A DNA stretch of 64,000 nt from Pseudomonadota bacterium (GTDB lineage Bacteria > Myxococcota > JACRCW01 > JAFGSX01), in assembly GCA_043821645.1 (NCBI GenBank), contig JBDRCO010000031.1:1-64000 (forward strand), read 5' to 3'. This document shows, piece by piece, positions 1-64,000 of this stretch. The position numbers and the translations under genes were made by a program. The notes below the pieces were generated by a model. It was not told the DNA's origin and searched no databases. It was given only the letters and a program-made list of their open reading frames with translations. Position 1 is the first letter of the stretch. Each line of letters starts with the position of its first letter.

Positions 1-1
1 G

Positions 2-1657
2 ATGCCCCACCGTGCCCACACCCAGACCCGCGCCCTGACGCTGATTCCGGCCCTGGCCCTGGCCACCCTGCAGCTCGCCTGCCCGTTCAAGGTGCTCGGG
101 CCCACCGGACCGTCCGAGGGCTTCGACTGCTCGTGCAACCAGCGCGGGGTGTGCGAGCCGGGGTGCTCCTGCGACCCGGACTGTGAACGGGACGCCGGTG
201 CCAGCGACAGCGTGGGGCAGGACCAGGGTCAGGTGGGCTGCGGCACCTCGTGCACGGACCTCATCTACGACGAGTGCACCTGCGGCGTCGCCGATCCCTG
301 CGGCTGGATAGGTGATGGCTACTGCGACCTGGATCCGTCCCGGTCCAGCTGCCTGGGCTTCACCCAGCACTTCGACGACGCTGTGGACTGTCGCCCGGCC
401 AGCGACGCCGGGAGCGCGCCGGACACCGCGACGGTGCCGGACAGTGGCACGGGCCTCGACGCGGGCCCCAGCGATCACGCGACGGGCGTAGATCAGACCA
501 GCACCCCCGACACCGGCACGGATTCGGCCGTACCCACGGATTGCCCGAGCGACTGCAGCAACATGTACTACACGGCCTGCAGTTGCTCGGCCGCCGACCC
601 CTGCGGCTGGTCCAACGACGGCTACTGCGACCTGGATCCGCCCTCGCAGAGCTGCGCCATCTACAGTAATCACTTCGACGACAGTCAGGACTGCCTGGCC
701 GTCACGGACGCGGGGAGCACAGTCGACGCCAGCACAGGGGTTGATGTCGTTCCTCCACAGGATGCCGGCAGCGCCGGGGATTCGGGTCCAGCCGGGGGCT
801 TTGTCGCCGTCAGCAACCCCGTGCAGGGTCGCACCGACATCTCGCTCAACAGCGTGTGGGGCGTGGTGGCGTCGTGGAGTCAGACCCTGTGGGCCGTGGG
901 CTCTCAGGGCACGGTGCTGACCTGGGATGGCAACAACTGGACCCAGAAGACCACACCCACCACCCAGCCCCTTTACGGCGTGGTCGGCACCTCGACGGAC
1001 AGCTGGTTCGTCTCAGGCCTGTACACGACCCTGATCTGGACCGGATCCGAGTTCGACCACGGCACGGGCTGGGCCGGAGAGTTGGTGGGCGTCTGGGGCG
1101 ACTACAGCACCAGCATCTACTTCCTGCATCGCCCGACCAGCCAGTACGTGCAGTGCTCGATCATGAAGTGGAACGGCCTGGAGTTCGAATCGAGCCAGAG
1201 CATCGAGCCCTCGTGCCTGGCCATTGGCGGCTATGGCAACGAGGCCTGGGTGGGCACCACCGGTGGCATCTACTACAACTTCGGCGGCGGCTGGAACCCG
1301 CAGACCGCGGACGGCGTGGGCTTCTACACCGACGTCTTCGCCGCCGACGCGGACAACGTGTGGATGTCGGGTACCCAGGGCCTGGTGGCTTACGACTCGC
1401 ACTTTCAGACCTGGAACAGGGTCAACGATGTGCTTCGCCCCAACGGCGAGGCGCTCAACGGCGTGTGGGCCTCCAGCGCCAGCGACCTGTGGGTGGTGGG
1501 TGACGACGGACTGATCGCGCACTACGACGGCAATGGCTGGAGCGAGGTCGACAACCCGCTGCGCGGCACGGGCACGGCCATCAACGACATCTGGGGCTCG
1601 ACCATCGCCGGCATCTGGGTGGTGGGTGACAACGGCAGCATCCTGCACAGGCCCTGA
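2..1657 (+). CDS. Cys-rich secreted lipoprotein with duplicated GDGYCD (LNR-like) modules and C-terminal Trp/Gly-repeat beta-propeller-like region
   Basis: Hydrophobic N-terminus ending LQLAC (lipobox-like). Two copies of C-x-C-xx-DPCGW-xx-DGYCDLDP...HFDD-xx-DC, DAG/DSG linkers, and repeated 'L-x-x-VWG...W-x-VG-xx-G-x-I-x-x-[WY]DG' units. The start is at the window edge, so it may extend upstream. Confidence 0.7.
   Translation: MPHRAHTQTRALTLIPALALATLQLACPFKVLGPTGPSEGFDCSCNQRGVCEPGCSCDPDCERDAGASDSVGQDQGQVGCGTSCTDLIYDECTCGVADPCGWIGDGYCDLDPSRSSCLGFTQHFDDAVDCRPASDAGSAPDTATVPDSGTGLDAGPSDHATGVDQTSTPDTGTDSAVPTDCPSDCSNMYYTACSCSAADPCGWSNDGYCDLDPPSQSCAIYSNHFDDSQDCLAVTDAGSTVDASTGVDVVPPQDAGSAGDSGPAGGFVAVSNPVQGRTDISLNSVWGVVASWSQTLWAVGSQGTVLTWDGNNWTQKTTPTTQPLYGVVGTSTDSWFVSGLYTTLIWTGSEFDHGTGWAGELVGVWGDYSTSIYFLHRPTSQYVQCSIMKWNGLEFESSQSIEPSCLAIGGYGNEAWVGTTGGIYYNFGGGWNPQTADGVGFYTDVFAADADNVWMSGTQGLVAYDSHFQTWNRVNDVLRPNGEALNGVWASSASDLWVVGDDGLIAHYDGNGWSEVDNPLRGTGTAINDIWGSTIAGIWVVGDNGSILHRP
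271..693 (+). repeat. Intragenic duplication (about 271-390 and 574-693, offset 303 nt)
   Basis: Shared GGCTACTGCGACCTGGATCCG and GCCGA(T/C)CCCTGCGGCTGG in both copies. Confidence 0.8.
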
Positions 1658-1681
1658 ACGCTCGCCGACCGACGGGGTGGG

Positions 1682-2887
1682 TCAGGCCTCGAGCACCTTC
1701 TTGATGCGCTCGAAGGCCCAGTCGATGTCCTTCTTCTCGATCACCAGCGGTGGCGCGAAGCGGATTACGTCGTCGTGGGTCTCCTTGCACAGCATGCCTT
1801 CGGCCATCAGCGCCTCGCAGAAGCGGCGGGCACCACCGGCTTCCTTGTGCAGCTCGACGCCGACGAACAGGCCGCGACCGCGCACCTCCTTGATGTGCTT
1901 GCTCTTGAGGGTGCGCAGCCGGCCCATCAGGTACTCGCCCAGCTCGGCCGAGCGTTCGGTGAGCCTGTCCTCGCGTAGCACGCGCATGGCCGTGCAGGAC
2001 ACCGCGCAGGCCAGCGGGTTGCCGCCGAAGGTGCTGCCATGGGAGCCGGGGGTGAACAGGCCCATCACATCCTTGCTGCCGACGACGGCGGAGATGGGCA
2101 GCACGCCACCACCCAGGGCCTTGCCCAGGATGTACAAGTCGGGCTTCACGCCCTCGTGCTCGCAGGCGAAGAGCTTGCCGGTGCGGCCGAAACCGGTCTG
2201 GATCTCGTCGGCGACCAGCAGCACGTTGTTCTTCGTGCACAGCTCACGCGCACGCTTGAGGTAGCCGGCGGGCGGGATGATCACGCCTGCCTCGCCCTGT
2301 ATGGGCTCGACCATGAAGGCCACGGTGTTGGGGGTGATGGCCTTCTCGAGGGCTGCGGCGTCGCCATAAGGGATGATCTTGAAGCCCGGGGTGAAGGGCC
2401 CGAAGCCCTCCTGGTACAGCGGTTCGGTCGAGAAGGAGATGATGGTGACCGTGCGGCCGTGAAAGTTGTCGGAACACACAATGATTTCGGCCTGGTTCGC
2501 GGGCACACCCTTGACCTTGTAGCCCCACTGCCGGGCTGCCTTGATGGCGGTCTCCACGGCCTCGGCGCCGGTGTTCATGGGCAGGCCCATCTCGGTGCCC
2601 GTCAGCTCACACACGTCGCGCAAGAAGGGCCCCAGCAGCGCGTTATGAAAGGCGCGCGAGGTCACGGTGACCCGGCTGGCCTGCTGGATCAGGGTCTTCA
2701 TGATCTCGGGGTGGCGATGGCCGTGGTTGACCGCCGAGTAGCAGGACAGGAAATCCAGGTACTTGTGCTCCTCGGGATCCCACACCCAGATGCCGTCGGC
2801 ATACTCGATGACGATGGGCAGGGGCTTGTAGTTGCGGGCGCTGTAGCGGTCCGTGAGGGCGAAGAGCTCGTCGGAGTGCATGGCCAT
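1682..2887 (-). CDS. rocD: Ornithine--oxo-acid aminotransferase (class III PLP)
   Basis: [74 protein letters not shown]. Confidence 0.95.
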
Positions 2888-3059
2888 GGGGGACCTCGCT
2901 GTGGTTCGCTGTGCCTCATCTCTTCAACCCTGAAAAGCGGTGAAAGGCAACCGCTGTGCGTTCTGGCCAGCAAGCGGACAATCGAAGCTGTACGTGTCGG
3001 GGTGAGCTGCTAGATTTCGCACCCCGCCGCCGCCTGCTGCGAGCGCACCTGGAGGTCCC

Positions 3060-3887
3060 GTGTCTGCAAAGCCCAAGAAATCCAAAAAGCTCACCGTCGC
3101 CGTCGTGGGCGTGGGTCAGATAGGCAGTGCGACGGCCCTGGCCCTGCATCGTGCCGGGCGCTACCGCGTGCTCGCCGTCGACAAGGTGGCCGAGGCGCGA
3201 GCGCGCATGAAGGCCGAGGGGCTTGCGGTGTTTGCGGACGCGGCCGACGCTGCGCGCCAGGCCGAGCTGGTGATCCTGGCGGTCAAGCCCAAGAACGCCG
3301 TCGAGACCCTGCGCAGCATGGCGCCTGCCCTTCAGGGCAAGACCGTCATCTCCATCGTCGCGGCCATCACCATCGAGGTGCTGCGGACCGCTGCACCGGG
3401 CGCCGAGTTCGTGCGTGCCATGCCCAATATCGCGCTCCTGGTGCAGGCCTCGTACACGGGCTACGCCATGGCCGAGGGCGTGAGCGCACGCACCCGCAAG
3501 CTGGCCGAGCAGGTGCTGGGCGAGCTGGGTGAGGCCGCCGTGGTCGAGGAGAACTTGCTCGATGCTGTGACCGGGCTCAGCGGCAGTGGCCCGGCCTACG
3601 CTGCCATCTTCATCGAGGCCATGGCCTACGCGGGCCTCAAGGTGGGCTTGCCCCGGGACGTGGCCCTGCGCAGCGCTGCGCAGACCATGCTCGGCTCCGC
3701 GCGCATGATCCTGGACGCGCACATCCACCCGGCGCAGCTCAAGGAGATGGTGGTCACCCCGGCCGGCACCACCATCCAGGGCATCTACCACATCGAGGAG
3801 AGCGGCATCCGCTCGTCGGTGATGCGCGCGGTCGACGCCGCCACCAGCCGCTGCACCGAGATCACGGCGGCGCTCACCAAGGGCTGA
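3060..3887 (+). CDS. proC: Pyrroline-5-carboxylate reductase
   Basis: GVGQIG Rossmann motif, LAVKP, RAMPN, TGLSGSGPAY, VVTPAGTT. Divergent from rocD, which supplies P5C. Confidence 0.95.
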   Translation: MSAKPKKSKKLTVAVVGVGQIGSATALALHRAGRYRVLAVDKVAEARARMKAEGLAVFADAADAARQAELVILAVKPKNAVETLRSMAPALQGKTVISIVAAITIEVLRTAAPGAEFVRAMPNIALLVQASYTGYAMAEGVSARTRKLAEQVLGELGEAAVVEENLLDAVTGLSGSGPAYAAIFIEAMAYAGLKVGLPRDVALRSAAQTMLGSARMILDAHIHPAQLKEMVVTPAGTTIQGIYHIEESGIRSSVMRAVDAATSRCTEITAALTKG

Positions 3888-3996
3888 GCCGGGCGTCCGG
3901 GGCCAGGATAGGCACGACGTGGCCCCGGCCGGTTGACGCGCAGAGCGCCCCCGTGCTGGATTCGGCCAGGACCGTAGCCCTGGGCGCAAGGTCATC

Positions 3997-5757
3997 GTGA
4001 ACCAGCTGGTGTCGACATTCGGGATGTTGCTGAGAAGGCGCGCCACCGACCTGCTCTTCGTCGCAGTTCTGATCGGCACGACGACGCTTCACCTGAAGCT
4101 GCTCGACCACGTCTACATTCACAAGTGGGATGAGCAGTACCACCTGGCCGTGGCCCAGTCCCTCACGCTCGACTTCTTCAAGCCGCGGCTTCAGCTCATC
4201 GACGCCAGCGGCAGCAAGAACCCTGGCTGGAGCGACAGCACGATCTGGATGCACAAGCCCATCCTGCCGTCGTGGATGTCCGCGATCTCGGTCAAGCTTG
4301 GCGGTCGCCAGCTCTTCTTCTACCGGCTCCCCTCTGTCTGTTTCTTCGTCCTGTTGATCCTGACGGTGCGGGCCCTCGGGACCCGGGTGCACTCCGTGCC
4401 GCTCGGCAACCTCGCGGCGTCACTTCTGGCCCTCAATCCCTTCCTGGTCCGCCTGACCCAGGGCGACGTGTTCTCGGACATGTTCGACCTGCCCTTGCAG
4501 TTTTTCTCCACCGCCAGCGTTCTGGCACTGATCCACGCCCAGGACTCCAGGCGTCCGCGGCTTTTCGCCCTGGCTGGGGTGCTGTGTGGTCTCGGGGTGC
4601 TCTCCAAGGCCTTCCTCGGGCTGTCCCCGCTCGGCGTGGCGGTGCTGCTGACCGGGCTGGGTCGAACCCCTGTCCTGGGTTCCGGGCCCAGGCTGCGGGA
4701 TCTGGCGATCATGGCAGGCGCCTTTGTCGTCACCATCCTGCCCATCAACCTGTGGTTGCTGCTGCAGTTCACCGATGTGTTCCTCGAGGAGAATGTCTAC
4801 TTTCTGCGGCACCTGACACACGGGCTCGAGGTCTGGGCGCTGCCCTGGGACTACCCCTTCAACGGGGTCTGGAAAGCGCTGTTCTCAAAGCCACTGGCCC
4901 TGCTGGGGCTCTGCGGCGTGGGCGCACTGAGCTGGAGAATGGTCAGGACCCGGAACGTCGCCACCCTCAGCGTCGGGATCTGGTGCCTGCTCACCCTGGC
5001 GGTCTTCCTGGTCTCCAAGACCAAGCCACCGGTGGTCTTCGCGGGCTGTCTACCGACGCTGACCATAGGAATTGGGCTGATCGTGTTCTCCAGTGCGCGC
5101 TTCTTCCCGCTTGGTCTCGGTCTCGCCACCAGTGCGATCCTGCTCGACCTCGGGCTGGCCCGCGGGACCCTGTTCGAGGTGTTCAATTTTCATCGCTATC
5201 CTGGGCTCAAGAGCCTGGTCCATGACGCGGCCAGGGATCCCACGATGGCACTCAACCTCAGTGTGTTCGCACCGACCTTCTTGCTGCTGCTGGCGGTGTT
5301 CGCTGTCCTCACGCTCGCCCGCCGCCGAGGCTTCCTTGGCGCCTTTACCCAGGGCCCGGCCCTGGCCACCGGGTGTGCGGTCTGCGTCGGACTTGCGGTG
5401 GTTGGAGTCACGGCACACGCCTTCGAGGCCCAGCGGGTCGCCATCGCCGGCAAGAAAGATCCGGAGCACCTGCGCATGAAGCAGGTCGCGGCCCAGATCC
5501 GCCCACTCCTGACACCCGAGATGGGCCTCTTCGTGGAACACGAGGGACTGCCCGTGCGCCTGGCCATCCACCTCGACAATCCGGTCGTGGGGACGCCGCG
5601 CCAGCCGAGCCCGGAGCTGGTGCGGAAGATGATCGCCTTCGGTTTCAGGCCGCTGTACCTGACGTCCCAGGAGCTGCCCTACACCGACCTGCGGCCGCCT
5701 GGCTCGACTCTCGAGCTCCACCTGTACGACCTGCAGGCCGCCAGACCACTGCCTTGA
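3997..5757 (+). CDS. GT-C fold membrane glycosyltransferase (ArnT/PMT_2, GT39/GT83-like)
   Basis: Multiple TM helices, WDE in the first loop, HKP, RLPS, G-x-LSK motifs. Confidence 0.75.
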   Translation: MNQLVSTFGMLLRRRATDLLFVAVLIGTTTLHLKLLDHVYIHKWDEQYHLAVAQSLTLDFFKPRLQLIDASGSKNPGWSDSTIWMHKPILPSWMSAISVKLGGRQLFFYRLPSVCFFVLLILTVRALGTRVHSVPLGNLAASLLALNPFLVRLTQGDVFSDMFDLPLQFFSTASVLALIHAQDSRRPRLFALAGVLCGLGVLSKAFLGLSPLGVAVLLTGLGRTPVLGSGPRLRDLAIMAGAFVVTILPINLWLLLQFTDVFLEENVYFLRHLTHGLEVWALPWDYPFNGVWKALFSKPLALLGLCGVGALSWRMVRTRNVATLSVGIWCLLTLAVFLVSKTKPPVVFAGCLPTLTIGIGLIVFSSARFFPLGLGLATSAILLDLGLARGTLFEVFNFHRYPGLKSLVHDAARDPTMALNLSVFAPTFLLLLAVFAVLTLARRRGFLGAFTQGPALATGCAVCVGLAVVGVTAHAFEAQRVAIAGKKDPEHLRMKQVAAQIRPLLTPEMGLFVEHEGLPVRLAIHLDNPVVGTPRQPSPELVRKMIAFGFRPLYLTSQELPYTDLRPPGSTLELHLYDLQAARPLP

Positions 5758-5847
5758 CACGTCGTCACGCCCACGGATTTTGGATGCAGGACGCGCGCTG
5801 CGGCATTCGCTATGCTGCCGCGGCGATAGCAGGGGAGCCAGAAAGCC

Positions 5848-6507
5848 ATGCTGAGAACCGACTACATCATGCGAATGGTCGAGCAGATCCAGAAGCTGAT
5901 GGCGCAGATCGCGCTCACGCGAGAGTCCGGCGATCACCTCGCCACCGCGCGCTTGCTCGACGAGGCCAGCACCGAGCACCTGGGCCTGGCCTTCACCGTC
6001 GTCGCCCTGCAGCCGCTCGCCCAGCTCAAGCTGCTGTTCACCACCGAGGACGAACTCGACCCCGGCAAGTGCATCGCGGCCGGCGAGTTGCTGGTTCAGG
6101 CTGCGGCCTTGCACCTGGACCTCGAGCATCGTGCCCAGGCCGACGCCATGCGGCTGAGAAGCCTGGAGCTGTTCATGGCGGGCTATCGGGTGCTGCCGCA
6201 GCGCGAAAGAGCGCTGTACGCGCTCAAGATCCTGGATCTGCTCGCGAAGCTGCCGGACCACGCCTTGACCGATCACCAGCTGCTGAGCCTGGTGGGTGTG
6301 TACGAGGCCGCGGGCAGGTACGACCGCGCCGAGGATGTGCTGTTTCCCCTGGTCGAGGACGGAGTGGACGGGGCGCTGGCTCTTGGGCTCAGGCTCTACG
6401 ACCAGTTGCTCGGCAAGAGGGACGAGGACCTGGAGCAGGGTGGGCTGCCCCGGGACGAGGTTCAGCAGAGTCTGCAGGAACTGCGGCGGCTGGAGAAAGG
6501 TCCGTGA
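5848..6507 (+). CDS. DUF6483-like helical protein
   Basis: N-terminal DYIMRMVEQ and C-terminal L-x-x-GGLPRDEV, with a TPR-like GRYDRAED segment. Confidence 0.7.
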   Translation: MLRTDYIMRMVEQIQKLMAQIALTRESGDHLATARLLDEASTEHLGLAFTVVALQPLAQLKLLFTTEDELDPGKCIAAGELLVQAAALHLDLEHRAQADAMRLRSLELFMAGYRVLPQRERALYALKILDLLAKLPDHALTDHQLLSLVGVYEAAGRYDRAEDVLFPLVEDGVDGALALGLRLYDQLLGKRDEDLEQGGLPRDEVQQSLQELRRLEKGP

Positions 6508-6529
6508 CCGCCTTGGCGCAGAAATCGAG

Positions 6530-7975
6530 CTAGCGCCCGAGCCTGCGCTCGACCTTGCGCCGCATTCTGGTGAAGGCCAGACCCAGGCGATTGACGAGGT
6601 CGTCGGATCCCGCAGCGGCCGCGGGATCCAGGTTGCCGCCGTCAGGGCCGTACATGTCGGCCATCATGTCGATGACGCTGCCCTCGACCAGACGCTTCAC
6701 CGGAATCTTCGAGACCATGCCGTACATGGCCGCGCTGCCGGTCTCGGCCAGCTCGGGATGCCCGCGCACCAGGGAGACGGCCTCGCGCAGGTCGGCGAGC
6801 CAGGTGTCGACGACGGTGGCGTGCAGCGGGGTGAGCATCACGTGCAGCGCTTCGGGTTTTTGCAGGCGGTCGATGTTCCAGCCCCGCCTGTCCATCTCGT
6901 CGGCCACGGCATAGATGTAGAGGTCGGGGTCGCGGGAGCAAAAGGCCATCACGCTCATCACGGGATTGCCGAGCACCTCGAGGCCCGCAATGGACGCGAT
7001 GCCCTCGCGAAACCTGCGGGTGGTCTCCATCAGCCCGCGGGTGCGCTCGAGATAGCCGTCCTGGCCAATGGCCTTGAGCGTGGCCCAGGCCGCACCGATG
7101 GCACCACCGGGGCGCGTGCCCATCAGCGTGGGGGAGACGTAGACACCGCCAGACCAGTCCACGATGGCGTTGAATTGGTGGCGCAGGTAGCTGATGTCGC
7201 GGTGCAGGATCAGGCTGGCTCCCTTGGCCGCGTAGCCGTACTTGTGAATGTCCGCCGACATCGAGGTGACGCCGGGGACCCGGAAGTCGAAGGTCGGAAC
7301 CGGGTAGCCGAGCTTCTCGACCCAGGGCAGCAGGAAGCCGCCGAGGCAGGCGTCGACGTGCAGGGGGATGCCGCGCGACCGGGTGAGGGCGGCGATCTCC
7401 TCGATGGGATCGACCACGCCGTGCGGGTAACCCGGCGCCGAGGCCACCACCAGCGCGGTTCTCGACGACAGCCGCCGCTTCAGCGCCTTGAGGTCGACGC
7501 GCAGATCCTTGCCCACCGGCACGGTCACCTGCTTGAGCCCGAAGTAGTGGCAGCCCTTGCGGAACGCCACGTGTGCCGACTCGGGCATCACCACCTCGGG
7601 GCGTCGCATGCCGGGCAGCAGGCGCGAGCGGTAGCGATCGCGCGCCGTCTTGACTGCCAGCAGGCAGCTCTCGGTGCCGCCTGTGGTCATGGTGCCGACC
7701 ACCTGGGCGTCGCCGTGGAGCATGTCCGCGGCCATGCGCACCACCTCGTTCTCGAAGCGGCGCAGGCTCTTGAAGGCCATGGGGTTGAGGCCGTTCTCCG
7801 AGAAGTACATGCCATGGGCTTGCTTCAGGAAGTCGGTGTGCTCGTCGCCAAGCCAGTACACCAGGCTGAAGGTGCGGGCGGCGCGGTAGTCGACGTCCTG
7901 GGCGCCATAGCTGCGCATCTCGTCGAGCACCCGCTGGTGGCTCCAGCCCTCGGCGGGGATCTCGTGTTGTGCCAT
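6530..7975 (-). CDS. PLP-dependent group II decarboxylase, sphingosine-1-phosphate lyase-like
   Basis: NGLNP...FENEVV, TTGGTES, AHVAF, YPHGVVDPI, HVDACLGG, SADIHKYG (PLP lysine). Start moved to ATG 7975 behind an AAAGGA RBS. Confidence 0.85.
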   Translation of the reverse strand: MAQHEIPAEGWSHQRVLDEMRSYGAQDVDYRAARTFSLVYWLGDEHTDFLKQAHGMYFSENGLNPMAFKSLRRFENEVVRMAADMLHGDAQVVGTMTTGGTESCLLAVKTARDRYRSRLLPGMRRPEVVMPESAHVAFRKGCHYFGLKQVTVPVGKDLRVDLKALKRRLSSRTALVVASAPGYPHGVVDPIEEIAALTRSRGIPLHVDACLGGFLLPWVEKLGYPVPTFDFRVPGVTSMSADIHKYGYAAKGASLILHRDISYLRHQFNAIVDWSGGVYVSPTLMGTRPGGAIGAAWATLKAIGQDGYLERTRGLMETTRRFREGIASIAGLEVLGNPVMSVMAFCSRDPDLYIYAVADEMDRRGWNIDRLQKPEALHVMLTPLHATVVDTWLADLREAVSLVRGHPELAETGSAAMYGMVSKIPVKRLVEGSVIDMMADMYGPDGGNLDPAAAAGSDDLVNRLGLAFTRMRRKVERRLGR

Positions 7976-8108
7976 CGCGGTATCCTTTCTGAACGCGGGT
8001 CCGCCCAGCCCTGCGGCTCCTCGGTGCGGTGGCCGGCGAAAGTGCGCGAGCAGGGAATGCACGCTATCGCGGACCCCTGCGCTGCCCAAGCGAGGATCGC
8101 ATGCGGAC

Positions 8109-9362
8109 TCAGCCTGGCTGGCCTGTCGTCGTCCGTGTGTCGTCGGGCTGGTCGTCCGCTGGGAGCACCAGGCGCAACAGCGCCAGGCCAGGGATCGCAG
8201 CCAGGGTACAGAACACGAAGTAGCCGCTCCAGCCCAGGTGGGCGGCGATCCAGCCCGTGGGTGCGGCCGCGAACACCCGTGGGATCCCCATCAGGCTCGA
8301 GAACAGCGCGTACTGCGTGGCGGTGAAACGCTTGTTGGTCAGGCTGGCCATGTAGGCCACGTAGGCGCTGGTACCCATGCCCGCGGTGAGCATCTCCAGG
8401 GTGATGGCCAGGGCAAGTCCCCAGGTCACAGGGCCAAGCTGGGCCAGGCCGGCGTATCCCAGGATGGCCGAGGCCTGGGCGATGCCGAACAGCCACAGGG
8501 CGCGGCGTATCCCCATGCGCAGCATGAGCAGGCCGCCGGCAAAGCCTCCACCTATGGTGGCAGCCATGCCGAAGGTCTTGACCACTGCGGCGAGCTGGGT
8601 TTTCGAGAAACCCAGGCCCAGCACGAAGGGTGTCGTCATCGACGAGGCCATCTGGTCGCCGATCTTGTACAGCAGGATGAAGCTCAGGATGGTGAGCGCG
8701 CCTGGGCGTCGGAAGAAATCCACGAAGGGCTCGACCACGGCCTCGCGCAGGGTGCGCGGCGGAGGTGCATCGACCTGCGGTTCCGGGGCGAGGAGGGTGG
8801 TGACGATTCCCACCCCCATGAAGCCGGCCATGATCAGGTACACGCTGTGCCAGGGCAGGAGGTCCGCGAGGAACAGCGCCATGGCACCCGAGGCCAGCAT
8901 GGCCACCCGGTAGCCGTTGACGAACAGCGACGAACCCAGGCCCAGCTCGGCTTCCGGCAACAGTTCCCGGCGGTAGGCGTCGAGCACGATGTCCTGGGTG
9001 GCGCTCATGAAGGCCAGCAACAGCGCCAGCGCCGCGATGTGCCAGGGATGCGTCGTCGGATCCGCCAGGCCGAGCCCGGCGATGGCCAGCACCAGCACCA
9101 GCTGCACGCTCAGCATCCAGCCGCGGCGCCGTCCGAGGTAGGGCGGCACGAAGCGGTCGAGCAGGGGCGCCCACAGGAACTTGAGGGTGTACGGCAGGCC
9201 GACCAGGGCGAACAGGCCAATGGAGGTGAGGTCGACCTTGGCGTCGACCAGCCATGCCTGCAAGGTGCTGCCGGTAAGCAGCAAGGGCAGACCCGAGGAG
9301 AACCCGGTGAGCACGGTGACCAGCATGCGGCCGCTGAACACCGTGCGCAGCGTCGACGGCAT
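8109..9362 (-). CDS. ampG: AmpG-family muropeptide MFS transporter
   Basis: GFSSGLPLLL, PYTLKFLWAPLLD, GRRRGW, SATQDIVLDAYR, TATQYALFSS. Real start inferred at 9362. The rest of the long ORF is a shadow of recC. Confidence 0.92.
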   Translation of the reverse strand: MPSTLRTVFSGRMLVTVLTGFSSGLPLLLTGSTLQAWLVDAKVDLTSIGLFALVGLPYTLKFLWAPLLDRFVPPYLGRRRGWMLSVQLVLVLAIAGLGLADPTTHPWHIAALALLLAFMSATQDIVLDAYRRELLPEAELGLGSSLFVNGYRVAMLASGAMALFLADLLPWHSVYLIMAGFMGVGIVTTLLAPEPQVDAPPPRTLREAVVEPFVDFFRRPGALTILSFILLYKIGDQMASSMTTPFVLGLGFSKTQLAAVVKTFGMAATIGGGFAGGLLMLRMGIRRALWLFGIAQASAILGYAGLAQLGPVTWGLALAITLEMLTAGMGTSAYVAYMASLTNKRFTATQYALFSSLMGIPRVFAAAPTGWIAAHLGWSGYFVFCTLAAIPGLALLRLVLPADDQPDDTRTTTGQPG

Positions 9363-9455
9363 GGCGCAGCCTAGCACGCCTGACCGGGTGCGACTCGTTT
9401 CGTCGCTTGCCCGCGGCAGACTGGGCGTGAGAGGAAGGAGCGACCAGGGGATGGC

Positions 9456-12400
9456 ATGGCACTGACCGTTCATCGCAGCAATCGCGCCGAGGTGCTGGCC
9501 GCGCACCTGGCCCACGAGATGGGTCAGCCCCTGCCCGGCGCCTGCACTCCCGAGCTGCTGGTGGTCGAGGGGCGAGGGCTGGAGCGCTGGCTGAGCCAGC
9601 AGGTGGCGCTGCGCAACGGCATCTGGGCCAACGTGCAGGTGCTGTTCCCCCGCGCCATGGTTGGCCGTGTGCTCGACCTGGTGCCCGCGCCCGACGACGA
9701 CCAGGTTTCGATCGCGCGCTTCGAGCCGGAACTCACACTGTGGGCTGTGGCCGACCTGCTGGTCGAGCTCCAGGACAGGCCCAGCTTCGCGCCACTGCGC
9801 AACTACCTGGCCGGGGCACTCCCCGGTTCGCCGCGCTGGCTGGAGCTGAGCGAGCGCCTGGCGCGCACCCTCGACGACTACGCGGTGTATCGACCGCGCT
9901 GGATACAGCACTGGGAACAGGGACAGCGCGTTCCCGACCATGCGGAGCAGCACGACTGGCAAGCCGAGCTGTGGCGCGCCCTGGTCGGCAGGCTGGGTCC
10001 GCACCATCCACCGCGGCGCGCGCGGGATTTCTTCTCGGCCCTGGCCACGGGCCGTCTCGATGTCGGCGCCCTGCCACCCCGGCTGCACCTTTTCGGCCTG
10101 ACCTCGCTGGCGCCGCTCTACCTGCGGGTGCTGGTGGCCCTGGCCGAGCACAGCACCGTGCATCTGTACCTGCTGAGTCCCTCCGAGGCGTACTGGAGCG
10201 ACATCCAGCGTCACCTGGGGTCGCACCTGCGCGAGTGGCGCGAGGGTGCTGCCGAGCTCGACCTGCACTACACCCTGGGTCACCCCTTGCTGGCCTCCCT
10301 GGGGCGGCAGGGTCGCGACATGCAGCGCCTGCTCGAAGCCCTGCCCGAGGCGGATGAGCTGGACGACTACCGCGCACCTGCGCCCTACCTCAGCAGTGGG
10401 CAGGACGGGGATGCTGGAGCCACGGAGGATTCCGCTGCGCCGCCCACGACCATGCTGCAGGTTGTGCAAGAGGACATGCGGCGCTTGCAGCTGCGTGCGG
10501 CTGCCGGGGCCGTGTCCGCAAGCGAGCAGCGCGTGGATCCACGTCCCCTGTTGCCCGGGGACCGCAGCATCACCATCCATTGCTGTCACAGCGCGCTGCG
10601 CGAGATCGAGGTGCTGCGCGACCAGCTGCTGGATCTGTTCGAGCATGACGACGCGCTGGTGCCGGCGGACATCGCGGTGCTCACCCCTGACATCGACGCC
10701 TACGCCCCGGCCATTGATGCGGTGTTCGGCGCGCCCGAGCTGGCGCGGCGACTGCGCTACACCGTGGCCGATCGCAGCGCTCGACACAGCCTCGATCTGG
10801 TCGACGGCCTGCTGCGGCTGATCGAACTCGGGCGAGGCCGCTTTGATGCGCCTGCCGTGTTCGACCTGCTGGCCAACCCGTCGCTGCGACGACGTCATGG
10901 AGTGCAGCCCGACGAGGTCGCGCGCATCGAGGGTTGGATCCGCGAGTCAGGAATTCGCTGGGGCATCGACGCCGAGCACCGGCGCAGCCTGGGCCACCCG
11001 GCGCTCGACGACAACACCTGGCGTGCGGGTCTGGACCGGTTGCTCCTGGGCTACGCCATGCCTGGCGAGGGTCGGGCTCTGTTTCAGGGGGTCCTTCCCT
11101 TCGACGACGTCGAGGGCAGTGACGCCGAGACCCTGGGCAAGTTCCTGGGCCTGTGGCAGCGCCTGCTCGCCTGGCACCGCCAGCTCTCCACCGCGCGTCC
11201 CGTGGCGCAGTGGGCAGCGCTCCTCAGCGGGGCGCTGGACGACTTCTTTGCCGTGGGCGACGAGCATGAGGCCGAGGCTGATCTGATACGCCATACCCTC
11301 GACGAGCTGGCGCAAAGGGCCGGGCAAGCGGGCTATGGACGCGAGGTCGAGCTCGAGGCCATCACCACCTTGCTCGAGCCGCTGGTCGAGCGCGGCCGGG
11401 TTGCCCAGGGTTTCTTGCGCGGTGCCATCACATTCTGTGGCACCGTGCCCATGCGCGCCATTCCCTTCAAGGTGCTGGCCCTGGTCGGCATGAACGACGA
11501 CAGCTTCCCCCGCCAGGACCGGCGGCCCGGCTTCGACCTGATGGCAAAGAAGCCCTTGCCTGGCGATCGCAGTCGGCGCGAGGACGACCGCTACCTGTTC
11601 CTCGAGGCCCTGCTGTCGGCGCGGCAATGGCTGATTCTCACCTACACCGGCCGCAGCGTGGCCGACAATGCAACGCGTCCGCCCTCGGTGGTGGTGAGCG
11701 AGCTGCTCGACGTGCTGTGCGACAGCTTTCGATTGCCCGACCTGAGCCACGAGGGTCAGGCTGTGGCTGCAGGCAGCCTGCGCATGAAGAACGCGCTGCG
11801 GCAGGTCCTGGTGCAGGAGCATGCCCTGCAACCCTTCAGTCCCCGCAACTTCGTCATGGCACCCGCGAGCGACGATCCGCGGCAGCACGCGGCGGACCAC
11901 ACCCCGAGGAGCCACGATGCGGCGGCGTGTCGGGGGGCCCGAGCCCTGCAGCAGCAGGCGGTGCCACGATCTGCCTTCGTGGATTCCCCGCTCCCTGCGC
12001 TGGACCTTGGCGAGCTGTCCCTCGACGAGCTGGCGCGCTTCTGCCGCGATCCCCTGGCCTGGTTCTTTACCCGCCGCCTGGGTCTGGAGCTGTCGGACCG
12101 GCAGGACAGCCTGGAGCCAGACGAGCCGCTCGACCTCGCGGGATTGTCTCGCTGGCAGGTGGGCTCGCAACTGCTCGCGCAGGCCCTCGAGGGTCAAGAC
12201 CTCGAGCTGTCCCGGCGGGTGCAGCGCGCGGCGGGCCAGCTCCCCCTGGGTGTGGTGGGAGACTGCGCGCTCGACGAGGTCGAGGCACAGGTTCGCGATC
12301 TGGTCCGTGCGGCGCGCCCGCTGTTGCAGGGTGCGCACCGTGACGTCGAGGTGGACCTTGCACTGGGTGCGACGCGCCTGACCGGCACGCTGCGGCAGGT

Positions 12401-12911
12401 GCGAGAGCAAGGCCTGGTGCAGGTCAGCTATTCTCGCGATGGCGGTGCCCAGGAGCTGGCGCTGTGGTTGCGTCACCTGGTGCTGTGCGCCTGTTCCCCC
12501 GAGGCCCGCCATTCCACGTTGCTGTGCCGAGGCGAGAAGGCCGGCAGTGGACCGGTGCAGCGGATCTTCTCGAGGCCAGAGGATCCGGGCGCGATCCTGA
12601 CGTCGCTGGTCGAGCTGTGCAGCCTGGGCTCTTGCCTGCCACTGCCGCTGTTCAAGCAGGCCTCGTGGACCTATGCGCGGGTCCTGGTGGAGGCGAAGAA
12701 CGAGGAGGATCCAGCCTATGCCCTGTCCAAGGCGCGCGAGGTGTTCGAGGGCGGCTTCCACCTCGACGCCGAGGCCGACGACCCGCAGGTACGTCAGGCC
12801 TTCGCGCACTGTGATCCACTGCTGCAGCGCATCGAGATCGACGGGCACAGCCTGGGCTTCGCAGACCTGGCGCTGCGGCTGTACAGGCCCTTGCTCAGGC
12901 ACAGGGGGTAA
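9456..12911 (+). CDS. recC: Exodeoxyribonuclease V gamma subunit
   Basis: HRSNR start, HPLLASLG, CHS-x-LREIEVLRD, IRWG, PMRAIPFKV, GDRSRREDDRYLFLEAL, HALQPFS. Confidence 0.95.
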   Translation: MALTVHRSNRAEVLAAHLAHEMGQPLPGACTPELLVVEGRGLERWLSQQVALRNGIWANVQVLFPRAMVGRVLDLVPAPDDDQVSIARFEPELTLWAVADLLVELQDRPSFAPLRNYLAGALPGSPRWLELSERLARTLDDYAVYRPRWIQHWEQGQRVPDHAEQHDWQAELWRALVGRLGPHHPPRRARDFFSALATGRLDVGALPPRLHLFGLTSLAPLYLRVLVALAEHSTVHLYLLSPSEAYWSDIQRHLGSHLREWREGAAELDLHYTLGHPLLASLGRQGRDMQRLLEALPEADELDDYRAPAPYLSSGQDGDAGATEDSAAPPTTMLQVVQEDMRRLQLRAAAGAVSASEQRVDPRPLLPGDRSITIHCCHSALREIEVLRDQLLDLFEHDDALVPADIAVLTPDIDAYAPAIDAVFGAPELARRLRYTVADRSARHSLDLVDGLLRLIELGRGRFDAPAVFDLLANPSLRRRHGVQPDEVARIEGWIRESGIRWGIDAEHRRSLGHPALDDNTWRAGLDRLLLGYAMPGEGRALFQGVLPFDDVEGSDAETLGKFLGLWQRLLAWHRQLSTARPVAQWAALLSGALDDFFAVGDEHEAEADLIRHTLDELAQRAGQAGYGREVELEAITTLLEPLVERGRVAQGFLRGAITFCGTVPMRAIPFKVLALVGMNDDSFPRQDRRPGFDLMAKKPLPGDRSRREDDRYLFLEALLSARQWLILTYTGRSVADNATRPPSVVVSELLDVLCDSFRLPDLSHEGQAVAAGSLRMKNALRQVLVQEHALQPFSPRNFVMAPASDDPRQHAADHTPRSHDAAACRGARALQQQAVPRSAFVDSPLPALDLGELSLDELARFCRDPLAWFFTRRLGLELSDRQDSLEPDEPLDLAGLSRWQVGSQLLAQALEGQDLELSRRVQRAAGQLPLGVVGDCALDEVEAQVRDLVRAARPLLQGAHRDVEVDLALGATRLTGTLRQVREQGLVQVSYSRDGGAQELALWLRHLVLCACSPEARHSTLLCRGEKAGSGPVQRIFSRPEDPGAILTSLVELCSLGSCLPLPLFKQASWTYARVLVEAKNEEDPAYALSKAREVFEGGFHLDAEADDPQVRQAFAHCDPLLQRIEIDGHSLGFADLALRLYRPLLRHRG

Positions 12912-12916
12912 GGCCG

Positions 12917-15900
12917 GTGCAGACCTTCGATCCCCTCGCCGTAAACCTGTCCTGCGTCAACCTCATCGAGGCCAGCGCGGGCACTGGCAAGACCCACAGC
13001 ATCGCCACCCTGTTCGTGCGTCTGTTGCTCGAGAAAGATCTGCGCATCGACCAGATCCTCGTCGTCACCTTCACCCGCGCTGCCACCTCGGAGCTGCGCG
13101 ACCGTCTGCGCGCGCGCCTGAGCCTGGTGCGCGAGGCCCTTTTAGGAAGTGAGCTCGAGGACGACCCCAGTCTGCGCGACTACCTGGCGCAGCGGCTGGC
13201 GGTGGGGCAGGGGCCCAGAGACCTGCGCTGTGTCGAGGAGGCCCTGCGCGCCTTCGACACGGCAGCCATCCACACCATCCACGGTTTTTGCCAGCGCGTG
13301 CTGCAGGAGAATGCCTTCGAAAGCGGCGTGCGCTTCGACGCCACCTTGCAGGAGGACGACGCCCTGCTGGGCGCGCTGGTCCACGAACACTGGGCGCAAC
13401 GCCTGTATGGCAGCTCGCCGCTCCTGGTGCGTTATCTGCACGAGCAGGGGACGGAATTCGGGACCTTGCAGGCCCTGGCCAGGCTGGTCTCGACCCACCG
13501 CGATGCGCAGGTGCGGCCCGAGGCTGCCACGGTCGACCTCGACCTCGAACCCGTGGCTGCGGCCTGGCGCCAGGCTCGTGACGCGGCGCAGGCGATCTGG
13601 AGTGCGCAGCGCGAGGCCATCGTGGCTGTCCTGTGCCAGCCCGGTGTGCTCCATGCAGGGAGCTACAAGCCCGAACGCATCACCGCGAAGTGGGTGCCCT
13701 GGCTGGATCAGGCGCTGCGTGTGGACAGCCCCGCGAGCCTGATCGACGCCGACGACGCCACGGTCCTGCAGCGCTGCACGCCGCCGGTTCTTCTATCCAG
13801 GACGAACAAGAAGTTCAAGCACAGCCCGCCCCGGCACCCCTTCTTCGATGCCTGCCAGACCCTGGTGGAGCGCAGCCGCGAGCTGCTGGCCGGGCTCGAG
13901 GAACTGCGCCTGGGTGTGCTCAGGGAGCTGGCCGCACGGGTGCGCGACGAGTTGCCCGGACGCAAGGACGCGCAGGGTCTGCTGGCCTTCGACGATTTGG
14001 TGTACCAGCTGCGGCAAGCGCTGCGGCGGCCCGACGACAGCCTGGCGGCGCGTATCCGCGAACGCTACCGGGTGGCGCTCATCGACGAGTTTCAGGACAC
14101 GGATGCGGTGCAGTACGAGGTCTTTGACAGGGTCTGGGCGGGTCACGGTGGGCTGTTCCTGATCGGCGATCCCAAGCAGGCCATCTACTCGTTTCGCGGC
14201 GCGGACGTGTTCGCCTACCTCGAGGCTGTGCAGCGTGCCGATGCTCGTTCGACCCTGCCCACCAATCATCGCAGCGATCAGGGTCTGGTGCAGGCGGTCA
14301 ACAACCTGTTTGCCGTGGGCGCGCGGCCCTTCGTGTTCGAGCAGATCCCCTTCGCGCCGGTGCAGGCGCGACACGGCTGCCGCGTGCGTGGCCCTGCCGA
14401 GCGCTGCGCCCCCTTCGAGTTCCTGCTCGCCGCCCCCGAGTCGGACAAAGCCATTGGCAAGGGCCGTGCCCTGCGTGGTCTGGCGCGCACCGTGGCAGCG
14501 GACATCGTGGCTCTGCTCGACGGTGCCGTGCAGATCGCGGACCGCGCCGGTGATTTCGCTGCGCTTCGCCCCGGGCAGGTGGCGGTGCTGAGCCGCACCC
14601 ATCGCCAGGCCCAGGCCGTGCAGGATGCACTGCGCGAAGCGGGCCTGCCGAGCGTGCTGCAGAGCGCGGCCAGCGTGTTCGACACCGCCGAGGCACTGGA
14701 CCTCGAGCGGGTGCTGCACGCCCTGGCTGATCCTGGCGACCGGCGCGCCCTGCGCTCGGCCCTGGCCACGCGCATCCTGGGCGAGAACTCGAGCAGCCTG
14801 CTGGCTCTGGCGGACGACGTGCCTGCCTGGACGGCGCAGGTCACGCGAGTCCAGGCCCTGGCCGATGTGTGGCGGCGGCGCGGAGTGCTGGCCTGCTTGC
14901 GCAGTGTCACGGAGCAGGTCGAACTCATGGCTCGCTGGCTGTCCGAGGTGGGGGGGCGAGCGGCGCCTGACCAACCTCCTGCACCTCGGCGAGCTTCTGC
15001 AACAGGCCGCGGTGGACAGGCACCTGGGACCGGCGGCGCTGGTGCAGTGGCTGCACCGCATGCGTCACGACCAGGCCGCCCGCAGCGAGGAGGTCGGTGA
15101 CAGTGCGCAGCTGCGCCTGGAGACTGACGACGAGGCGGTGCAGCTGGTGACCGTGCACCGCAGCAAGGGCCTGCAGTACGACGTGGTGTACGCGCCCTAC
15201 CTGTGGGACGGCAAGCTGCTGCGCGACAGCACACCGTGGTGGCTGTACCACGACGGGAGCCAGCCTGGTCAGCTCGTCATCGATCTGAACAAGGGTGGGG
15301 ATGGCGAGACGCGAGCCGAAGTCGAGGCCCTGGCCGAGTCGCTGCGGCTGTTCTACGTGGCGGTCACCCGCGCGCGCCACCTGTGTCGCTGCGTGTGGGG
15401 TGTGTTCAACGAGGCTGCCACCTCGCCCCTGTCCTACCTGCTGCATGGTGGTGCCGGAGCCGGCGATATCGCTGCCTGGATGGCCGCCGCTCACGCGGAG
15501 TTCAAGAGCCTGGCCAGCGCTCCCGAGCAACTGCGGGCTCCCCTCGACCGCCTGGTCGCAGCGAGCCAGGGCAGCATCGCCGTGCGCGCCATCCGTCTCG
15601 ATCAGGCGGCGCAGCGCTCGGTGTGCCAGGCACAGGATGTGCGGGATCTACAGCCCGCGATCCTGACCCGGGATCCGCCACGGGGCCACAGCGTGAGCAG
15701 CTACTCCTCGCTCGTCGCCAGCAGCGAGCGCGTGACAGAGGATGAGGCGGACCGCGACCGCGCGCCCGTCGTCGAGCGCGGGCCTGTGGCGCTAGACTCC
15801 AGCACGCGCATTGCGCTCCACGATCTGGCTGGTGGTGCCGGGCTGGGCCGCGCTGTGCACGCAGTGCTGGAGCACAGCAACCTGGCGCTGGCCACGGCGC

Positions 15901-16625
15901 CCGAATTGCGCGCCACCCTGGATCGTGCGCTCGGGGTGGACAGAGCCTTCGATGCGCCGAGCCGCGAGCGCCTTGCCGACGCTCTGCTGGTGCTGCTCGA
16001 GCGCCCGCTGGACGCGGTCGCGCCTGGCTTCTGCCTGCGCCAGATCGCACCCGAACGCTCGCTGGTGGAGCTTCCCTTCCAGCTCACCATCGCACCCCAG
16101 GTCTTCACCTCGCCGCGCTCGACCGTGGGGGTGACGACGGAGCAGCTGGCGTGCTTGTTCGAGGACCGCGCGAATGACGTACTGGGACGGCGCTACGGGG
16201 CCCTGCTGCGCCAGACCGGCATCCGTGCTCCCGCAGGCTACCTGGGAGGGTTTGTGGACCTGGTGTTCGAGCACGGGGGGCGCTGGTACGTCGTCGACTA
16301 CAAGACCAACTTTTTGGGCCCGCGAGTGGCAGACTACGACCCTGTCCACCTCGACGAGGCCATGCTCGAGCACCACTACGTGCTGCAGTACCACCTGTAC
16401 ACCCTGGCCCTGCATCGTTACCTGCGCTGGCGGCGGAACTCCGGTCAGCCCGACCTCGCGTCCTACAGCTATGCCCGGCACTTCGGTGGCGTGCTGTACC
16501 TGTTCGTGCGCGGCATGTGCGAGGGCGCTCCAGAGGGCTGCGGCGTGTTCTTCGACCGGCCAGCAGACGCCCTCATCGAGGATCTCGACCAGGTTTTCGA
16601 AGGCTGTGCGGAGGTCCGCGCATGA
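12917..16625 (+). pseudogene. recB: Exodeoxyribonuclease V beta subunit, split by a +1 frameshift at G7 (14950-14956); may be a sequencing error
   Basis: The 5' frame has EASAGTGKT, VTFT-x-AA, TIHGFC, DEFQDTD and IGDPKQAIYSFRGAD. The 3' frame has VTVHRSKGLQY, LFYVAVTRA and the nuclease motif GFVDL...DYKTN. Removing one G joins them as EVGGERRLTN. Confidence 0.92.
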
Positions 16626-18490
16626 GCCGGCGCCCGCGCCAGGACCCTGCAGAGCGCGCGTCCAGCCAGGTCGATGCGCACCTGGCGGCGCTGCTGGTCA
16701 GGCTCGGTCACGTGCAGCACCCGGACCTGCACCAGGTCATCACCGTGCTGTGTCAGCGCGTGCGCCAGGGCGACGTGTGTGTGGACCTCGCCGACCTCGC
16801 TGCGGAGCCTGTGGGTCTTGCCAGCGACGAGGAAAGCCCGGCGCCGACGTGGCAGGATCTGCCCGGCCTGAGGGTGCTGCTTCGAAGCAGCACGCTGGTG
16901 GGTGAGGGTCATCCGCCCACCCCTCTGGTGCTGGACGACCATGGCCGTCTTTACCTGTACCGCTACTGGAAGCACGAGCAGCGAATCGTGGCTGCGCTCG
17001 AGCGACTGGCACGCCAGCCCAAATCCGCGGTTGACGCGGCATGGCTGCACGCAGCCCTCGGGCGCCTTTTTCCGTCGTCACTGCCCGAGAATGAGCCGGA
17101 TTGGCAGAAGGTGGCAGGGGCCGTGGCCATGCTGCGCTCGCTGTGCGTGATCACGGGTGGGCCTGGCACGGGCAAGACCTACACCGTGACCAAGATCCTG
17201 GCATTGCTGGTCGAGCAGGCCCTGACCACGGGCCACAGGCCACCGCGCATGGCCTTGCTGGCGCCCACGGGCAAGGCGGCGCATCGCCTGCTCGAGTCCG
17301 TCCGTTCAGCCCGGGGATCGCTCGCATGTGACGACGCCGTCCGAGCCTGCATCCCGGACCAGGCCTTCACCATTCACCGCGCGCTGGGCGCCATGCCCGG
17401 ACAGCACACCCATTTCAGGCATGGCGAGGACAACCCGCTGCCCGTAGATGTGGTGCTGGTGGACGAGGCCTCCATGGTGGACGTGGGTCTGATGTCGCGG
17501 CTGCTCGGGGCTCTGCGGCCAGGTGCTCGGTTGATCCTGCTGGGTGATCGCGATCAGCTGGCCTCGGTCGAGGCTGGAGCGGTGCTCGGTGACCTGTGCA
17601 ACAGCGGTCAGCCGCTGGGGACAACGCCCGCGTTGCGGACCTCCCTGCGCGAGAGCGCAGGTCTGTCCCTTCCTGACGACGAGAAGCAGGCCGCGCGCTC
17701 GAGCGTGGGCGATGGCATCGTGACCCTGCGCCACAGCTATCGCCACGCCGGCCAGGCTGCGCTGGGTGAACTCGCAGCGGTCATCAATGCCCAGCGTGCT
17801 GACGAGCTGCTGGCAGGTCTCCACGACCAGCGCTGGCCCGCAGTCACCTGGATGCGGGCCTCGCCAGCCGAGCCCGTTCCTCAAGCCGTGTTCGAGCTGG
17901 CGCAGCAACGCTACACGGCCATCCGCGAGGCCGGTGACGCGGCGACGGCTTTGCAGGCCCTTAGCCGTTTTCGCATCCTGGGCGCGCACCGGCGAGGTGC
18001 CGCCGGGGTCGAGCAGCTCAATCGGTGTCTGGAGCACCTGCTCCTCGACGCAACGGCTGGGCGCGGATCGCTGGACCTGCCGGGTCGCCCGCTGCTGGTG
18101 ACGCGCAACGACTACGGGGTGCAGCTGTACAATGGCGACGTGGGTCTGCTGTGGCCGGACGACTCTGGTGTGCTGCGGGCGATGTTCGAGGGGGGCGACT
18201 CCGGTGCGCTGCGCGCCCTGGCCCCGTCGTGGTTGCCGGCTCACGAGACGGTGTACGCCATGACCGTCCACAAGAGCCAGGGCTCGGAGTTCGACGAGGT
18301 CGCGGTGGTGCTACCGCCCGAGGCCTCGCCCGTGCTCACGGTCGAGCTGCTCTACACCGCGGTGACCCGGGCCCGCAGCGCCGTGATCCTGGTCGCCAGC
18401 GAGGAGATCCTGCGCCACACCCTTGGGCGCCGCGTGCGCCGCCGCTCCGGACTGCGGGACGCGCTGTGGTCCGTGCCCCGACAGGCGTGA
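16622..18490 (+). CDS. recD: Exodeoxyribonuclease V alpha subunit
   Basis: ITGGPGTGKT, APTGKAA, TIHR, VDEASMVD, GDRDQLASVEAG, YAMTVHKSQGSEF, LYTAVTRA. ATGA overlap with the recB stop. Confidence 0.95.
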   Translation: MSRRPRQDPAERASSQVDAHLAALLVRLGHVQHPDLHQVITVLCQRVRQGDVCVDLADLAAEPVGLASDEESPAPTWQDLPGLRVLLRSSTLVGEGHPPTPLVLDDHGRLYLYRYWKHEQRIVAALERLARQPKSAVDAAWLHAALGRLFPSSLPENEPDWQKVAGAVAMLRSLCVITGGPGTGKTYTVTKILALLVEQALTTGHRPPRMALLAPTGKAAHRLLESVRSARGSLACDDAVRACIPDQAFTIHRALGAMPGQHTHFRHGEDNPLPVDVVLVDEASMVDVGLMSRLLGALRPGARLILLGDRDQLASVEAGAVLGDLCNSGQPLGTTPALRTSLRESAGLSLPDDEKQAARSSVGDGIVTLRHSYRHAGQAALGELAAVINAQRADELLAGLHDQRWPAVTWMRASPAEPVPQAVFELAQQRYTAIREAGDAATALQALSRFRILGAHRRGAAGVEQLNRCLEHLLLDATAGRGSLDLPGRPLLVTRNDYGVQLYNGDVGLLWPDDSGVLRAMFEGGDSGALRALAPSWLPAHETVYAMTVHKSQGSEFDEVAVVLPPEASPVLTVELLYTAVTRARSAVILVASEEILRHTLGRRVRRRSGLRDALWSVPRQA

Positions 18491-18573
18491 CCGCTGCATT
18501 CGCGTTGTCTATGATGCGAGCCCGCTGCCGGGGAACCATCTCCCGCTGTGGCCCCGCAACGAGGAGGATTCCC

Positions 18574-19560
18574 ATGTCCAAGGTCTTCGACACCCTGTTG
18601 CTGCTCGCGCTGCCAGCTTCTGGCAAGAGTGAGGTCCGCACTTTTTTGACCGCGCGCAACCCGCAGGCTTTCCATATGGGGCCCACGGTACAGCTTGACG
18701 ATTATCCCTACGTGCACCTGCAACTGCTGCTCGACGAGGCATTGCAGGCCCAGGGACTGCCCCGCGCCTATCACCATCTGGATCCTGAGGGGCAGCGCAA
18801 TGGACCCTTCATGGAACCCCGCGAGCTGGGTGCCCTGGTCGAACTGCTCAACGATGACTACCAGGAGATCCTCGACAAAAAGGCCTCCCAGGCGGCGGAT
18901 CCTGCGTACGACCTGCTGCGGCGCCTCGACGATGCCAGCGAGAGGGTCGGAGCCAGCCGCAAGTTCAACCGCCTGTCGCCGCCAGCGCTCGAGAAATTGC
19001 GCGTCGCCATCGCCGACGAGGCGCAGGCACTCTACGCCGACAAGCGCCGGCAGATCGAGAGCATGGTCCCGGGTCGAACCGTGGTCATCGAGTTCGCACG
19101 CGGTGGTCCTGTCGTCGACAAGATGCCGCTGCCCGAGGGCTATGGCTACCAGGGGACCCTGCGCCACCTGAGTCCACAGCTGCTTGGCCGCTCCTGCGTG
19201 CTGTACATCCGGGTGGATCCCGAGGAGAGCCGACGCAAGAACCGCGCGCGCGCCAGACCTGACGGCCACGGCTCCATCCTGTTCCACGGCACTCCGGAGT
19301 CGGTGATGAACCAGGAGTACGGAGCCTGTGACATGATGTACCTCGTCGAGCAGAGCGATCGCCCGGGCACCCTTCGCGTCGGGCGCGACGGCCAGGTCTT
19401 TCACCTGCCCGTGGCCGTGTTCGACAACCGGACCGATCTCACCACCTTTGCCCGCAAACCCGAGGCGGAGTGGACCGACGCCGAGGTGCACGCCATCGAG
19501 GGTGGGCTGAGGCAGGCCTGTGACCAGCTGTGGGCCTCCTGGAAGCAGGGGAGGGAGTGA
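18574..19560 (+). CDS. Uncharacterised P-loop NTPase-like protein
   Basis: GAGGAGG RBS, LLALPASGKS (Walker A-like), VVIEFARG, and R-x-x-N-x-x-R lid-like segment. Confidence 0.65.
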   Translation: MSKVFDTLLLLALPASGKSEVRTFLTARNPQAFHMGPTVQLDDYPYVHLQLLLDEALQAQGLPRAYHHLDPEGQRNGPFMEPRELGALVELLNDDYQEILDKKASQAADPAYDLLRRLDDASERVGASRKFNRLSPPALEKLRVAIADEAQALYADKRRQIESMVPGRTVVIEFARGGPVVDKMPLPEGYGYQGTLRHLSPQLLGRSCVLYIRVDPEESRRKNRARARPDGHGSILFHGTPESVMNQEYGACDMMYLVEQSDRPGTLRVGRDGQVFHLPVAVFDNRTDLTTFARKPEAEWTDAEVHAIEGGLRQACDQLWASWKQGRE

Positions 19561-20249
19561 TGCGTTCGCGTGCCCTGCTCGCGACCACGATGCTGCTGCT
19601 CGTGGCCTGCGCTTCCACCCCACGCTCCGACGCTGCGCCGGCACCCGAGAGCCGCTTCAGCGACGAGGAGAGGCAGAAGATCCTGGCAGGATCCGCAGAC
19701 CAGCCCATGGCGCTGGTCACCAACGACAGCTTCGAGGGCGACCAGTTCCTGCGTCAGAAGGCGCGGATCATCGACCCACTGGATCCGGATCTGCCGCACC
19801 TGCTGTCGCGTATGCGTGCCACCGTGGAGCAGGAAAAGGGCGTGGGCATCGCAGCACCCCAGGTCGGCATCTCGCGCCGTATCGTGTGGGTCCAGCGACT
19901 CGACCGCGAGCCCGGAAAGCCTTTCGAGAGCTACCTGAACCCGCGCATCGGCGCGATGTCCGACGACACCGTGGTCGACTGGGAAGGTTGTCTGTCCGTC
20001 CCCGCGGGCTTTGGCCAGGTGCGGCGCCCGGCGGCCATCGAGCTGACGTCCGCGACGTCAGACAGCGCAACCTGGGAGACCGTGACGGGCTTCACCGCGC
20101 GCATCTTCCAGCACGAGATCGACCACCTCGACGGCACTCTGTTCATCGATCGCAAGGAGTCGGGTGAGCTGATGCTCGAGAAGGAATATCGCGAGATGCG
20201 AGCGCGCGAGAAGGCCGCCTCGCAGCCTGCCTGTACGCCAGCTTCCTGA
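19560..20249 (+). CDS. def: Peptide deformylase with N-terminal lipoprotein signal
   Basis: GVGIAAPQVG, EGCLS and QHEIDHL are the three PDF motifs. The N-terminus is MRSRALLATTMLLLVAC. TGATG overlap with the upstream gene. Confidence 0.9.
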   Translation: MRSRALLATTMLLLVACASTPRSDAAPAPESRFSDEERQKILAGSADQPMALVTNDSFEGDQFLRQKARIIDPLDPDLPHLLSRMRATVEQEKGVGIAAPQVGISRRIVWVQRLDREPGKPFESYLNPRIGAMSDDTVVDWEGCLSVPAGFGQVRRPAAIELTSATSDSATWETVTGFTARIFQHEIDHLDGTLFIDRKESGELMLEKEYREMRAREKAASQPACTPAS

Positions 20250-23031
20250 ACGAGCGACGGCGGAACAGCAGCAGCCCCAGGGCTAGAAGAGGTAGCAGAC
20301 CCGCGGGCGAGCTGCCCTGGCAGCTACAGCCGTCGACGGCGGTGTGGTTGCCGCTGCCATCGTCCCCTGGAGCGGTCACCGGGTCCGGGTTGTGCGGGTC
20401 CACCGTCGGTGTGACGCTGCCTTCGACCATCTCGTAGACGCACACGTCGTCGATGTTCCAGCCTCCGAACTCCAGGCCCTGATCGCTCTCCAGCTCCCAG
20501 CGCACGCGCACATCCGGCCGTCCGCCGGCCACCTCGCTGATATCGACATCGAACAGGATCCACTCGTTGTCCAGGTGATGGGTCTGCCCATCCGCGGCCG
20601 CGTTGGACCAGACCTCGCGATCGTTGACCATGACGCGGGCGTGGTCGTACACCCCGTCCTCGACCTGCAACCAGCGTCGGAACTGCAGTCTGGCCCTGGG
20701 TTTGCCCGTCAGATCGATGGCCGGGCTGCTCAACGCGGTCTTCTTGCTCGACTGGTACTGGCCGTTCCAGCTGTCCTGCAGCGCCAGGTCGTTGCCCCAC
20801 ACCATGTCGCCACTGAAGGCGCGGTCGGGGTCGCCCCCAAGTCCCGTGGGTGTGGCGCGCTGCCAGTCGTCGGCCCCCTCGACCATGGTGCCTGCGAGCA
20901 GTTCATGGGTCCAGCCCAGGTCCTCGCCGTCGAGGTTGTCGCAGAACACCGGCTGTAGCTCGCCGACGTAGACGAAGTACCAGGGCTCGGAGCGGTTGTT
21001 GGGTTGTGCGACCTGGGTCCCTGAGGTCAGGTCGCGCGCCTCGATGCGGTAGCGGATCTGGGTGCCCTGGCTCATGGCCGGCAGCTCGACGCGGTACTGC
21101 CCACTGCCCTGACTGTGCATGTCCGCATACTGCAGTGCGCTGCCTCCGTCGGTGCTGTACACCAGCCGCACGGTGCCGATCTGGGCGTCGGAACAGTCCG
21201 CGTTACCCACGGCCACCTGAGCCTCGAAGGGGATCGGCTGCCCCGCGGCCGCCTGCGTCCGCTGCTCGTGCGCGATGCGCAGCAGGCCGAGACGGGCGCT
21301 CGACAGGCCGTGCTGCGAGAAGGCCTGGTCGATGGCACAGACGTTGGGCGTGCCATCGTCCAGATTGCCGTTATCGTCGTCCACCAGCAAGGCAGCCTCG
21401 TACAGCGACGGCACGTCCGTGGTCACCCGCATGACCGCATAGAACAGATCCCGCGTGGCGTCCGCACCAGCCTGCTCGCCCAGCCGCTGCATCATCTGCG
21501 TGCGCAGATCCCACAGTGCGCCACCGACGATGAGGCCGGTCTCGTGCTCGTCAAAGCTTTCGTCCGCAGGCCATACCTTGTCGGGCTCGAGGTCGCGCAG
21601 GGGCTCGCCACCCACCACCATGTAGGGTGCCAGCAGGTGGTCACCGGTGATGGTGGCGCCATTGAAGTCTGCAAAACCCTCGCTGACGGCTGAGTCCATG
21701 CCGCCGACGCCACCGGTGACGCTGGCGTAGTGCAGGCCGTGGCCGTACTCGTGGTAGACGATGTCGCCCACCATGGCCGTGTTGTTGCAGTCCCAGCCAG
21801 AAACCGAACCGGCGGTCAGAAAGCTGAGCTCGCCGTCGAACCAGGCATTGCATGCGACCAGCTCGCTATCGGCGATGTTCACGTTGACCTTCAGGGTCTC
21901 GTCCAGCCACCCGTTGTCGTCGACGCGGCTGCGCACGAAGTCCCGGACCTCGCTGGTGAACGCGAAGGCGTCGAGCTGTGCCAGGTTGAACTCACCCTGG
22001 TCGCTCTGCCATAGCAGGGTCTGACCGTCCTGCACGTTGTCGAACTGCGCGCTCAGGGCGCTCCCCGAGAAGTTGAGCACCCGGACATGGGGGCCGCGCA
22101 GCCCCAGGGTGGCCGTGCTGCCTGTTGCTCCCAGGTCAAAGGCTCCGCCCCCGTCCGTGGTGCCACTGGTGGTGCCCACGGTCAGGTTCATGTTGCTGGC
22201 CGGGCTATTGATGAAACCGGTTCCCGGATGCCGCTGGTGGTGCTCGAGGTCGACGTGACCGGACACGAACAGCCTCTCGTCGCGCAACGCGAGCAACGCG
22301 CCCTTGTGCGCGTCCACGTAGGCGGTCCAGCGACCGAGGCCCGAAGCCTTGAGTTCCGTCGTGTAGACCAGGGCCAGCCTTGTGTTGCCCCGCTCGAGCA
22401 GTGGGAACACCGCGAGCTCGGGCTGGCTGGCGTGCAGGTCGAGCCCGCGCTGTTGCAGGGCGAGCTCGGCGACCTGGCGGGCGCGCGCAGGGTCGATACC
22501 CGGCCTGGTGTCCAGGGGGCTCGCGGGGAAGGCGCGCACGCCCACCATGACCAGCCGGCTGTTCTTGATCGCGACGTACACGCTGGCGCCGAGCACGGGG
22601 ACGCCTCCCACCAGCTGGTGGTGGCTGACCAGGCGAGTGCCATGGGTCAGGACATTGGACCACGGCGTCAGATCCGATGGAGTGACGCCCGCAGGGAGCA
22701 TGCTGGCGTTTTCTTCCCAGAAGCGGCGCACCGCGCGCTCGGCCACCGCGGGATCGCGCATGGCACGCGGGTCGACCTCGACGCCACGTCCCCAGATCTG
22801 GCGGAACAGGCCCATCGGCGCCGCACGGCGCACCATCCAGGTCTCGGTATCAAAGGCGACCTTCTGCCGCAGGGCCGGTTCGTGGCTGCTCATCGCCCTG
22901 GGCGAATGACTCGCGATCCACTCCGTTCCCGCAGGCGTGAACTCCACCCGGGCGGGCTGCCGTGGTGAAGCCGCGAAGCCCAGCATGCTGACGGTGAGTC
23001 CGGCGACGAGAACGATGGCGCGGTGTGCCAA
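20143..23031 (-). CDS. Secreted zinc metallopeptidase (M4/M36-like: FTP/PepSY-like prodomain, HExxH) with MYXO-CTERM-like tail
   Basis: TTG start behind GGAGG, signal peptide, YVDAHKGALL, CNAWFD, VYHEYGH, SEGFAD, GWNIDDV, and GCSC...LLPLLALGLLLFRRR. Confidence 0.8.
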   Translation of the reverse strand: MAHRAIVLVAGLTVSMLGFAASPRQPARVEFTPAGTEWIASHSPRAMSSHEPALRQKVAFDTETWMVRRAAPMGLFRQIWGRGVEVDPRAMRDPAVAERAVRRFWEENASMLPAGVTPSDLTPWSNVLTHGTRLVSHHQLVGGVPVLGASVYVAIKNSRLVMVGVRAFPASPLDTRPGIDPARARQVAELALQQRGLDLHASQPELAVFPLLERGNTRLALVYTTELKASGLGRWTAYVDAHKGALLALRDERLFVSGHVDLEHHQRHPGTGFINSPASNMNLTVGTTSGTTDGGGAFDLGATGSTATLGLRGPHVRVLNFSGSALSAQFDNVQDGQTLLWQSDQGEFNLAQLDAFAFTSEVRDFVRSRVDDNGWLDETLKVNVNIADSELVACNAWFDGELSFLTAGSVSGWDCNNTAMVGDIVYHEYGHGLHYASVTGGVGGMDSAVSEGFADFNGATITGDHLLAPYMVVGGEPLRDLEPDKVWPADESFDEHETGLIVGGALWDLRTQMMQRLGEQAGADATRDLFYAVMRVTTDVPSLYEAALLVDDDNGNLDDGTPNVCAIDQAFSQHGLSSARLGLLRIAHEQRTQAAAGQPIPFEAQVAVGNADCSDAQIGTVRLVYSTDGGSALQYADMHSQGSGQYRVELPAMSQGTQIRYRIEARDLTSGTQVAQPNNRSEPWYFVYVGELQPVFCDNLDGEDLGWTHELLAGTMVEGADDWQRATPTGLGGDPDRAFSGDMVWGNDLALQDSWNGQYQSSKKTALSSPAIDLTGKPRARLQFRRWLQVEDGVYDHARVMVNDREVWSNAAADGQTHHLDNEWILFDVDISEVAGGRPDVRVRWELESDQGLEFGGWNIDDVCVYEMVEGSVTPTVDPHNPDPVTAPGDDGSGNHTAVDGCSCQGSSPAGLLPLLALGLLLFRRRSFRKLAYRQAARRPSRALASRDIPSRASAHPTPCDR

Positions 23032-23348
23032 GGCAACCTCCGTGGGGCTTGGCCGCCAGCTCAGCAAGTTCTGTTCCCCCATCCAGTCAGGTGGGTGAAA
23101 GTGGTGACAGTACGCATATGAACCGACCCGGATGGGCGACCGCGTGGGCTGTTGAGAGGTGGCGGATTTCGGCCAGGGCGCGAGGATTTCAGCCATCCTT
23201 CATGTGGGGAGATGTCGCACCTGATGCCGCAGGTGGCTGCTGGTGATACGTAGGGTGCCTGACCAGGCCTGCCGTGCGAGAGGTGCCCCGAGGCGACAGC
23301 GGGTGCCGGGGAGAGCGCTGCGGACCATCGCAACATGGAAGGGTAGTG

Positions 23349-24761
23349 ATGAACACGGACCTCGAGCAACGCGACGTCGACGTGGTGGTCATCGGCAGTG
23401 GACCGGGTGGTGAAGGCGCGGCCATGCAATCGAGCAAGCTCGGCCGCTCGGTGGTGGTGGTCGAGCGCTTTGCCCAGGTCGGCGGCGGCTGCACGCACTG
23501 GGGCACCATCCCGAGCAAGGCGCTGCGCCACGCGATCCAGGAGCTCACCACCTTCCAGCGCAATCCGCTGTTCCGCGAGGCCGCGCGCGCATCCATGCGC
23601 GAGGTCCCGGCTCTGCTGCGCTCGGCAGCCAACGTGATCCAGCAGCAGGTGGACATGCGGCAGAGCTTCTACGAGCGCAACCACGTCGATGTTCTCGGCG
23701 GGCAGGCGCGCTTCGTGGATCCGCACAGGGTCGAGGTCGAGCGCCCCGACGGCCAGCGGCTACTCCTGCGCGCCCAGCAGGTGGTCATCGCCACCGGTTC
23801 GCGACCCTACCGTCCGCCCGACGTGGACTTCTCGCATCCCTGTGTGTTCGACGCCGACACCATCCTCAAGCTCGACCACACGCCGCAGAACCTTCTGGTC
23901 TACGGCGCCGGGGTGATCGGCTGCGAGTACGCGTCGATGTTTCGCAACCTCGGCATCAAGGTCAACCTGATCAACACCCGTAGCCACCTGCTGTCCTTTC
24001 TCGACGACGAGATCGTGGATGCCCTGGCCTACCACCTGCGCGAGCAGGGCGTGCTGGTGCGCCACGACGAGGAATGTGCGCGCATCGAGGCTGTGGCCGA
24101 CGACGCCGTGGTGATGCACCTGAAGAGCGGCAAGCAGATCAAGGTCGACGCGCTGCTGTGGGCCAATGGTCGGACCGGTAACTCCAACGATCTCGGCCTT
24201 GGTGCCATCGGCCTCACCACCGATCAGCGCGGCAACCTGAGTGTCGACGAGCACTACCGCACGGCAGTACCCCACATCTATGCGGTGGGCGATGTCATCG
24301 GTCCGCCGGCACTGGCCAGTGCGGCCTACGATCAGGGACGCTTTGCCGCGCGCCACATGGTCAACCCCGAGTGCGATCACACACTGGTCGAGCTGGTGCC
24401 GACCGGCATCTACACCAGCCCCGAGATCAGCAGCGTCGGTCGCACCGAGCGCGAACTCACCGAGGCCAAGGTTCCCTACGAGCTTGGCCACTCCCTGTTC
24501 AAGAGTCTGGCGCGGGCACAGATCACGGGCCAGACCGTCGGCGTGCTGAAGCTGCTGTTCCATCGCAAGACACTCGAGATCTTGGGCGTTCACTGCTTCG
24601 GCCACCAGGCTGCCGAGATCGTGCACATCGGCCAGGCCATCATGGCCCAGGCTGGCCGTGCCAACTCATTGGAGTACTTCGTCAACGCGACCTTCAACTA
24701 TCCCACCATGGCCGAGGCCTACCGCGTGGCGGCGCTCAACGGACTGAACCGGCTGTTCTGA
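23349..24761 (+). CDS. sthA: Soluble pyridine nucleotide transhydrogenase
   Basis: [35 protein letters not shown], and terminal [23 protein letters not shown]. Confidence 0.95.
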
Positions 24762-25025
24762 GCCCACTGGCGGACACTCCAATCCCTTTCCCGACGAGGG
24801 ATGCTGGAGAATCTCTGGCTTGCAGGGGACACAGAGCTGCTGGTCCCAGGGTGACCCGTGGCGCGGTCGCCGGGGGTTTCACCTTGGGTGTGTCTTCGCT
24901 AGTATGCCGGGTGCATTACCGAGCTGCCTGACGCGTTGAGAGTGCGCGATGCTGGGACGAGCCACCGAGGTCTCGTGACCGCGAGCACACTCCCTGAGCG
25001 GGTCAGTGTCAGAGGGAGGACTCAC

Positions 25026-28000
25026 ATGCACCGCCTCGCACGCATCCTGGGAACTGCACTCGTGCTCGTGCTCGTGCCGCCCGGACTTCACGCCGGGAGC
25101 ATTGCCTACCAGTACGACGCCACAGGCCGCTTGCAGCGAGCAGATTACGGCAACGGGCGTTCGATCGTGTTCAGCTACGATCTCAATGGCAACCTGGTGC
25201 GGCGGCAGGTCGTGGTGCCGGCGCCGGACGCGGGCACGACACCGGATGGCGCGGTGGTCGGTGATTCGGGGAGCACAACCGATGCCGGTGCCACCCTGGA
25301 TGCAGCGATGCTCGTGGATGCCACGCTGCTATCGGACGGGTCAGCCCTTGTTGATGCGGCCGCCGTCGTGGACGCCACGGCTGCTTCCGACTCCGGTACA
25401 ACTGCCGATGTGTCCACGAGTGTCGACACCGGCCAGAGGCCGGACGCCGCCGGCACAACCGACCTTGGACAGGCCGACAGGGTGTCGCCGGCGGATTCCG
25501 CCGCCGCGCTGGATCGCTGGACGACAGCCGATGTGTCGTCTCCCGTCGATGCCATCGTGGTGGCGACGGACTCGGCAGGGCCCGCAACCGGTGACGACGA
25601 CGATGACGATGCCAAGGTGGCGGCGGATGGCTGTGGCTGCACCGCTCAGCGATCCGGGGGAATGCACACTGGCATCTTCGGTCTCGCGCTGTGTGCCTTG
25701 CTGGTGCGGAGACGCCGCACGCGGCTCTTTCGCCTCGCCCAGCGTCCTGGAGCGATCCTCGTCGCCATCCTCGCGCTGGCCCCCGCGGCACGCGCCCAGC
25801 TCGTGGTGCCCGATCAGTACCCAACGATCCAGGCCGCCATCGACGCGGGCACCGGAGTTGCTCACGTCCTGGTCAAGGCCGGCACCTACGACCCGTTCTC
25901 GGTGAGCGGCCCGGGCCACCCCAATCTGACGGGACTCATCATCGAGGGCGAGGACGGCGTGATCGTGCAGGGCTCGACCACCTACACCGTCAATGCGAGC
26001 CAGTTTCCCCTGGTTCAGCTGCTCAAGCTGGACCTCTCCGGTGGTACCTTTCGCGTCGTCAACTTCGACCGTGTGGGCGTCGTCACCATGGAGGACTGCA
26101 CCGTCCACGACAGCCCCGGTGAGGGTATCGGGGTGTACGACTCCGATACCGTGCTGCTGGACCACGTCAGCGTGCGCAACACCCATCGGTACAACAACGG
26201 CTACGCCGTCAGCATGAACCCCGTGGGCAATGTCATCGTCGTCGGCGGTGAGTACTCGGACAACACTCCGTCCTCGGCCACGGCGTACTACGGTGGCCTG
26301 GGAATCACCCACGGAACTGGCGGCAGCACCGCGGTGTCGGGGGCTCATTTTCACAACAACAAGGACACCGGGCTCTACGTCACTTCGGCCATCTCGGTGG
26401 CCGTCCATGCCGTCGAGGCCAGCGGGAATGGGGGCTCGGGCGTCCTGCTCGTTGCCAGGGATCGCGTCGACGTCACCAGCACGGTGGCGAGCGGGAACGG
26501 AGATAACGGAGTGTCGGCCCAGGCCGACGTGGTGGTCGTCGACGATGTCGAGGTCATGCAGAACTCGGGTGCCGCGCTCGAGGTCAGCCTGCCCACGGGC
26601 ACGCCAGGCGTCATCAGCGTGCACATGCTCGACGCCCACGACAACTTCAGCTCCGGCGCCTGGTTGAGCGCGGCCTACGGCACGATCATCGTCGAGAATT
26701 CCGTGGTGCAGGACAACGTCGGGACCCACCCCGGTGTCTACCTGACCCGTTTTGTCGAGGCCACGGTCAGCGGACTTCAGGTTCTTGGCAACGAGAACAC
26801 GAGCGGCGGCGGCGGTGGCATGTTTGCAGATCCCTCCACCAACGATGCGGTCCTGCATGTCGAGACCAGCTTGTTCGAGGACAACGTGACGGCCTCCGGC
26901 GGTGGCGGCTTGATGTGGGAGGCCAGGCCGCGCAGCAGGCTGGCCGTGTGCGACACGGTGTTCCGTCACAACTCGACCGGGACCAACGGCGGTGGCATCT
27001 ACTCGAGCACCACCAACCTGGCCCTGAACAGCTCGAGCATCGCCCTCGCCGACGTGGACTTCGAGAACAACCAGGGCAACAGCGGCGCGGCCTTGTTCGC
27101 CACCCGCTCCTGCTTCACCGAGCTGCAGGGTGGATCGGTGACAGGCCACACCGAGAACCCGTCCACTGCCAACTCCTCGGCGCTGTGGTTTGACACACCC
27201 GCGCGGGTGTCAGGGGTGTCCATACAGGGCAACAGCACGGACTTCGATCTCGAGGTCGGCGCCAAGCCCTCGTCGGCAGTGGATGACTATGACCTCGACG
27301 CCGAGGGCAACTGGTGGGGTACGACGGATCTGGCTCAGATCGCGGCGCGCATTCGCGATCGCGCTGACCTGTCGAACCGCATGCGCGCGCGCTACGTGCA
27401 GCCATTGGGCGCGGCGCCGGCAGCGATGGGCGAGGGTTGTCACCTGGTGAGCTGCCTGGGCGCACGCATGCCCCTGCCCGTGGCCCGCGATCGCGGTCTG
27501 CAGCCGTCGGTGGGCGATCCCGTCGACGCGGCCACCGGGGAGCTCCTGCTCGAGGAGACAGATCTCGCCTTTGACGGACCCTTGCCCCTGGTCTGGGTGC
27601 GCCACCACCGCACCTGGCTCGACCTCGACGCTCTCGCCGATGGGCCCCTGGGCAATGGCTGGCGCCACGGCTTCGAATACCAGCTCAATGTGCAGGGTGC
27701 GGTGGCCGTTCTCACCACACCGCGTGGTCAGATCTACCGTTTCATCGAGCGTGACGATGGCAGCTGGACCCTTCCCGACACCGAGCCCGAACCCCTGGAC
27801 CTCTATCTGCTGTCGGATGGCACCCTGGTGGTCGACCCCCTGTCTGGACAGGTGCAGCGCTTCGATGCCGCGGGAGCCTTGGTCTCGGTCGAGGACCGCA
27901 GTGGCAATGCTCTCACCCTGGAGTACACCAGCGGCACCCTGACCCACGTCGAGGATGGCCGCGGTCATCGCATAGACCTGGAGTACAGCGCAGGTGCCCT

Positions 28001-31000
28001 GACCCGGCTCGTTGCCAGCGACGGTCGCGAGGTTCTGTACGACGTGGTCGGCAACAACCTGGTCGGCGTCACCGATGCCGAGGGTGGGCTCACCCAGTAT
28101 GCCTACGACAACTCCGGTCTGCTCACGCGGATCACCTCGACCACCCGTCCCGACGGCGTGGTGGCCTGGACCCAGACCTTCAACAGCCTGGGCCGGGTCA
28201 CCCAGCAGCGCGATGGCGAGAACAGGCTGACCACCATCGGCTACAACACGCCGTCAAGCGGGATCACACGCGTCACCGATGCGGCCTCGGCGCGCACTCA
28301 CCTGACGCACCTCGAGGAGCGCGCGCTGACCCTGCACGCCAATCCAGCGGGTGACGCGGTGACCCTGAGTCACGACCTGAGCTGGCGCCTGGTCCAGATC
28401 ACGGATCGGATGGGTACCACGTCCACCGTGAGCTACGACGCGACACGCCGTGTGCCTGCGACCTTGAGCGGACCCAATGGCGGCACCGTGCAGCTCCAGT
28501 ACCAGGATCAGGTGCAGAACATTGCAGGTGTCGACCTGCGCTTCACGTCTCCCTCGCGCATCGACTACCCCGACGGTACCCACGTCTCGCTCACCCGCGA
28601 CGCCGTGGGCCGGGTCACTGGCCTGGTGGACCGCACTGGAGAGACCTGGACCCTGAGCTACAACAGCCGTGGTCAGATCGCGCAGGTCGACGATCCCGCA
28701 GGCCTCAGCGAGAGTTACACCTATGACACCGATGGCAACCTGACCGAGGTCAACGGAGCCTCGACCTGGACCCACGACGCGGCCGGACGCGTGACCCGCA
28801 TCGCCCATGACGACGGAGCACAGGTCGACCTCGAGTACGACGCCCTCGACCGGTTGACGCGAGTCGTCGACATAGACGGACGCTGGGTCGAACTGGCCTA
28901 CGATGCCGCAGGCGAACTCGTCGGTGTCAGCGATACCACGGGTCACGGTCTGGGCGTGACGCGCGATGCTTCGGGCAAGGTGATGGCCATCGTCGATCGC
29001 GCAGGTCGCAGCGTTGACGTGACGCGCGACGCCGTCGGCCGCGTGGCGACGCTCACCGATGCAGCCGGCACCACCTGGCAGCTCACCCGCAATAGCAATG
29101 GCGCGATCACGGAGGTCACCGACAGCAGTGGCCAGGTCTGGGCCCTGGGTCGCGATGCCGAAGGACGCGTGGTAGGGGTCGACACTCCCCTGGGTCGCCA
29201 CTACGAACTCGGTCTCGACCTGGCAGGTTCTCTGCGCAGCGTGAGCGGACCGCGCGGGCATCTGCTCAGCATCGCACGCGACGCCCTGGGCCAGGTCGAG
29301 AGCCTGCTCGCGCCCGACGGCATGCGTGTGGCGTACACGCGCCAGGGAGGCCTGATCACGCAGGCGCTGGCCGACAGCGGTGAGAGCCTGCTGCTGGTTC
29401 ACGACGCTGCGCAGCGCCTGGCTCAGCTCATCGATCCCCTGGGCTCGAGCTGGGGCTTCGAGCTGCGCGATCTGGGGGGCAGCCTGCGCTCGACCGACCC
29501 CCTCGGGCGGAGCCGCGACCTGGTGTTCAACGCGCGCGGACAGGTCGAGAGCATCCTGTTCGCCGACGCGGCCCAGGCCAACCTCAGCTATGACCATGCC
29601 GGGCGGCTCGCGCACTGGCAGAGCAGCGACGGCAGCGACCTGACCCTGGCTTACGACGACCTGGGCCGCCTGACCCAGGCTGGTGACCTGAGCCTGAGCT
29701 ACAACGCCGTGGGCCAGCCCCTGGCGCGCACGCACCAGGGTGTGACCGTGCTGGCGGGCTACGACGACGGTCGACGTCTCGAGAGTCTCGACGTCGGTGG
29801 TGTGCTGACCGTGACCTACACCTACGACACCCAGGACAGGCTCGTCAGCGTGAGCGACGACCTTGGCGGTGCCAGCATGGGCTTCGAGTACGACGACGAC
29901 GGCCGCCTGGTGCGGGAGACGCGCAGCAACGGTGTGGCCACGGACTGGAGCTGGGACACCGGCTCGCGCCTGCTGTCCCTGGTGCACGGCAGTCTCGCGA
30001 CCCTGGCTTACGCCTACGACGAAGTGGGGCGCGTGACCGGGGTCGACGTCAGCGCACCGCTTGACGCGGAGCCGTCTTTGGTTGCCGACGATGCGACCTG
30101 GTCCCACGACGCCGCTTCCCAGATCGTGCACAGCAGCTACGGCAGTGACGCCCGCGGTCGCGCCGTGCTCGTCGACGATGTCGCCATCGCCTACGACGAT
30201 GCGGACCTGGCCACGCACCTCGGCAGCGTCGAGTTGGTGCACGATGCCCTGGGCAATCTGGTCGAGCGCGTCGACGGTGCCGTGCGCGTGCACCTGCTCA
30301 CCCACCCGGCGCTCGGGCTGCACAGCGTGGTTGCCGAGCGCGATGCGGACACCGGACTATGGCTACGGTTCTACGTGCTGACGCCGGGGGGCAGGCTGCT
30401 GTACTCGGTGTCGCCCCTGGGGGAGGTGCGCTTCTACCACGGCGATCGTTCGGGTCACGTGCTGCTGCTCAGCGACGGCGCGGGCGCGGTCAGCGACGCC
30501 TATGCTTACAGCCCCTACGGTCGCCTGCTCGGCCACGTGGGCAGCAGCGACCAGCCCTATACCTACGCGGGCCTCTACGGCGGCCGCCGTGCCGGGGTGG
30601 GCGAGCTGTATCACATGGGGGATCGCCTGTACGACGCAGCCAGCGGTCGTTTCCTCACCCGCGACGCCATCTGGCCAGGACCTGCGCTGCCGTGGGCGGT
30701 CAACCCCTATTCCTACGCCTATTGCGACCCGATCCGTCTCGTCGACACTCGAGGAACCTCGGCGGTGGATCCGGCCTCGCCAGACCGCGCGACGCCCCTG
30801 GAGCTGATGGCCTCGCAGGCGCCTGGGCTGGAACCTGCCGCCAGCGACATGCTCGACGAGCTGGCCGGTGACAACGCGTCGCTGCGCAAGTGGCTGCGAG
30901 CGAACCCCGGACTCGCCGACCTGCTGGCGCCTGCGGACTGTCCGAGTTGCCGCAAGGCGCTGTCCGTCGCGCCCGGGCTCAAGCCCGTGCCCACGAGCCT

Positions 31001-31535
31001 GGGCTTCGATCAGGCCTTCAGCACCGCCCTGGCAGGCACGCTGTCCCTGGGCGAGAGGCAGGCAATGGCCGCGGCTTGGAAGACCTCACGGGACCTTGTC
31101 ACGCGCGGAAAAGGGCTCGGACCCCTGGCCCACGCCAACGAGGTGGCGCGGCTGCGCGGGCACCTGGCCAGGGCGCGCACTTTCAAGGCCCTGGACACGG
31201 GTAATTCCGTGGCGGGTGCCATCATGGCCACCCTCGGCGAGTACGAGCAGGCTCGACGTGAGGGGCAGGGGACGGCCGTCACCCTGTTGCGCAGCGCTAC
31301 TGCCGCGGCCGCGAGCTGGGCTTTCAAGGGCGATCCCACGGGCATAGGGGCCGAGCTGGCGCAGCAGCCGATGCGCGTGCTGACCATCATCGGCGGTCGC
31401 TGTACCAGCCGCTCGCAGCTGGCCTACGAGCAGAAGATGCGCGAGAACTGGGCGCTCGGAAACCTGCATAACCTTGGCATCATCATCGACGACGCCACGG
31501 GGCTGAGCGAGCTGCTGGCAGGCGCCTTCGAGTAG
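25026..31535 (+). CDS. RHS/YD-repeat protein with parallel beta-helix, DUF6531-like region, RHS core and unknown C-terminal tip
   Basis: Signal peptide, GGG-rich beta-helix ending AEGNWWG, VGDPVDAATGE, many YD-x-x-GR repeats, and core YSPYG...RLYDAASGRFLTRD...NPYSYAYCDPIRLVDTRG. Start at ATG 25026 behind GGAGG. Confidence 0.9.
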   Translation: MHRLARILGTALVLVLVPPGLHAGSIAYQYDATGRLQRADYGNGRSIVFSYDLNGNLVRRQVVVPAPDAGTTPDGAVVGDSGSTTDAGATLDAAMLVDATLLSDGSALVDAAAVVDATAASDSGTTADVSTSVDTGQRPDAAGTTDLGQADRVSPADSAAALDRWTTADVSSPVDAIVVATDSAGPATGDDDDDDAKVAADGCGCTAQRSGGMHTGIFGLALCALLVRRRRTRLFRLAQRPGAILVAILALAPAARAQLVVPDQYPTIQAAIDAGTGVAHVLVKAGTYDPFSVSGPGHPNLTGLIIEGEDGVIVQGSTTYTVNASQFPLVQLLKLDLSGGTFRVVNFDRVGVVTMEDCTVHDSPGEGIGVYDSDTVLLDHVSVRNTHRYNNGYAVSMNPVGNVIVVGGEYSDNTPSSATAYYGGLGITHGTGGSTAVSGAHFHNNKDTGLYVTSAISVAVHAVEASGNGGSGVLLVARDRVDVTSTVASGNGDNGVSAQADVVVVDDVEVMQNSGAALEVSLPTGTPGVISVHMLDAHDNFSSGAWLSAAYGTIIVENSVVQDNVGTHPGVYLTRFVEATVSGLQVLGNENTSGGGGGMFADPSTNDAVLHVETSLFEDNVTASGGGGLMWEARPRSRLAVCDTVFRHNSTGTNGGGIYSSTTNLALNSSSIALADVDFENNQGNSGAALFATRSCFTELQGGSVTGHTENPSTANSSALWFDTPARVSGVSIQGNSTDFDLEVGAKPSSAVDDYDLDAEGNWWGTTDLAQIAARIRDRADLSNRMRARYVQPLGAAPAAMGEGCHLVSCLGARMPLPVARDRGLQPSVGDPVDAATGELLLEETDLAFDGPLPLVWVRHHRTWLDLDALADGPLGNGWRHGFEYQLNVQGAVAVLTTPRGQIYRFIERDDGSWTLPDTEPEPLDLYLLSDGTLVVDPLSGQVQRFDAAGALVSVEDRSGNALTLEYTSGTLTHVEDGRGHRIDLEYSAGALTRLVASDGREVLYDVVGNNLVGVTDAEGGLTQYAYDNSGLLTRITSTTRPDGVVAWTQTFNSLGRVTQQRDGENRLTTIGYNTPSSGITRVTDAASARTHLTHLEERALTLHANPAGDAVTLSHDLSWRLVQITDRMGTTSTVSYDATRRVPATLSGPNGGTVQLQYQDQVQNIAGVDLRFTSPSRIDYPDGTHVSLTRDAVGRVTGLVDRTGETWTLSYNSRGQIAQVDDPAGLSESYTYDTDGNLTEVNGASTWTHDAAGRVTRIAHDDGAQVDLEYDALDRLTRVVDIDGRWVELAYDAAGELVGVSDTTGHGLGVTRDASGKVMAIVDRAGRSVDVTRDAVGRVATLTDAAGTTWQLTRNSNGAITEVTDSSGQVWALGRDAEGRVVGVDTPLGRHYELGLDLAGSLRSVSGPRGHLLSIARDALGQVESLLAPDGMRVAYTRQGGLITQALADSGESLLLVHDAAQRLAQLIDPLGSSWGFELRDLGGSLRSTDPLGRSRDLVFNARGQVESILFADAAQANLSYDHAGRLAHWQSSDGSDLTLAYDDLGRLTQAGDLSLSYNAVGQPLARTHQGVTVLAGYDDGRRLESLDVGGVLTVTYTYDTQDRLVSVSDDLGGASMGFEYDDDGRLVRETRSNGVATDWSWDTGSRLLSLVHGSLATLAYAYDEVGRVTGVDVSAPLDAEPSLVADDATWSHDAASQIVHSSYGSDARGRAVLVDDVAIAYDDADLATHLGSVELVHDALGNLVERVDGAVRVHLLTHPALGLHSVVAERDADTGLWLRFYVLTPGGRLLYSVSPLGEVRFYHGDRSGHVLLLSDGAGAVSDAYAYSPYGRLLGHVGSSDQPYTYAGLYGGRRAGVGELYHMGDRLYDAASGRFLTRDAIWPGPALPWAVNPYSYAYCDPIRLVDTRGTSAVDPASPDRATPLELMASQAPGLEPAASDMLDELAGDNASLRKWLRANPGLADLLAPADCPSCRKALSVAPGLKPVPTSLGFDQAFSTALAGTLSLGERQAMAAAWKTSRDLVTRGKGLGPLAHANEVARLRGHLARARTFKALDTGNSVAGAIMATLGEYEQARREGQGTAVTLLRSATAAAASWAFKGDPTGIGAELAQQPMRVLTIIGGRCTSRSQLAYEQKMRENWALGNLHNLGIIIDDATGLSELLAGAFE

Positions 31536-31644
31536 TGCACCGAGTGGCGATTGCCCGCTGCGTTGGGCGAACTGTTCAGTGAGGAGTCAAGGGTCGAGGG
31601 CGTAAGCCGGGGAGGGGGCGAGCGGTGTTTCGTTGGCTGGGAGG

Positions 31645-32250
31645 CTAGCGGTGACCCTGGCCGTTGCCGCGCCCGTTGCTCTTGCCCTTGTTGCGCTCGT
31701 CGTGACGCCCGTCATTTCGACCGTTTTGACGCGACCCTTGGTACGCCGGCTGCTGGGCAGGGCGAGCGTTGACACGGGCATACTGGCTGGGATGCCGGGC
31801 ATGGCTCCGCTCTCGCTCCTGCCAGTATCGGTACTGGGCCTGGCGATACACGGGCCGGTTGCGTACGTCGTAGCGGACCTGGTTGTGCCACTGCCGGCAC
31901 GCGGAGCGGTAGCCCTGGTAGCAGGCATAGGCGTAGCTGTAGGCGAACTGTGTGCGCACCACGGGCACGGTGGCCGGGTAGTATAAAAGCCACTGGTCGC
32001 CGTCCTGGTAGGTCACGTACAGCTGGTCGTCGACGATGGTCCACCAGTTGCCGGCGTCGTAGAACATCGCCAGGTCACCGCCGTAGTAGCTGGCGCGGAA
32101 CAAGGGCAGCACGAGCTGCGGTGCGTGGGCGTGGATGGAAACCTGGCCAGCAGGGCGAACGTAAACTTGGGCCTGCGCGGGACGCGCGCTCAGCATCAGT
32201 GCTCCCAGGGCCAGCGCAGCGATGGTGGCGAGGGTCAGTGGGCGTGTCAT
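31645..32250 (-). CDS. Secreted Tyr-rich hypothetical protein with G/N/R-rich tail
   Basis: AAGGAGG RBS, signal peptide ending AQA-Q, GC3-rich codons. Confidence 0.7.
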   Translation of the reverse strand: MTRPLTLATIAALALGALMLSARPAQAQVYVRPAGQVSIHAHAPQLVLPLFRASYYGGDLAMFYDAGNWWTIVDDQLYVTYQDGDQWLLYYPATVPVVRTQFAYSYAYACYQGYRSACRQWHNQVRYDVRNRPVYRQAQYRYWQERERSHARHPSQYARVNARPAQQPAYQGSRQNGRNDGRHDERNKGKSNGRGNGQGHR

Positions 32251-32358
32251 GAGATCCTCCTTGTCCATGGCGCGGTCCGGTTTGGGTCTGAGTGTTCCGC
32301 GCTCTGCCGGTGAGACGCGGCCTGCGATGGGAGATTCATCGGAGCACTGTGAGGCGGC

Positions 32359-32374
32359 GCACAGGGGTCGCCAA
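32359..32374 (-). promoter_or_regulatory. Possible sigma54 promoter for the 32250 gene
   Basis: TTGGCGACCCCTGTGC has GG-N10-GC spacing but is a weaker consensus match. Confidence 0.3.
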
Positions 32375-32468
32375 AGAGCTGTCCCGCCGCTGGCTTGCAC
32401 TCCCGATGGGGTTGGCACAAGCTCGCCGGGCTGTGCAGCATCAGACGCCGCATCAGAGGTGCAGGACC

Positions 32469-33290
32469 ATGCGTGGGCCATCAGGTGTTGGACTTCTGTT
32501 TGCCTTGCTGTGGCTGACGAGTTCTCCACTGCGAGCTCAGGGTGACGAGTTTGTGCCCTTCGAAAACTCGTCGCCCGCAGCCACTCCCGGACAGCCTGAT
32601 CCCGGGGTTTCGGCTCAGCCACCGCAGACACCAAACTCACCTGTCGCGCAGCCGCCTCCTGCAGCATCGCCCGTACCGAGCACGCCACCGGAGGTGGGCA
32701 CTCCGCCGCAGCTCGACCCTGCTCCGGGGGCTCCGGTCAAGCAGGGCATGCCCGATCCCGTCGTGTGGCTCGCCCAGTGCGGCACGGCCTGCGTGGTACC
32801 CATGATCGCGGGCAACCTGGCCATCATTCCTGGCCTCGGGCAGGTGCTGGTGTTTCTGATCCCTGCTCTCAACGGTTTTTTGGTGCAGGTCGTGGGGGAC
32901 GCCCTGAGTGGTCGCAAGACCTCCCCCTGGGCCGCGATCATCGGCGCCTACATCGGCCAGTTCTGTGTCATGCCGGTGTGCACCACTGCCGGTGTGGCGA
33001 CCTTCCTGGCCCTGTACCTGGGTGGTGCGCTGGCGGTTCTCGGCGTGGCCACCCAGACAGGTGGGTTGAATCCTCTCACCATTGGATTCTGGATAGGCCT
33101 CGGAGCTATCGGCGGTGTGGCGCTGGGCCTCGCCATCGTCGCTGGCCAGGCCACCTCGGCGGTCATTCCCGTCGTGGCCCACGCACTGTTCGCCCGCGAT
33201 GAGAACGCACCCGCCGCTTCAGAAAGCGGCCAGGCCGAACGCAAGGCCGTCACCACGACCCCGGCGGTCGCTGGTGGAATGGCCTATTGA
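32469..33290 (+). CDS. Membrane protein with signal peptide, Pro-rich linker and 3-4 TM helices
   Basis: Hydrophobic N-terminus, P/Q-rich region, Gly-rich hydrophobic helices. Confidence 0.65.
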   Translation: MRGPSGVGLLFALLWLTSSPLRAQGDEFVPFENSSPAATPGQPDPGVSAQPPQTPNSPVAQPPPAASPVPSTPPEVGTPPQLDPAPGAPVKQGMPDPVVWLAQCGTACVVPMIAGNLAIIPGLGQVLVFLIPALNGFLVQVVGDALSGRKTSPWAAIIGAYIGQFCVMPVCTTAGVATFLALYLGGALAVLGVATQTGGLNPLTIGFWIGLGAIGGVALGLAIVAGQATSAVIPVVAHALFARDENAPAASESGQAERKAVTTTPAVAGGMAY

Positions 33291-33327
33291 GGACGAGCTT
33301 GTTTGAGCCGCCGGGCCGGCCATCGAA

Positions 33328-33543
33328 TCAACTCGCGCGACGCCGTTGCTCCAGGATCGCTTGCTGGATTCGGCTCAGCATCGCGTGCGGTGCAGCGCGA
33401 CCGCAGGTACCCATGCTTCCCTGAGGCATGCACAGGCGCCGGCACCACTGGTGCGTGTTGCGATGCAGGGTGCAACCCGGAATCCTCGACCGGAATGTGC
33501 GGCCTCGGACGTCATCGCTGACAGGCTTGAGCAACTTCTTCAT
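33328..33543 (-). CDS. Small Cys/His-rich protein (71 aa), possibly metal-binding
   Basis: AGGAGG 9 nt before ATG. Sequence MKKLLKP...GCTLHRNTHQWCRRLC...CGRAAPH. Confidence 0.6.
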   Translation of the reverse strand: MKKLLKPVSDDVRGRTFRSRIPGCTLHRNTHQWCRRLCMPQGSMGTCGRAAPHAMLSRIQQAILEQRRRAS

Positions 33544-33733
33544 ATGAGCACACCTCCTGCACCGATAGTGATGCCCATGTAACGGCCGAGGGTATGCGCG
33601 CAAGCCACTTTTTTTCGGCGGATATCGGCCACCTGTGAACCGGATGAGCCAGTGCTACCCGCGTCCGGGTCCTCGGCCTCGGTCAACCACATGAAATAAG
33701 GATGCCTTCAACACAAGGCGCGGCTCCCCGCAG

Positions 33734-33749
33734 TGGCACAGCGATTGCT
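33734..33749 (+). promoter_or_regulatory. sigma54 -24/-12 promoter
   Basis: TGGCACAGCGATTGCT is a near-perfect TGGCAC-N5-TTGCW, about 130 nt upstream of the 33881 start. Confidence 0.8.
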
Positions 33750-33880
33750 CAAGGTCTGCTCCGACTCCGTCCGGATTCCTTCGCGGGAAGGGACACCCGG
33801 GATGTGCAGTCAAGGAACGACAGCAGGCCGGTACTGAGACTCTTCAGGATTTCTCATCCTTATGGTGCGTGGAGGACGAC

Positions 33881-36800
33881 GTGAACAAGGTGCGCTGGCT
33901 TCAAGGGGGACTCGCCTGTGTCGTGTTGCTGACCACGGTGCGCTGCGCCCAGGAGCGCGAGCCCATCAACCGTGTGCAGGCCAACGTGATGCCCAAGAGC
34001 TTCTTCGTGGGCGAGGATCTGGCCGACATCGCGGATGACCCCGAGTTCTACCTGCGTGGCACCGTCATCGACGTTGGCTACGGCGCCGCCCAGGATGGGC
34101 TGTTCACCTCGACCTACGCCCAGCCCGTGTCGAGGGTGCGCTGGGAGATCACCGAGAACTTCCTCAACGCCCGGCTGGCCTACGAGCGCATCGAGGGCAC
34201 CGACGGCAAGGGTGAGAAGATCGACGGTCTGCGCAAGAAGACCTCGAACGACGGCCAGATCGTGGCCAGCTACCGCGTCGAGTCGCACTTCGACATCGCG
34301 CCGGCCTACAACCCCATCACCGGCGAGGAAATGAACGTCATCGAGGAGAACACCAGCGACCGGCCGTGGTACGAGCGCCAGTACCTGCGCGTGGACTGGT
34401 CCATGAACCACGCAACGCATGCGTATGACTTCGACACCCTGGCCATGATCGGCATCTACGGCGGGGTGCAGTATGAACCCCTGGCCTTCACGGTGCAGGA
34501 CCCCAACGACGAGAACGCTCCCTTTGTGGACCTCGACAACGGCTACATGGACGTCACCAACAAGGCCTTTGCCACGCCGCAGCTCATCGACCTGTCGAGC
34601 CTGGGCTGGGGCATGGACAAGTTCCCGGCCTGCATGCTGCCCGGAGAATTTGCCGGCGGCTCCCAGCCCTCGGGCAACTGCAACCCGGTCGAGATCACCA
34701 TACGGCAGTCGTTCAAGCGCGTGCACGACACCGACTACGAGCCCGTGAACTACGACGGCATTCGTTTTCAGGCCTACGGCATCTTCAATTTCAGCTACCG
34801 CTACGGCTACGAGCGCAACTACGGCATGGTCGACGACAAGTGGTTCCGCTTCGCCGCGCGCTACAACATCTGGGAGCGCTCGCACTACTATGACGACGCC
34901 GCCAGCATGACCGGGCCGGTGGTCTGCGCCAGTCGTGAGACCACCGAGATCGCCACCGGCAATCCCGGCGCCGATCCCAACCGCGATGACAACCGCGAGG
35001 GCACGGCCGACGAGTGCGAGGCGGTGACCGAGCGCAGCAGCTATCCGGGGTCACAATGCGATGTGTTCAAGGGCCGCTGCACCCTGCCAGTGCGTGCCCG
35101 CCAGCCCAAAACCATCCCCTGGTACATCGGGGGCAAGACCGATCCCGATCTGTTCGAGGCCACCAACTGGGCGACCCTGGAGTGGGACCTGAGCATGAAG
35201 ACGGCGATCCAGGTGTCGCGCCTGGTCGAGTGCCGGCGCACCAACGACGGCGACTGCTCAGCCCAGTACCCGATGTGGACGGGCCAGCAGGAGGACTTCG
35301 ATGAGGCCGTGAAGATCTCGCGCGAGCTCGATAGCTGTCGCCGCGCCAATGGCTACAGTGCTCGCTCCTGCCTCGACGAGGTGGACCGCATGGTGGCCGA
35401 GCTCGCCGACGAGCGGGGTGACGCCAACGACGCCAACGCCCGTGCCATCGGTGAGGTGGTCAAGCTGCAGCCCATGTTCGTGCTCTGCCACAACCCGGTG
35501 GCGGCCACGGATCACCCGGCCTGCGGCGTCCCTGGTCTGAAGCCACGCCTGGGCGACCTGCGCTACAACACCGTGCTCATCATCGACAAGCCGCAGAGTC
35601 CCTCGTCGTGGGGCATCATGGTGGACGCCGACGATCCGGTCACGGGAGAGAAGATCGCGGCCAGCATCAATATCTGGGACCACGTCACGGACCTGGCGGT
35701 GCAAGGCCTGGTGGATCTGGTGCGCTATGCCAATGGCGAGCTGAGCACCGAGGAGATCACCAATGGCAACTACGTGCGCGACTGGGCGGCGGCGGTGCGT
35801 CTGGCCAGCGGTGGCCAGGGTGGCGCCACCCTGAGCAAGAACGACGTGAACGAGCGCCTGGCAGCATCCACCAAGCTCGATGGGCGAGCCTTCGCAGAGT
35901 TGACCCGCGGCGGGCTCAGCGCCGAGCTCAAGATGCAGCTGCGACCGACCTACAACCAGGCACAGGACGTCGCCATCCGCGCCGGTACGCCCTCGGTGCA
36001 GCAGAACGTGGCCCAGACCCGCATGCGCCAGGCGCGCGGCACCCACGTCGAGACGGAGCTGCTCAACCCGGCCATGCTGCAGGCTGCGGGTGTGCCCGGC
36101 GACCTGGCGGTGGACGGTCCTGTGGCCGACCTGACCTCGCCCCTTCGTCTGAATAACCCCCAGCTCGTGTCGCGGCTCCGGCAGGCCCGGGAAAATGCCC
36201 TGGCCGCGCGTGGTGCCTGCATCCTGCACGAGGCCCCCGAGCCGTCGGGGATCAGCGGCCTGGCCGACATCCTCGCCAAGAAGTTCCCGGCGGTGGCCGG
36301 GGAGTCTGACAGCCAGCAGCGCGAGCGCTACGAGAAGATGCACCGCTACCTCAAGCGGCGCTTCCAATACAGTGTCATCATCCACGAGATGGGGCACTCG
36401 GTGGGGCACCGGCACAACTTCGTCAGCTCGTCAGCTCCGCTGTTCTACCGGCCCCAGTACTGGCAGCTTCGCACCAAGAACGGCCGGGTCACGCGCGAGT
36501 GCACCGACGCCGTCAGCGACGGCAGCGGCTGCGTGGGTCCGCGCTACTACGACCCGATCACCACCGAGGAGCAGTCGCAGATGATCTGGATGTTCATGCA
36601 CTCCAGCGTCATGGACTACCCCGGCGATGTGTCCCAGGACACCATGGGGCTCGGGGTGTGGGACGTGGCCGCCACCCGCATGTTCTACGGTGACAACGCC
36701 GCCGTGTACGCCGACACCGCGCGCTACGGTGCCGCCACCAACGTCGGCATCGGCATCACCAACGCCACCGACACCTTCGGCGGACTGGTCGGAATCAAGT

Positions 36801-38767
36801 ACATGACCGGTGGCTCGGCGCTCACCGGCCCCGAGGACATTCACTACTCGCAGCTGCAAAAGGAGTACGGCGTGATCGAGGGTTGTCGCGATGTGACACC
36901 CGCAGCCCCGCCGTCCTGGGACGAGGACATCGACGGCGTCTGGGATCCGCTGCTCGACGGTCGGGTGGTCGCCATCGATGGGACCTTCAGCAAGTGCCGG
37001 CAGCCCCGCGTGGACTACGTGGCCTGGAACGATCTACGCATGCCCTCCACCCGCGAGATCGGAGGCGGCTACTACCGCGGCGGTCCGTCGGTGGACCGTC
37101 AGAACCGGCTGCGCGTCCCCTACGCCTTCGCGTCGGACAACTGGGCCGACCTCGGCAATGCCAGCGTGTATCGCCATGACAACGGTGGTGACCCCTACGA
37201 GATCGCGCAGTTCCTGATCACGACCCAGGAGAACCGCCACATCCTCGACAACTTCAGGCGCAACCGCACCACCTTTGACGTGCGCGCGGCCAAGAACAGG
37301 GGCTACAGCCGCTACAACGAGAAGCTGCTCGGCCTGGCGAGCGCCCTTGGTTTCTACAGCAACATCTACAAGAACTTCGCGGCCAGCCAGGGCTACACCT
37401 TTGACACCCTGTGGCCCTTCATCGTGGACTGGCAGGTGCGAGACAACATGATCGCCGCCTCGGTGGTGTTCGATCACTTCGTGCGTCAGCTGGTGCGGCC
37501 CGAGGACGGCGAGCACTTTGCCCTGAGCGCGGGGTACGACGACAAGGTGCTGCGCTCGAGCAAGGACCCCGAGGGCAACGCCGGCGTGACCAAGGTCGTG
37601 GTGCCCAACGGCACCACCGGCTACTTCCGGGACCTCGGCTTCGGCGGTCATCCCCTGGAGAACGCCCTGAGCGAGGACAACGGCGATTTTGACACCGACT
37701 ACACGATGAATGCGGGCAGCTATTACGAGAAGATCAACGTCGCCATCCTGCTCAGCGAGAGCGAGGATCGCTTCATCAGTCAGAGTCGTGGCGACTTCTA
37801 CGACGCCCGTGGTCGCGCCGCCGGCATGGCTGACGTGTTCCCCGAGGGCTGGCGCCGCGTGCTGGCCAATGCCCTGACCGGCGACCGCAGCATCATGGCG
37901 CCGCAGATCGCCGCCGATGCCCAGGGCAACCCCTTGCTCGACGTCACCGCGGACACCCGCGTGGACTCCATGGCGCGCTCCTACCCGGCTCGTCCCATCG
38001 GCTGGACCAGCTGGTGGCCGCGCACGGGTCCCATGACCTGCTTCCCCTCCCAGGGGCGCAACGTGTGCGCGCCCTATCGAGGCTTCGCGGGCGCGTTCGA
38101 CCCCGAGCTGCCGGCCCGTACCATAGGCGTGGACCCGCAGATAGGCTGGGAAGTGCAGAAGTTCCTCATCGCCTGGACCCTGGCCTACATCCCGGCCAAC
38201 CAGCGCACCAGCTGGATAGACCTCATGCGCATCTACCGCGTGGGCGAGAACACCTCGCAGGACTTCGAGCAGCGCATCGAGTGGCAGGACCCGGTGAGTG
38301 GTCAGCTGTATTACGCGCTGAGCGTCGGCAGCGAATGTCTGTTCGGCAGTGGCGCGAGCTGCCAGGGTGGCAAGATCGTCGAGAAGGGCATCGCTGCCCG
38401 CATCCTCGAATTCGCCAACGCGTTGACAGCGCGCGGCTTCGAGCTGGACACGGTCAACTACCCGGCCACCAACAAGCGCCCCGCCGGCTTCAATGCTTAT
38501 GGGCGCGCCATGGTGCAGCACCACCCCGATGGCAACCCCGTCGTGATCCCGGACCCAGGTCTGGTGGAGATCACGCCCACCGGAGATAACGGCACGCCAC
38601 CCGAGGCCTGCAACCAGAACGAGGACCCGGGCTGCAGGCAGCTCACGATCTTTGACAACCACTGGGCCTACGAGCTGTCCGGCTACAAGTCCGTGCCCGA
38701 CTACCTGTGGGAGGTCCTGCGCGTGTACCAGCTCGCCTCTCCAGACCAGCTGGGGCTCTATCCCTGA
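33881..38767 (+). CDS. Very large Cys-containing lipoprotein with zinc-metalloprotease (metzincin-like) motif
   Basis: GTG behind GGAGG, signal ending TTVRC, HEMGHSVGHRHNF (HExxHxxGxxH), and SSVMDY Met-turn. Confidence 0.8.
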   Translation: MNKVRWLQGGLACVVLLTTVRCAQEREPINRVQANVMPKSFFVGEDLADIADDPEFYLRGTVIDVGYGAAQDGLFTSTYAQPVSRVRWEITENFLNARLAYERIEGTDGKGEKIDGLRKKTSNDGQIVASYRVESHFDIAPAYNPITGEEMNVIEENTSDRPWYERQYLRVDWSMNHATHAYDFDTLAMIGIYGGVQYEPLAFTVQDPNDENAPFVDLDNGYMDVTNKAFATPQLIDLSSLGWGMDKFPACMLPGEFAGGSQPSGNCNPVEITIRQSFKRVHDTDYEPVNYDGIRFQAYGIFNFSYRYGYERNYGMVDDKWFRFAARYNIWERSHYYDDAASMTGPVVCASRETTEIATGNPGADPNRDDNREGTADECEAVTERSSYPGSQCDVFKGRCTLPVRARQPKTIPWYIGGKTDPDLFEATNWATLEWDLSMKTAIQVSRLVECRRTNDGDCSAQYPMWTGQQEDFDEAVKISRELDSCRRANGYSARSCLDEVDRMVAELADERGDANDANARAIGEVVKLQPMFVLCHNPVAATDHPACGVPGLKPRLGDLRYNTVLIIDKPQSPSSWGIMVDADDPVTGEKIAASINIWDHVTDLAVQGLVDLVRYANGELSTEEITNGNYVRDWAAAVRLASGGQGGATLSKNDVNERLAASTKLDGRAFAELTRGGLSAELKMQLRPTYNQAQDVAIRAGTPSVQQNVAQTRMRQARGTHVETELLNPAMLQAAGVPGDLAVDGPVADLTSPLRLNNPQLVSRLRQARENALAARGACILHEAPEPSGISGLADILAKKFPAVAGESDSQQRERYEKMHRYLKRRFQYSVIIHEMGHSVGHRHNFVSSSAPLFYRPQYWQLRTKNGRVTRECTDAVSDGSGCVGPRYYDPITTEEQSQMIWMFMHSSVMDYPGDVSQDTMGLGVWDVAATRMFYGDNAAVYADTARYGAATNVGIGITNATDTFGGLVGIKYMTGGSALTGPEDIHYSQLQKEYGVIEGCRDVTPAAPPSWDEDIDGVWDPLLDGRVVAIDGTFSKCRQPRVDYVAWNDLRMPSTREIGGGYYRGGPSVDRQNRLRVPYAFASDNWADLGNASVYRHDNGGDPYEIAQFLITTQENRHILDNFRRNRTTFDVRAAKNRGYSRYNEKLLGLASALGFYSNIYKNFAASQGYTFDTLWPFIVDWQVRDNMIAASVVFDHFVRQLVRPEDGEHFALSAGYDDKVLRSSKDPEGNAGVTKVVVPNGTTGYFRDLGFGGHPLENALSEDNGDFDTDYTMNAGSYYEKINVAILLSESEDRFISQSRGDFYDARGRAAGMADVFPEGWRRVLANALTGDRSIMAPQIAADAQGNPLLDVTADTRVDSMARSYPARPIGWTSWWPRTGPMTCFPSQGRNVCAPYRGFAGAFDPELPARTIGVDPQIGWEVQKFLIAWTLAYIPANQRTSWIDLMRIYRVGENTSQDFEQRIEWQDPVSGQLYYALSVGSECLFGSGASCQGGKIVEKGIAARILEFANALTARGFELDTVNYPATNKRPAGFNAYGRAMVQHHPDGNPVVIPDPGLVEITPTGDNGTPPEACNQNEDPGCRQLTIFDNHWAYELSGYKSVPDYLWEVLRVYQLASPDQLGLYP

Positions 38768-38831
38768 TTTTGTCGATGTGCGGGAACGACCGGGAGGGGC
38801 TGTCCGCTCTCTCCCCGATCGGAGGCAGAAG

Positions 38832-39833
38832 ATGACACATCGACATGCAAGGCTGGCGCTGGTGCCTCTCGCGGTGCTGCTCCTGGCGGCCACTGCCACA
38901 GCCGCGTCCATCGCGGACCAGGCGACCACCTCGACCTCGCCCTATCGCGACTCGCGGGTGAAGCTGCGCAGCGACGTGCGGGCCACCAGCCTGGTCCAGG
39001 GCGCCGAGCTCACCTACAACCCCTACGTCGCGCTCAATACCGAGATGCGCCTGTCCTGGTGGTTCACGGAGCACCTGTATGCCGTGGGTACCATCGACAT
39101 CACACGCGAGCTCACCGAGGCGGACGCCAACACCGCACGCGGAGAGTGGGAGGCCGGTGACGGCGTGATCAACGCCGGGCACGACCTGCTGTGGACGGAC
39201 CCCTGGCTCGGGCTCGAGTTCGCGGCCGAGGCCGAGCTCGTGCTGCCCACCAGCAAGGTCGCCTGGGCCCAGACCCTGGTCGCCGAGACCGCAGCCAACC
39301 TGAGCGTGAGCCGCAGCTTTGACGTGTGGGAGGGCATCATCGTCGGCTACACCCTGCGCCCGGGCAAGGCCTGGCACCGCTACACCACGGCGGAGAACGC
39401 GGGCTCGAGCGTCGGCGACTGTGCCAACTCGGCCGGAGGCTGCGGGCGCTTCGTCAACTCGGGCGAGCGCAACGCCAGCTGGTCCCTGACCAATGATCTG
39501 GTGGTGCAGGTCGCCCCCACCGAGTGGCTCAAGCTCATCGGACGGGTCGGCACGGTCACGGGCTTTCTCTACCCGCGCGCCGAGGTCCCCGGCATCTCGT
39601 ACCGGGTTGCGGATCCGGTGGATGCGCGCTTTCTCAACTACTACCAGCTGGGTGCACGCTTCAATCCGATCAAGGCGCTGGGCATCACGGTGGGCACCAG
39701 TACCACCAACCCGCAGCTGGCACCGGATGGCGGCTACTACATGCCCTTCTTCAACCGCTACACGCGACTCTTCGTGGACCTGCGCCTGGACCTGGCCGAG
39801 TCGGTCAAGCTGGCGCGGCAGATAGAGCTGTAG
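38832..39833 (+). CDS. Secreted protein, probable outer-membrane beta-barrel
   Basis: GGAGG RBS, signal peptide, alternating hydrophobic beta-strand pattern (e.g. RLFVDLRLDL). Confidence 0.55.
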   Translation: MTHRHARLALVPLAVLLLAATATAASIADQATTSTSPYRDSRVKLRSDVRATSLVQGAELTYNPYVALNTEMRLSWWFTEHLYAVGTIDITRELTEADANTARGEWEAGDGVINAGHDLLWTDPWLGLEFAAEAELVLPTSKVAWAQTLVAETAANLSVSRSFDVWEGIIVGYTLRPGKAWHRYTTAENAGSSVGDCANSAGGCGRFVNSGERNASWSLTNDLVVQVAPTEWLKLIGRVGTVTGFLYPRAEVPGISYRVADPVDARFLNYYQLGARFNPIKALGITVGTSTTNPQLAPDGGYYMPFFNRYTRLFVDLRLDLAESVKLARQIEL

Positions 39834-39865
39834 ACCGCCCTGCGCTGCCACCCACCAGTGTTCGA

Positions 39866-40879
39866 TCAGCAGATTCGCGGTAGCGGATCTTCCATGGGCA
39901 GGACGAACAGCCGCTGCGTGCCCGCCTCGGTGGCCAGCACCACCTGACCTGCCGGACCGCCTGCGACGGATCCGACCACGGCAGCCTGTCGGCCGTCGTC
40001 GAGTCCATGCCAGCGGGTCAGCGCCTCGTTGGCCTGGTCGGCGGCCACGACTGCCAGCACGCGCCCTTCGCAGGGCAGCAGCAAGGGATCCAGGCCCGCG
40101 AGTTCACACACGGCCCGCGTCGAGGGACGTACCGGAATCTGACGCAGATCGAGGTGCACGGCACATCGAGCACCGTCAGCGATTTCCGTCGTCACTCCGC
40201 CCAGTCCGCCGCGAGTGGGGTCGCGCAGGAAGTGCAGCGCTGGACCGAGGTCGACGAGCGCCGCGCACAGTTCGTGCACGGGGGCGCAGTCGCTTTCGAC
40301 GCCTCGCGCCTGCCCGAGCTGGCCCCGAGCGACCAGGATGGCGGCACCGTGATCGCCGATGGGCCCTGACACCAGCAGGCGGTCGCCTTCCACCACGCGA
40401 TGCAGACCCAGGTCGAGGCCCGGTGCCACCTCGCCGATCCCCGCGGTGTTGATGAACAGGCCGTCGACCTGTCCGCGAGGGACGACCTTGGTGTCGCCAC
40501 ACACCACCTCGACCCCGGCGGCCCTGGCGGCCAGGCTCACGGCGTCGAGGATGCGCCGCAGCTCGTCGAGGGACAGGCCTTCTTCGGCGATGAGGGCCAG
40601 GGACAGGTGGCGTGGCCGCGCCCCGCAACACGCGAGATCGTTGACCGTGCCATTGACCGCCAGGCTCCCGATGCATCCGCCCTCGAAGAAGCGCGGCTGC
40701 ACCACGAAGCTGTCCGTGGTGAAAGCGAGCCTGCGCCCAGCGAACTCGAGAACTGCGCCGTCACCCAGGGCGCGCAGTACCGGATTGTCCAGACGTGGCA
40801 AGAGCTCGTGCTGGATGAAGTCACGAGCGAGCTGGCCACCGCCGCCGTGGCCGAGACGCAGCTCCTGTGGCGTCGTCAT
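39866..40879 (-). CDS. hypE: Hydrogenase maturation carbamoyl dehydratase
   Basis: HGGGG, FTTDSFVV, GTVNDL, GDTKVV, RDPTRGG, C-terminal PRIC. Confidence 0.95.
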   Translation of the reverse strand: MTTPQELRLGHGGGGQLARDFIQHELLPRLDNPVLRALGDGAVLEFAGRRLAFTTDSFVVQPRFFEGGCIGSLAVNGTVNDLACCGARPRHLSLALIAEEGLSLDELRRILDAVSLAARAAGVEVVCGDTKVVPRGQVDGLFINTAGIGEVAPGLDLGLHRVVEGDRLLVSGPIGDHGAAILVARGQLGQARGVESDCAPVHELCAALVDLGPALHFLRDPTRGGLGGVTTEIADGARCAVHLDLRQIPVRPSTRAVCELAGLDPLLLPCEGRVLAVVAADQANEALTRWHGLDDGRQAAVVGSVAGGPAGQVVLATEAGTQRLFVLPMEDPLPRIC

Positions 40880-41985
40880 GCAGGGACCTCGCTGGCAGGC
40901 CGTATCCCGCCCGCTCCGTGCTCGTGACAGATCCGGCAGCTGCCTTCGTGCGAGACCATGCAGGGGCCAACCGGGTGCTCTGGTGCGCAACGCTGTCCGT
41001 ACAGCGGGCAGTCCCGTGGTTGTGCCCTGCCAAGAAGCACGCTTCCGCAGATGCACCCCGTGGGCAGGGCTTCCTCGTCGCTGGCCGGGAGCAGGGCGAA
41101 GCGCCTCCGGGCGTCGACAGATGCCAGGGCCGGCCGCAGCGCAAGCCCCGAATTCTGGATGACGCCAATGCCGCGCCAGACCGCCGTGCTCGGCTCGAAG
41201 GCCTGCTCGAGCACGCGCAAGGCTGCGGCGTTACCCTCGGCGCGCACGAGTCCCGGGTAGGTGTTGGTGCAGCCCGGGCGCCCGCCCACCACTTGCTCGA
41301 CGAGGTCCAGCAACCCGTGGAGAAGCTGAACCGGCTCGAAACCAGCCACGGCCATGGGGGACGAACTCAGGTCCCCGCGGGAGGAGAAGGGCTGCAGCCC
41401 GATGATGGTGCACACGTGCCCGGGGAGCACGAAGCCATCGACAGCGGCGCCCCTGGCGACGAGATAGGACAGGGCTGCCGGCACGGTGCGGATGGCGGTG
41501 AGCAAGCTGAAGTTGGGCGGGGGATCGTCGAGCGCCGCGTGAGCGAAGGTGCAGGCTGTGGTCTCGAAGCCCACCGCGAAGAATACGACCTCGCGCCGCG
41601 GGTTCTTGCGTGCCAGCAGCACGGCGTCGCGCACGCTGCTGACCACCCGCACGTCGTGGCCTTTGGCCCGGGCGTCGGCCAGGGTGTGGTGGGCGGCGGG
41701 GACGCGCAGCATGTCGCCGAAGCTGGCGACGATGGCGCCTTGTTCCGCCAGGGAGATGGCCTGGGCAATGTCCTGGGCTGGACACACGCACACGGGACAA
41801 CCCGGCCCGGCCACGATCTCCATCCCCGGTGGCAGCAGTTCCCGCAGCGCGTAGCGGCACACCGTGGCCTCGTGGGTGCCGCAGATGTGCATGAAGCGCA
41901 GACGGCGACCCTGCCCCACTGTGGCGAGAAGCTGCGCCATCTCGCGGAGCATCGAGGCATCGCGAAGCGTCGGCCCTGTGCTCAT
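40876..41985 (-). CDS. hypD: Hydrogenase formation protein
   Basis: CGTHE, GPGCPVC, GFETT, PGHV, C-terminal Cys cluster GPCMVS-x-EG-x-C. Confidence 0.95.
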   Translation of the reverse strand: MSTGPTLRDASMLREMAQLLATVGQGRRLRFMHICGTHEATVCRYALRELLPPGMEIVAGPGCPVCVCPAQDIAQAISLAEQGAIVASFGDMLRVPAAHHTLADARAKGHDVRVVSSVRDAVLLARKNPRREVVFFAVGFETTACTFAHAALDDPPPNFSLLTAIRTVPAALSYLVARGAAVDGFVLPGHVCTIIGLQPFSSRGDLSSSPMAVAGFEPVQLLHGLLDLVEQVVGGRPGCTNTYPGLVRAEGNAAALRVLEQAFEPSTAVWRGIGVIQNSGLALRPALASVDARRRFALLPASDEEALPTGCICGSVLLGRAQPRDCPLYGQRCAPEHPVGPCMVSHEGSCRICHEHGAGGIRPASEVPA

Positions 41986-42212
41986 CCCGACACCTGGCGC
42001 AGGTGCAGCAGCTCGCGCAGCAACTGCAAGGTGTCGCGGGCCTCATCCTCGTCGATCTTCTGGATCGCGTAGCCCGCGTGCACGAGCACGAACTCGCCGA
42101 CCCGCGGATCCTCGACCAGAGCGAGGGATACCTCGAGCTCGAGGCCTCCGCTCTCGACCACACCCGTCGAGTCCTGCAGGCGCAGGATGCGCATGGGCAC
42201 TCCCAGGCACAT
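41982..42212 (-). CDS. hypC: Hydrogenase assembly chaperone
   Basis: MCLGVP start and VLVHAGYAI. Confidence 0.95.
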   Translation of the reverse strand: MCLGVPMRILRLQDSTGVVESGGLELEVSLALVEDPRVGEFVLVHAGYAIQKIDEDEARDTLQLLRELLHLRQVSG

Positions 42213-42214
42213 GT

Positions 42215-44512
42215 TCAGCCTCCGGGCTCAGCCGCAGCGTCGATCTGGGCCGCTGCCAGCGCAAGCTGTCCAATGCACAGGCCGCCATCGCCAGGCGGCA
42301 GACGTCGAGGACGAAGCACCCTGAAGCCCACTCCCTGCAACCTCGTGAGGGCCTGGTCGAGCAGGATACGGTTGGCGAAGCTGCCACCGCCCAGCGCCAC
42401 GGTCCGCAACCGGTGACGCTCGCCGAGAGCCTGGCACATGTCGACCAGGCCAGCGACCAGGGCGCCATGAAAGCGCGCGCTCACCTGGTCCGCGGGCACC
42501 CCGCGCGCCGTGTCGTCGAGAATGGCCTCGAACAGCGGGGCCGTGTCCAGCTCCAGCAGCGCCCCTCTGCGGAGGGGCAGTGGATAGCCGCCTTGCACCT
42601 GGCCACCGGCCGCGGCCTCCAGCAATGCGGCGCTCTGGGCCTCGTAGCTGTTGTGTCGGCACCCGCAGACCAGCGCCGCCACGGCGTCGAACAGCCGGCC
42701 CATGCTGGACGTTGGTGTCACGGCCGGGGCTGTGGTGAGCAGTGCCAGCAGACCGTCGCGCTGGGAATCCTCCACGGCATCGAGGTCGGCGGCGACCGCG
42801 GCGGCGCGTGCAGGTCCCAGCAGATGGGCCACGTGTGCCAGGGCAGCGCGCCAGGGCTGCCGCGCCACGAGATCCCCGCCAGGCAGGGGCACCGTCGCGA
42901 CGCGCCCCACGCGCTCCAGGGCCTGTGGCGGGCCCGCAAAGAACTCGGCACCCCAGGCTGTTCCGTCGTCACCGAGACCGAATCCGTCCCAGGCCACGCC
43001 GATGCAGGGCTCCCAGACCTCGTTGTCGACGAGCACGGCCGCCACGTGTGCGCGGTGGTGCTGGACGGACAGCACCTCGAGTCCGCTCTCCCGCTCGGCC
43101 CAGCGAGAACTCAGCAGGTCCGGGTGCAGGTCGCGCACGACGATGCTGGGATCCAATCCGCTGAGCCGCAGCAAGGCCTCGAGGGTTTGCTCGAAGCAGG
43201 TCAGGCTCGCCGGGCTGCCAAGGGTCCCCACGTGCGGGCTGAGCACGACACGTCGCCCACTCGCCACGGCCAGGGCGAGCTTGAGCTCGGCCCCGACCGC
43301 GAGCAGGGGCGGCGAGGACAAGGGCAGCGTGAACTCCCAGGGCGTCAGGCCCCGGGCTCGGCGCAGCACCAGGGGTCCCGATGCGGTGGGGCGCAGCAGG
43401 GAATCATCCAGCCGCTGCACGATGGTCCGGTCGTGCGAGAGTACCTTGTCCGCCAGCGGACCCAGCCTTGCCGCCAGGTCGTCACCGTCGCTCACCAGGG
43501 GATCCCCGTCGAGGTTGGCGCTGGTCAGCACCAGGGCGCACAGAGGCAGGTCGCGCAGGGCGTGCAGCAACAGGTGATGCAGGGGAGTGTAGGCCAGCAG
43601 GATGCCGTGCTCACCGAGCTGTGGAGCCACGGCAGGAGCCAGCGGATCCGGGCGACGCTTGGGCAGCACCAGGATGGGAGCACTCGGATCCCTGAGCAGC
43701 TCGGCGTCGCTGCCATCCAGGGTCACGATCTGCCGGGCGACCTCGAGATCCGGGACCAGCACGGCCAGAGGTCTTGCCTCGCGTCCCTTGCGCATGCGCA
43801 GGCGCTGCACGGCCTCGTTGTCGTCGGCACGGCAGGCCAGGTGGAATCCCCCGAGGCCCTTGAGGGCGACGATCTCGCCCTCGCGCAGTGCCCTCGCCGC
43901 TGCCTCCAGGGGATCCTCGACGTCCAGGGGATCCAGCGTCGCACTCAACCATTGCAGCCGTGGTCCACAGGCCGGACAGGCCACGGGCTGGGCGTGAAAT
44001 CGGCGGTCGTCCGGATCGCTGTACTCGCGGGCGCAGTCCGCGCACAGCGCGAAGCCCCCCATGCTGGTGCTGGCCCTGTCATAGGGCAGGGCGCGCAGGA
44101 TCGTGTACCTCGGTCCGCAGTCCGTGCAGTTGCCAAAGGCATGGCGGTGTCGACGGTCGCTGGGGTCGAGCACCTCGGCCAGGCAGGCCCGGCAGGTGGC
44201 TGCCTCGACCGGAATGCGGGCGCTGGGCGAGGCCGCCACCTCGCTGCGGCGGATCTCGAAGCCGGCATCGCGGCTGTCCTCGATCGGCCGTCGCTCGACG
44301 CTGTTGACGCGTGCCAGGGGGGGCAGCCTCGCCAGTAGGTCGTGCTCGAAGGCTGCGATCTGCACGCCCTCGCCCTGGACCTCGACCTCGACGCCGGTGG
44401 CGATGTTGCGTACAAAGCCCTGCAGTCCATGCGCCCGCGCCTGGCGCCATACGTGCGGTCTGAAGCCGACCCCCTGCACGGCACCCTGGATGTGCAGCGC
44501 TACGCGCATCAT
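42215..44512 (-). CDS. hypF: Carbamoyltransferase
   Basis: GAVQGVGFRP acylphosphatase domain, CxxC zinc fingers, KGLGGFHL, QHHRAH, SSMGRLFD, PPGDGG-x-x-x-GQ. Confidence 0.95.
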   Translation of the reverse strand: MMRVALHIQGAVQGVGFRPHVWRQARAHGLQGFVRNIATGVEVEVQGEGVQIAAFEHDLLARLPPLARVNSVERRPIEDSRDAGFEIRRSEVAASPSARIPVEAATCRACLAEVLDPSDRRHRHAFGNCTDCGPRYTILRALPYDRASTSMGGFALCADCAREYSDPDDRRFHAQPVACPACGPRLQWLSATLDPLDVEDPLEAAARALREGEIVALKGLGGFHLACRADDNEAVQRLRMRKGREARPLAVLVPDLEVARQIVTLDGSDAELLRDPSAPILVLPKRRPDPLAPAVAPQLGEHGILLAYTPLHHLLLHALRDLPLCALVLTSANLDGDPLVSDGDDLAARLGPLADKVLSHDRTIVQRLDDSLLRPTASGPLVLRRARGLTPWEFTLPLSSPPLLAVGAELKLALAVASGRRVVLSPHVGTLGSPASLTCFEQTLEALLRLSGLDPSIVVRDLHPDLLSSRWAERESGLEVLSVQHHRAHVAAVLVDNEVWEPCIGVAWDGFGLGDDGTAWGAEFFAGPPQALERVGRVATVPLPGGDLVARQPWRAALAHVAHLLGPARAAAVAADLDAVEDSQRDGLLALLTTAPAVTPTSSMGRLFDAVAALVCGCRHNSYEAQSAALLEAAAGGQVQGGYPLPLRRGALLELDTAPLFEAILDDTARGVPADQVSARFHGALVAGLVDMCQALGERHRLRTVALGGGSFANRILLDQALTRLQGVGFRVLRPRRLPPGDGGLCIGQLALAAAQIDAAAEPGG

Positions 44513-45168
44513 CCCTCTCGCGAGGTCACGAAGGCATCCAGCCAGGCGATCCAGGCCTCGAAGCCCAGCGCCGTGCGGCATGACAGGGGCAGCATCCGCA
44601 TCCCCGGGTGAATGTCCTGCACCCGCGCCAGGTATGCGTCCTGGTCGAAGTCGACATGGGGCGAAAGGTCGGTCTTGTTGAGCACCAGCACACTCGCCTC
44701 GCGGAACATCAGCGGATACTTGAGCGGCTTGTCATCGCCCTCGGTGACCGACGCCACCATGACCTTGTGTGCCTCGCCGACCCGAAACTCGGCCGGGCAC
44801 ACCAGGTTGCCGACATTCTCGACGATCAGCAGATCCAGGGCGTCCAGGTCCAGGTGGGGCAGGGCAGCGCGCACCATGTTTCCGTCGAGGTGACAGGCGC
44901 CGCCAGTGTTGATCTGCACGGCCTGCACGCCCGCGGCTTGCAGCCTTTCGGCATCGACACTGCTCTGCACATCGCCTTCGATCACGGCCCAGCGGGGCGC
45001 ACGCTGCCAGCGTCGGGCGGTCTCGACCAGCAGGCTGGTCTTGCCCGCACCAGGAGCCCCCATGAGGTTCAGCACGCGCACACCGTGGTGCGCGAACAGA
45101 GCCGCGTTCTCGTCGGCGATGCGGTCGCTGGCCTCGAGGATATTGCGGACCACCGGGACCTTGACCAT
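44509..45168 (-). CDS. hypB: Hydrogenase nickel incorporation GTPase
   Basis: GAPGAGKT, GGACHLD, ENVGNLVCPA, EGDDKPLKYP, NKTD. GGAGG RBS. Confidence 0.95.
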   Translation of the reverse strand: MVKVPVVRNILEASDRIADENAALFAHHGVRVLNLMGAPGAGKTSLLVETARRWQRAPRWAVIEGDVQSSVDAERLQAAGVQAVQINTGGACHLDGNMVRAALPHLDLDALDLLIVENVGNLVCPAEFRVGEAHKVMVASVTEGDDKPLKYPLMFREASVLVLNKTDLSPHVDFDQDAYLARVQDIHPGMRMLPLSCRTALGFEAWIAWLDAFVTSREG

Positions 45169-45169
45169 C

Positions 45170-45523
45170 TCATGCCTCCGCGAGGTCGAGGTCCAGCTCG
45201 ACCAGCTGCAGCTCGTGCCCCCCCACCACATCGACGTCGGCACCGCCGCAGCCCGCGCAGCGATAGCTCCACGCCGGCGGCTCGCTACGCAGACCGCAGC
45301 TCCGGCAGTCCACGGTCAGCGCAACATCCTCGATGTCGACCTGCACGCCCTCGGCTGGGCCACCGCAGGCCAGGTGCTCGATGGCGAAGCGCAGGGATTC
45401 CACCTCGACGTTGGCCGCGACGCCGACGCGCAGACGGAGCTGGCAGATGCGCCGGGCGGCTCGGGACGCGGCTTCCTGCAAGGCGCACTCCAGGATGACC
45501 TGAGCCAGGGAAGCCTCGTGCAT
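45170..45523 (-). CDS. hypA: Hydrogenase nickel metallochaperone
   Basis: MHE start, two CxxC motifs, GHEL. Confidence 0.93.
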   Translation of the reverse strand: MHEASLAQVILECALQEAASRAARRICQLRLRVGVAANVEVESLRFAIEHLACGGPAEGVQVDIEDVALTVDCRSCGLRSEPPAWSYRCAGCGGADVDVVGGHELQLVELDLDLAEA

Positions 45524-45705
45524 GGCGAACCCTCGAAGTTGCTGCACGCTAGCACACAGATCACCGAGGTCACGCGCTGTCCACGTGCGGCGTGACCTGG
45601 TCGGACATCCGGGCTAAGGTCGGGCGGTCCTGGCGGGCCGCTGTGGCACGTCCGAGGATCGCGGGCGAGGGTGGTCGTCGACGTCACCCGGCCCCTGGAG
45701 CTGGC

Positions 45706-46494
45706 ATGCGCACCATCACCTTCGCATCGATCAAGGGTGGGGTCGGAAAAACCACGATGTCCGTGCATACGGCCGCAGGCCTGGCGGACCTCGGGCATCG
45801 CACCCTGCTCATCGACCTCGATCCCCAGGGCCACGCCAGCACCATGGCGGGCTTCGAGATCGGTCCCGACGACGCGTGTGCCGCGGATGGCTTCGGTCAG
45901 ACCCCGCGCGTGCCCTTTTCCCGGGTGGTGCAGGAGACCTCGCGCAAGAACCTGTGGGTGGCGCCGGCGGGCCCGCGCATGGCCGGTCTCGAGCGCGAGC
46001 TGTTCCGCTGGGGGCACAGGTTGCAGGCCGTGACCCGCGCCGTGCAGGAGCTGCGTCTGGATCTCGACGCCGTGGTGGTGGACACGCCGCCCCAGCTCAA
46101 TGCCTTCACCGAGGCCGCTCTTGCCGCCGGTGACCTGGTGGTGGTGCCGGTGCCGGCCATGGCCCACGCACTGCAAGGCTTCGACGAGATTCACGCGGCC
46201 TGGGCCGACGCCAGCGACGGCCGCGGGGCAAGCATGATAGGCGCCATCAACATGTGGGATCGCCGTACCACGGCCACCAACTCGGCCATGGAAGACGCCT
46301 TCAAGGAGCTCCCGGTCAAGCTGACCCGGACTCGCATTCCGCGGAACGAGGCGCTCAACCAGGCCGGTCTGGGCTACGAGCTGGTGTACGAATTCTCTCG
46401 GCAGAGCGCCGCGGTAGGGAGCTTCAGGGACCTGGTCAAGGAGCTGTGGCGGCTCGCGGGCAAGCCGAGCGCACGTCCCGGGAGGAAATCATGA
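45706..46494 (+). CDS. ParA/Soj-family ATPase
   Basis: KGGVGKTT deviant Walker A, IDLDPQG, VDTPP. Confidence 0.9.
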   Translation: MRTITFASIKGGVGKTTMSVHTAAGLADLGHRTLLIDLDPQGHASTMAGFEIGPDDACAADGFGQTPRVPFSRVVQETSRKNLWVAPAGPRMAGLERELFRWGHRLQAVTRAVQELRLDLDAVVVDTPPQLNAFTEAALAAGDLVVVPVPAMAHALQGFDEIHAAWADASDGRGASMIGAINMWDRRTTATNSAMEDAFKELPVKLTRTRIPRNEALNQAGLGYELVYEFSRQSAAVGSFRDLVKELWRLAGKPSARPGRKS

Positions 46495-46859
46495 CCCTGC
46501 TGACCTGTCCTCGTTGCAGTACCGTGCTGGACCGCGTGGCGGTGCAGGCCACCGAGGTGGACCGCTGTGGTGGCTGCGGCTGTGTGTGGCTGGATCGCGG
46601 CGAGCTGGGCGCCTTGCTCGCCGTGGAACCGACCGCCGTGGCAGAGCTGGTGAACGCCGGTGGACACGCCGCCGCGCCCCCCTTGCACGGCGCGATTGTC
46701 CTGGATTGCCCTGCGTGTGAGGGGAAGCTGCAGACTCTCGATCTGGGCCAGGTGAGGGTCGATCGCTGCACCGCGTGCCAGGGCTTGCTGTTCGACAACA
46801 AAGGTCTCGAACCCGGGCTCGCGCTGCTGCGCGCGGAAGCGAAGAAGCGCGGAGCCTGA
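46491..46859 (+). CDS. Tandem zf-TFIIB zinc-ribbon protein
   Basis: CPRC...DRCGGCGCVWLDRGEL and CPAC...DRCTACQGLLFD. ATGA overlap with parA. Confidence 0.85.
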   Translation: MTLLTCPRCSTVLDRVAVQATEVDRCGGCGCVWLDRGELGALLAVEPTAVAELVNAGGHAAAPPLHGAIVLDCPACEGKLQTLDLGQVRVDRCTACQGLLFDNKGLEPGLALLRAEAKKRGA

Positions 46860-46921
46860 GTCCCGGCATCCTCGGGCGCGGGGCCTCACGCAACAAGATA
46901 CAGTCAGATTCCAGTTTAAAA

Positions 46922-47344
46922 TCAGGCCTTGGGCTTGGATTCGGATCCGGGCAGGGCGGCCTCGGCGCGTTCCGGCGCGATGCGCTTGAGCAGGCGCTCG
47001 GCCAGCTCCGGCGCCACCGTCAGCAGCTTGTCGATCACCGTGGCCTCGGGTTCGTCCAGGCACAGCAACTGCGCGCGGCCGCTGGGATCCACCGCCACGA
47101 AGGCCACCGGCTCGACCCGGATGCCGCCGCCGGCTCCACCGACGCTGCCCTGTCCCTGGCCACTCTGCGGGCTGCTCTCCTCGGCGTGGCTGGTGAGCCC
47201 GCCCACGCCGAAGGCCAGGCTGAGCTTGCTGATCGGGATGAGCTTGGTGTTGCCAACCACCAGCGGCTCGCCGACCACGGTCTCGGTCTTGCTGATGTGA
47301 TGCATCTCGTCGAGCAAGCGCGTGATCATGTTCTTGACGTCCAT
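46922..47344 (-). CDS. GerW/YtfJ-family protein
   Basis: TETVVGEP...IPIS-x-L-x-x-x-FG-x-GG...GGAGGG-x-x-VEPVAFV. Confidence 0.85.
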   Translation of the reverse strand: MDVKNMITRLLDEMHHISKTETVVGEPLVVGNTKLIPISKLSLAFGVGGLTSHAEESSPQSGQGQGSVGGAGGGIRVEPVAFVAVDPSGRAQLLCLDEPEATVIDKLLTVAPELAERLLKRIAPERAEAALPGSESKPKA

Positions 47345-47363
47345 GGATCTCCTCGTCACGCGC

Positions 47364-48056
47364 TCAGGGCGTGGCGCTCGTTGGCGACAGGGGCGCGGGC
47401 GCGGTGCGCAGCGGTGACGCCGGCGCAGGCACCCGCCGCAGGTTGGTCAACGCCAGCCAGGCTGCGCTCAGGGCCACCGCGACCAGCTGCAGGTCTGCGA
47501 CAACGTGTGCGTTGGCGTCGACCAGGGCGCGATCGAAGCGCGGCTCGATGTGGATGGTCGCACCGGTCACGGCGAGGGCGTGCAGCGTGCACAGCAGGCC
47601 GTACAGTTCGCCGGTGGCGGCGGGATCGTCGAGTCCCACGGCCAGCCGGCCATCGAGCCGGGTGATGCGGAAACGCGGCCTTTGTTGCAGCACCCACGCC
47701 AGGCCCTGGGCGAGGCTGAGCTGCAGCGTCCACCACCGCCTCGACGGTGGGGTCGCGGGCCTGGTCCCGGCATCGCGGGTCGCAGTGGTGGTCCCCAGCA
47801 GCCGTGCGCCTTCTAGGAACCGGCGTCCGAACAAGCTCAGACACCAGCCCACCACGCGACCTGCGCCAGGTTCGCGCTCGATCTCGAGGGCCACGGTGCC
47901 CAGCCTGGCCACCAGGCGCACGCTCAGACCGCGCTCCGCGTCCGCGCTGCACCCCCGGACCTGTGCCTCCACCACCAGCCGCAGTCGCCACAGCGCGACC
48001 AGGCCGGCGAGGGCCAGCACGGCGAGAGCACCAAGCACAGCCAGGTCTGGACTCAC
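47364..48056 (-). CDS. DUF2953/YtfI-like membrane protein
   Basis: N-terminal TM, GLDDPAATGELYG, IEPRF. Located between YtfJ paralogs. Confidence 0.75.
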   Translation of the reverse strand: MSPDLAVLGALAVLALAGLVALWRLRLVVEAQVRGCSADAERGLSVRLVARLGTVALEIEREPGAGRVVGWCLSLFGRRFLEGARLLGTTTATRDAGTRPATPPSRRWWTLQLSLAQGLAWVLQQRPRFRITRLDGRLAVGLDDPAATGELYGLLCTLHALAVTGATIHIEPRFDRALVDANAHVVADLQLVAVALSAAWLALTNLRRVPAPASPLRTAPAPLSPTSATP

Positions 48057-48059
48057 GGG

Positions 48060-48473
48060 TCAGCCCCCGTCCGCGGTGCTAGCGGGCGGTTTCGGCACTT
48101 TTTTCTCGTCGTCACCGAGCCAGCGGTCGGCCATGCGCGGGATCAGATCCACGGCCTTGGTCAAGGCGGAGGCGCGGCGGTGGCGCAGCGACTGCAGGTG
48201 TGCTCGCCCCTCGGGATCGATGACCACGAAAGCCACCGGGGTGATGGCGATGCCGCCGCCGGCGCCGCCACTCTCCACAGAACCCTGCATCTTCTTCGTC
48301 GTCACCAGCCCGCCCTGGCCCTCGGCGCCACCCGTGCCAAAACCAATGGCAAGGTTGCACACCGGGACCACGCTGGTGCCCTCGACGTCGATGGGCTTGC
48401 CCACCACGGATTCGGTGCGGCCGATCTTGTGCAGCTCGGTGAGCAGGGTGCCGATCAGGTCCTCGATGATCAC
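48060..48473 (-). CDS. GerW/YtfJ-family protein
   Basis: TESVVGKPI...GFGTGG...GGAGGG-x-x-ITPVAFVV. GAGGAGG RBS. Confidence 0.85.
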   Translation of the reverse strand: MIIEDLIGTLLTELHKIGRTESVVGKPIDVEGTSVVPVCNLAIGFGTGGAEGQGGLVTTKKMQGSVESGGAGGGIAITPVAFVVIDPEGRAHLQSLRHRRASALTKAVDLIPRMADRWLGDDEKKVPKPPASTADGG

Positions 48474-48593
48474 GGGAGCCTCCTCGCAGGGGCCCGCAGG
48501 CTAGCCCGGAACGCCCTGCGGGTCACGCCATGCGCGCGCGGTGCACTGGTGCGGCCTGCGGGCGATGCTATGCTGCGCGCAGGAGGTCTCGAC

Positions 48594-49529
48594 GTGGACT
48601 GCTTTCTGCTCGGCTCCGGCGGCATGATGCCCATGCCGGAGCGCCGCCTGAGCGCGCTGCTGGTGCGCTACCAGGGCTGCATGATCCTGTTCGACGCCGG
48701 CGAGGGCGTGCAGATCGGGCTCAAGGCTCTGAACCTGGGCCTGCGCGGTCTTGACGTGGTGGCCATCACCCACCTGCACGCGGACCATGTGCTGGGTCTG
48801 CCCGGCGTGATGATGCTGCGCACGCAGATGCCGGATCCGGCTCCACTCACCCTGATCGGCCCTCCCGGGTTGCAGGATTTCGTGCAGGACCTGCATCGCA
48901 GCGTGCGGTTCTTCCTCAATTATCCGCTCCACTTCGTCGAGCTGGACGAGGGCGCGGACCCGGTGGCATGGCGGGACGAGGACCTGGTGCTGCGCTGGAC
49001 CCCGCTCGAGCACAGCACATTCTGCCTCGGCTACAGGCTCGACGAGCAACCGCGGCCAGGCCGCTTTGATCTCGCCCGAGCCCAGGCCCTGGGTGTGCCC
49101 CGGGGCCCCCTGTTCAGCCAGCTGCAGCGCGGGTTGCCCGTGACCCTGGACGACGGTACCTGGGTACAGCCCGAGCAGGTGCTGGGCCCGGCGCGCCGCG
49201 GCCGCTCCGTGGTCTACGCCGTGGACACGAGACCCTGCCAGACGCTGCGGACGCTGTGCCAGCAGGCCGACCTCGCCGTGCTCGACGGCATGTTCACCCC
49301 GGACGAGGTCGAGCACGCGCGGGACAAGCGCCACATGACCATGAGCGAGGCCGCGGAGCTGGCGCAGCAGGCGGGGGTCCGCCACACACTGCTCACCCAC
49401 CTGAGCCCGCGTCATCGCGCCGACGAGGTGGCCACCCTCGAGCGCAGCCTGCGCGAGCGCTTCGCCAACGTTCGCATCGGTCGGGACGGCGACAGCGTGG
49501 AGCTGGCCCCGCTGGACGATCCAGCCTGA
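48594..49529 (+). CDS. rnz: Ribonuclease Z
   Basis: LGSGG-x-x-P, FDAGEG, THLHADH, exosite GVPRGP, DTRP, H-x-T, THLSPR. GTG start behind AGGAGG. Confidence 0.92.
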   Translation: MDCFLLGSGGMMPMPERRLSALLVRYQGCMILFDAGEGVQIGLKALNLGLRGLDVVAITHLHADHVLGLPGVMMLRTQMPDPAPLTLIGPPGLQDFVQDLHRSVRFFLNYPLHFVELDEGADPVAWRDEDLVLRWTPLEHSTFCLGYRLDEQPRPGRFDLARAQALGVPRGPLFSQLQRGLPVTLDDGTWVQPEQVLGPARRGRSVVYAVDTRPCQTLRTLCQQADLAVLDGMFTPDEVEHARDKRHMTMSEAAELAQQAGVRHTLLTHLSPRHRADEVATLERSLRERFANVRIGRDGDSVELAPLDDPA

Positions 49530-49539
49530 GAGCCTGCCG

Positions 49540-50088
49540 TCAGGAGGGTTTGGCCGGGCTCCCGGCCCCGAGCTGGATCAGCGTGTGCCGGATCTGTTGC
49601 ACAGCCTGGGCCTGGGACGCTGCCACGGGTTCCTGGAAGCTGGCCTCGAGCAGGCGCAGCATGCGCACTGGCAATGCAGGATTCGAGGCTGCCACACGCT
49701 CCAGGGCCCACAGCACGCCCTCGAGCACCGGGCCGGTCTGAAAGCGTTCCGTCTCGCCGAGCAGGCCGATGAGCAAGGGCAACTCCTGGGCCTGGAATTC
49801 GGGCCGGTGCACCAGGATCTCCCCCACGGCCTCGGGGACTCCAAACGGCACGGCGCCGCTCTCGTCGCTGAGGAGCCACTGAAAGCCGCGTAGCAGCTCC
49901 CTCAGGACGCGCTCCGGGACCACCGCCGCATCCGCGCACAGCTCACCGATGCAGCGCACGGCGCGCCACTTCTCGGCCTCGTCGGCGCTGCACAGCCGGC
50001 CACCAAGGTAGCGCAGGATGAGCAGGGGCCTGTCGCGCAGGGCCTGCTGCAGAGACGCTCGGTCGTCCTGCTGCCATGCTCTTGCCAT
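49540..50088 (-). CDS. HEAT-repeat DVU0298-like protein
   Basis: KWRAV...W-x-L-x-DESG-x-x-x-FG-x-PEA-x-GEI. Start uncertain (50088 or 50103). Confidence 0.65.
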   Translation of the reverse strand: MARAWQQDDRASLQQALRDRPLLILRYLGGRLCSADEAEKWRAVRCIGELCADAAVVPERVLRELLRGFQWLLSDESGAVPFGVPEAVGEILVHRPEFQAQELPLLIGLLGETERFQTGPVLEGVLWALERVAASNPALPVRMLRLLEASFQEPVAASQAQAVQQIRHTLIQLGAGSPAKPS

Positions 50089-50218
50089 TTCGTTTCGTCG
50101 CATGAGCAGACTCCCGTCTCCCTCAGATCTGCGTGGGCAATCGCCGCGCGTTGTGCGCTAATAGCAAATTCGCGCTGCGGACGCACGGCGTGGGGCGGCG
50201 CTCCAGGGTGATCCATTG

Positions 50219-50860
50219 ATGAAGACCCTACCCCTGCATCTCCTCCTCGATGATCCCACAAAAATCCGCGATGTGACCCGGGTGCTCGACGAGGGGGGCC
50301 TGGTGTGCCTGCCCTGCGGAGGCACCTACCGCATCGTCGCGGACCTCACCAGCGAGACCGCAGTCAATCATCTGTTCGCGTCCAAGGGGCGCACCCAGAA
50401 GGCTCCCTCGCTGGTCTTCGTCGACAGCGAGAAGATGCTGGCGCAGGTGGTTGCCGAGGTCAGCCCGCTCAGCCAGCGCCTGGCCCGTCACCTGTGGCCA
50501 GGTCCCCTGACCATCCTGTTTCCGGCGCACCCGGATCTGCCTGCCAAGGTGGTCAAGCAGCTGGTGCGTGCCAACGGCAAGATCGGGGTCCGCATTCCCG
50601 ACGATCCCGTGGTGCGGCAGGTGCTCACCGCGTTCGGTCACCCCTTGCTGGTCTCCAGCGCCAACAAGCAGCGCAAGCAGGGCGCGGCCTCGCCAGCTCA
50701 GATCCGCAAGAACTTCGTCGGGCGGGTCGACCTCTTCGTCGAGGACGGCGACCTGGCGAGCCGGCCTGCCTCCACCGTGGTCAGCCTGGATGGTGAGCGC
50801 GTCTCGGTCACCCGCGCTGGTGCCCTGAGCGAGGAGCAGATCTCGGCAGCGGCTGGCTGA
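50219..50860 (+). CDS. TsaC/YrdC (Sua5) family protein with divergent N-terminal motif
   Basis: SKGR, WPGPLT, GVRIPD, SSAN, STVV. Confidence 0.85.
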   Translation: MKTLPLHLLLDDPTKIRDVTRVLDEGGLVCLPCGGTYRIVADLTSETAVNHLFASKGRTQKAPSLVFVDSEKMLAQVVAEVSPLSQRLARHLWPGPLTILFPAHPDLPAKVVKQLVRANGKIGVRIPDDPVVRQVLTAFGHPLLVSSANKQRKQGAASPAQIRKNFVGRVDLFVEDGDLASRPASTVVSLDGERVSVTRAGALSEEQISAAAG

Positions 50861-51781
50861 TCAGGGCGGCGGATCGTCCGTCAGCAGACCCTCGAACACG
50901 CCGAAGCAAGTGTGCGCCTTGCCGCCATGCTTGGCCTGGTACATGAGCCCGTCCGCACGCTGCAGGTAGTCGTTCACACTGGCGTGGTGTGCCGTCACGG
51001 TGAGCGCGCCCATGCTCAGGCCTAGAGGCCAGCCCTGGGCCTTGAACAGGCCCTCGAGGGCGTCGCGCAAGCGCTGCGCCGAACTGTGTGCCGCTGCCTC
51101 GGCCGTCTCAGGCAGGAGCACCACCAGCTCGTCACCGCCGATGCGCGCCACCTGGTCCAGCTGGCGAAGGGTACGACGCATCTCGTCGACCACCGCGCGC
51201 AGAGCCAGGTCGCCCTGGGCGTGGCCGTGCCGGTCGTTGAGCTGCTTGAAGTTGTCCAGATCGATGTACAGCAGGCTCCACGGCCGGTTGCTCCGGCGGC
51301 CGCGCTCGAGCTCGAGCTCCACCGCATCGAGCAGGGCGCGGCGGTTGAGTGCTCCGGTGAGCCCATCATGGGTCGCCGCCATCCGCTCCCGCTGCAGGGT
51401 CTCGCGGAGCTGTCCATAGAGCCAGGCAGCGACGCCAAAGAAAGCCAGCCGGGTCACACTGTTCCAAACCGCAATGACGGGATGGGTATACAGATGCCCG
51501 GCAGCGACGTCGAGCAGACCCCAGGTGATGGCGGCCAGGACCGCGGCCAGCAGCCCCCAGCGTCGGCCCGCGTAGTGTGCGACCGACACCACGGGGAACA
51601 GGTAGAACGGCGAGACTGCGATCTCGAAGCCCGTCACCAGGTCCAGCACGCCAACGACGGACAGCCCGATGGCGCCGAGGACCAGTGCTGCCAGCGGTGA
51701 CCGCGACGGCTGCCAGGAGGTGGCGAGCGCGGCACGCAAAGCGGCCTGGCCGTGCTCGTGAGGTGTGGGCTCCAGGCTCAT
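50861..51781 (-). CDS. Membrane-bound diguanylate cyclase (GGDEL variant)
   Basis: N-terminal TM helices, DGLTGALNRR, DLDNFKQLNDRHGH-x-x-GD, RQLD I-site, RIGGDEL. Confidence 0.9.
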   Translation of the reverse strand: MSLEPTPHEHGQAALRAALATSWQPSRSPLAALVLGAIGLSVVGVLDLVTGFEIAVSPFYLFPVVSVAHYAGRRWGLLAAVLAAITWGLLDVAAGHLYTHPVIAVWNSVTRLAFFGVAAWLYGQLRETLQRERMAATHDGLTGALNRRALLDAVELELERGRRSNRPWSLLYIDLDNFKQLNDRHGHAQGDLALRAVVDEMRRTLRQLDQVARIGGDELVVLLPETAEAAAHSSAQRLRDALEGLFKAQGWPLGLSMGALTVTAHHASVNDYLQRADGLMYQAKHGGKAHTCFGVFEGLLTDDPPP

Positions 51782-53325
51782 TGCCGCGCCAGGGACAGCC
51801 CGGAGGCCGCGTAGCTGATAGCGGGCGCCCCTGCGGCATCCATGGCCAGGTCCGGCAGTCCGCCAGCGAGGCCCACCAGGTCCACGGTCGATACACTCCA
51901 TCCCGAGACGCCCTGCCTGGCATGCTGCACGCTGTCCTCGATGCCGTTGACATAGGCAATGTGTGCCAGACCGCTGTGGTCGAGGGCCAGCGCGGGATCG
52001 TGGCCCGCCTCGCCGCTGGCGTCGACGGTCTCCACTTGCCAGCCCTGGGCCAGGTGCACCGCGTAGCGCAGGGTGACCCGTGGCGAGTCCAGGACCCGGT
52101 AGGCCAGGTGGGCACGGTCCGCCTGATCCAGGGCGAGGGAGCAGGACCATCCGGCATCGCCCTGGCCATCGACGTCCTCGAACTGCCACGCGCCACCGCT
52201 GCGTATCCCGGCGCGCAGCACCTTGCGGGTGACATCGTGGTAGCAGATGTGGATCCGCTGCTGCCCGTCCACCGCGATATCTGGCTGACCTGCCACGGTG
52301 GTCGCGCTGTCCACGGCCTCGTAGCTCCAGCCCGCAGGCTCTTGCCAGGCGTGCTTGAGCCGCTGTGCCACCGCATCCTGATACAGCACATGCAGGCGCC
52401 CGTCCGAGGCTGCGGCCAGGGCGAGGTAAGAACCCACGTCGCCAGTGGCGTCGACGGTCTCGACGCTCCACACGCCACCTGCCCGGTGCGCCACGCGCAG
52501 GTCGTAGTTCGAGGCATCGTAGTAGGCGATGTGCGGGTCGCCGGCCGGATCCAGGACCAGGCTGGCGTAGCGGCCCACGCTGGCGCTGCTGTCGACGGTG
52601 CTCAGTTGCCAGACCAGCCCGATCCGGGTGGCGTGGCGCAGGGCATGCCCCGCCTCGTCGTGGTAGGCGATGTGGGGTACACCCTGGTCGTCGAACGCCA
52701 GGCTGCTGTACAGGCCGACCTGGCCAGCCTCGACACGCTCGATGGACCAGGCGCAGCAGGCCTCGGCACAGGGGTAGTAGCCGGCGTTGCACACGAAACC
52801 GCAGCTGCCATCCACGCAGGTGGCCGTGCCAGAGCTCACCTCGGCGCAGGGCGCACAGCGGTCGCCGCAGGAACTCGGCAGGTCGTCGCGCACGCAGGCG
52901 TCGGTGCACAGGTGGTAGTCAGGATTGCACTGCACGCCGCAGCGCACGCCATCGCAGGTGCTCTGGCCATTGGGATCGACCGCGCAGGGTGTGCAGCGAT
53001 CACCGCAGTTCTGCACCGCGCTGCGGTCCACGCACTGGCCGTCGCAGTCGTGAAAAGCGACGTCACAGCCGCACACATGCAGCGCGGGATCGCAGCTCGC
53101 ATGTTCCCCGCAGTCGCCGCTGTGCGCGCAGTAGCCCTCGGGTGGGCAGTCGCAGACCTCCCAGCGTCGCCCGTCGTCGGCGCAGCGCTGCACCCCGGCC
53201 ACGCGCCCCGTGCACACGCAGCTCTGGGTCGTGCCCGGGTCGCAGATGGGCTCATCCGAGGGATCGGGCAAGCACGCCGCCGCGAGCGCGAGGCTTGCCC
53301 AGGTCAGGACCATCCGGATTCGCAT
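51778..53325 (-). CDS. Cys-rich lipoprotein with C-terminal beta-propeller-like repeats
   Basis: LAAAC lipobox, repeated NCG-x-RC-x-x-C units, and repeats of 'W-x-x-ETVD-x-x-G-x-VG-x-x-x-SLA-x-D-x-x-G-x-PHIAY'. Confidence 0.8.
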   Translation of the reverse strand: MRIRMVLTWASLALAAACLPDPSDEPICDPGTTQSCVCTGRVAGVQRCADDGRRWEVCDCPPEGYCAHSGDCGEHASCDPALHVCGCDVAFHDCDGQCVDRSAVQNCGDRCTPCAVDPNGQSTCDGVRCGVQCNPDYHLCTDACVRDDLPSSCGDRCAPCAEVSSGTATCVDGSCGFVCNAGYYPCAEACCAWSIERVEAGQVGLYSSLAFDDQGVPHIAYHDEAGHALRHATRIGLVWQLSTVDSSASVGRYASLVLDPAGDPHIAYYDASNYDLRVAHRAGGVWSVETVDATGDVGSYLALAAASDGRLHVLYQDAVAQRLKHAWQEPAGWSYEAVDSATTVAGQPDIAVDGQQRIHICYHDVTRKVLRAGIRSGGAWQFEDVDGQGDAGWSCSLALDQADRAHLAYRVLDSPRVTLRYAVHLAQGWQVETVDASGEAGHDPALALDHSGLAHIAYVNGIEDSVQHARQGVSGWSVSTVDLVGLAGGLPDLAMDAAGAPAISYAASGLSLARQ

Positions 53326-53460
53326 GTGGGCTCCTGCACGGACGCGACCTCGACGCTAGCACGTTCTGCGCGGCGCGATCCCGCTCCAGGAGGCAGGGCA
53401 GGTCCTGTGCGCTATGCTGCCCGGACGGTCCGGATCCCGGTGGATACGGCGGAGCCCGCC

Positions 53461-54387
53461 ATGATCCTGTGCGTGACCCTGCATACCAGCGTCGACCAGG
53501 CGCGCTGGGCGGCTTCCGCCGGGTTCCATCAGCCCACCTCTGACCTCATCGGCGAACGTGTCGCCGGCAAGGGTGTCAACCTGGCGCGGGTGCTGGCGAC
53601 CCTGGGCTGTCCGGTGCGGGCCCTGGGCATGGTCGGGCAGCAGGATCGCGCGCGCTTCGAGACCGAGCTGGCGGCTCAGGGCATTGCGTCGGCCTGGGTC
53701 GAGGTCGCCGGACCCACGCGGCGAAACCTGACCACGCTGGACCCCTCGCTCGGCCTCGAGAGCCACGAGCGTCGGCCTGGCTTCACGGTGGGGCACGAGC
53801 AGGTCGAGGCCATGGCCCGGCTGCTCGAGGCGGAGGTTAGCGCCGGTGACCTGGTGGTGTTCGCAGGCAGCCTGCCTGACGGGGTGTCTGGTGCGCAGGC
53901 CATGGTGCTGGCTCGGATCTGCCAGCGCCGTGGCGCCGAGATCGCCCTGGACTCGGGTGGCGAGGTGCTGCGCCTCGGCCTTGACCTCGCACCCCTGCTC
54001 ATCGCACCCAATCAGACCGAGCTGTTCGAACTCACCGGTGAGGCACGCGATGCCCCGCTGGAGGTGGCCCGTCAGGGCGCCACGCTGCTGCCCTCGGTGC
54101 GCCAGGTCATCGTCACCCTGGGGCCAGACGGGGCCCTGCTCATGGACGCGACCGCAGCCTGGCATGCGCGCGTGCACGTCGACCGCCCGGTGAGTTCGGT
54201 GGGTTGCGGCGATGCTCTGCTGGCGGGTTTCCTCGACGCCAGGCGGCAGCACAGGAGTCCTGCCGAGTGCCTGTGCCGCGGTGTGGCCTGTGGCGCGGCC
54301 GCAGCGATGCAAGCGCTCGCCGGGGACCTTGAGCTCGATGACGTCGAGACCCTGCAGCAGCGGATGGAGCTCGCGGCCCTGTGGTGA
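53461..54387 (+). CDS. PfkB-family kinase (1-phosphofructokinase-like)
   Basis: GKGVNLA, TRRN, GSLP, PN-x-x-EL, VTLG-x-x-GA, SVGCGD. Confidence 0.88.
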   Translation: MILCVTLHTSVDQARWAASAGFHQPTSDLIGERVAGKGVNLARVLATLGCPVRALGMVGQQDRARFETELAAQGIASAWVEVAGPTRRNLTTLDPSLGLESHERRPGFTVGHEQVEAMARLLEAEVSAGDLVVFAGSLPDGVSGAQAMVLARICQRRGAEIALDSGGEVLRLGLDLAPLLIAPNQTELFELTGEARDAPLEVARQGATLLPSVRQVIVTLGPDGALLMDATAAWHARVHVDRPVSSVGCGDALLAGFLDARRQHRSPAECLCRGVACGAAAAMQALAGDLELDDVETLQQRMELAALW

Positions 54388-54487
54388 AGAGCTGGCTACC
54401 TTCACAGCGGGTAGCGTGGCGCGACGGGTTCATCGGGTGCCTGCGCCGTGTTAGGGTGCCGGGTCACGCTGCTTTGCGAGGTGCTGC

Positions 54488-55540
54488 ATGGTTTACTCGG
54501 ACAAGGAACAGGTGCAGGAGGGAAGCCTGCTTCCCACCGCCCCCCTGCTCGAGGAAGCCGAGCGCCTCAAGAGTCTGGCGCACCGTCATGAGCTGGAGCT
54601 CAGCCGTGAGGGGCTGACCCAGCGCGACCTGGCCACCTACGACAAGGCGCGCGACCAGGCCCAGCGTGAGGCGCAGCGCCTCGAGGATCCGCCGACCAAG
54701 CCCAAACCCCTGGACAAGGACATGGCGGCCGTGGTCGACCGCGCCTTGCGCTGGCGGGCCAGGCTGATCCACCGCGCCGAGCGCCTGCACACCGACGACC
54801 GCCCGGGTCGGCTCAAGTACCGCCGCGGTCTGTTGCTGCACAACCTTCCGGATCGCGTGTACGAGGAAGTCAGCCTGCTGCTCGAGATCGCCAAGGTGGA
54901 TCTGCCGCGCTTCGAGCGGGCGCAGCTGCTGGATCAGGCCTTCATCGATGCGGGAGAGGATCTGCGCTACGAGCTCATGGGCTACCCCAAGCCCGACCGC
55001 GAGGCCTGGGTCAAGTACGAGCAGGCCAAGCGCACGCGCCGCTGGGGACCGCCACCGGAGCCACCTCCCGCGCTGCCCAAGCTGCCCGAGGTGATGGACA
55101 ACGCCGCCACCGTGGCCGCCATGCGCGGGCTTCTGTACAGCTACATGCGGCGCATCGCCGCCGCCGGCCAGGCCGCCTTCACGGTACTTGAAGGTCGCGA
55201 GCCCCGCGGTCATGCGGCCATCCGGCAGGAGTTCGTGTTGCGTGTGCGACCCGCCGAGTACGACGCCACCATGCTCCACATCCTCGTCGAGGCCGAGGGA
55301 CCCGCTCGCCGAGGCGTCAAGCAGGGCAGCACCGCGGCCGCCGCGCCCGATCCGTCGCCACACCAGCTCGCCCCGGAGCCACAGGCTGCGCCAGAGCCAG
55401 CACCAGCACGCAAGGAGCCTGCGCCGAGGCGCCTGGTCAACCCCGGTGGTGCGCCACCCGAGATCGGCGACACGCTCAAGCCACCGCCGCCCGGCGCCTA
55501 CGGGTTGATCCGCCCCAGCACCACGCGCGGGCGCAAGTGA
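54488..55540 (+). CDS. Hypothetical helical protein with Pro-rich C-terminus
   Basis: Long ORF with genome-typical codon usage and no recognised motif. Confidence 0.65.
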   Translation: MVYSDKEQVQEGSLLPTAPLLEEAERLKSLAHRHELELSREGLTQRDLATYDKARDQAQREAQRLEDPPTKPKPLDKDMAAVVDRALRWRARLIHRAERLHTDDRPGRLKYRRGLLLHNLPDRVYEEVSLLLEIAKVDLPRFERAQLLDQAFIDAGEDLRYELMGYPKPDREAWVKYEQAKRTRRWGPPPEPPPALPKLPEVMDNAATVAAMRGLLYSYMRRIAAAGQAAFTVLEGREPRGHAAIRQEFVLRVRPAEYDATMLHILVEAEGPARRGVKQGSTAAAAPDPSPHQLAPEPQAAPEPAPARKEPAPRRLVNPGGAPPEIGDTLKPPPPGAYGLIRPSTTRGRK

Positions 55541-55559
55541 GCTCGGGCTCGCGTCAGGT

Positions 55560-56627
55560 CTAGCGGATCTCCAGGTGCAGATGATCGGCGTGAGCCTCGT
55601 TGCTGGCGGGGGTCAGCACCACGTCGAACAATCTGGCTTCCCGGATCCGCTGCACCAGCTGTCGCAAGAAGGCCTGGCGTTCTGCGGTGCCTGTCCAGTC
55701 GCGCTGCACCTCGATCGCCGCACCCTCGCTGCGCTCGAAGCCCACCACATCGATGGCCAGACCACGGCCGTGGCCGCTGAGGGAACGCGTGCCCGCGATG
55801 CTGCGGCAGTTGAAGGTGCCCACGTGTTGCACCTCGACCACGCCGGCCTCGGCCAGCAGCGCCGCCAGCCTGTCGAGCACAGGAGCAAAGCGGCAGGCGA
55901 CCAGCAAATGTTCGGCAAAACGTTGCCCGGCCTCGCGAAAGTCCACACCGTGCAGGGGGCTCGCCAGCAGCACAGGGGTATCGACCTGGCAATGCGTGCT
56001 GATGGGCAGCGGATCCCCCTCCCGGGCCGCCCTCGCCAGCGAGTCCTCCAGGTCGGGCCGGCTGTACTGCAGGCCCATCCTGTCCAGCTCCTGCGTGCAC
56101 TCGGTGGCGGGAGGCTGCGTGCCGAGGTCTGGCAAGCACACCAGGCGGGTCAGGTTGTCGCGCAGCCTGAGCACCGTGGCGCAGGCATAGCCGGGCCGGC
56201 AGCCACTGGTGGTGAGGTGCAGGTTGCAGCGCGCCACGCACACGCCGTGCTGTGAGAAGCTGGGGTCTTCCATGCAGAAGGTCTGTGAGTACAGATCCCC
56301 CACACGGTCCGGACAGGTGTGCTGGCAGGGCAGGGTGCAATGTCCTCCCGGAAACCCCTCTTCGGGCAGCAGGCAAAAGCCGCCTTCGAAGATGCAGTCA
56401 GCATCATGCTGGCAGGGGGAGCCCACCCAGCCCGGATTGAAGCTCAGATCCGCAGCCGCGGGACCCAGGTCTGCCACCGTGGCATCTTCAGGCGTGGCCA
56501 CGGCAGCATCGGGCTGGCTGGCGAGATGGGCTTGCTGTCCGGCCGACGAGGCCCAGAGCGCAAAGGCCCCAAGCGCGATCAGCACGGGGACAAGGGTCAC
56601 TGCCGTGAGTCGCGGCCTCGCTTCCAT
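55560..56627 (-). CDS. Extensin-like C-terminal (M15/LAS peptidase-like) protein with N-terminal anchor and Cys-rich domain
   Basis: GTFNCR...LSGHGRGLAIDV...TP-x-x-N-x-x-HADHLHL, plus an N-terminal TM and a Cys-rich PGGHCT-x-x-C module. Confidence 0.8.
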   Translation of the reverse strand: MEARPRLTAVTLVPVLIALGAFALWASSAGQQAHLASQPDAAVATPEDATVADLGPAAADLSFNPGWVGSPCQHDADCIFEGGFCLLPEEGFPGGHCTLPCQHTCPDRVGDLYSQTFCMEDPSFSQHGVCVARCNLHLTTSGCRPGYACATVLRLRDNLTRLVCLPDLGTQPPATECTQELDRMGLQYSRPDLEDSLARAAREGDPLPISTHCQVDTPVLLASPLHGVDFREAGQRFAEHLLVACRFAPVLDRLAALLAEAGVVEVQHVGTFNCRSIAGTRSLSGHGRGLAIDVVGFERSEGAAIEVQRDWTGTAERQAFLRQLVQRIREARLFDVVLTPASNEAHADHLHLEIR

Positions 56628-56685
56628 GCGCACCTCACATCCTGACTCGCCGAGTCTATGCCACAGGGTGAGGTCTGCGAGGGGC

Positions 56686-56711
56686 AAAAAAAAACCGCGG
56701 CGAACCGCGGT
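56686..56711 (-). terminator. Rho-independent terminator
   Basis: Minus strand ACCGCGG-TTCG-CCGCGGT running into a T9 tract. Confidence 0.88.
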
Positions 56712-56781
56712 GATAAAAAGAATAAAGGGGCAAGGAACGGCTGGACCGGGGGGGGGAGTCCGCACCGAACCGCTGCCCCAC
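56686..56781 (-). ncRNA. Candidate sigma54-dependent small RNA (about 96 nt) with C9 apical loop, Pxr-like context
   Basis: Bounded by a sigma54 promoter and an intrinsic terminator. Folds GGGGCA/TGCCCC, GCGGTT/AGCCGT, GGACT/GGTCC around CCCCCCCCC. Confidence 0.75.
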
Positions 56782-56792
56782 CCCACCTAAGA

Positions 56793-56807
56793 GCAGTATC
56801 CATGCCA
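56793..56807 (-). promoter_or_regulatory. sigma54 -24/-12 promoter
   Basis: Minus strand TGGCATGGATACTGC with exact GG-N10-GC spacing. It predicts +1 near 56781. Confidence 0.78.
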
Positions 56808-56899
56808 GGACGATGGAATAAAAAAAATGCTTATTATTCAATAGCCATTCAGAATCGACGGCAGCTGGGCTGCGGTATAGTTGTGGCGGATACACCACT

Positions 56900-56920
56900 G
56901 TTTCTGATGTGATCAGTAAC
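56900..56920. promoter_or_regulatory. Candidate enhancer (UAS) palindrome
   Basis: GTTTCTGAT-GTG-ATCAGTAAC has 8/9 arm symmetry and lies about 120-140 nt upstream of the predicted +1. Confidence 0.45.
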
Positions 56921-57000
56921 TATTTGTAATCGCTAATAAATAAGTATGTCGTAAATACCACGCAAAGAGGCAAGTTTACCTCATTTGATAACACTATGTA

Positions 57001-57486
57001 TTATTTGGATAAATCGATGAGATTGCGAATGCTTGCGCTCAGATCGTCCGGTGTTGCCGAGTCCGCCACCCAGGCCACGCGTTCGTCACCCCGTGCCACA
57101 GTCGTCCATCGGTCAAGTTCCCTTGAAAAATCATAGGAGATCAGGATGGGCACCGCCACCAGGCCCGCCTGCCGGATGGCGCGGTAAATATACAGGCCCT
57201 GATTTTTTTCTAAAAAAGACCATGCTTCATCAAGTGTTGCAGCATATCCATCAAGAACCTCTTGCGGGTCTCCCAGCAGCAGTTGACGAGCTGTTCGGTC
57301 AAAGCGCATGTCCAGAAAGACCAGCTGGGTAGGAGGTTTTAACTGCAGTATCCTCAAGGCCGTTGCTCCATCGTGGGCCTGTTGGATCTGCAACCCAGGT
57401 AAAAAAGCCACGAAGTTCTCGAAGTACTCATTTCCATCTTCGACGATCAGTAAACTGGCGTTGAGTTCGTTTTTTTGGGGTATCAT
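57001..57486 (-). CDS. Stand-alone atypical receiver (REC) protein
   Basis: LLIVED, AHDGATAL, VFLDMRFD, internal insertion, VPILIS. No obvious conserved Lys-Pro. Confidence 0.8.
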   Translation of the reverse strand: MIPQKNELNASLLIVEDGNEYFENFVAFLPGLQIQQAHDGATALRILQLKPPTQLVFLDMRFDRTARQLLLGDPQEVLDGYAATLDEAWSFLEKNQGLYIYRAIRQAGLVAVPILISYDFSRELDRWTTVARGDERVAWVADSATPDDLSASIRNLIDLSK

Positions 57487-57498
57487 CTTGGGGTGTAT

Positions 57499-60336
57499 TT
57501 AACTCGCTACGTAGGGTAAAAAAACCACCACTTCCTTTTCCCAGGCTGCTGTGGACCGACGTACTTTCATGCTGCCCCCACACCTCTGCAGCGTTTCCAG
57601 GACCAGACCCAGGCCCCGATCAGGGGGCCTCTGTCTGACATCATCCATGGACAAGGTGGAGCTGGCCAGGTCCCCGACGGCCAGGGCCAGGCGCACGTGA
57701 CCGGTGACGGGGTGGGTCTCGAGTGTCAGGTGGAGCCCAATTTTGAGTGGAAGTTTGGCTTCAGCTATTTCTGCCAACGCTGCATTTCTAAATAGATTAT
57801 TCAAAATCAGTTGTAGTGATTCTGGGGCCAGGCTCAGGTGCAGGGGCCACTCCAGGGTGGAACTCAACTGCAAGGCCTCGGCAGGTGTTTGCGCCAGCCC
57901 CGGTTCGCGCAGGGTGGCCTCGAAAGTCCTGACAAACCAGCTGGCATCCAGGGGCGCGCTGCGAATCTGCTCGATCAGCTCCTGCATGCGCAGGTAGGCG
58001 TCCGTGTTCAACGCAGCCGAGGCGCGCTCGAGTGCCTGGCACACCCGAGTACGGGTCCTGGGGTGCTCGAGCCTGGCCTCGACGATCTGGTCTTGAATGC
58101 CGGCGAGGATTGAAAAGCCTTTGAATATTGGCGCAATGGAATCATCTTTGAAGCGCACGTTGAGGCGTGACCCGGCACCTCGTGCGAGTTCTTCGAGCTG
58201 CAGCACATGGTGCCGGAAACGGCCAGAGGGGCTGTCCTCGCCACCCTGGGCGAGCTGGCGGACCCGCTGCAACTGGGCCTCGGTGGCCTGCCCGGCGCGC
58301 AAGGATTCGGCCACACCCTGCAGGATCATGGTGTTGTGCTTGAGCACCTCGTGGTGGATGGAGGACAGCAGGCGCTTCACCTCCGCGCTGCTGTCGGGGT
58401 AGCGCAGCACGAAGCGCTGCAGATCCAGGCCGCCGAAGCGATACCGCAGCAGCCAGGCCAGGGCACTTGCCACGCCCAGAACCAGCAGCAGCGGGAGCAG
58501 CGCGCTGGCCCAGGCGGCCCGGGTCAAGGCCCCCTGCAGCTCTGCACGACGCTCGAGCAAGGCGCTGCCCGCAGGCAAGGGGTCCAGCACGTCCAGCTCG
58601 ACAAGGCTGCGCAGCAGGTCGGGCAGCAGGCTCCAGGACAACCAGGCCGGGCCGTGGCGGGCTCGTGCCAGGTGCAGCTCCCCCAGGTAGAGCGCGGCCT
58701 CGGCGTCGCCCAGAGCCAGGCCTTGGTCCAGAGCGGCCTGGGCAGCGGGCAGTTGGCCCTGCTCGAACAGGATGCTGCCGAGCTGGGTATGGACATCGGC
58801 CTGCCCGGGATCCAGGCGCAGGGAATCCGCCAGGGCCAGGGCTGCCTCATCCAGCTGTCCGGCAGCGTGCAGGATTCGGCCCTCGAGGGCGCGCAGGCGG
58901 GCATCCGGGAGGTCCGCACCCAGGTGGCGGAGGGTCGCCAGGGCAGCGGCCGTTTCGCCCCTGGCAAGCAGCGCGCGGGCTCGGTTGAGGCCCTGCAAAC
59001 CGCCCTGCCGAAAGCTGCCTTCAGATCCCAGTGCTGAGGTGATTTCTAATGTTGATGAAAGGAGTTCCCCTTCTTTGCTCAAGCTCTTGACGAGGTTTGA
59101 TTGCAGGGCCTGGGCCTGGGTTCGGCCAGGCTCGGGGGGTTGGGCTGCGAGGTACTCCTGTACCAGCTGCAGGGCGCGCGGCAACTGCCCGCTGCGCCTG
59201 AGAGATTGAGCCAGCTTGAGCTTGAGCTCTATCCAGTCGGGGCGCAGTTGCAGGGCGCGGCCAATGAGGGCGATGGCCTCCTGCACCCTGTTGTCGTCCA
59301 CGTGTTCGAGGTAGAGCTCGCCCAGCCGGGCGTGCAGGTCGGCGCTCGACTGGTCGAACACCAGGCCCCGCAAGTACTCGAGCTCGGCACGCTGCCTGTC
59401 CCCCTGAACCCGCCAGGCGTCACCCAGCAGCAAGCGGGCCTCGCTGTAGCCCGGCGCCTGGGCCAGGGCCTGCTCCAGCAGCGCGACGGCCTCGCGGGGG
59501 CGTCGGCGCTCGACCAGGGTACGGGCGCGCTCGAGCAGCAAGGCCGCCTCGTCGCCCGGGGCACTGCTGCCCGCGCTCCAGCCGAAGCGACGGGCCTGCA
59601 GCTCCACCTCGACGCGCCACATGCGATCGCGCGCGGCGTCGCCAAAGGGGCCGTCGGCGTCGACCCGGCTGTACCAGGACAGGGCCTCATCCAGGCTGTC
59701 GTGGTCGCGGAACAGGTCGCCCAGCTCGAGCACCAGGGTCTCGTCGTCCACGGTCAGGGCCAGTGCCTCGCGGTAGAACTGCACCGCCTGCTCGAAGCGC
59801 TCGAGGCGCGAGGCCAGCCGCGCCTGGTGCCGGATCAGATCCGGGTCGTTGGCCTGGGCTGTCCGCAGGGCCGCGAGACGGCCCGCCAGGTCCTCGAGCT
59901 GCACCACATCCACATCCTCGCGCAGCACCTGGTCGACCACGGCCAGCACCACGTCGACGCGGTCGGGGGCCAGCAGCATGGCCTGCTGGAGCTGGGCCCA
60001 GGCCTCGGCGCCGTGGCCCAGGCGGACCTGCAGGCGACCCAGCTCGAGCACCACGTCCACCGCCTGTGGGGCCATCTCCTGGGCCTCGGTCAGCAGCTCC
60101 AGCGCGGACAGCAACTGGCCCTGCACGATCTCCTCGCGGGCCAGCCGCAGGCTCTCCTCGGCCTGCTTGAGCAGGATGTCGTCGAGCAGCTGCCGCACCT
60201 TGCTGAGGTCCTTGAGGCTGGACCCTGCCTCGCTGGATCCGCCATCCACGGGCTCGTCTGGCGACCGCGCCCGGGCCGGGGCGGCGAGCAGGCAGACCAG
60301 CACGAGCAGCGCGCTCGCTGTGGGCAGGCGTGTCAC
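57499..60336 (-). CDS. TPR-repeat membrane sensor histidine kinase-like protein
   Basis: Signal peptide, many TPRs, a TM helix, H-box-like IHHEVLKHN, N-box ILNNLFRNA, degenerate G1 (VGDLAS), G2 RGLGL. GTGA overlap with the upstream gene. Confidence 0.78.
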   Translation of the reverse strand: MTRLPTASALLVLVCLLAAPARARSPDEPVDGGSSEAGSSLKDLSKVRQLLDDILLKQAEESLRLAREEIVQGQLLSALELLTEAQEMAPQAVDVVLELGRLQVRLGHGAEAWAQLQQAMLLAPDRVDVVLAVVDQVLREDVDVVQLEDLAGRLAALRTAQANDPDLIRHQARLASRLERFEQAVQFYREALALTVDDETLVLELGDLFRDHDSLDEALSWYSRVDADGPFGDAARDRMWRVEVELQARRFGWSAGSSAPGDEAALLLERARTLVERRRPREAVALLEQALAQAPGYSEARLLLGDAWRVQGDRQRAELEYLRGLVFDQSSADLHARLGELYLEHVDDNRVQEAIALIGRALQLRPDWIELKLKLAQSLRRSGQLPRALQLVQEYLAAQPPEPGRTQAQALQSNLVKSLSKEGELLSSTLEITSALGSEGSFRQGGLQGLNRARALLARGETAAALATLRHLGADLPDARLRALEGRILHAAGQLDEAALALADSLRLDPGQADVHTQLGSILFEQGQLPAAQAALDQGLALGDAEAALYLGELHLARARHGPAWLSWSLLPDLLRSLVELDVLDPLPAGSALLERRAELQGALTRAAWASALLPLLLVLGVASALAWLLRYRFGGLDLQRFVLRYPDSSAEVKRLLSSIHHEVLKHNTMILQGVAESLRAGQATEAQLQRVRQLAQGGEDSPSGRFRHHVLQLEELARGAGSRLNVRFKDDSIAPIFKGFSILAGIQDQIVEARLEHPRTRTRVCQALERASAALNTDAYLRMQELIEQIRSAPLDASWFVRTFEATLREPGLAQTPAEALQLSSTLEWPLHLSLAPESLQLILNNLFRNAALAEIAEAKLPLKIGLHLTLETHPVTGHVRLALAVGDLASSTLSMDDVRQRPPDRGLGLVLETLQRCGGSMKVRRSTAAWEKEVVVFLPYVAS

Positions 60337-61985
60337 TCGCCGCGCAGCTCCCTGACCTTGAGGCCGACCTGGTTGAGGCGCAGGCGCACCGCCCGCGCTC
60401 TGTCGGCGCTGCCCAGCAGCACCTCGGCCATGGCCGCGAAGTCGCCCCGGCAAGTCCGGAACAGCTGGCTCAGGTACTGCCGCTCGACGTCGTTGGCCAC
60501 GGCGTTGAGGGTGCGCCCGGGTTGCAGCAGGACGGTGTAGCCCTCGCTCCGAGGGGCCCCCGGCGGTGCTGCGGGTGGGGTGCGCACGGCGCTGCGCAAC
60601 AGCTCGCCGACCAGGCCGGTGTCGACCTGCAAGCGGCGCGAGCGCAGGGGCTGGCCGCTGCGCAGCAGGTCCACGGCTCCAACCAGGGTGAAGCTCACCA
60701 TGCTGTGCAGGACCATCGCCAGCTCGCGCATGTTCCCGGGCCAGGCATGGCGCCGCAGCTGCGACCACACCGGATCCGGCAGTGACAGCACCAGATCCTC
60801 GTCGGAACTGGCCCGGCCGCCCCCACTGCGGCCGAGCTGTGCGCGCAGCGGCGTCGTGGCAGCCAGGCCTGCGGCGCGGGCGATCTCGGCCTTGAGCGGC
60901 GCGTGGTCCGGGTGCTCACCGGCGCGGGCGACCAGGGTGCTGGCAAGGGCTGGAAGGTCGGCAGGGCGCTCTCGCAGCGGCGGCACCAGCACGCGCGCCG
61001 CGGGCCCCAGGCGCATGTACAGGTCCTGGCGAAAGGTTCCGGCCTGCACCGCCAGCTCGAGGGGCTGGTTGCTGGCGGCCACCACCTTGACGTCGACCGC
61101 TTGCTCGGCAGTGGCGCCGAGGGGCCGCACGCGCCGCTCCTGCAGCACCACCAGCAGCTGCTTTTGCACCTCCAGCGGCACGTTCTGCACCTCGTCCAGG
61201 AACAGGGTGCCGCCGTGGGCGAGCTGGAAGGCGCCCTTGCGATCGCTCACCGCGCCGGTGTACGCGCCGCGCAGCGCTCCAAACAGGTGCGCCGGCACCA
61301 GGTCGCGGGGCACCGTGCTGAGGTCCAGGGTGACGAAGGGGCCGCGGCGAGTGCTCTGGCGATGCAGCACGCGCTCGGCCAGAAAGGATTTGCCGGTGCC
61401 TGTCTCACCCTCGAGCAGCACTGGCATGGAGCTGCGCGCCAGCACCGCCAGACGGCGCCGCACCGCATGCATGGCGCGGTCGCGGCCCCACAGCACCTCG
61501 CCGTCGTCGGCCTGCAGGGCGCGCTGTTCCAGCGCCTGGTGAATGCGGATGCGCAGGGTGTCCACGTCATCCGCGTCGAGCAGGTAGGTCATGGACTGCG
61601 AGGCCAGCTCGCCGCCTTCGTCGACCAGCGACAGATCCGCCTGGCTGGTGGCCAGCACCACGGGCAGGTCCGGGTGCAGGCGCCGGATCTCGCGCAGGAT
61701 GGCCACGCCCTGAAAGCGCCGGGTGCGACGGTCGCTGGCGCCCGGGGCCAGCGGTAGCAGCTGCGCGGCGTCGACATCGAAGCGCATGTCGAGCAGCACC
61801 ACGTCGACCTGGGCGGCGTGCTTGTTGAGGTAGCTCAGGGCCGCGGGCCCGCTGGCCAGGCGCGGTGGCTGGTCTGCTCCGGCGGGCTGCAACAGCTCGA
61901 GTTCGTCAAGCTGGTCCGCGACCACCTGGGCGTAGTCCAGCCCGTCGTCGATGACCAGGATCCTAGGACGGCTCGACTTGGCCAT
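60333..61985 (-). CDS. sigma54-dependent enhancer-binding response regulator (REC-AAA+)
   Basis: ILVIDD...LLDMRFD, GETGTGKS, GAYTGA, GTLFLDEV, FRQDLY-x-RL, WPGNMREL. GAGGAG RBS. Confidence 0.93.
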   Translation of the reverse strand: MAKSSRPRILVIDDGLDYAQVVADQLDELELLQPAGADQPPRLASGPAALSYLNKHAAQVDVVLLDMRFDVDAAQLLPLAPGASDRRTRRFQGVAILREIRRLHPDLPVVLATSQADLSLVDEGGELASQSMTYLLDADDVDTLRIRIHQALEQRALQADDGEVLWGRDRAMHAVRRRLAVLARSSMPVLLEGETGTGKSFLAERVLHRQSTRRGPFVTLDLSTVPRDLVPAHLFGALRGAYTGAVSDRKGAFQLAHGGTLFLDEVQNVPLEVQKQLLVVLQERRVRPLGATAEQAVDVKVVAASNQPLELAVQAGTFRQDLYMRLGPAARVLVPPLRERPADLPALASTLVARAGEHPDHAPLKAEIARAAGLAATTPLRAQLGRSGGGRASSDEDLVLSLPDPVWSQLRRHAWPGNMRELAMVLHSMVSFTLVGAVDLLRSGQPLRSRRLQVDTGLVGELLRSAVRTPPAAPPGAPRSEGYTVLLQPGRTLNAVANDVERQYLSQLFRTCRGDFAAMAEVLLGSADRARAVRLRLNQVGLKVRELRGE

Positions 61986-62364
61986 GTAACTCCTCGAGCA
62001 CCGCCTGGATGGCGGTGGACACGGCGCGCAGATCCCCCAGGGCGCGCGCGCGATCGAAGTCCGCGGCCTCGGCCCGGGCCACGTGCTCCCAGGCCAGGGC
62101 TCGCGCCACGGTGCGACACAGGTCCGGGTGGGCGGGAAGGTGCTCGAGCTGCCCAGCGGCCTCGTCGACAAAGGCCTGCCACAGCGCGCGCGCGGACTGC
62201 ACGCCTGAAGGTCCGCTGCGGGTTTGCAGCAGGGCGCGGCGCAGGGCCTGGTGCGCGAGCTCGGCGCTGGCATCCGCGGGCAAGAAGGTGACCGGCATGG
62301 CGAGGTGCTTGCCCAGGTCGTGCTTGAGGTCGAGCAACAGGTCCTCGAGTTCGGTCCTGGTCAT
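61963..62364 (-). CDS. Small helical protein with H-box-like motif (possible free phosphotransferase)
   Basis: LLLDLKHDLGKHL. Overlaps the start of the activator gene. Confidence 0.65.
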   Translation of the reverse strand: MTRTELEDLLLDLKHDLGKHLAMPVTFLPADASAELAHQALRRALLQTRSGPSGVQSARALWQAFVDEAAGQLEHLPAHPDLCRTVARALAWEHVARAEAADFDRARALGDLRAVSTAIQAVLEELHGQVEPS

Positions 62365-62636
62365 GAACCCACGCCCCTGGTTTTTCAGATGCGAAAACAA
62401 GATCGAGTCTATCATTTGTCGATCTCCACGCCAGGGCTGTCGTCCCTGGCCTTGTCCGGACGGCCTGTGAGCCCAGGTCACCTCTCGTCAGCCCTTCGCG
62501 GTGCGAGCGTCATGCCACGGCGGCGCTGCGGCCCGCGGGGAAGCCCGGTCTTGAAGAAGCGTCGAGCGGTGCACCTCCGGGCAGCAGGCGCTACGGCGTG
62601 GCGGTGTGCTAGCATGCAGGAGGACCGAGGGCCGGG

Positions 62637-63926
62637 ATGACGGCGAAGCAGCACTCCACAGGACTGGTGTTGGCGCTCTGGGCGCTGGTGAGCACTGTTG
62701 GCGCCTGCCCGGTGGGTGTGTCCCAGGAGACCTGTCGCAGGGACCTGGACTGCCCCGCGAACTTTCACTGCCTGGCCGGGACTTGCTCTCGCCTCGTGGT
62801 CGACGCCGCGTCGGTGGACGGGGCCACGCTCGACAGCTCGCGCACGGATAGGTTGCCTGTGGATACGGGTTTCGCGGACCACGCGGCATCCGACCTCACC
62901 ACACTGGACGGCACCCAGAACGACGGCCAGGGGATGGACGCCACGCTGCGGGACAGCAGCCCACCGGATCTCGGTGGCCTCGACAGCCCGGCGCCAGACA
63001 CGGCGTGCAGCGACGGGGGCGCGGCCGACGGCGCGGTGGCGGACACGGCCGTTTCAGACGCGTCGGCAGCGGATCTGCACCCACCGCAGGACGGGCCACT
63101 CCCCCTGGACGCCAGTCCTCCCGTCGACGTGGGGAGACCGGACCTGGCCACCGCTGCAGACTCAAGCGGTGGGGGGGACAGCAGCTGCTCGGGCCATGCC
63201 GGGGAGCTCTGCGCGCGCCCTGGCTTCTGCGGCGCGCGCTTTGATTGCTCCGGCACCTGCGTGGGTGGGTTCACGGCGGATCCCTGCCCGCAATGTGGTA
63301 CCCGGACCTGCGAGAGCCTTCTGAACTGGAGCGAGTGCCTGGGCGGCACCTGTGGCGCGCACTCTGCCTGCAATCCCTCGACAGGCTCTTGCCTGTGCAC
63401 GGTCGCCGAGTGCGCGGGGAGCTACTGCTGCAGCGGAGACCTCTGCGGCTGCGACGTCGACGCCTACGGATGTGGTGCCAGGACGGGCGTGGTCGAGAAT
63501 TGCCCCAGCAAGCTCTGCTCCGGCAACCCACCCGCCTGCGAGACTCCGCCCTGCGACGTCAACTGCGGCGGCTGCTGCGACAACACGGGCAGCTGCCAGC
63601 CCGGCTACGCTGACAGCGCCTGCGGCACCGGTGGCAGCCCTTGCCAGAACTGCCAGCTGCAGGACAACCCGTGCGTCGACTGGGACTGCTCCAATGATGA
63701 CTGCAACATCTACTCCTTCTCGGTCAACGGCTCGAGCTGCGGAGACAACAATGAGTGCTGGAGCACCGAGTGCGTGACCTGCGATGCACGGCACGACGAG
63801 ATCTGCTGGCTGCCCTGCACCTGCCAGATTGGCACCACGGCGACGACCGGGACCTACGATTGCTTCGGCGTCTGTCAGGAGGATCCGGGCTGCACCTGCG
63901 CCCAGCAATGCGCAGGCACGTGCTAG
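62637..63926 (+). CDS. Cys-rich lipoprotein with Asp/Ala/Ser-rich linker
   Basis: VGAC lipobox, C-x-x-D-x-DCP-x-x-x-x-C module, DA/DG linker, very Cys-dense C-terminal half. Confidence 0.75.
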   Translation: MTAKQHSTGLVLALWALVSTVGACPVGVSQETCRRDLDCPANFHCLAGTCSRLVVDAASVDGATLDSSRTDRLPVDTGFADHAASDLTTLDGTQNDGQGMDATLRDSSPPDLGGLDSPAPDTACSDGGAADGAVADTAVSDASAADLHPPQDGPLPLDASPPVDVGRPDLATAADSSGGGDSSCSGHAGELCARPGFCGARFDCSGTCVGGFTADPCPQCGTRTCESLLNWSECLGGTCGAHSACNPSTGSCLCTVAECAGSYCCSGDLCGCDVDAYGCGARTGVVENCPSKLCSGNPPACETPPCDVNCGGCCDNTGSCQPGYADSACGTGGSPCQNCQLQDNPCVDWDCSNDDCNIYSFSVNGSSCGDNNECWSTECVTCDARHDEICWLPCTCQIGTTATTGTYDCFGVCQEDPGCTCAQQCAGTC

Positions 63927-64000
63927 GTCGTGACGCCGACTCTGTACCGGGGACAGTTCCCTCACCGCACCGTCGTGTCCGTTCGATGACGTCGGCGTAG

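Follow-up and report, generated by a model that had tools for sequence, protein, structure and literature searches.

The small RNA (sRNA) Pxr is the textbook sRNA controlling bacterial multicellularity. Other sRNA genes read from sigma-54 promoters under the control of an enhancer-binding protein are those of Qrr1–5 in Vibrio and GlmY in Enterobacteriaceae; the qrr genes are multi-copy siblings and the Qrr RNAs are Hfq-dependent. We know of no sigma-54 control of the actinobacterial sRNA 6C, which we take to be included in Rfam. The published accounts of Pxr place its gene downstream of that for the sigma-54 response regulator Nla19/PxrR, with transcription apparently driven by a sigma-54 promoter; they describe three predicted stem-loops (SL1–SL3) and tandem paralogues in Cystobacter, place the origin of Pxr within the Cystobacterineae, and consider its direct targets still unclear (PMC5568312, PMC11928866, PMC8538405). 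PxrR is reported to be essential for Pxr synthesis (PMC10217877). For Pxr, the defining features are given as the conservation of SL2 and a core of 8 bp within SL3, and a C-to-A change in the SL1 loop abolishes its function (PMC5684412). The sole computed target site of Pxr (pxrA) falls mostly on SL3 rather than on the C-loop (PMC11928866). C-rich hairpin loops are described in two other systems: those of 6C pair with G-rich mRNA sites without RNA chaperones (PMC6486639), and the apical C-rich loops of sX13 from Xanthomonas act on G-rich ribosome-binding-site motifs, with Hfq dispensable (PMC3771888). These two sRNAs are thus precedents for C-loop/G-tract pairing without Hfq. A literature search whose coverage did not extend to supplements or to Chen et al. 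(2014) turned up no description of poly-C-loop sRNAs, whether Pxr-like or sigma-54-dependent, in organisms other than the Cystobacterineae.

The DNA analysed here (hereafter, the window) is a stretch of 64,000 nucleotides from a genome, G000, of an uncultured class of Myxococcota, in which an initial annotation had proposed a sigma-54-driven sRNA with a poly-C loop. The unit concerned lies in a gap of 375 nt, on the minus strand like all the features described below for the window, between the stop of an ORF of 161 aa (57001) and the ATG of a gene encoding an Extensin-like_C secreted protein (56627). Its most distal element, which had been annotated simply as a palindrome, is an imperfect one (56900–56920; 9-nt arms with eight of nine positions complementary, 3-nt spacer) read from the sequence; it is too short for the repeat search at seed 6, which did not report it. 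The palindrome stands about 100 nt upstream of the −24 element and is a candidate enhancer-binding-protein site. No similar palindrome was seen in the sequences inspected upstream of paralogous loci, namely those of G001 (the only other genome of the window's own family) and of G000:C87. The AT-rich spacer that follows (56808–56899) has about 40% GC, versus 67% for the genome, and AT-rich stretches are also found upstream of the promoters of the G001 and G000:C87 copies. The spacer was correctly described, but the A8 tract assigned to it was a small slip of wording, since the homopolymer at 56827–56820 is a T8 run on the minus strand, A8 being its plus-strand reading.

The spacer leads into a sigma-54-type promoter, TGGCATGGATACTGCT (56792–56807), which has the form TGGCAT-N6-TGCT and the GG-N10-GC geometry initially recognised. 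The promoter motif alone is within chance expectation (two matches in the window versus 1.09 expected). From the promoter geometry, transcription is predicted to start at 56781, about 12 nt past the GC of the −12 element. The long hairpin (56727–56779) has a C9 apical loop (56756–56748) closed by GGACU/GGUCC; it is followed by a U-rich single-stranded linker (56712–56726) and by an intrinsic terminator (56686–56711), comprising a 7-bp GC stem (56711–56694), a UUCG loop and a U9 run, which was the sole terminator-like site found between 56400 and 57200 by a terminator scan. Each of these elements had been annotated and is present in the minus-strand sequence, and RNA folding, which had been suggested as a check, reproduced both the hairpin and the terminator (−44.5 kcal/mol, z = −2.63; 5 of 200 shuffles were equally good). 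Some mechanically called ORFs overlap the sRNA unit, none of them credible-looking, and the Extensin-like_C gene (55560–56627; PF06904, E = 4.2e-26) has its own Shine-Dalgarno sequence and ATG. This gene starts 60 nt past the sRNA terminator, on the same strand and outside the RNA. The finding rises above chance because promoter, hairpin and terminator recur together in relatives.

The locus shares several features with Pxr: both occur in Myxococcota, in a host without Hfq, and combine a sigma-54-type promoter of the same form with an intrinsic terminator and, in some genomes, tandem paralogues. The first stem-loop carries a poly-C apical loop in both cases, C7 in Pxr and C9 in the window RNA. 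They also differ, since Pxr has three stem-loops whereas the window RNA consists of one long hairpin and a terminator, and pxr directly follows pxrR, encoding a REC-AAA+-HTH protein, whereas the candidate activator in the window is 4.2 kb away and lacks the REC domain; the host of the window also belongs to a different, uncultured class. The Rfam model of Pxr (RF01812) recovers true Pxr loci at 75–123 bits, but gave no match in the window at E ≤ 10 or at the gathering score, none at E ≤ 1 in seven loci of the class, and none at E ≤ 0.1 in the loci of other lineages, including families f15 and f30 of Pxr's own order. With the whole of Rfam, nothing was found in the window at the gathering score, and at E ≤ 10 the region yielded nothing but terminator-driven noise. 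Given that Rfam, including RF01812, matches none of the class loci, the window RNA is not Pxr in the strict sense, and the search for Pxr proposed in the initial annotation therefore argued against strict membership. The other known systems are more distant. The 6C sRNA resembles the window RNA in its high-GC host and C-rich hairpin loops, but it belongs to a different phylum and has no sequence relation to the window (no Rfam match); sX13 is gammaproteobacterial, has three loops with 4C motifs rather than one C9 and a different type of promoter. The Qrr1–5 and GlmY genes are, as the window unit probably is, sRNA genes read from sigma-54 promoters, multi-copy in the case of Qrr, but they are unrelated in sequence and structure, have no poly-C loop and, for Qrr, depend on Hfq.

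Relatives of the window hairpin were found by several routes. BLAST searches against related genomes identified the hairpin in G001 and, more weakly, a second copy in G000 itself, and a pattern scan found it in a metagenome contig (L029) and recovered G001 again. The G001 and L029 copies have two hairpins, arranged in the order TGGCAY-N5-ATGCA, C9 hairpin, U-run, second hairpin with a C8 loop, and U7–8, and these RNAs fold strongly (−75.1 kcal/mol, z = −6.4). A listing of all C≥8 runs in the window's genome revealed a further two-hairpin copy (G000:C87:224611-224790) with the promoter TGGCACGTACCCTGCT. Five copies are present in G003, another genome of the class; three of these form a tandem array in G003:C497, spaced about 400 nt apart, each with its own TGGCAC-N5-CTGCT promoter and U-run, the U8 directly following the hairpin itself. 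A covariance model of the hairpin (R1) was built from nine sequences, including the window copy, which scored 68.9 bits as one of the sequences in the model. R1 also found two copies that were not in the model and have the same anatomy, G002:C83 (43.2 bits) and G000:C68 (27.9 bits). In total, 11 hairpin-1 loci were recovered at E ≤ 5e-6 (three in G000, one each in G001, G002 and L029, and five in G003), and each of the four class genomes was represented. Across 151 sampled genomes of the phylum, R1 matched these four alone, apart from one coding false positive. Sites in G127 and at G002:C29 were rejected as sRNAs, being coding regions. A site at G000:C127:25998-26076, with the loop ACCUACCCC and no convincing promoter, scored 19.2 bits with R1 (E = 0.34) and was left as uncertain; it is 79% identical to the window hairpin over 53 nt, and another activator gene follows 190 nt downstream.

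In 10 of the 11 loci, a GG-N10-GC element lies 11–17 nt ahead of the hairpin; the exception, G002:C83, has GT at the −12 element. The loop has a fixed length of 9 nt across the hairpin-1 loci and only its first base varies (C, U or A). The window copy displays the features of the family, namely a GGACU-[N]C8-GGUCC apex, a sigma-54-type promoter 11–17 nt upstream and a U-run terminator. By our count, only 6 of 145 columns of the RNA unit differ between G001 and L029, as against a mean identity of 78% for the whole alignment, and the promoter hexamers are kept while the promoter flanks and the downstream ORF diverge. In an alignment of 12 sequences and 14 base pairs, 90.2% of the cells were paired, versus 76.9% in shuffles, none of 500 of which reached this value, for sequences that are related to one another and an alignment fitted to the model. 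Eight of the 14 pairs had changed on both sides, a number reached by none of the 500 shuffles, and control registers slid along the alignment were 27–59% paired. The promoter, stem-loop and terminator are thus conserved in relatives and the stem covaries, points that the initial annotation had proposed as tests. The promoter–hairpin–terminator unit evolves under purifying selection acting on the RNA, and its exposed C-loop of 9 nt is invariant. The window unit is a member of a real, previously undescribed sRNA family of an uncultured class, and very probably encodes a small regulatory RNA with a nine-C hairpin, expressed under the control of sigma-54.

The occurrence of C8–C9 loops in all 11 loci of the family argues against the G9/C9 run being an assembly artefact, a possibility that had been raised at the outset. 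The run is also unaltered in a Logan contig covering 56709–58303 from the DNA run X1, which may be the source sample itself, so that this contig is not independent. Homopolymers of 8–9 bases are prone to slippage, and the tract might be considered a DNA-level switch, phase variation then toggling either a small ORF or the region next to the promoter. The G003:C148 copy would fit such a switch, since the frame of the lipoprotein gene that follows it joins the GTG in hairpin 2 only with C9, and C8 is observed. However, the loop is fixed at 9 nt in the hairpin-1 loci, where the first base is substituted and the length does not change; no length variant was present in the X1 contig, and the tract is always located in the apical loop of a covarying stem. 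Phase variation is therefore very improbable, and we return to the reading of the unit as an sRNA gene.

The genes flanking the copies bear on whether this RNA is a stand-alone product or part of a leader. The window shows no synteny with the G001 and L029 loci, and the genes upstream vary by locus (a GNAT/FemAB-like gene, a ferredoxin, genes without a Pfam match). Downstream of G000:C87, of G003:C20 and of the copies arrayed in G003:C497 lie either convergent genes or additional copies. Such differing neighbours and convergent downstream genes fit stand-alone genes, and the unit was accordingly well described as a separate sRNA gene, sitting between genes that differ by locus and occurring in some cases as tandem copies with their own promoter and terminator. 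An alternative is that the sigma-54 promoter serves the downstream gene for the secreted protein, the hairpin and the terminator forming a regulated stop in its 5′ leader, that is, a cis-acting leader or attenuator. In the window, the gene that begins 60 nt beyond the U9 run is on the same strand and has a Shine-Dalgarno sequence of its own, so that read-through or such a role may be at work. Furthermore, the two-hairpin copies in G001, L029, G002 and G003:C148 all precede one conserved gene for a small Cys-rich lipoprotein, the sole candidate start of which in G001 and L029 is a GTG inside hairpin 2 (the ORF has its own ATG in G002, and its frame in G003:C148 needs C9 where C8 is found), and at G000:C68 a gene starts right after the terminator. 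Some copies may therefore act as leaders or have a dual role. As an explanation of the unit as a whole, a leader is nevertheless unlikely: the downstream genes differ by locus or are convergent, the terminators are strong (U7–U9), conservation is much higher in the RNA unit than in the sequence after it, and Pxr, the sole member of the design to have been studied, functions as an sRNA.

The stand-alone sRNA gene would require an activator, and one candidate is encoded nearby. The ORF of 161 aa upstream of the sRNA (57001–57486) has an odd composition (51% GC, GC3 of 0.55) and no Pfam match at E ≤ 0.001, but looks by eye like a stand-alone receiver domain (LLIVED ... FLDM). Next comes a gene for a TPR-repeat protein (57499–60768 as listed). 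Since this ORF, as listed, runs into the end of the gene that encodes a sigma-54 enhancer-binding protein (60333–62273; AAA+ at residues 262–422, no receiver domain found), its true start probably lies further downstream. The enhancer-binding protein is a candidate activator of the sRNA, from which its gene is separated by 4.2 kb and two genes. An activator gene would be found within 5 kb of about 5% of sites by chance, and its proximity in the window is therefore not significant; moreover, the other two of the three clear G000 copies have no such gene within 60 kb. The activators near the window sRNA and near the uncertain G000:C127 site have only the AAA+ domain in common. G000 encodes rpoN and 39 sigma-54 activators (PF00158), and Hfq was not found in this genome, which is 94.7% complete.

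We consider it probable that the unit as a whole is best explained as a stand-alone sigma-54-dependent sRNA of about 96 nt, with the C9 loop as its seed, belonging to a family grouped with Pxr. The scheme set out here is inferred from the sequence at every step, from transcription and its start site to the activator, the action in trans and the targets. An enhancer-binding protein bound upstream of the bendable AT-rich spacer would activate sigma-54 RNA polymerase at TGGCAT-N6-TGCT; transcription would start near 56781 and stop at the GC hairpin and U9 run, yielding an RNA of about 96 nt that would be essentially one long hairpin presenting nine unpaired cytosines. The C9 loop would act as a seed, pairing with G-rich single-stranded stretches of mRNAs, most plausibly at or near ribosome-binding sites, and this pairing would change the translation or stability of the mRNA without Hfq. 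A model of C-loop pairing fits the loss of Pxr function upon the C-to-A change in its loop, but the computed pxrA site, which falls mostly on SL3, speaks against it. Among assembled contigs, which cannot show absence, RNA run X9 had one contig, at 58089–58278 in the TPR gene, and RNA run X10 had none. Runs of G≥8 just upstream of long ORFs starting with ATG were weakly enriched (10 of 182, versus 4 of 182 in the opposite orientation), an enrichment that disappeared when GTG starts were added (21 versus 18), and no G≥6 run was found on the sense strand of the neighbouring genes. Given that the target search gave no convincing set, the RNA might instead be made as a decoy or sponge for a protein, such as a poly(C)-binding KH or cold-shock-type protein. 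An invariant, near-pure-C loop of 9 nt on a rigid stem would be a good platform for a protein, and many copies per genome would suit titration. However, no candidate protein partner is linked to the loci, and pairing is the mode of action of 6C and sX13, the C-loop sRNAs that have been studied; we therefore regard a decoy as quite improbable and retain the pairing sRNA as the preferred reading.

The combination of promoter and C-run extends well beyond the class. The pattern TGGCAYN6TGCW-N30-50-C7 was found in 195 of 401 Myxococcota genomes, versus about 11 by our count for the reversed control; the tally includes one unpublished genome, G195, on which no conclusion depends. Within Pxr's order (families f11, f15, f22, f26, f30 and f33–f36), 86 of 121 genomes had the pattern, versus a single control match; it was also present in the window's own class (f1, 1/1; f2, 1/2) and elsewhere outside Pxr's order (f4, 5/18; f6, 5/20; f13, 1/2; f14, 1/1; f18, 1/11), and was absent from f10 (0/21), f12 (0/6), f24 (0/6) and f8, f19 and f21 (0/4 each). 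The published Northern probe for Pxr, used as a pattern, matched 82 of the 401 genomes, all of them in family f11, which identifies the phylum of the window as Myxococcota. The real Pxr loci recovered with this probe have a TGGCAY-N6-TGCT promoter, an SL1 apex of GGUU-C7-ACC and up to four tandem copies. When 27 representative loci from other lineages were folded, the C-run was, by our reading, in an apical hairpin loop in 23, usually with a terminator, and many of these loci share an outer stem, GAAGCG/CGCUUC (with GAGGCG/CGCCUC variants), and a GGU-C7-9-RCC apex. The gene immediately upstream encodes a REC-Sigma54_activat-HTH_8 protein in both Pxr and f15 loci, the latter thus having a pxrR-like gene, whereas a small TPR gene lies directly upstream in f30 loci; no activator was noticed next to this TPR gene in the ORF listings of two stretches. 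Among the pattern matches, G001:C366 was discarded as an sRNA, its sigma-54 promoter and C10 run lying in the 5′ UTR of a lipoprotein gene, as were L083, L085 and L086, which have no C-loop hairpin.

Direct comparisons of the class family with Pxr were not significant. Our own covariance model of Pxr (R2) reached 8–12 bits on 35 kb of class loci (E = 0.16–1.4) and gave no match to the window locus (L001) at E ≤ 10, and the best score of R1 on 27 kb of Pxr loci was 12.9 bits (E = 0.08). Despite these non-significant E-values, both cross-searches ranked the right sites near the top. A third covariance model (R3), built from families f30 and f15 only, matched Pxr loci 11 times at E < 0.01, in all cases at SL1 (best score 23.2 bits). 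On the class loci, the top five R3 matches were hairpin 2 of five two-hairpin loci (17.7–21.5 bits, E = 0.0016–0.014, values that are rough because the models were briefly calibrated, and that correspond to a genome-wide E near 1). The window hairpin came next (12.7 bits, E = 0.24), and the sixth two-hairpin locus, G002:C83, reached 8.5 bits (E = 2.6). Of 40 control sites with random C/G≥8 runs in the window's genome, 39 scored at most 8 bits and the best 13.0 bits; the loci compared with them were chosen by their C-runs, which R3 also rewards. In the four whole genomes of the class, with 150 preselected candidates per genome scored, R3 gave background matches of 16–21 bits and the family loci were not among the matches listed. 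The scores suggest that hairpin 2 of the class resembles Pxr-type SL1 well beyond the effect of a C-run, and that the window hairpin, which appears to exceed the C-run controls only marginally, would join the group through its family.

It is therefore possible that the class RNAs form a real sRNA family that is only an analogue of Pxr, with sigma-54 control and the poly-C loop having arisen independently and the phylum-wide pattern lumping together unrelated RNAs. The direct model-to-model tests are not significant, the Rfam model of Pxr at E ≤ 0.1 misses even f15 and f30, families of the order to which Pxr belongs, C-rich loops have evolved independently in Actinobacteria and Xanthomonas, and the R3 score of the window hairpin (12.7 bits) is close to that of the best C-run control (13.0 bits). 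We nevertheless find independent origins doubtful. Sigma-54-dependent sRNAs are rare, yet the pattern is about 18 times more common across the phylum than its reversed control; hairpin 2 of the class scores 17.7–21.5 bits, versus at most 8 bits for 39 of 40 controls; f4, a family outside Pxr's order, also has RNAs with two C-loop hairpins, scoring 16–18 bits with R3; the outer stem and the apex described above recur, and tandem paralogy is found on both sides. Thus, the proposal of a distant homologue or an analogue of Pxr made in the initial annotation is supported, given that Pxr loci share a sigma-54-type promoter and a C7 SL1 with the locus and that R3 links Pxr to the class. Most likely, the class family branches deeply within a group of sigma-54-dependent poly-C-loop sRNAs that spans the Myxococcota and has Pxr among its members, with common descent suggested by these resemblances.

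The Pxr design was already known in the Cystobacterineae; the new elements are the class family itself and a testable claim concerning the age of that design. Independently of its relationship to Pxr, this is a new and well-delimited sRNA family, which adds to the few known sigma-54-dependent sRNAs. The evidence seems to us evenly balanced as to whether Pxr is a specialised branch of an ancient, phylum-wide class of sigma-54 poly-C-loop sRNAs with an ancestral job other than the gating of development. A candidate for this ancestral job is the sigma-54-signalled, Hfq-independent control of mRNAs with G-tract ribosome-binding sites, and this class of sRNAs, often multi-copy, would extend to uncultured and probably non-fruiting lineages, such as the class to which the window belongs. 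If the class family and the other forms in Myxococcota are related to Pxr, the origin of Pxr would move back to near the root of the phylum, the poly-C loop would be the obvious place to seek its long-missing targets, and cultured carriers of one-hairpin versions other than Myxococcus would become test beds for this sRNA.

Four genomes of family f26 of the phylum (G243, G404, G405 and G406) each contain many separate loci in which a promoter is followed by a C-run. The motifs at these loci are near-identical (GAAGCGCA...GAGAAGCUGGU-C7-10), and each genome gave 8-12 pattern matches, with overlapping matches along one long C-run counted separately. The sRNA family appears to be strongly expanded in these four genomes. 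In G003, a genome from the same uncultured Myxococcota class as the window, the top match across the whole genome (21.1 bits) to R3, the covariance model built only from f30 and f15 sequences, was at G003:C493:12058-12135, which may be an additional member of the family. A 196-nt contig from the DNA sequencing run X2, a biofilm metagenome of another study, matched only the hairpin core of the window sRNA (56727-56771), with one difference over 45 nt and divergence beyond, and probably carries a relative's copy of the sRNA.

A conserved gene for a small Cys-rich lipoprotein (motif ..VCH..GGTCAPPC..D..C....GRC) follows the two-hairpin sRNA at four loci, three of them in genomes, namely G001:C133 (L035, about 1600-1900), G002:C83 (L037) and G003:C148 (L033/L048), and the fourth on the metagenome contig L029 (12270-11990, minus strand). 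In G001 and L029, the sole candidate start of this gene is a GTG lying within the C8-loop hairpin, and the frame in G003:C148 would require one extra C in the run. Elsewhere in G001, a lipoprotein gene at L105 (G001:C366:2903-2975) has a 5' UTR with a C10 run, preceded by a sigma-54-type promoter that matches perfectly; GGAGG and then the ATG come after. This locus has no C-loop hairpin and may correspond to a sigma-54-dependent mRNA with a C-tract in its leader.

In the window's own genome (G000), G000:C127:25998-26076 (L021/L030/L047) holds a degenerate sequence that resembles the hairpin, with 79% identity across 53 nt and the loop ACCUACCCC. A stretch rich in C and poor in G comes after this look-alike, which lies 190 nt upstream of another sigma-54 activator gene; a clear sigma-54 promoter was not seen there. 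The motif TTGTAATAGTAAGTGCCAG followed by C8 is repeated at C20:15226, C53:55727, C112:14290 and C126:4185 of the same genome; this repeat is unrelated to the sRNA family and may mark where a mobile element ends. Within the window, a 161-aa ORF (57001-57486, minus strand) lies between the TPR protein and the sRNA promoter. Its GC content (51%, GC3 0.55) is unusually low compared with the 67% GC of the genome. On visual inspection the product resembles a response-regulator receiver domain standing alone; a Pfam search returned no match at E <= 0.001.

The Rfam model of the Myxococcus sRNA Pxr (RF01812) matched the Pxr locus L057 from position 1480, about 25 nt past the -12 GC of a sigma-54-type motif, a distance longer than the usual 11-12 nt. 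The intervening sequence, CCGGAGCAC.., shows conservation, and the f30 RNAs have similar 5' ends. The annotated Pxr transcript may be shorter than the primary one.

Follow-up and report, generated by a model that had tools for sequence, protein, structure and literature searches.

The window analysed here, a stretch of 64 kb, carries four predicted genes on the minus strand between 57001 and 62364, all of them present and tightly coupled as the first-pass annotation had described. They encode a small His four-helix-bundle protein of 133 aa, a candidate phosphocarrier (61963..62364), a sigma-54 activator of 550 aa with REC, AAA+ and an HTH-like segment (60333..61985), a sensor kinase of 945 aa consisting of TPR region, TM, His bundle and HATPase_c (57499..60336), and a free REC of 161 aa, a paralogue of the activator's REC (57001..57486). 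Successive genes are joined by a 23-nt overlap, a GTGA overlap and a 12-nt gap. On the same strand, 193 nt past the REC stop, a sigma-54 promoter (CTGGCATGGATACTGCT, 56792..56808) precedes a Pxr-like C-loop sRNA of a multi-copy family (56686..56790) with a C-rich hairpin and a terminator; these downstream elements, noted earlier, are real.

The order of the genes was retained in 25 of the 26 distinct loci whose length accommodates all four (27/29 before removal of three duplicate loci). A divergent subfamily keeps the same order, with kinase and REC as neighbours in 13/13 cases and the small gene found in each of the nine loci reaching that far. Co-occurrence of the genes in other genomes, as implied by the idea of a common relay, was thus observed. 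Breaks in the cassette fall between activator and kinase, where one locus is split (L022) and another carries an insertion (L026). Literature searches, mostly of open-access and abstract-level coverage, revealed no description of the four-gene cassette, and the string HEVLKH gave no match. Together, the four linked genes make up a signalling unit not described before, one that is widely conserved among uncultured myxobacteria-like microbes.

The small protein belongs to a family with a median length of 133 aa (5-95% range 116-165), which forms at least 188 clusters when grouped at 50% identity (E<=1e-10). Starting instead from the in-frame ATG at 62415, which GGAGA precedes by 7 nt, the window protein would comprise 150 aa. 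In an alignment of 155 homologues, three of them fragments, His15 (codon 62322-62320; motif H-D-L-G-K) was invariant in all 152 proteins covering that position, while Lys19 at H+4 was Lys in 147/152 and Arg in 5/152. The AF2 model (pLDDT 93.7) is nearly all helical and displays a monomeric up-down four-helix bundle with H15-D16 on the first helix (residues 3-26), the monomer already being a closed bundle. A His-bearing helical bundle with a conserved His, as initially suggested, was thereby recovered. No Pfam family matched the window protein. Among the matches listed for 139 family members (the best 25 of 39 families), Hpt was absent and each family was matched by at most three members. Searches of NCBIfam, Foldseek and ESM Atlas yielded nothing specific, and the best PDB sequence match (E 0.086) was an unrelated protein. 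A fold search returned 38 chains at Z>=8, those listed being generic helical bundles. CheA P1 occupied rank 50 of the best 50 (Z 7.7, rmsd 2.8, 101 aligned residues); Spo0B, ChpT and Hpt proteins apart from CheA P1 were not among these 50 and may rank lower.

The kinase starts with a signal-peptide-like segment (assigned by eye), followed by a TPR region of about 550 aa, a single TM (residues 612-630; 58503-58447) and a His region, a multi-helix segment of ~130 aa (AF2 model, pLDDT 90.1). His662 (codon 58353-58351) lies inside this enlarged His bundle. The motif H-E-x-x-K-H-N was retained in 26/26 homologues, and Lys occupied H+4 in these 26 and in a second set of 13/13 kinases, compared with 0/38 canonical H-boxes caught by the search pattern. 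Pfam detected neither HisKA nor HATPase_c in the window kinase; HATPase_c was matched by 17/26 homologues at E<=0.1 and HisKA by none of the 26. By fold search the catalytic domain has the HATPase_c (GHKL) fold (best Z 16.0, rmsd 2.3, 134 aligned), which completes the TPR-TM-kinase architecture proposed from the first reading. N-box Asn, G1 Asp and the first G2 Gly were each found in 26/26, the window kinase having GLG. The kinase is devoid of the G1 GxG, the consensus there being D-R-S-P instead of DxGxG. A word-based search for kinase homologues retrieved two proteins only. A 190-nt contig of the kinase gene occurs in an RNA library, which carries no information on expression, and no RNA data set was among the listed holders of cassette sequence.

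KHDLGKH in the small protein and HHEVLKH in the kinase, whose echo had been pointed out before, are both present and, given their conservation, are no chance occurrences. With broadened profiles, hhalign gave a collinear alignment of the small protein and the kinase His region that starts at the His and spans 113 columns (E 1.9e-4, probability 48%). None of 40 block shuffles attained this score, nor did the profile when reversed or any of 10 TPR decoys. The match fell to E 0.029 without the H-box, and narrower profiles gave P values of 0.02-0.18. The helix series following the His is alike in both AF2 models. The small protein appears to be a stand-alone version of the enlarged His bundle of the kinase, the likeness being driven by the H-box.

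The AAA+ domain of the activator matched PF00158 (E 8e-54, 182 bits against a cut-off of 20.2) and carries Walker A/B, GAYTGA loop and Arg finger, motifs conserved in 26 homologues. All NCBIfam activator models scored far below cut-off on this protein. Its C-terminus is a divergent HTH-like segment, assigned by eye and without a Pfam match. The two receivers are close paralogues (hhalign 99.3%, E 2e-20). The activator REC exhibits D13, D14, D66, T113 and Asp137 at the Lys position, and the free REC E16, D17, D59 and Asp142 at that position as well as a family-specific insertion after beta3. Acidic pair and phospho-Asp were intact in 121/121 free RECs and 41/41 activator RECs. The Lys position after beta5, located by aligning the profiles with 32 ordinary RECs, was Asp in 121/121 free RECs and 35/41 activator RECs (Lys in one), compared with Lys in 32/32 ordinary RECs of the same genome. 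At the Thr position, activator RECs have Thr (39/41) or Ser (2/41) and free RECs Ala (115/121) or Ser (6/121); the window free REC has Ser, and the 26-locus set contains 14 with Ser and 12 with Ala.

A complex model of the small protein with the activator REC scored 0.50, compared with 0.00 for the best control. This mark was reached by 116/157 solved pairs and 2/215 mismatched pairs, with scores of 0.60 or below coming from only 18 solved pairs plus both mismatches. The runs showed at least 86% contact agreement and a partner pLDDT of at least 85, and yielded no interface and no direction. The score may reflect likeness to solved His-donor/REC complexes. It weakly supports binding of the small protein to the activator's receiver, a pairing that the suggested relay had included.

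KinA-Spo0F-Spo0B-Spo0A and CckA-ChpT-CtrA are multistep phosphorelays with a free phosphotransferase, Spo0B and ChpT being dimeric DHp hairpins with a degenerate CA domain; in the LuxU-LuxO type, an HPt protein relays to a sigma-54 activator. The cassette resembles the Spo0/CckA-type relays in its kinase, free receiver, free His protein and DNA-binding output, as well as in the similarity of the carrier to the kinase His domain, but differs by having all four parts in one operon. The small protein shares with Spo0B and ChpT the His on the first helix in an H-[DE] box. In contrast to them, it has no CA remnant and is modelled as a monomeric four-helix bundle. The DHp-like character originally attributed to it holds for the resemblance to the kinase His region and probably not for a dimeric hairpin of the Spo0B/ChpT type. 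HPt proteins (Ypd1, CheA P1) are likewise monomeric up-down four-helix bundles with one conserved His, but the small protein displays a reversed arrangement with G at H+3 and K at H+4, and its His is on the first helix; moreover, its Z score with CheA P1 is no better than that of unrelated bundles. Typical HPt proteins have Gly at H+4, and Lys67 of Ypd1 lies three residues after His64, according to PMC6341664.

His-Asp-His-Asp sites are present and conserved across the linked genes, and phosphate is probably handed on within the cassette by a small histidine carrier of a new kind. The extracytoplasmic TPR array would sense a signal, probably a protein or the envelope state. Because its His is invariant and it retains the N box and the catalytic fold, we infer that the kinase autophosphorylates on His662 in its enlarged, possibly self-contained bundle. 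For a His domain able to work without dimerisation, the kinase EL346 (HWE/HisKA2) is a precedent (PMC10359499). EL346 is soluble and its dimer face is blocked by a LOV domain, whereas the cassette kinase has extra helices after the His helix. The small protein would bear the phosphate on His15 and, in keeping with the weakly modelled binding, could exchange it with Asp66 of the activator. The free REC would connect the kinase with the carrier; its step may be indispensable, as in the order kinase -> free REC -> small protein -> activator of the first-pass annotation, or may form a side branch.

Alternatively, the kinase might phosphorylate the activator directly, with the small protein and the free REC draining or braking the pathway (as a phosphate sink, as a phosphatase-like decoy or by competing for the activator's REC) on the way to the same targets. 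One kinase could serve both receivers since they are close paralogues, a kinase-type bundle present as a separate protein could work backwards or serve as a decoy, and the complex model gives no direction. However, the cassette splits into small gene plus activator and kinase plus free REC, which suits a relay, and an invariant carrier His is superfluous for a pure decoy, though not for a sink. We consider the direct route possible but unlikely. It is distinctly improbable that no phosphotransfer is left and that the proteins act as pseudo-receivers in partner switching, with His and Asp kept for binding or metal coordination. Both RECs are devoid of the catalytic Lys, the defining trait in PMC12632262, where the mechanisms activating bacterial pseudo-receivers are said to remain a mystery; furthermore, the Thr of the free REC is mostly Ala, and the G1 GxG is missing from the kinase. 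But four phospho-sites, the acidic pockets, N-box Asn, G1 Asp and G2 Gly are invariant across proteins that are ~30% identical, so that a loss of phosphotransfer would be hard to explain. In the preferred relay reading, the altered receivers would be accommodated differently: since each of them carries Asp where the Lys belongs and each donor offers a Lys at H+4, the phospho-His donor probably supplies the missing catalytic Lys in trans. A donor-supplied Lys would insulate the cassette from the ordinary two-component systems of the genome.

Concerning the output, a sigma-54 site scoring >=14 was found before a linked secreted gene (Pfam VIT/VWA/Big_13) in eleven loci. Motif discovery was performed with these 11 hand-picked promoters from 17 loci tested; G029, L024, L025, L026, L028 and L058 had no promoter >=14 and were left out. 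Sigma-54 promoters of secreted genes beside the cassette have a palindrome in common, about KCTACRAWTYGTAGM, with a leave-one-out score of 115.9 compared with 83-95 in eight shuffles and single scores down to 2.4. Out of sample, the palindrome was the top match and located just upstream of the VIT gene in 7/7 cassette genomes, six of which are one family, with a weak sigma-54 -12 box in four of these; the sites in G303, G340 and G370 were located by whole-locus scan. Of the 13 genomes in which no cassette was detected, 12 scored <=6.0 near the promoter and one scored 8.0 (1/200 shuffles). The top match of the entire window, TCTATCATTTGTCGA (62408..62422), overlaps the upstream ATG and is a candidate autoregulatory operator; 1/100 shuffles was equally good. 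A palindrome at <=5/100 shuffles was present at 18/58 cassette 5' ends, and a sigma-54 promoter immediately upstream of the small gene is no general feature of cassettes.

Candidate targets in the own genome are the gene at C31:74229 (minus strand), 12 kb from the cassette, whose protein weakly matched an Ig-like profile (probability 8.8%, E 0.004), and a vWA/VIT operon at C43:78847 (minus strand). Further candidate promoters were found at C96:19956 and C72:152025. Some of these targets will be chance matches, as they were chosen from 1122 sigma-54-like sites. The VIT-Ig gene is not cassette-specific, occurring in 83/401 genomes, the kinase in 17/401 and both in nine. Once phosphorylated, the activator would bind the 15-bp palindrome and turn on sigma-54 promoters of secreted VIT-vWA/Ig-like genes, and it probably regulates its own operon too via 62408-62422. 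ZraR likewise drives a linked sigma-54 promoter of a periplasmic protein plus its own operon, as PMC4987338 reports. ZraP-ZraSR and NtrB-NtrC share with the cassette a membrane kinase and a REC-AAA+ activator, whereas two relay proteins, the TPR sensor, Lys-less receivers and other secreted targets are additions of the cassette.

The first-pass annotation had directed the relay at the adjacent sRNA promoter, and indeed pxr of Myxococcus xanthus (RF01812) sits behind its own two-component genes PxrK-PxrR, as stated in PMC5684412, with sigma-54 activator genes upstream of a sigma-54 C-rich-loop sRNA in both systems. At gathering score, Rfam detected nothing in the window, and near the sRNA it gave nothing but terminator-type chance matches; the sRNA was below the RF01812 cut-off; the model found 20/21 genomes of family f11 as a positive control. 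Pxr loci matched a model of the window sRNA at E 0.001-0.02. A letter-for-letter identity of the sRNA 5' stem with Pxr was rejected, only sigma-54 promoter and C-rich loop being common to both. The linkage to the cassette is not conserved: the sRNA was found at 0/40 other cassette 3' ends (two flanks under 600 nt), G021 (96% complete) has five sRNA copies and no detected cassette, and G011 and G029 carry both on different contigs. At the sRNA promoter, the palindrome reached a best score of 3.8, with 287/500 shuffles as good (162/300 with the refined matrix), although 203 nt upstream, across the REC stop, there is a stretch weakly resembling the palindrome. The window activator is not the genome's best PxrR match, sharing 34.6% identity with the activator that precedes Pxr compared with 42-44% for other activators of the genome, and the kinase was found in 0/172 genomes of the Pxr-bearing family. 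That the relay drives this promoter as PxrK/PxrR drive pxr, be it conserved or by local co-option, is therefore quite improbable in spite of proximity, shared strand and Pxr-like sRNA. From the self-contained sensor-to-sRNA module, the conserved four-gene unit persists and the sRNA, unlinked in all other genomes examined, does not. It is probably a local neighbour outside the conserved unit, most likely placed there by chance and under another activator. Most likely, the cassette switches on secreted-protein genes instead.

The best explanation of the whole, a lineage-specific multistep His-Asp cassette driving sigma-54 secreted-protein genes, stands about an even chance of being correct. Lys-less receivers, the modelled monomeric bundle and the recurring linked secreted VIT-vWA/Ig-like targets were missed initially, and the proximity of the sRNA gene led the first-pass annotation astray as to the output. 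Should the relay function in the proposed manner, it contains a histidine phosphocarrier family beyond Hpt, Spo0B and ChpT, for which Pfam has no model. The cassette offers a clean test of whether Lys-less pseudo-receivers accept phosphate when a partner supplies the Lys; apart from the sensor, its proteins are small enough for in vitro reconstitution, and binding site and target genes are predicted. A more tentative idea, which we judge unlikely, is a chemically private phosphorelay, in which the kinase and the new carrier family, each with a self-contained four-helix His bundle, give their H+4 Lys to Lys-less receivers that are active only with cognate donors, ending in a sigma-54 VIT-vWA/Ig regulon. 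If true, receivers now classed as dead pseudo-receivers would work, with cognate donors only, and the cassette would be a naturally occurring orthogonal relay whose specificity arises by a new mechanism.

Four minus-strand genes make up the cassette, coding for a small His protein (62364-61963, 133 aa), a REC-AAA+ sigma-54 activator (61985-60333, 550 aa), a TPR sensor kinase (60336-57499, 945 aa) and a free REC (57486-57001, 161 aa). The small-protein and activator genes overlap by 23 nt, the activator and kinase genes by GTGA, and 12 nt separate the kinase and REC genes; the tight coupling described in the first-pass annotation was confirmed in coordinates, overlaps and gap. The small-protein gene may start at an in-frame ATG at 62415, preceded by GGAGA; a similar M-I-D N-terminus occurs in two homologues. 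GC content at 56750-58250 (sRNA, REC gene and 3' end of the kinase gene) is 45-62%, compared with 67% genome-wide. The divergent plus-strand gene (62637-63926) encodes a 429-aa Cys/Asp-rich, lipoprotein-like product with no Pfam match; the remaining cassette loci lack a homologue. Following the sRNA, the minus-strand gene at 55560-56648 codes for a product to which Pfam assigns an Extensin-like_C domain (PF06904, E 4e-26). This product also carries Cys-rich repeats and a hydrophobic segment at its N-terminus, and a Cys-rich protein related to it is encoded near the cassette of genome G029 (L100:10286-10663).

The source genome G000 (7.07 Mb, 94.7% complete) is not alone in carrying the cassette. 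A small-protein profile search gave 350 clusters at 50% identity, 188 of them at E<=1e-10, and found 22 genome and 36 metagenome loci; related MAGs are labelled Myxococcota, Polyangia, Bradymonadia, Nannocystaceae and Deltaproteobacteria. Gene order was the same in 27 of 29 loci long enough for four genes, and in 25 of 26 distinct loci once three duplicates were removed, in agreement with the proposed co-occurrence. The exception, L022, retains the small-protein and activator genes with no kinase gene in the next 8 kb; at the same activator-kinase junction L026 carries an insert of ~3.5 kb. The L026 contig is labelled uncultured Enterobacterales, and its GC-rich cassette, closest to Myxococcota loci, suggests misbinning. 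Using the kinase profile, the cassette was detected in 17 of 401 phylum genomes (tallies that take in G195, a genome flagged as unpublished, on which no claim rests), among them 12/17 genomes of family f30, and in 0/172 genomes of family f11. The f30 and G029 cassettes form a divergent subfamily overlooked by the first small-protein profile, which had matched 5/401 genomes, one of them a weak unrelated match. In this subfamily kinase and REC genes were adjacent in 13/13 cases, and the small gene was present in all nine loci reaching that far. As a variant form of multistep His-Asp signalling the cassette is genuine, and no account of it was found in the literature searched.

Among 152 small-protein sequences covering the site, His15 was invariant, Asp16 occurred in 150 and Lys19 in 147 (5 Arg). 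The protein had no sequence match among Pfam families and solved structures. AlphaFold2 modelled it confidently as a monomer (pLDDT 93.7), its helices spanning 3-26, 34-46, 58-73, 78-90/93-97 and 105-128, bearing out the expected His-bearing helical bundle with a conserved His. Fold searches returned generic four-helix bundles only (best Z 9.8; CheA P1 Z 7.7). The kinase region around His662 was modelled as the same helix series, a His helix followed by helices of 12, 18, 12+7 and 34 residues and then the HATPase_c domain. An initial profile comparison aligned both proteins from the His onward without significance (P 0.02-0.18). With the divergent subfamily added, E reached 1.9e-4 over 113 columns, outscoring 40/40 block shuffles, the reversed profile and 10 TPR decoys. 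Without the H-box, E fell to 0.029, in unchanged register. The small protein is probably a free copy of the kinase His bundle. A complex model weakly favours its pairing with the activator REC, at 0.50 versus 0.00 for the best of three controls; for pairings not already likely, passes <=0.60 are wrong in the majority of cases, and they may mirror solved complexes. A phosphocarrier role, a drain reading counted in, is likely, and transfer may follow the order put forward in the first-pass annotation.

Free and activator RECs are paralogues (profile comparison, 99.3%); common to both are a D-M-[RH]-F-D motif, Q-G and an insertion of 25-30 residues. No exception to the acidic pair or the phospho-Asp was seen (121/121 free, 41/41 activator RECs). 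The Lys position, fixed by alignment to 32 ordinary RECs with Lys in all 32, is occupied by Asp in 121/121 free and 35/41 activator RECs; the divergent-subfamily sequences inspected had no Lys there either. Pseudo-receivers, as defined in PMC12632262, include both. Lys is found at H+4, one turn away from the His, in both donors (kinase 26/26 and 13/13, small protein 147/152), and 38 canonical H-boxes of G000 have N, T, S or Q. According to PMC6341664, H+4 substitutions in Ypd1 point toward the Lys of the receiver. We tentatively infer that the His donor supplies the missing catalytic Lys in trans, a reading of rather low probability; the invariant arginines R64, R126 and R90 are alternative candidates. 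The putatively active kinase retains the N-box Asn, G1 Asp and GLG and lacks the G1 glycines.

Eleven sigma-54 upstream regions have in common a 15-bp palindrome (consensus GCTACGAATCGTAGC), with a leave-one-out score of 115.9 versus 83-95 in eight dinucleotide shuffles. Its best match in the whole window (62408-62422) lies at the operon 5' end, and the G029 cassette has a near-identical site at the same place; 18/58 cassette 5' ends scored at <=5/100 shuffles, where about 3 are expected. Out of sample, G022 and six f30 genomes had their top match directly before the VIT gene; in one of the six (G259) the cassette activator was found afterwards. Thirteen VIT-gene genomes without a detected cassette scored <=6.0 near the promoter in 12 cases and 8.0 in one; the genomes compared are kin and not independent. 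Of 1122 sigma-54-like sites, the promoter of a 131-aa secreted Ig-like gene 12 kb away on contig C31 ranked 2 and that of the C43 vWA/VIT operon 17. A strong sigma-54 promoter at 33733 (+), GTGGCACAGCGATTGCT, has no cassette palindrome.

Genes for secreted proteins, judged by eye from N-terminal hydrophobic segments, recur beside cassettes. They code for VIT-vWA proteins that end in Ig-like domains (L012, L018, L036, G022), stand-alone versions of these domains (L006, L015, L016, L019 and, as a fragment, G029) and another small secreted family (L022, L024-L026, L028, L054, L056, L058, perhaps L061). A sigma-54 site scoring >=14 by our weighted consensus was present in 11 of 17 such loci tested, which supplied the eleven upstream regions sharing the palindrome. 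A double Ig-like module without a name (PPGDP...YFPFG; L018:6877-7419 (-), L006:6325-6831, L135:2704-3168 (-)) occurs at the C-terminus of VIT-vWA proteins in 83/401 phylum genomes, usually behind a sigma-54 promoter, with weak Pfam matches only (Big_13, DUF4625). In L029 and L065 the gene upstream of the small gene encodes a small protein with a winged-helix-like end (GRARxTRY), not a secreted one. From this gene context and the palindrome, the secreted-protein genes appear a likelier cassette output than the sRNA.

The sRNA (56686-56790, minus strand) has a real sigma-54 promoter (56808-56792, minus strand), a hairpin whose loop holds nine C (z -2.3) and a terminator. Its identification as Pxr was rejected by Rfam (RF01812; positive control, 20/21 f11 genomes matched), and Pxr loci match the sRNA model weakly. 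It belongs to a family that has a second G000 member (C87:224610), five copies in G021, a single copy in G029 and a weaker match in G011. The first-pass annotation had the cassette point at this sRNA, a claim that was not supported: with a lineage-specific model that could miss distant forms, the sRNA was absent from all 40 cassette 3' ends examined elsewhere (25 loci, G022, G110, G029 and 12 f30), and its promoter lacks the palindrome (287/500 shuffles as good; rank 97/1122). Cassette and sRNA are on separate contigs in G011 and G029, and searches of G021 detected no cassette. Identity to the G117 activator upstream of Pxr is 34.6% for the cassette activator and 42-44% for six other G000 activators. 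The sRNA is an improbable target, and probably not one. The second G000 copy (C87:224610-224790; L136:2609-2790), also sigma-54-linked, has two C-rich hairpins, the second of which recurs in the G029 sRNA and one G021 copy; its middle (AAGTCACCTTGGAAG) resembles a Pxr segment. Three tandem copies in G021 (C497:37760-38656; L087-L089) lie ~400 nt apart, each with its own sigma-54 promoter; despite the lack of a detected cassette in that genome, palindrome scores of two of them are 11.4 and 6.5.

The cassette with its linked secreted-protein gene recalls the layout of ZraP-ZraSR as outlined in PMC4987338. By this analogy, we conjecture that the TPR sensor may be subject to feedback from the secreted protein.
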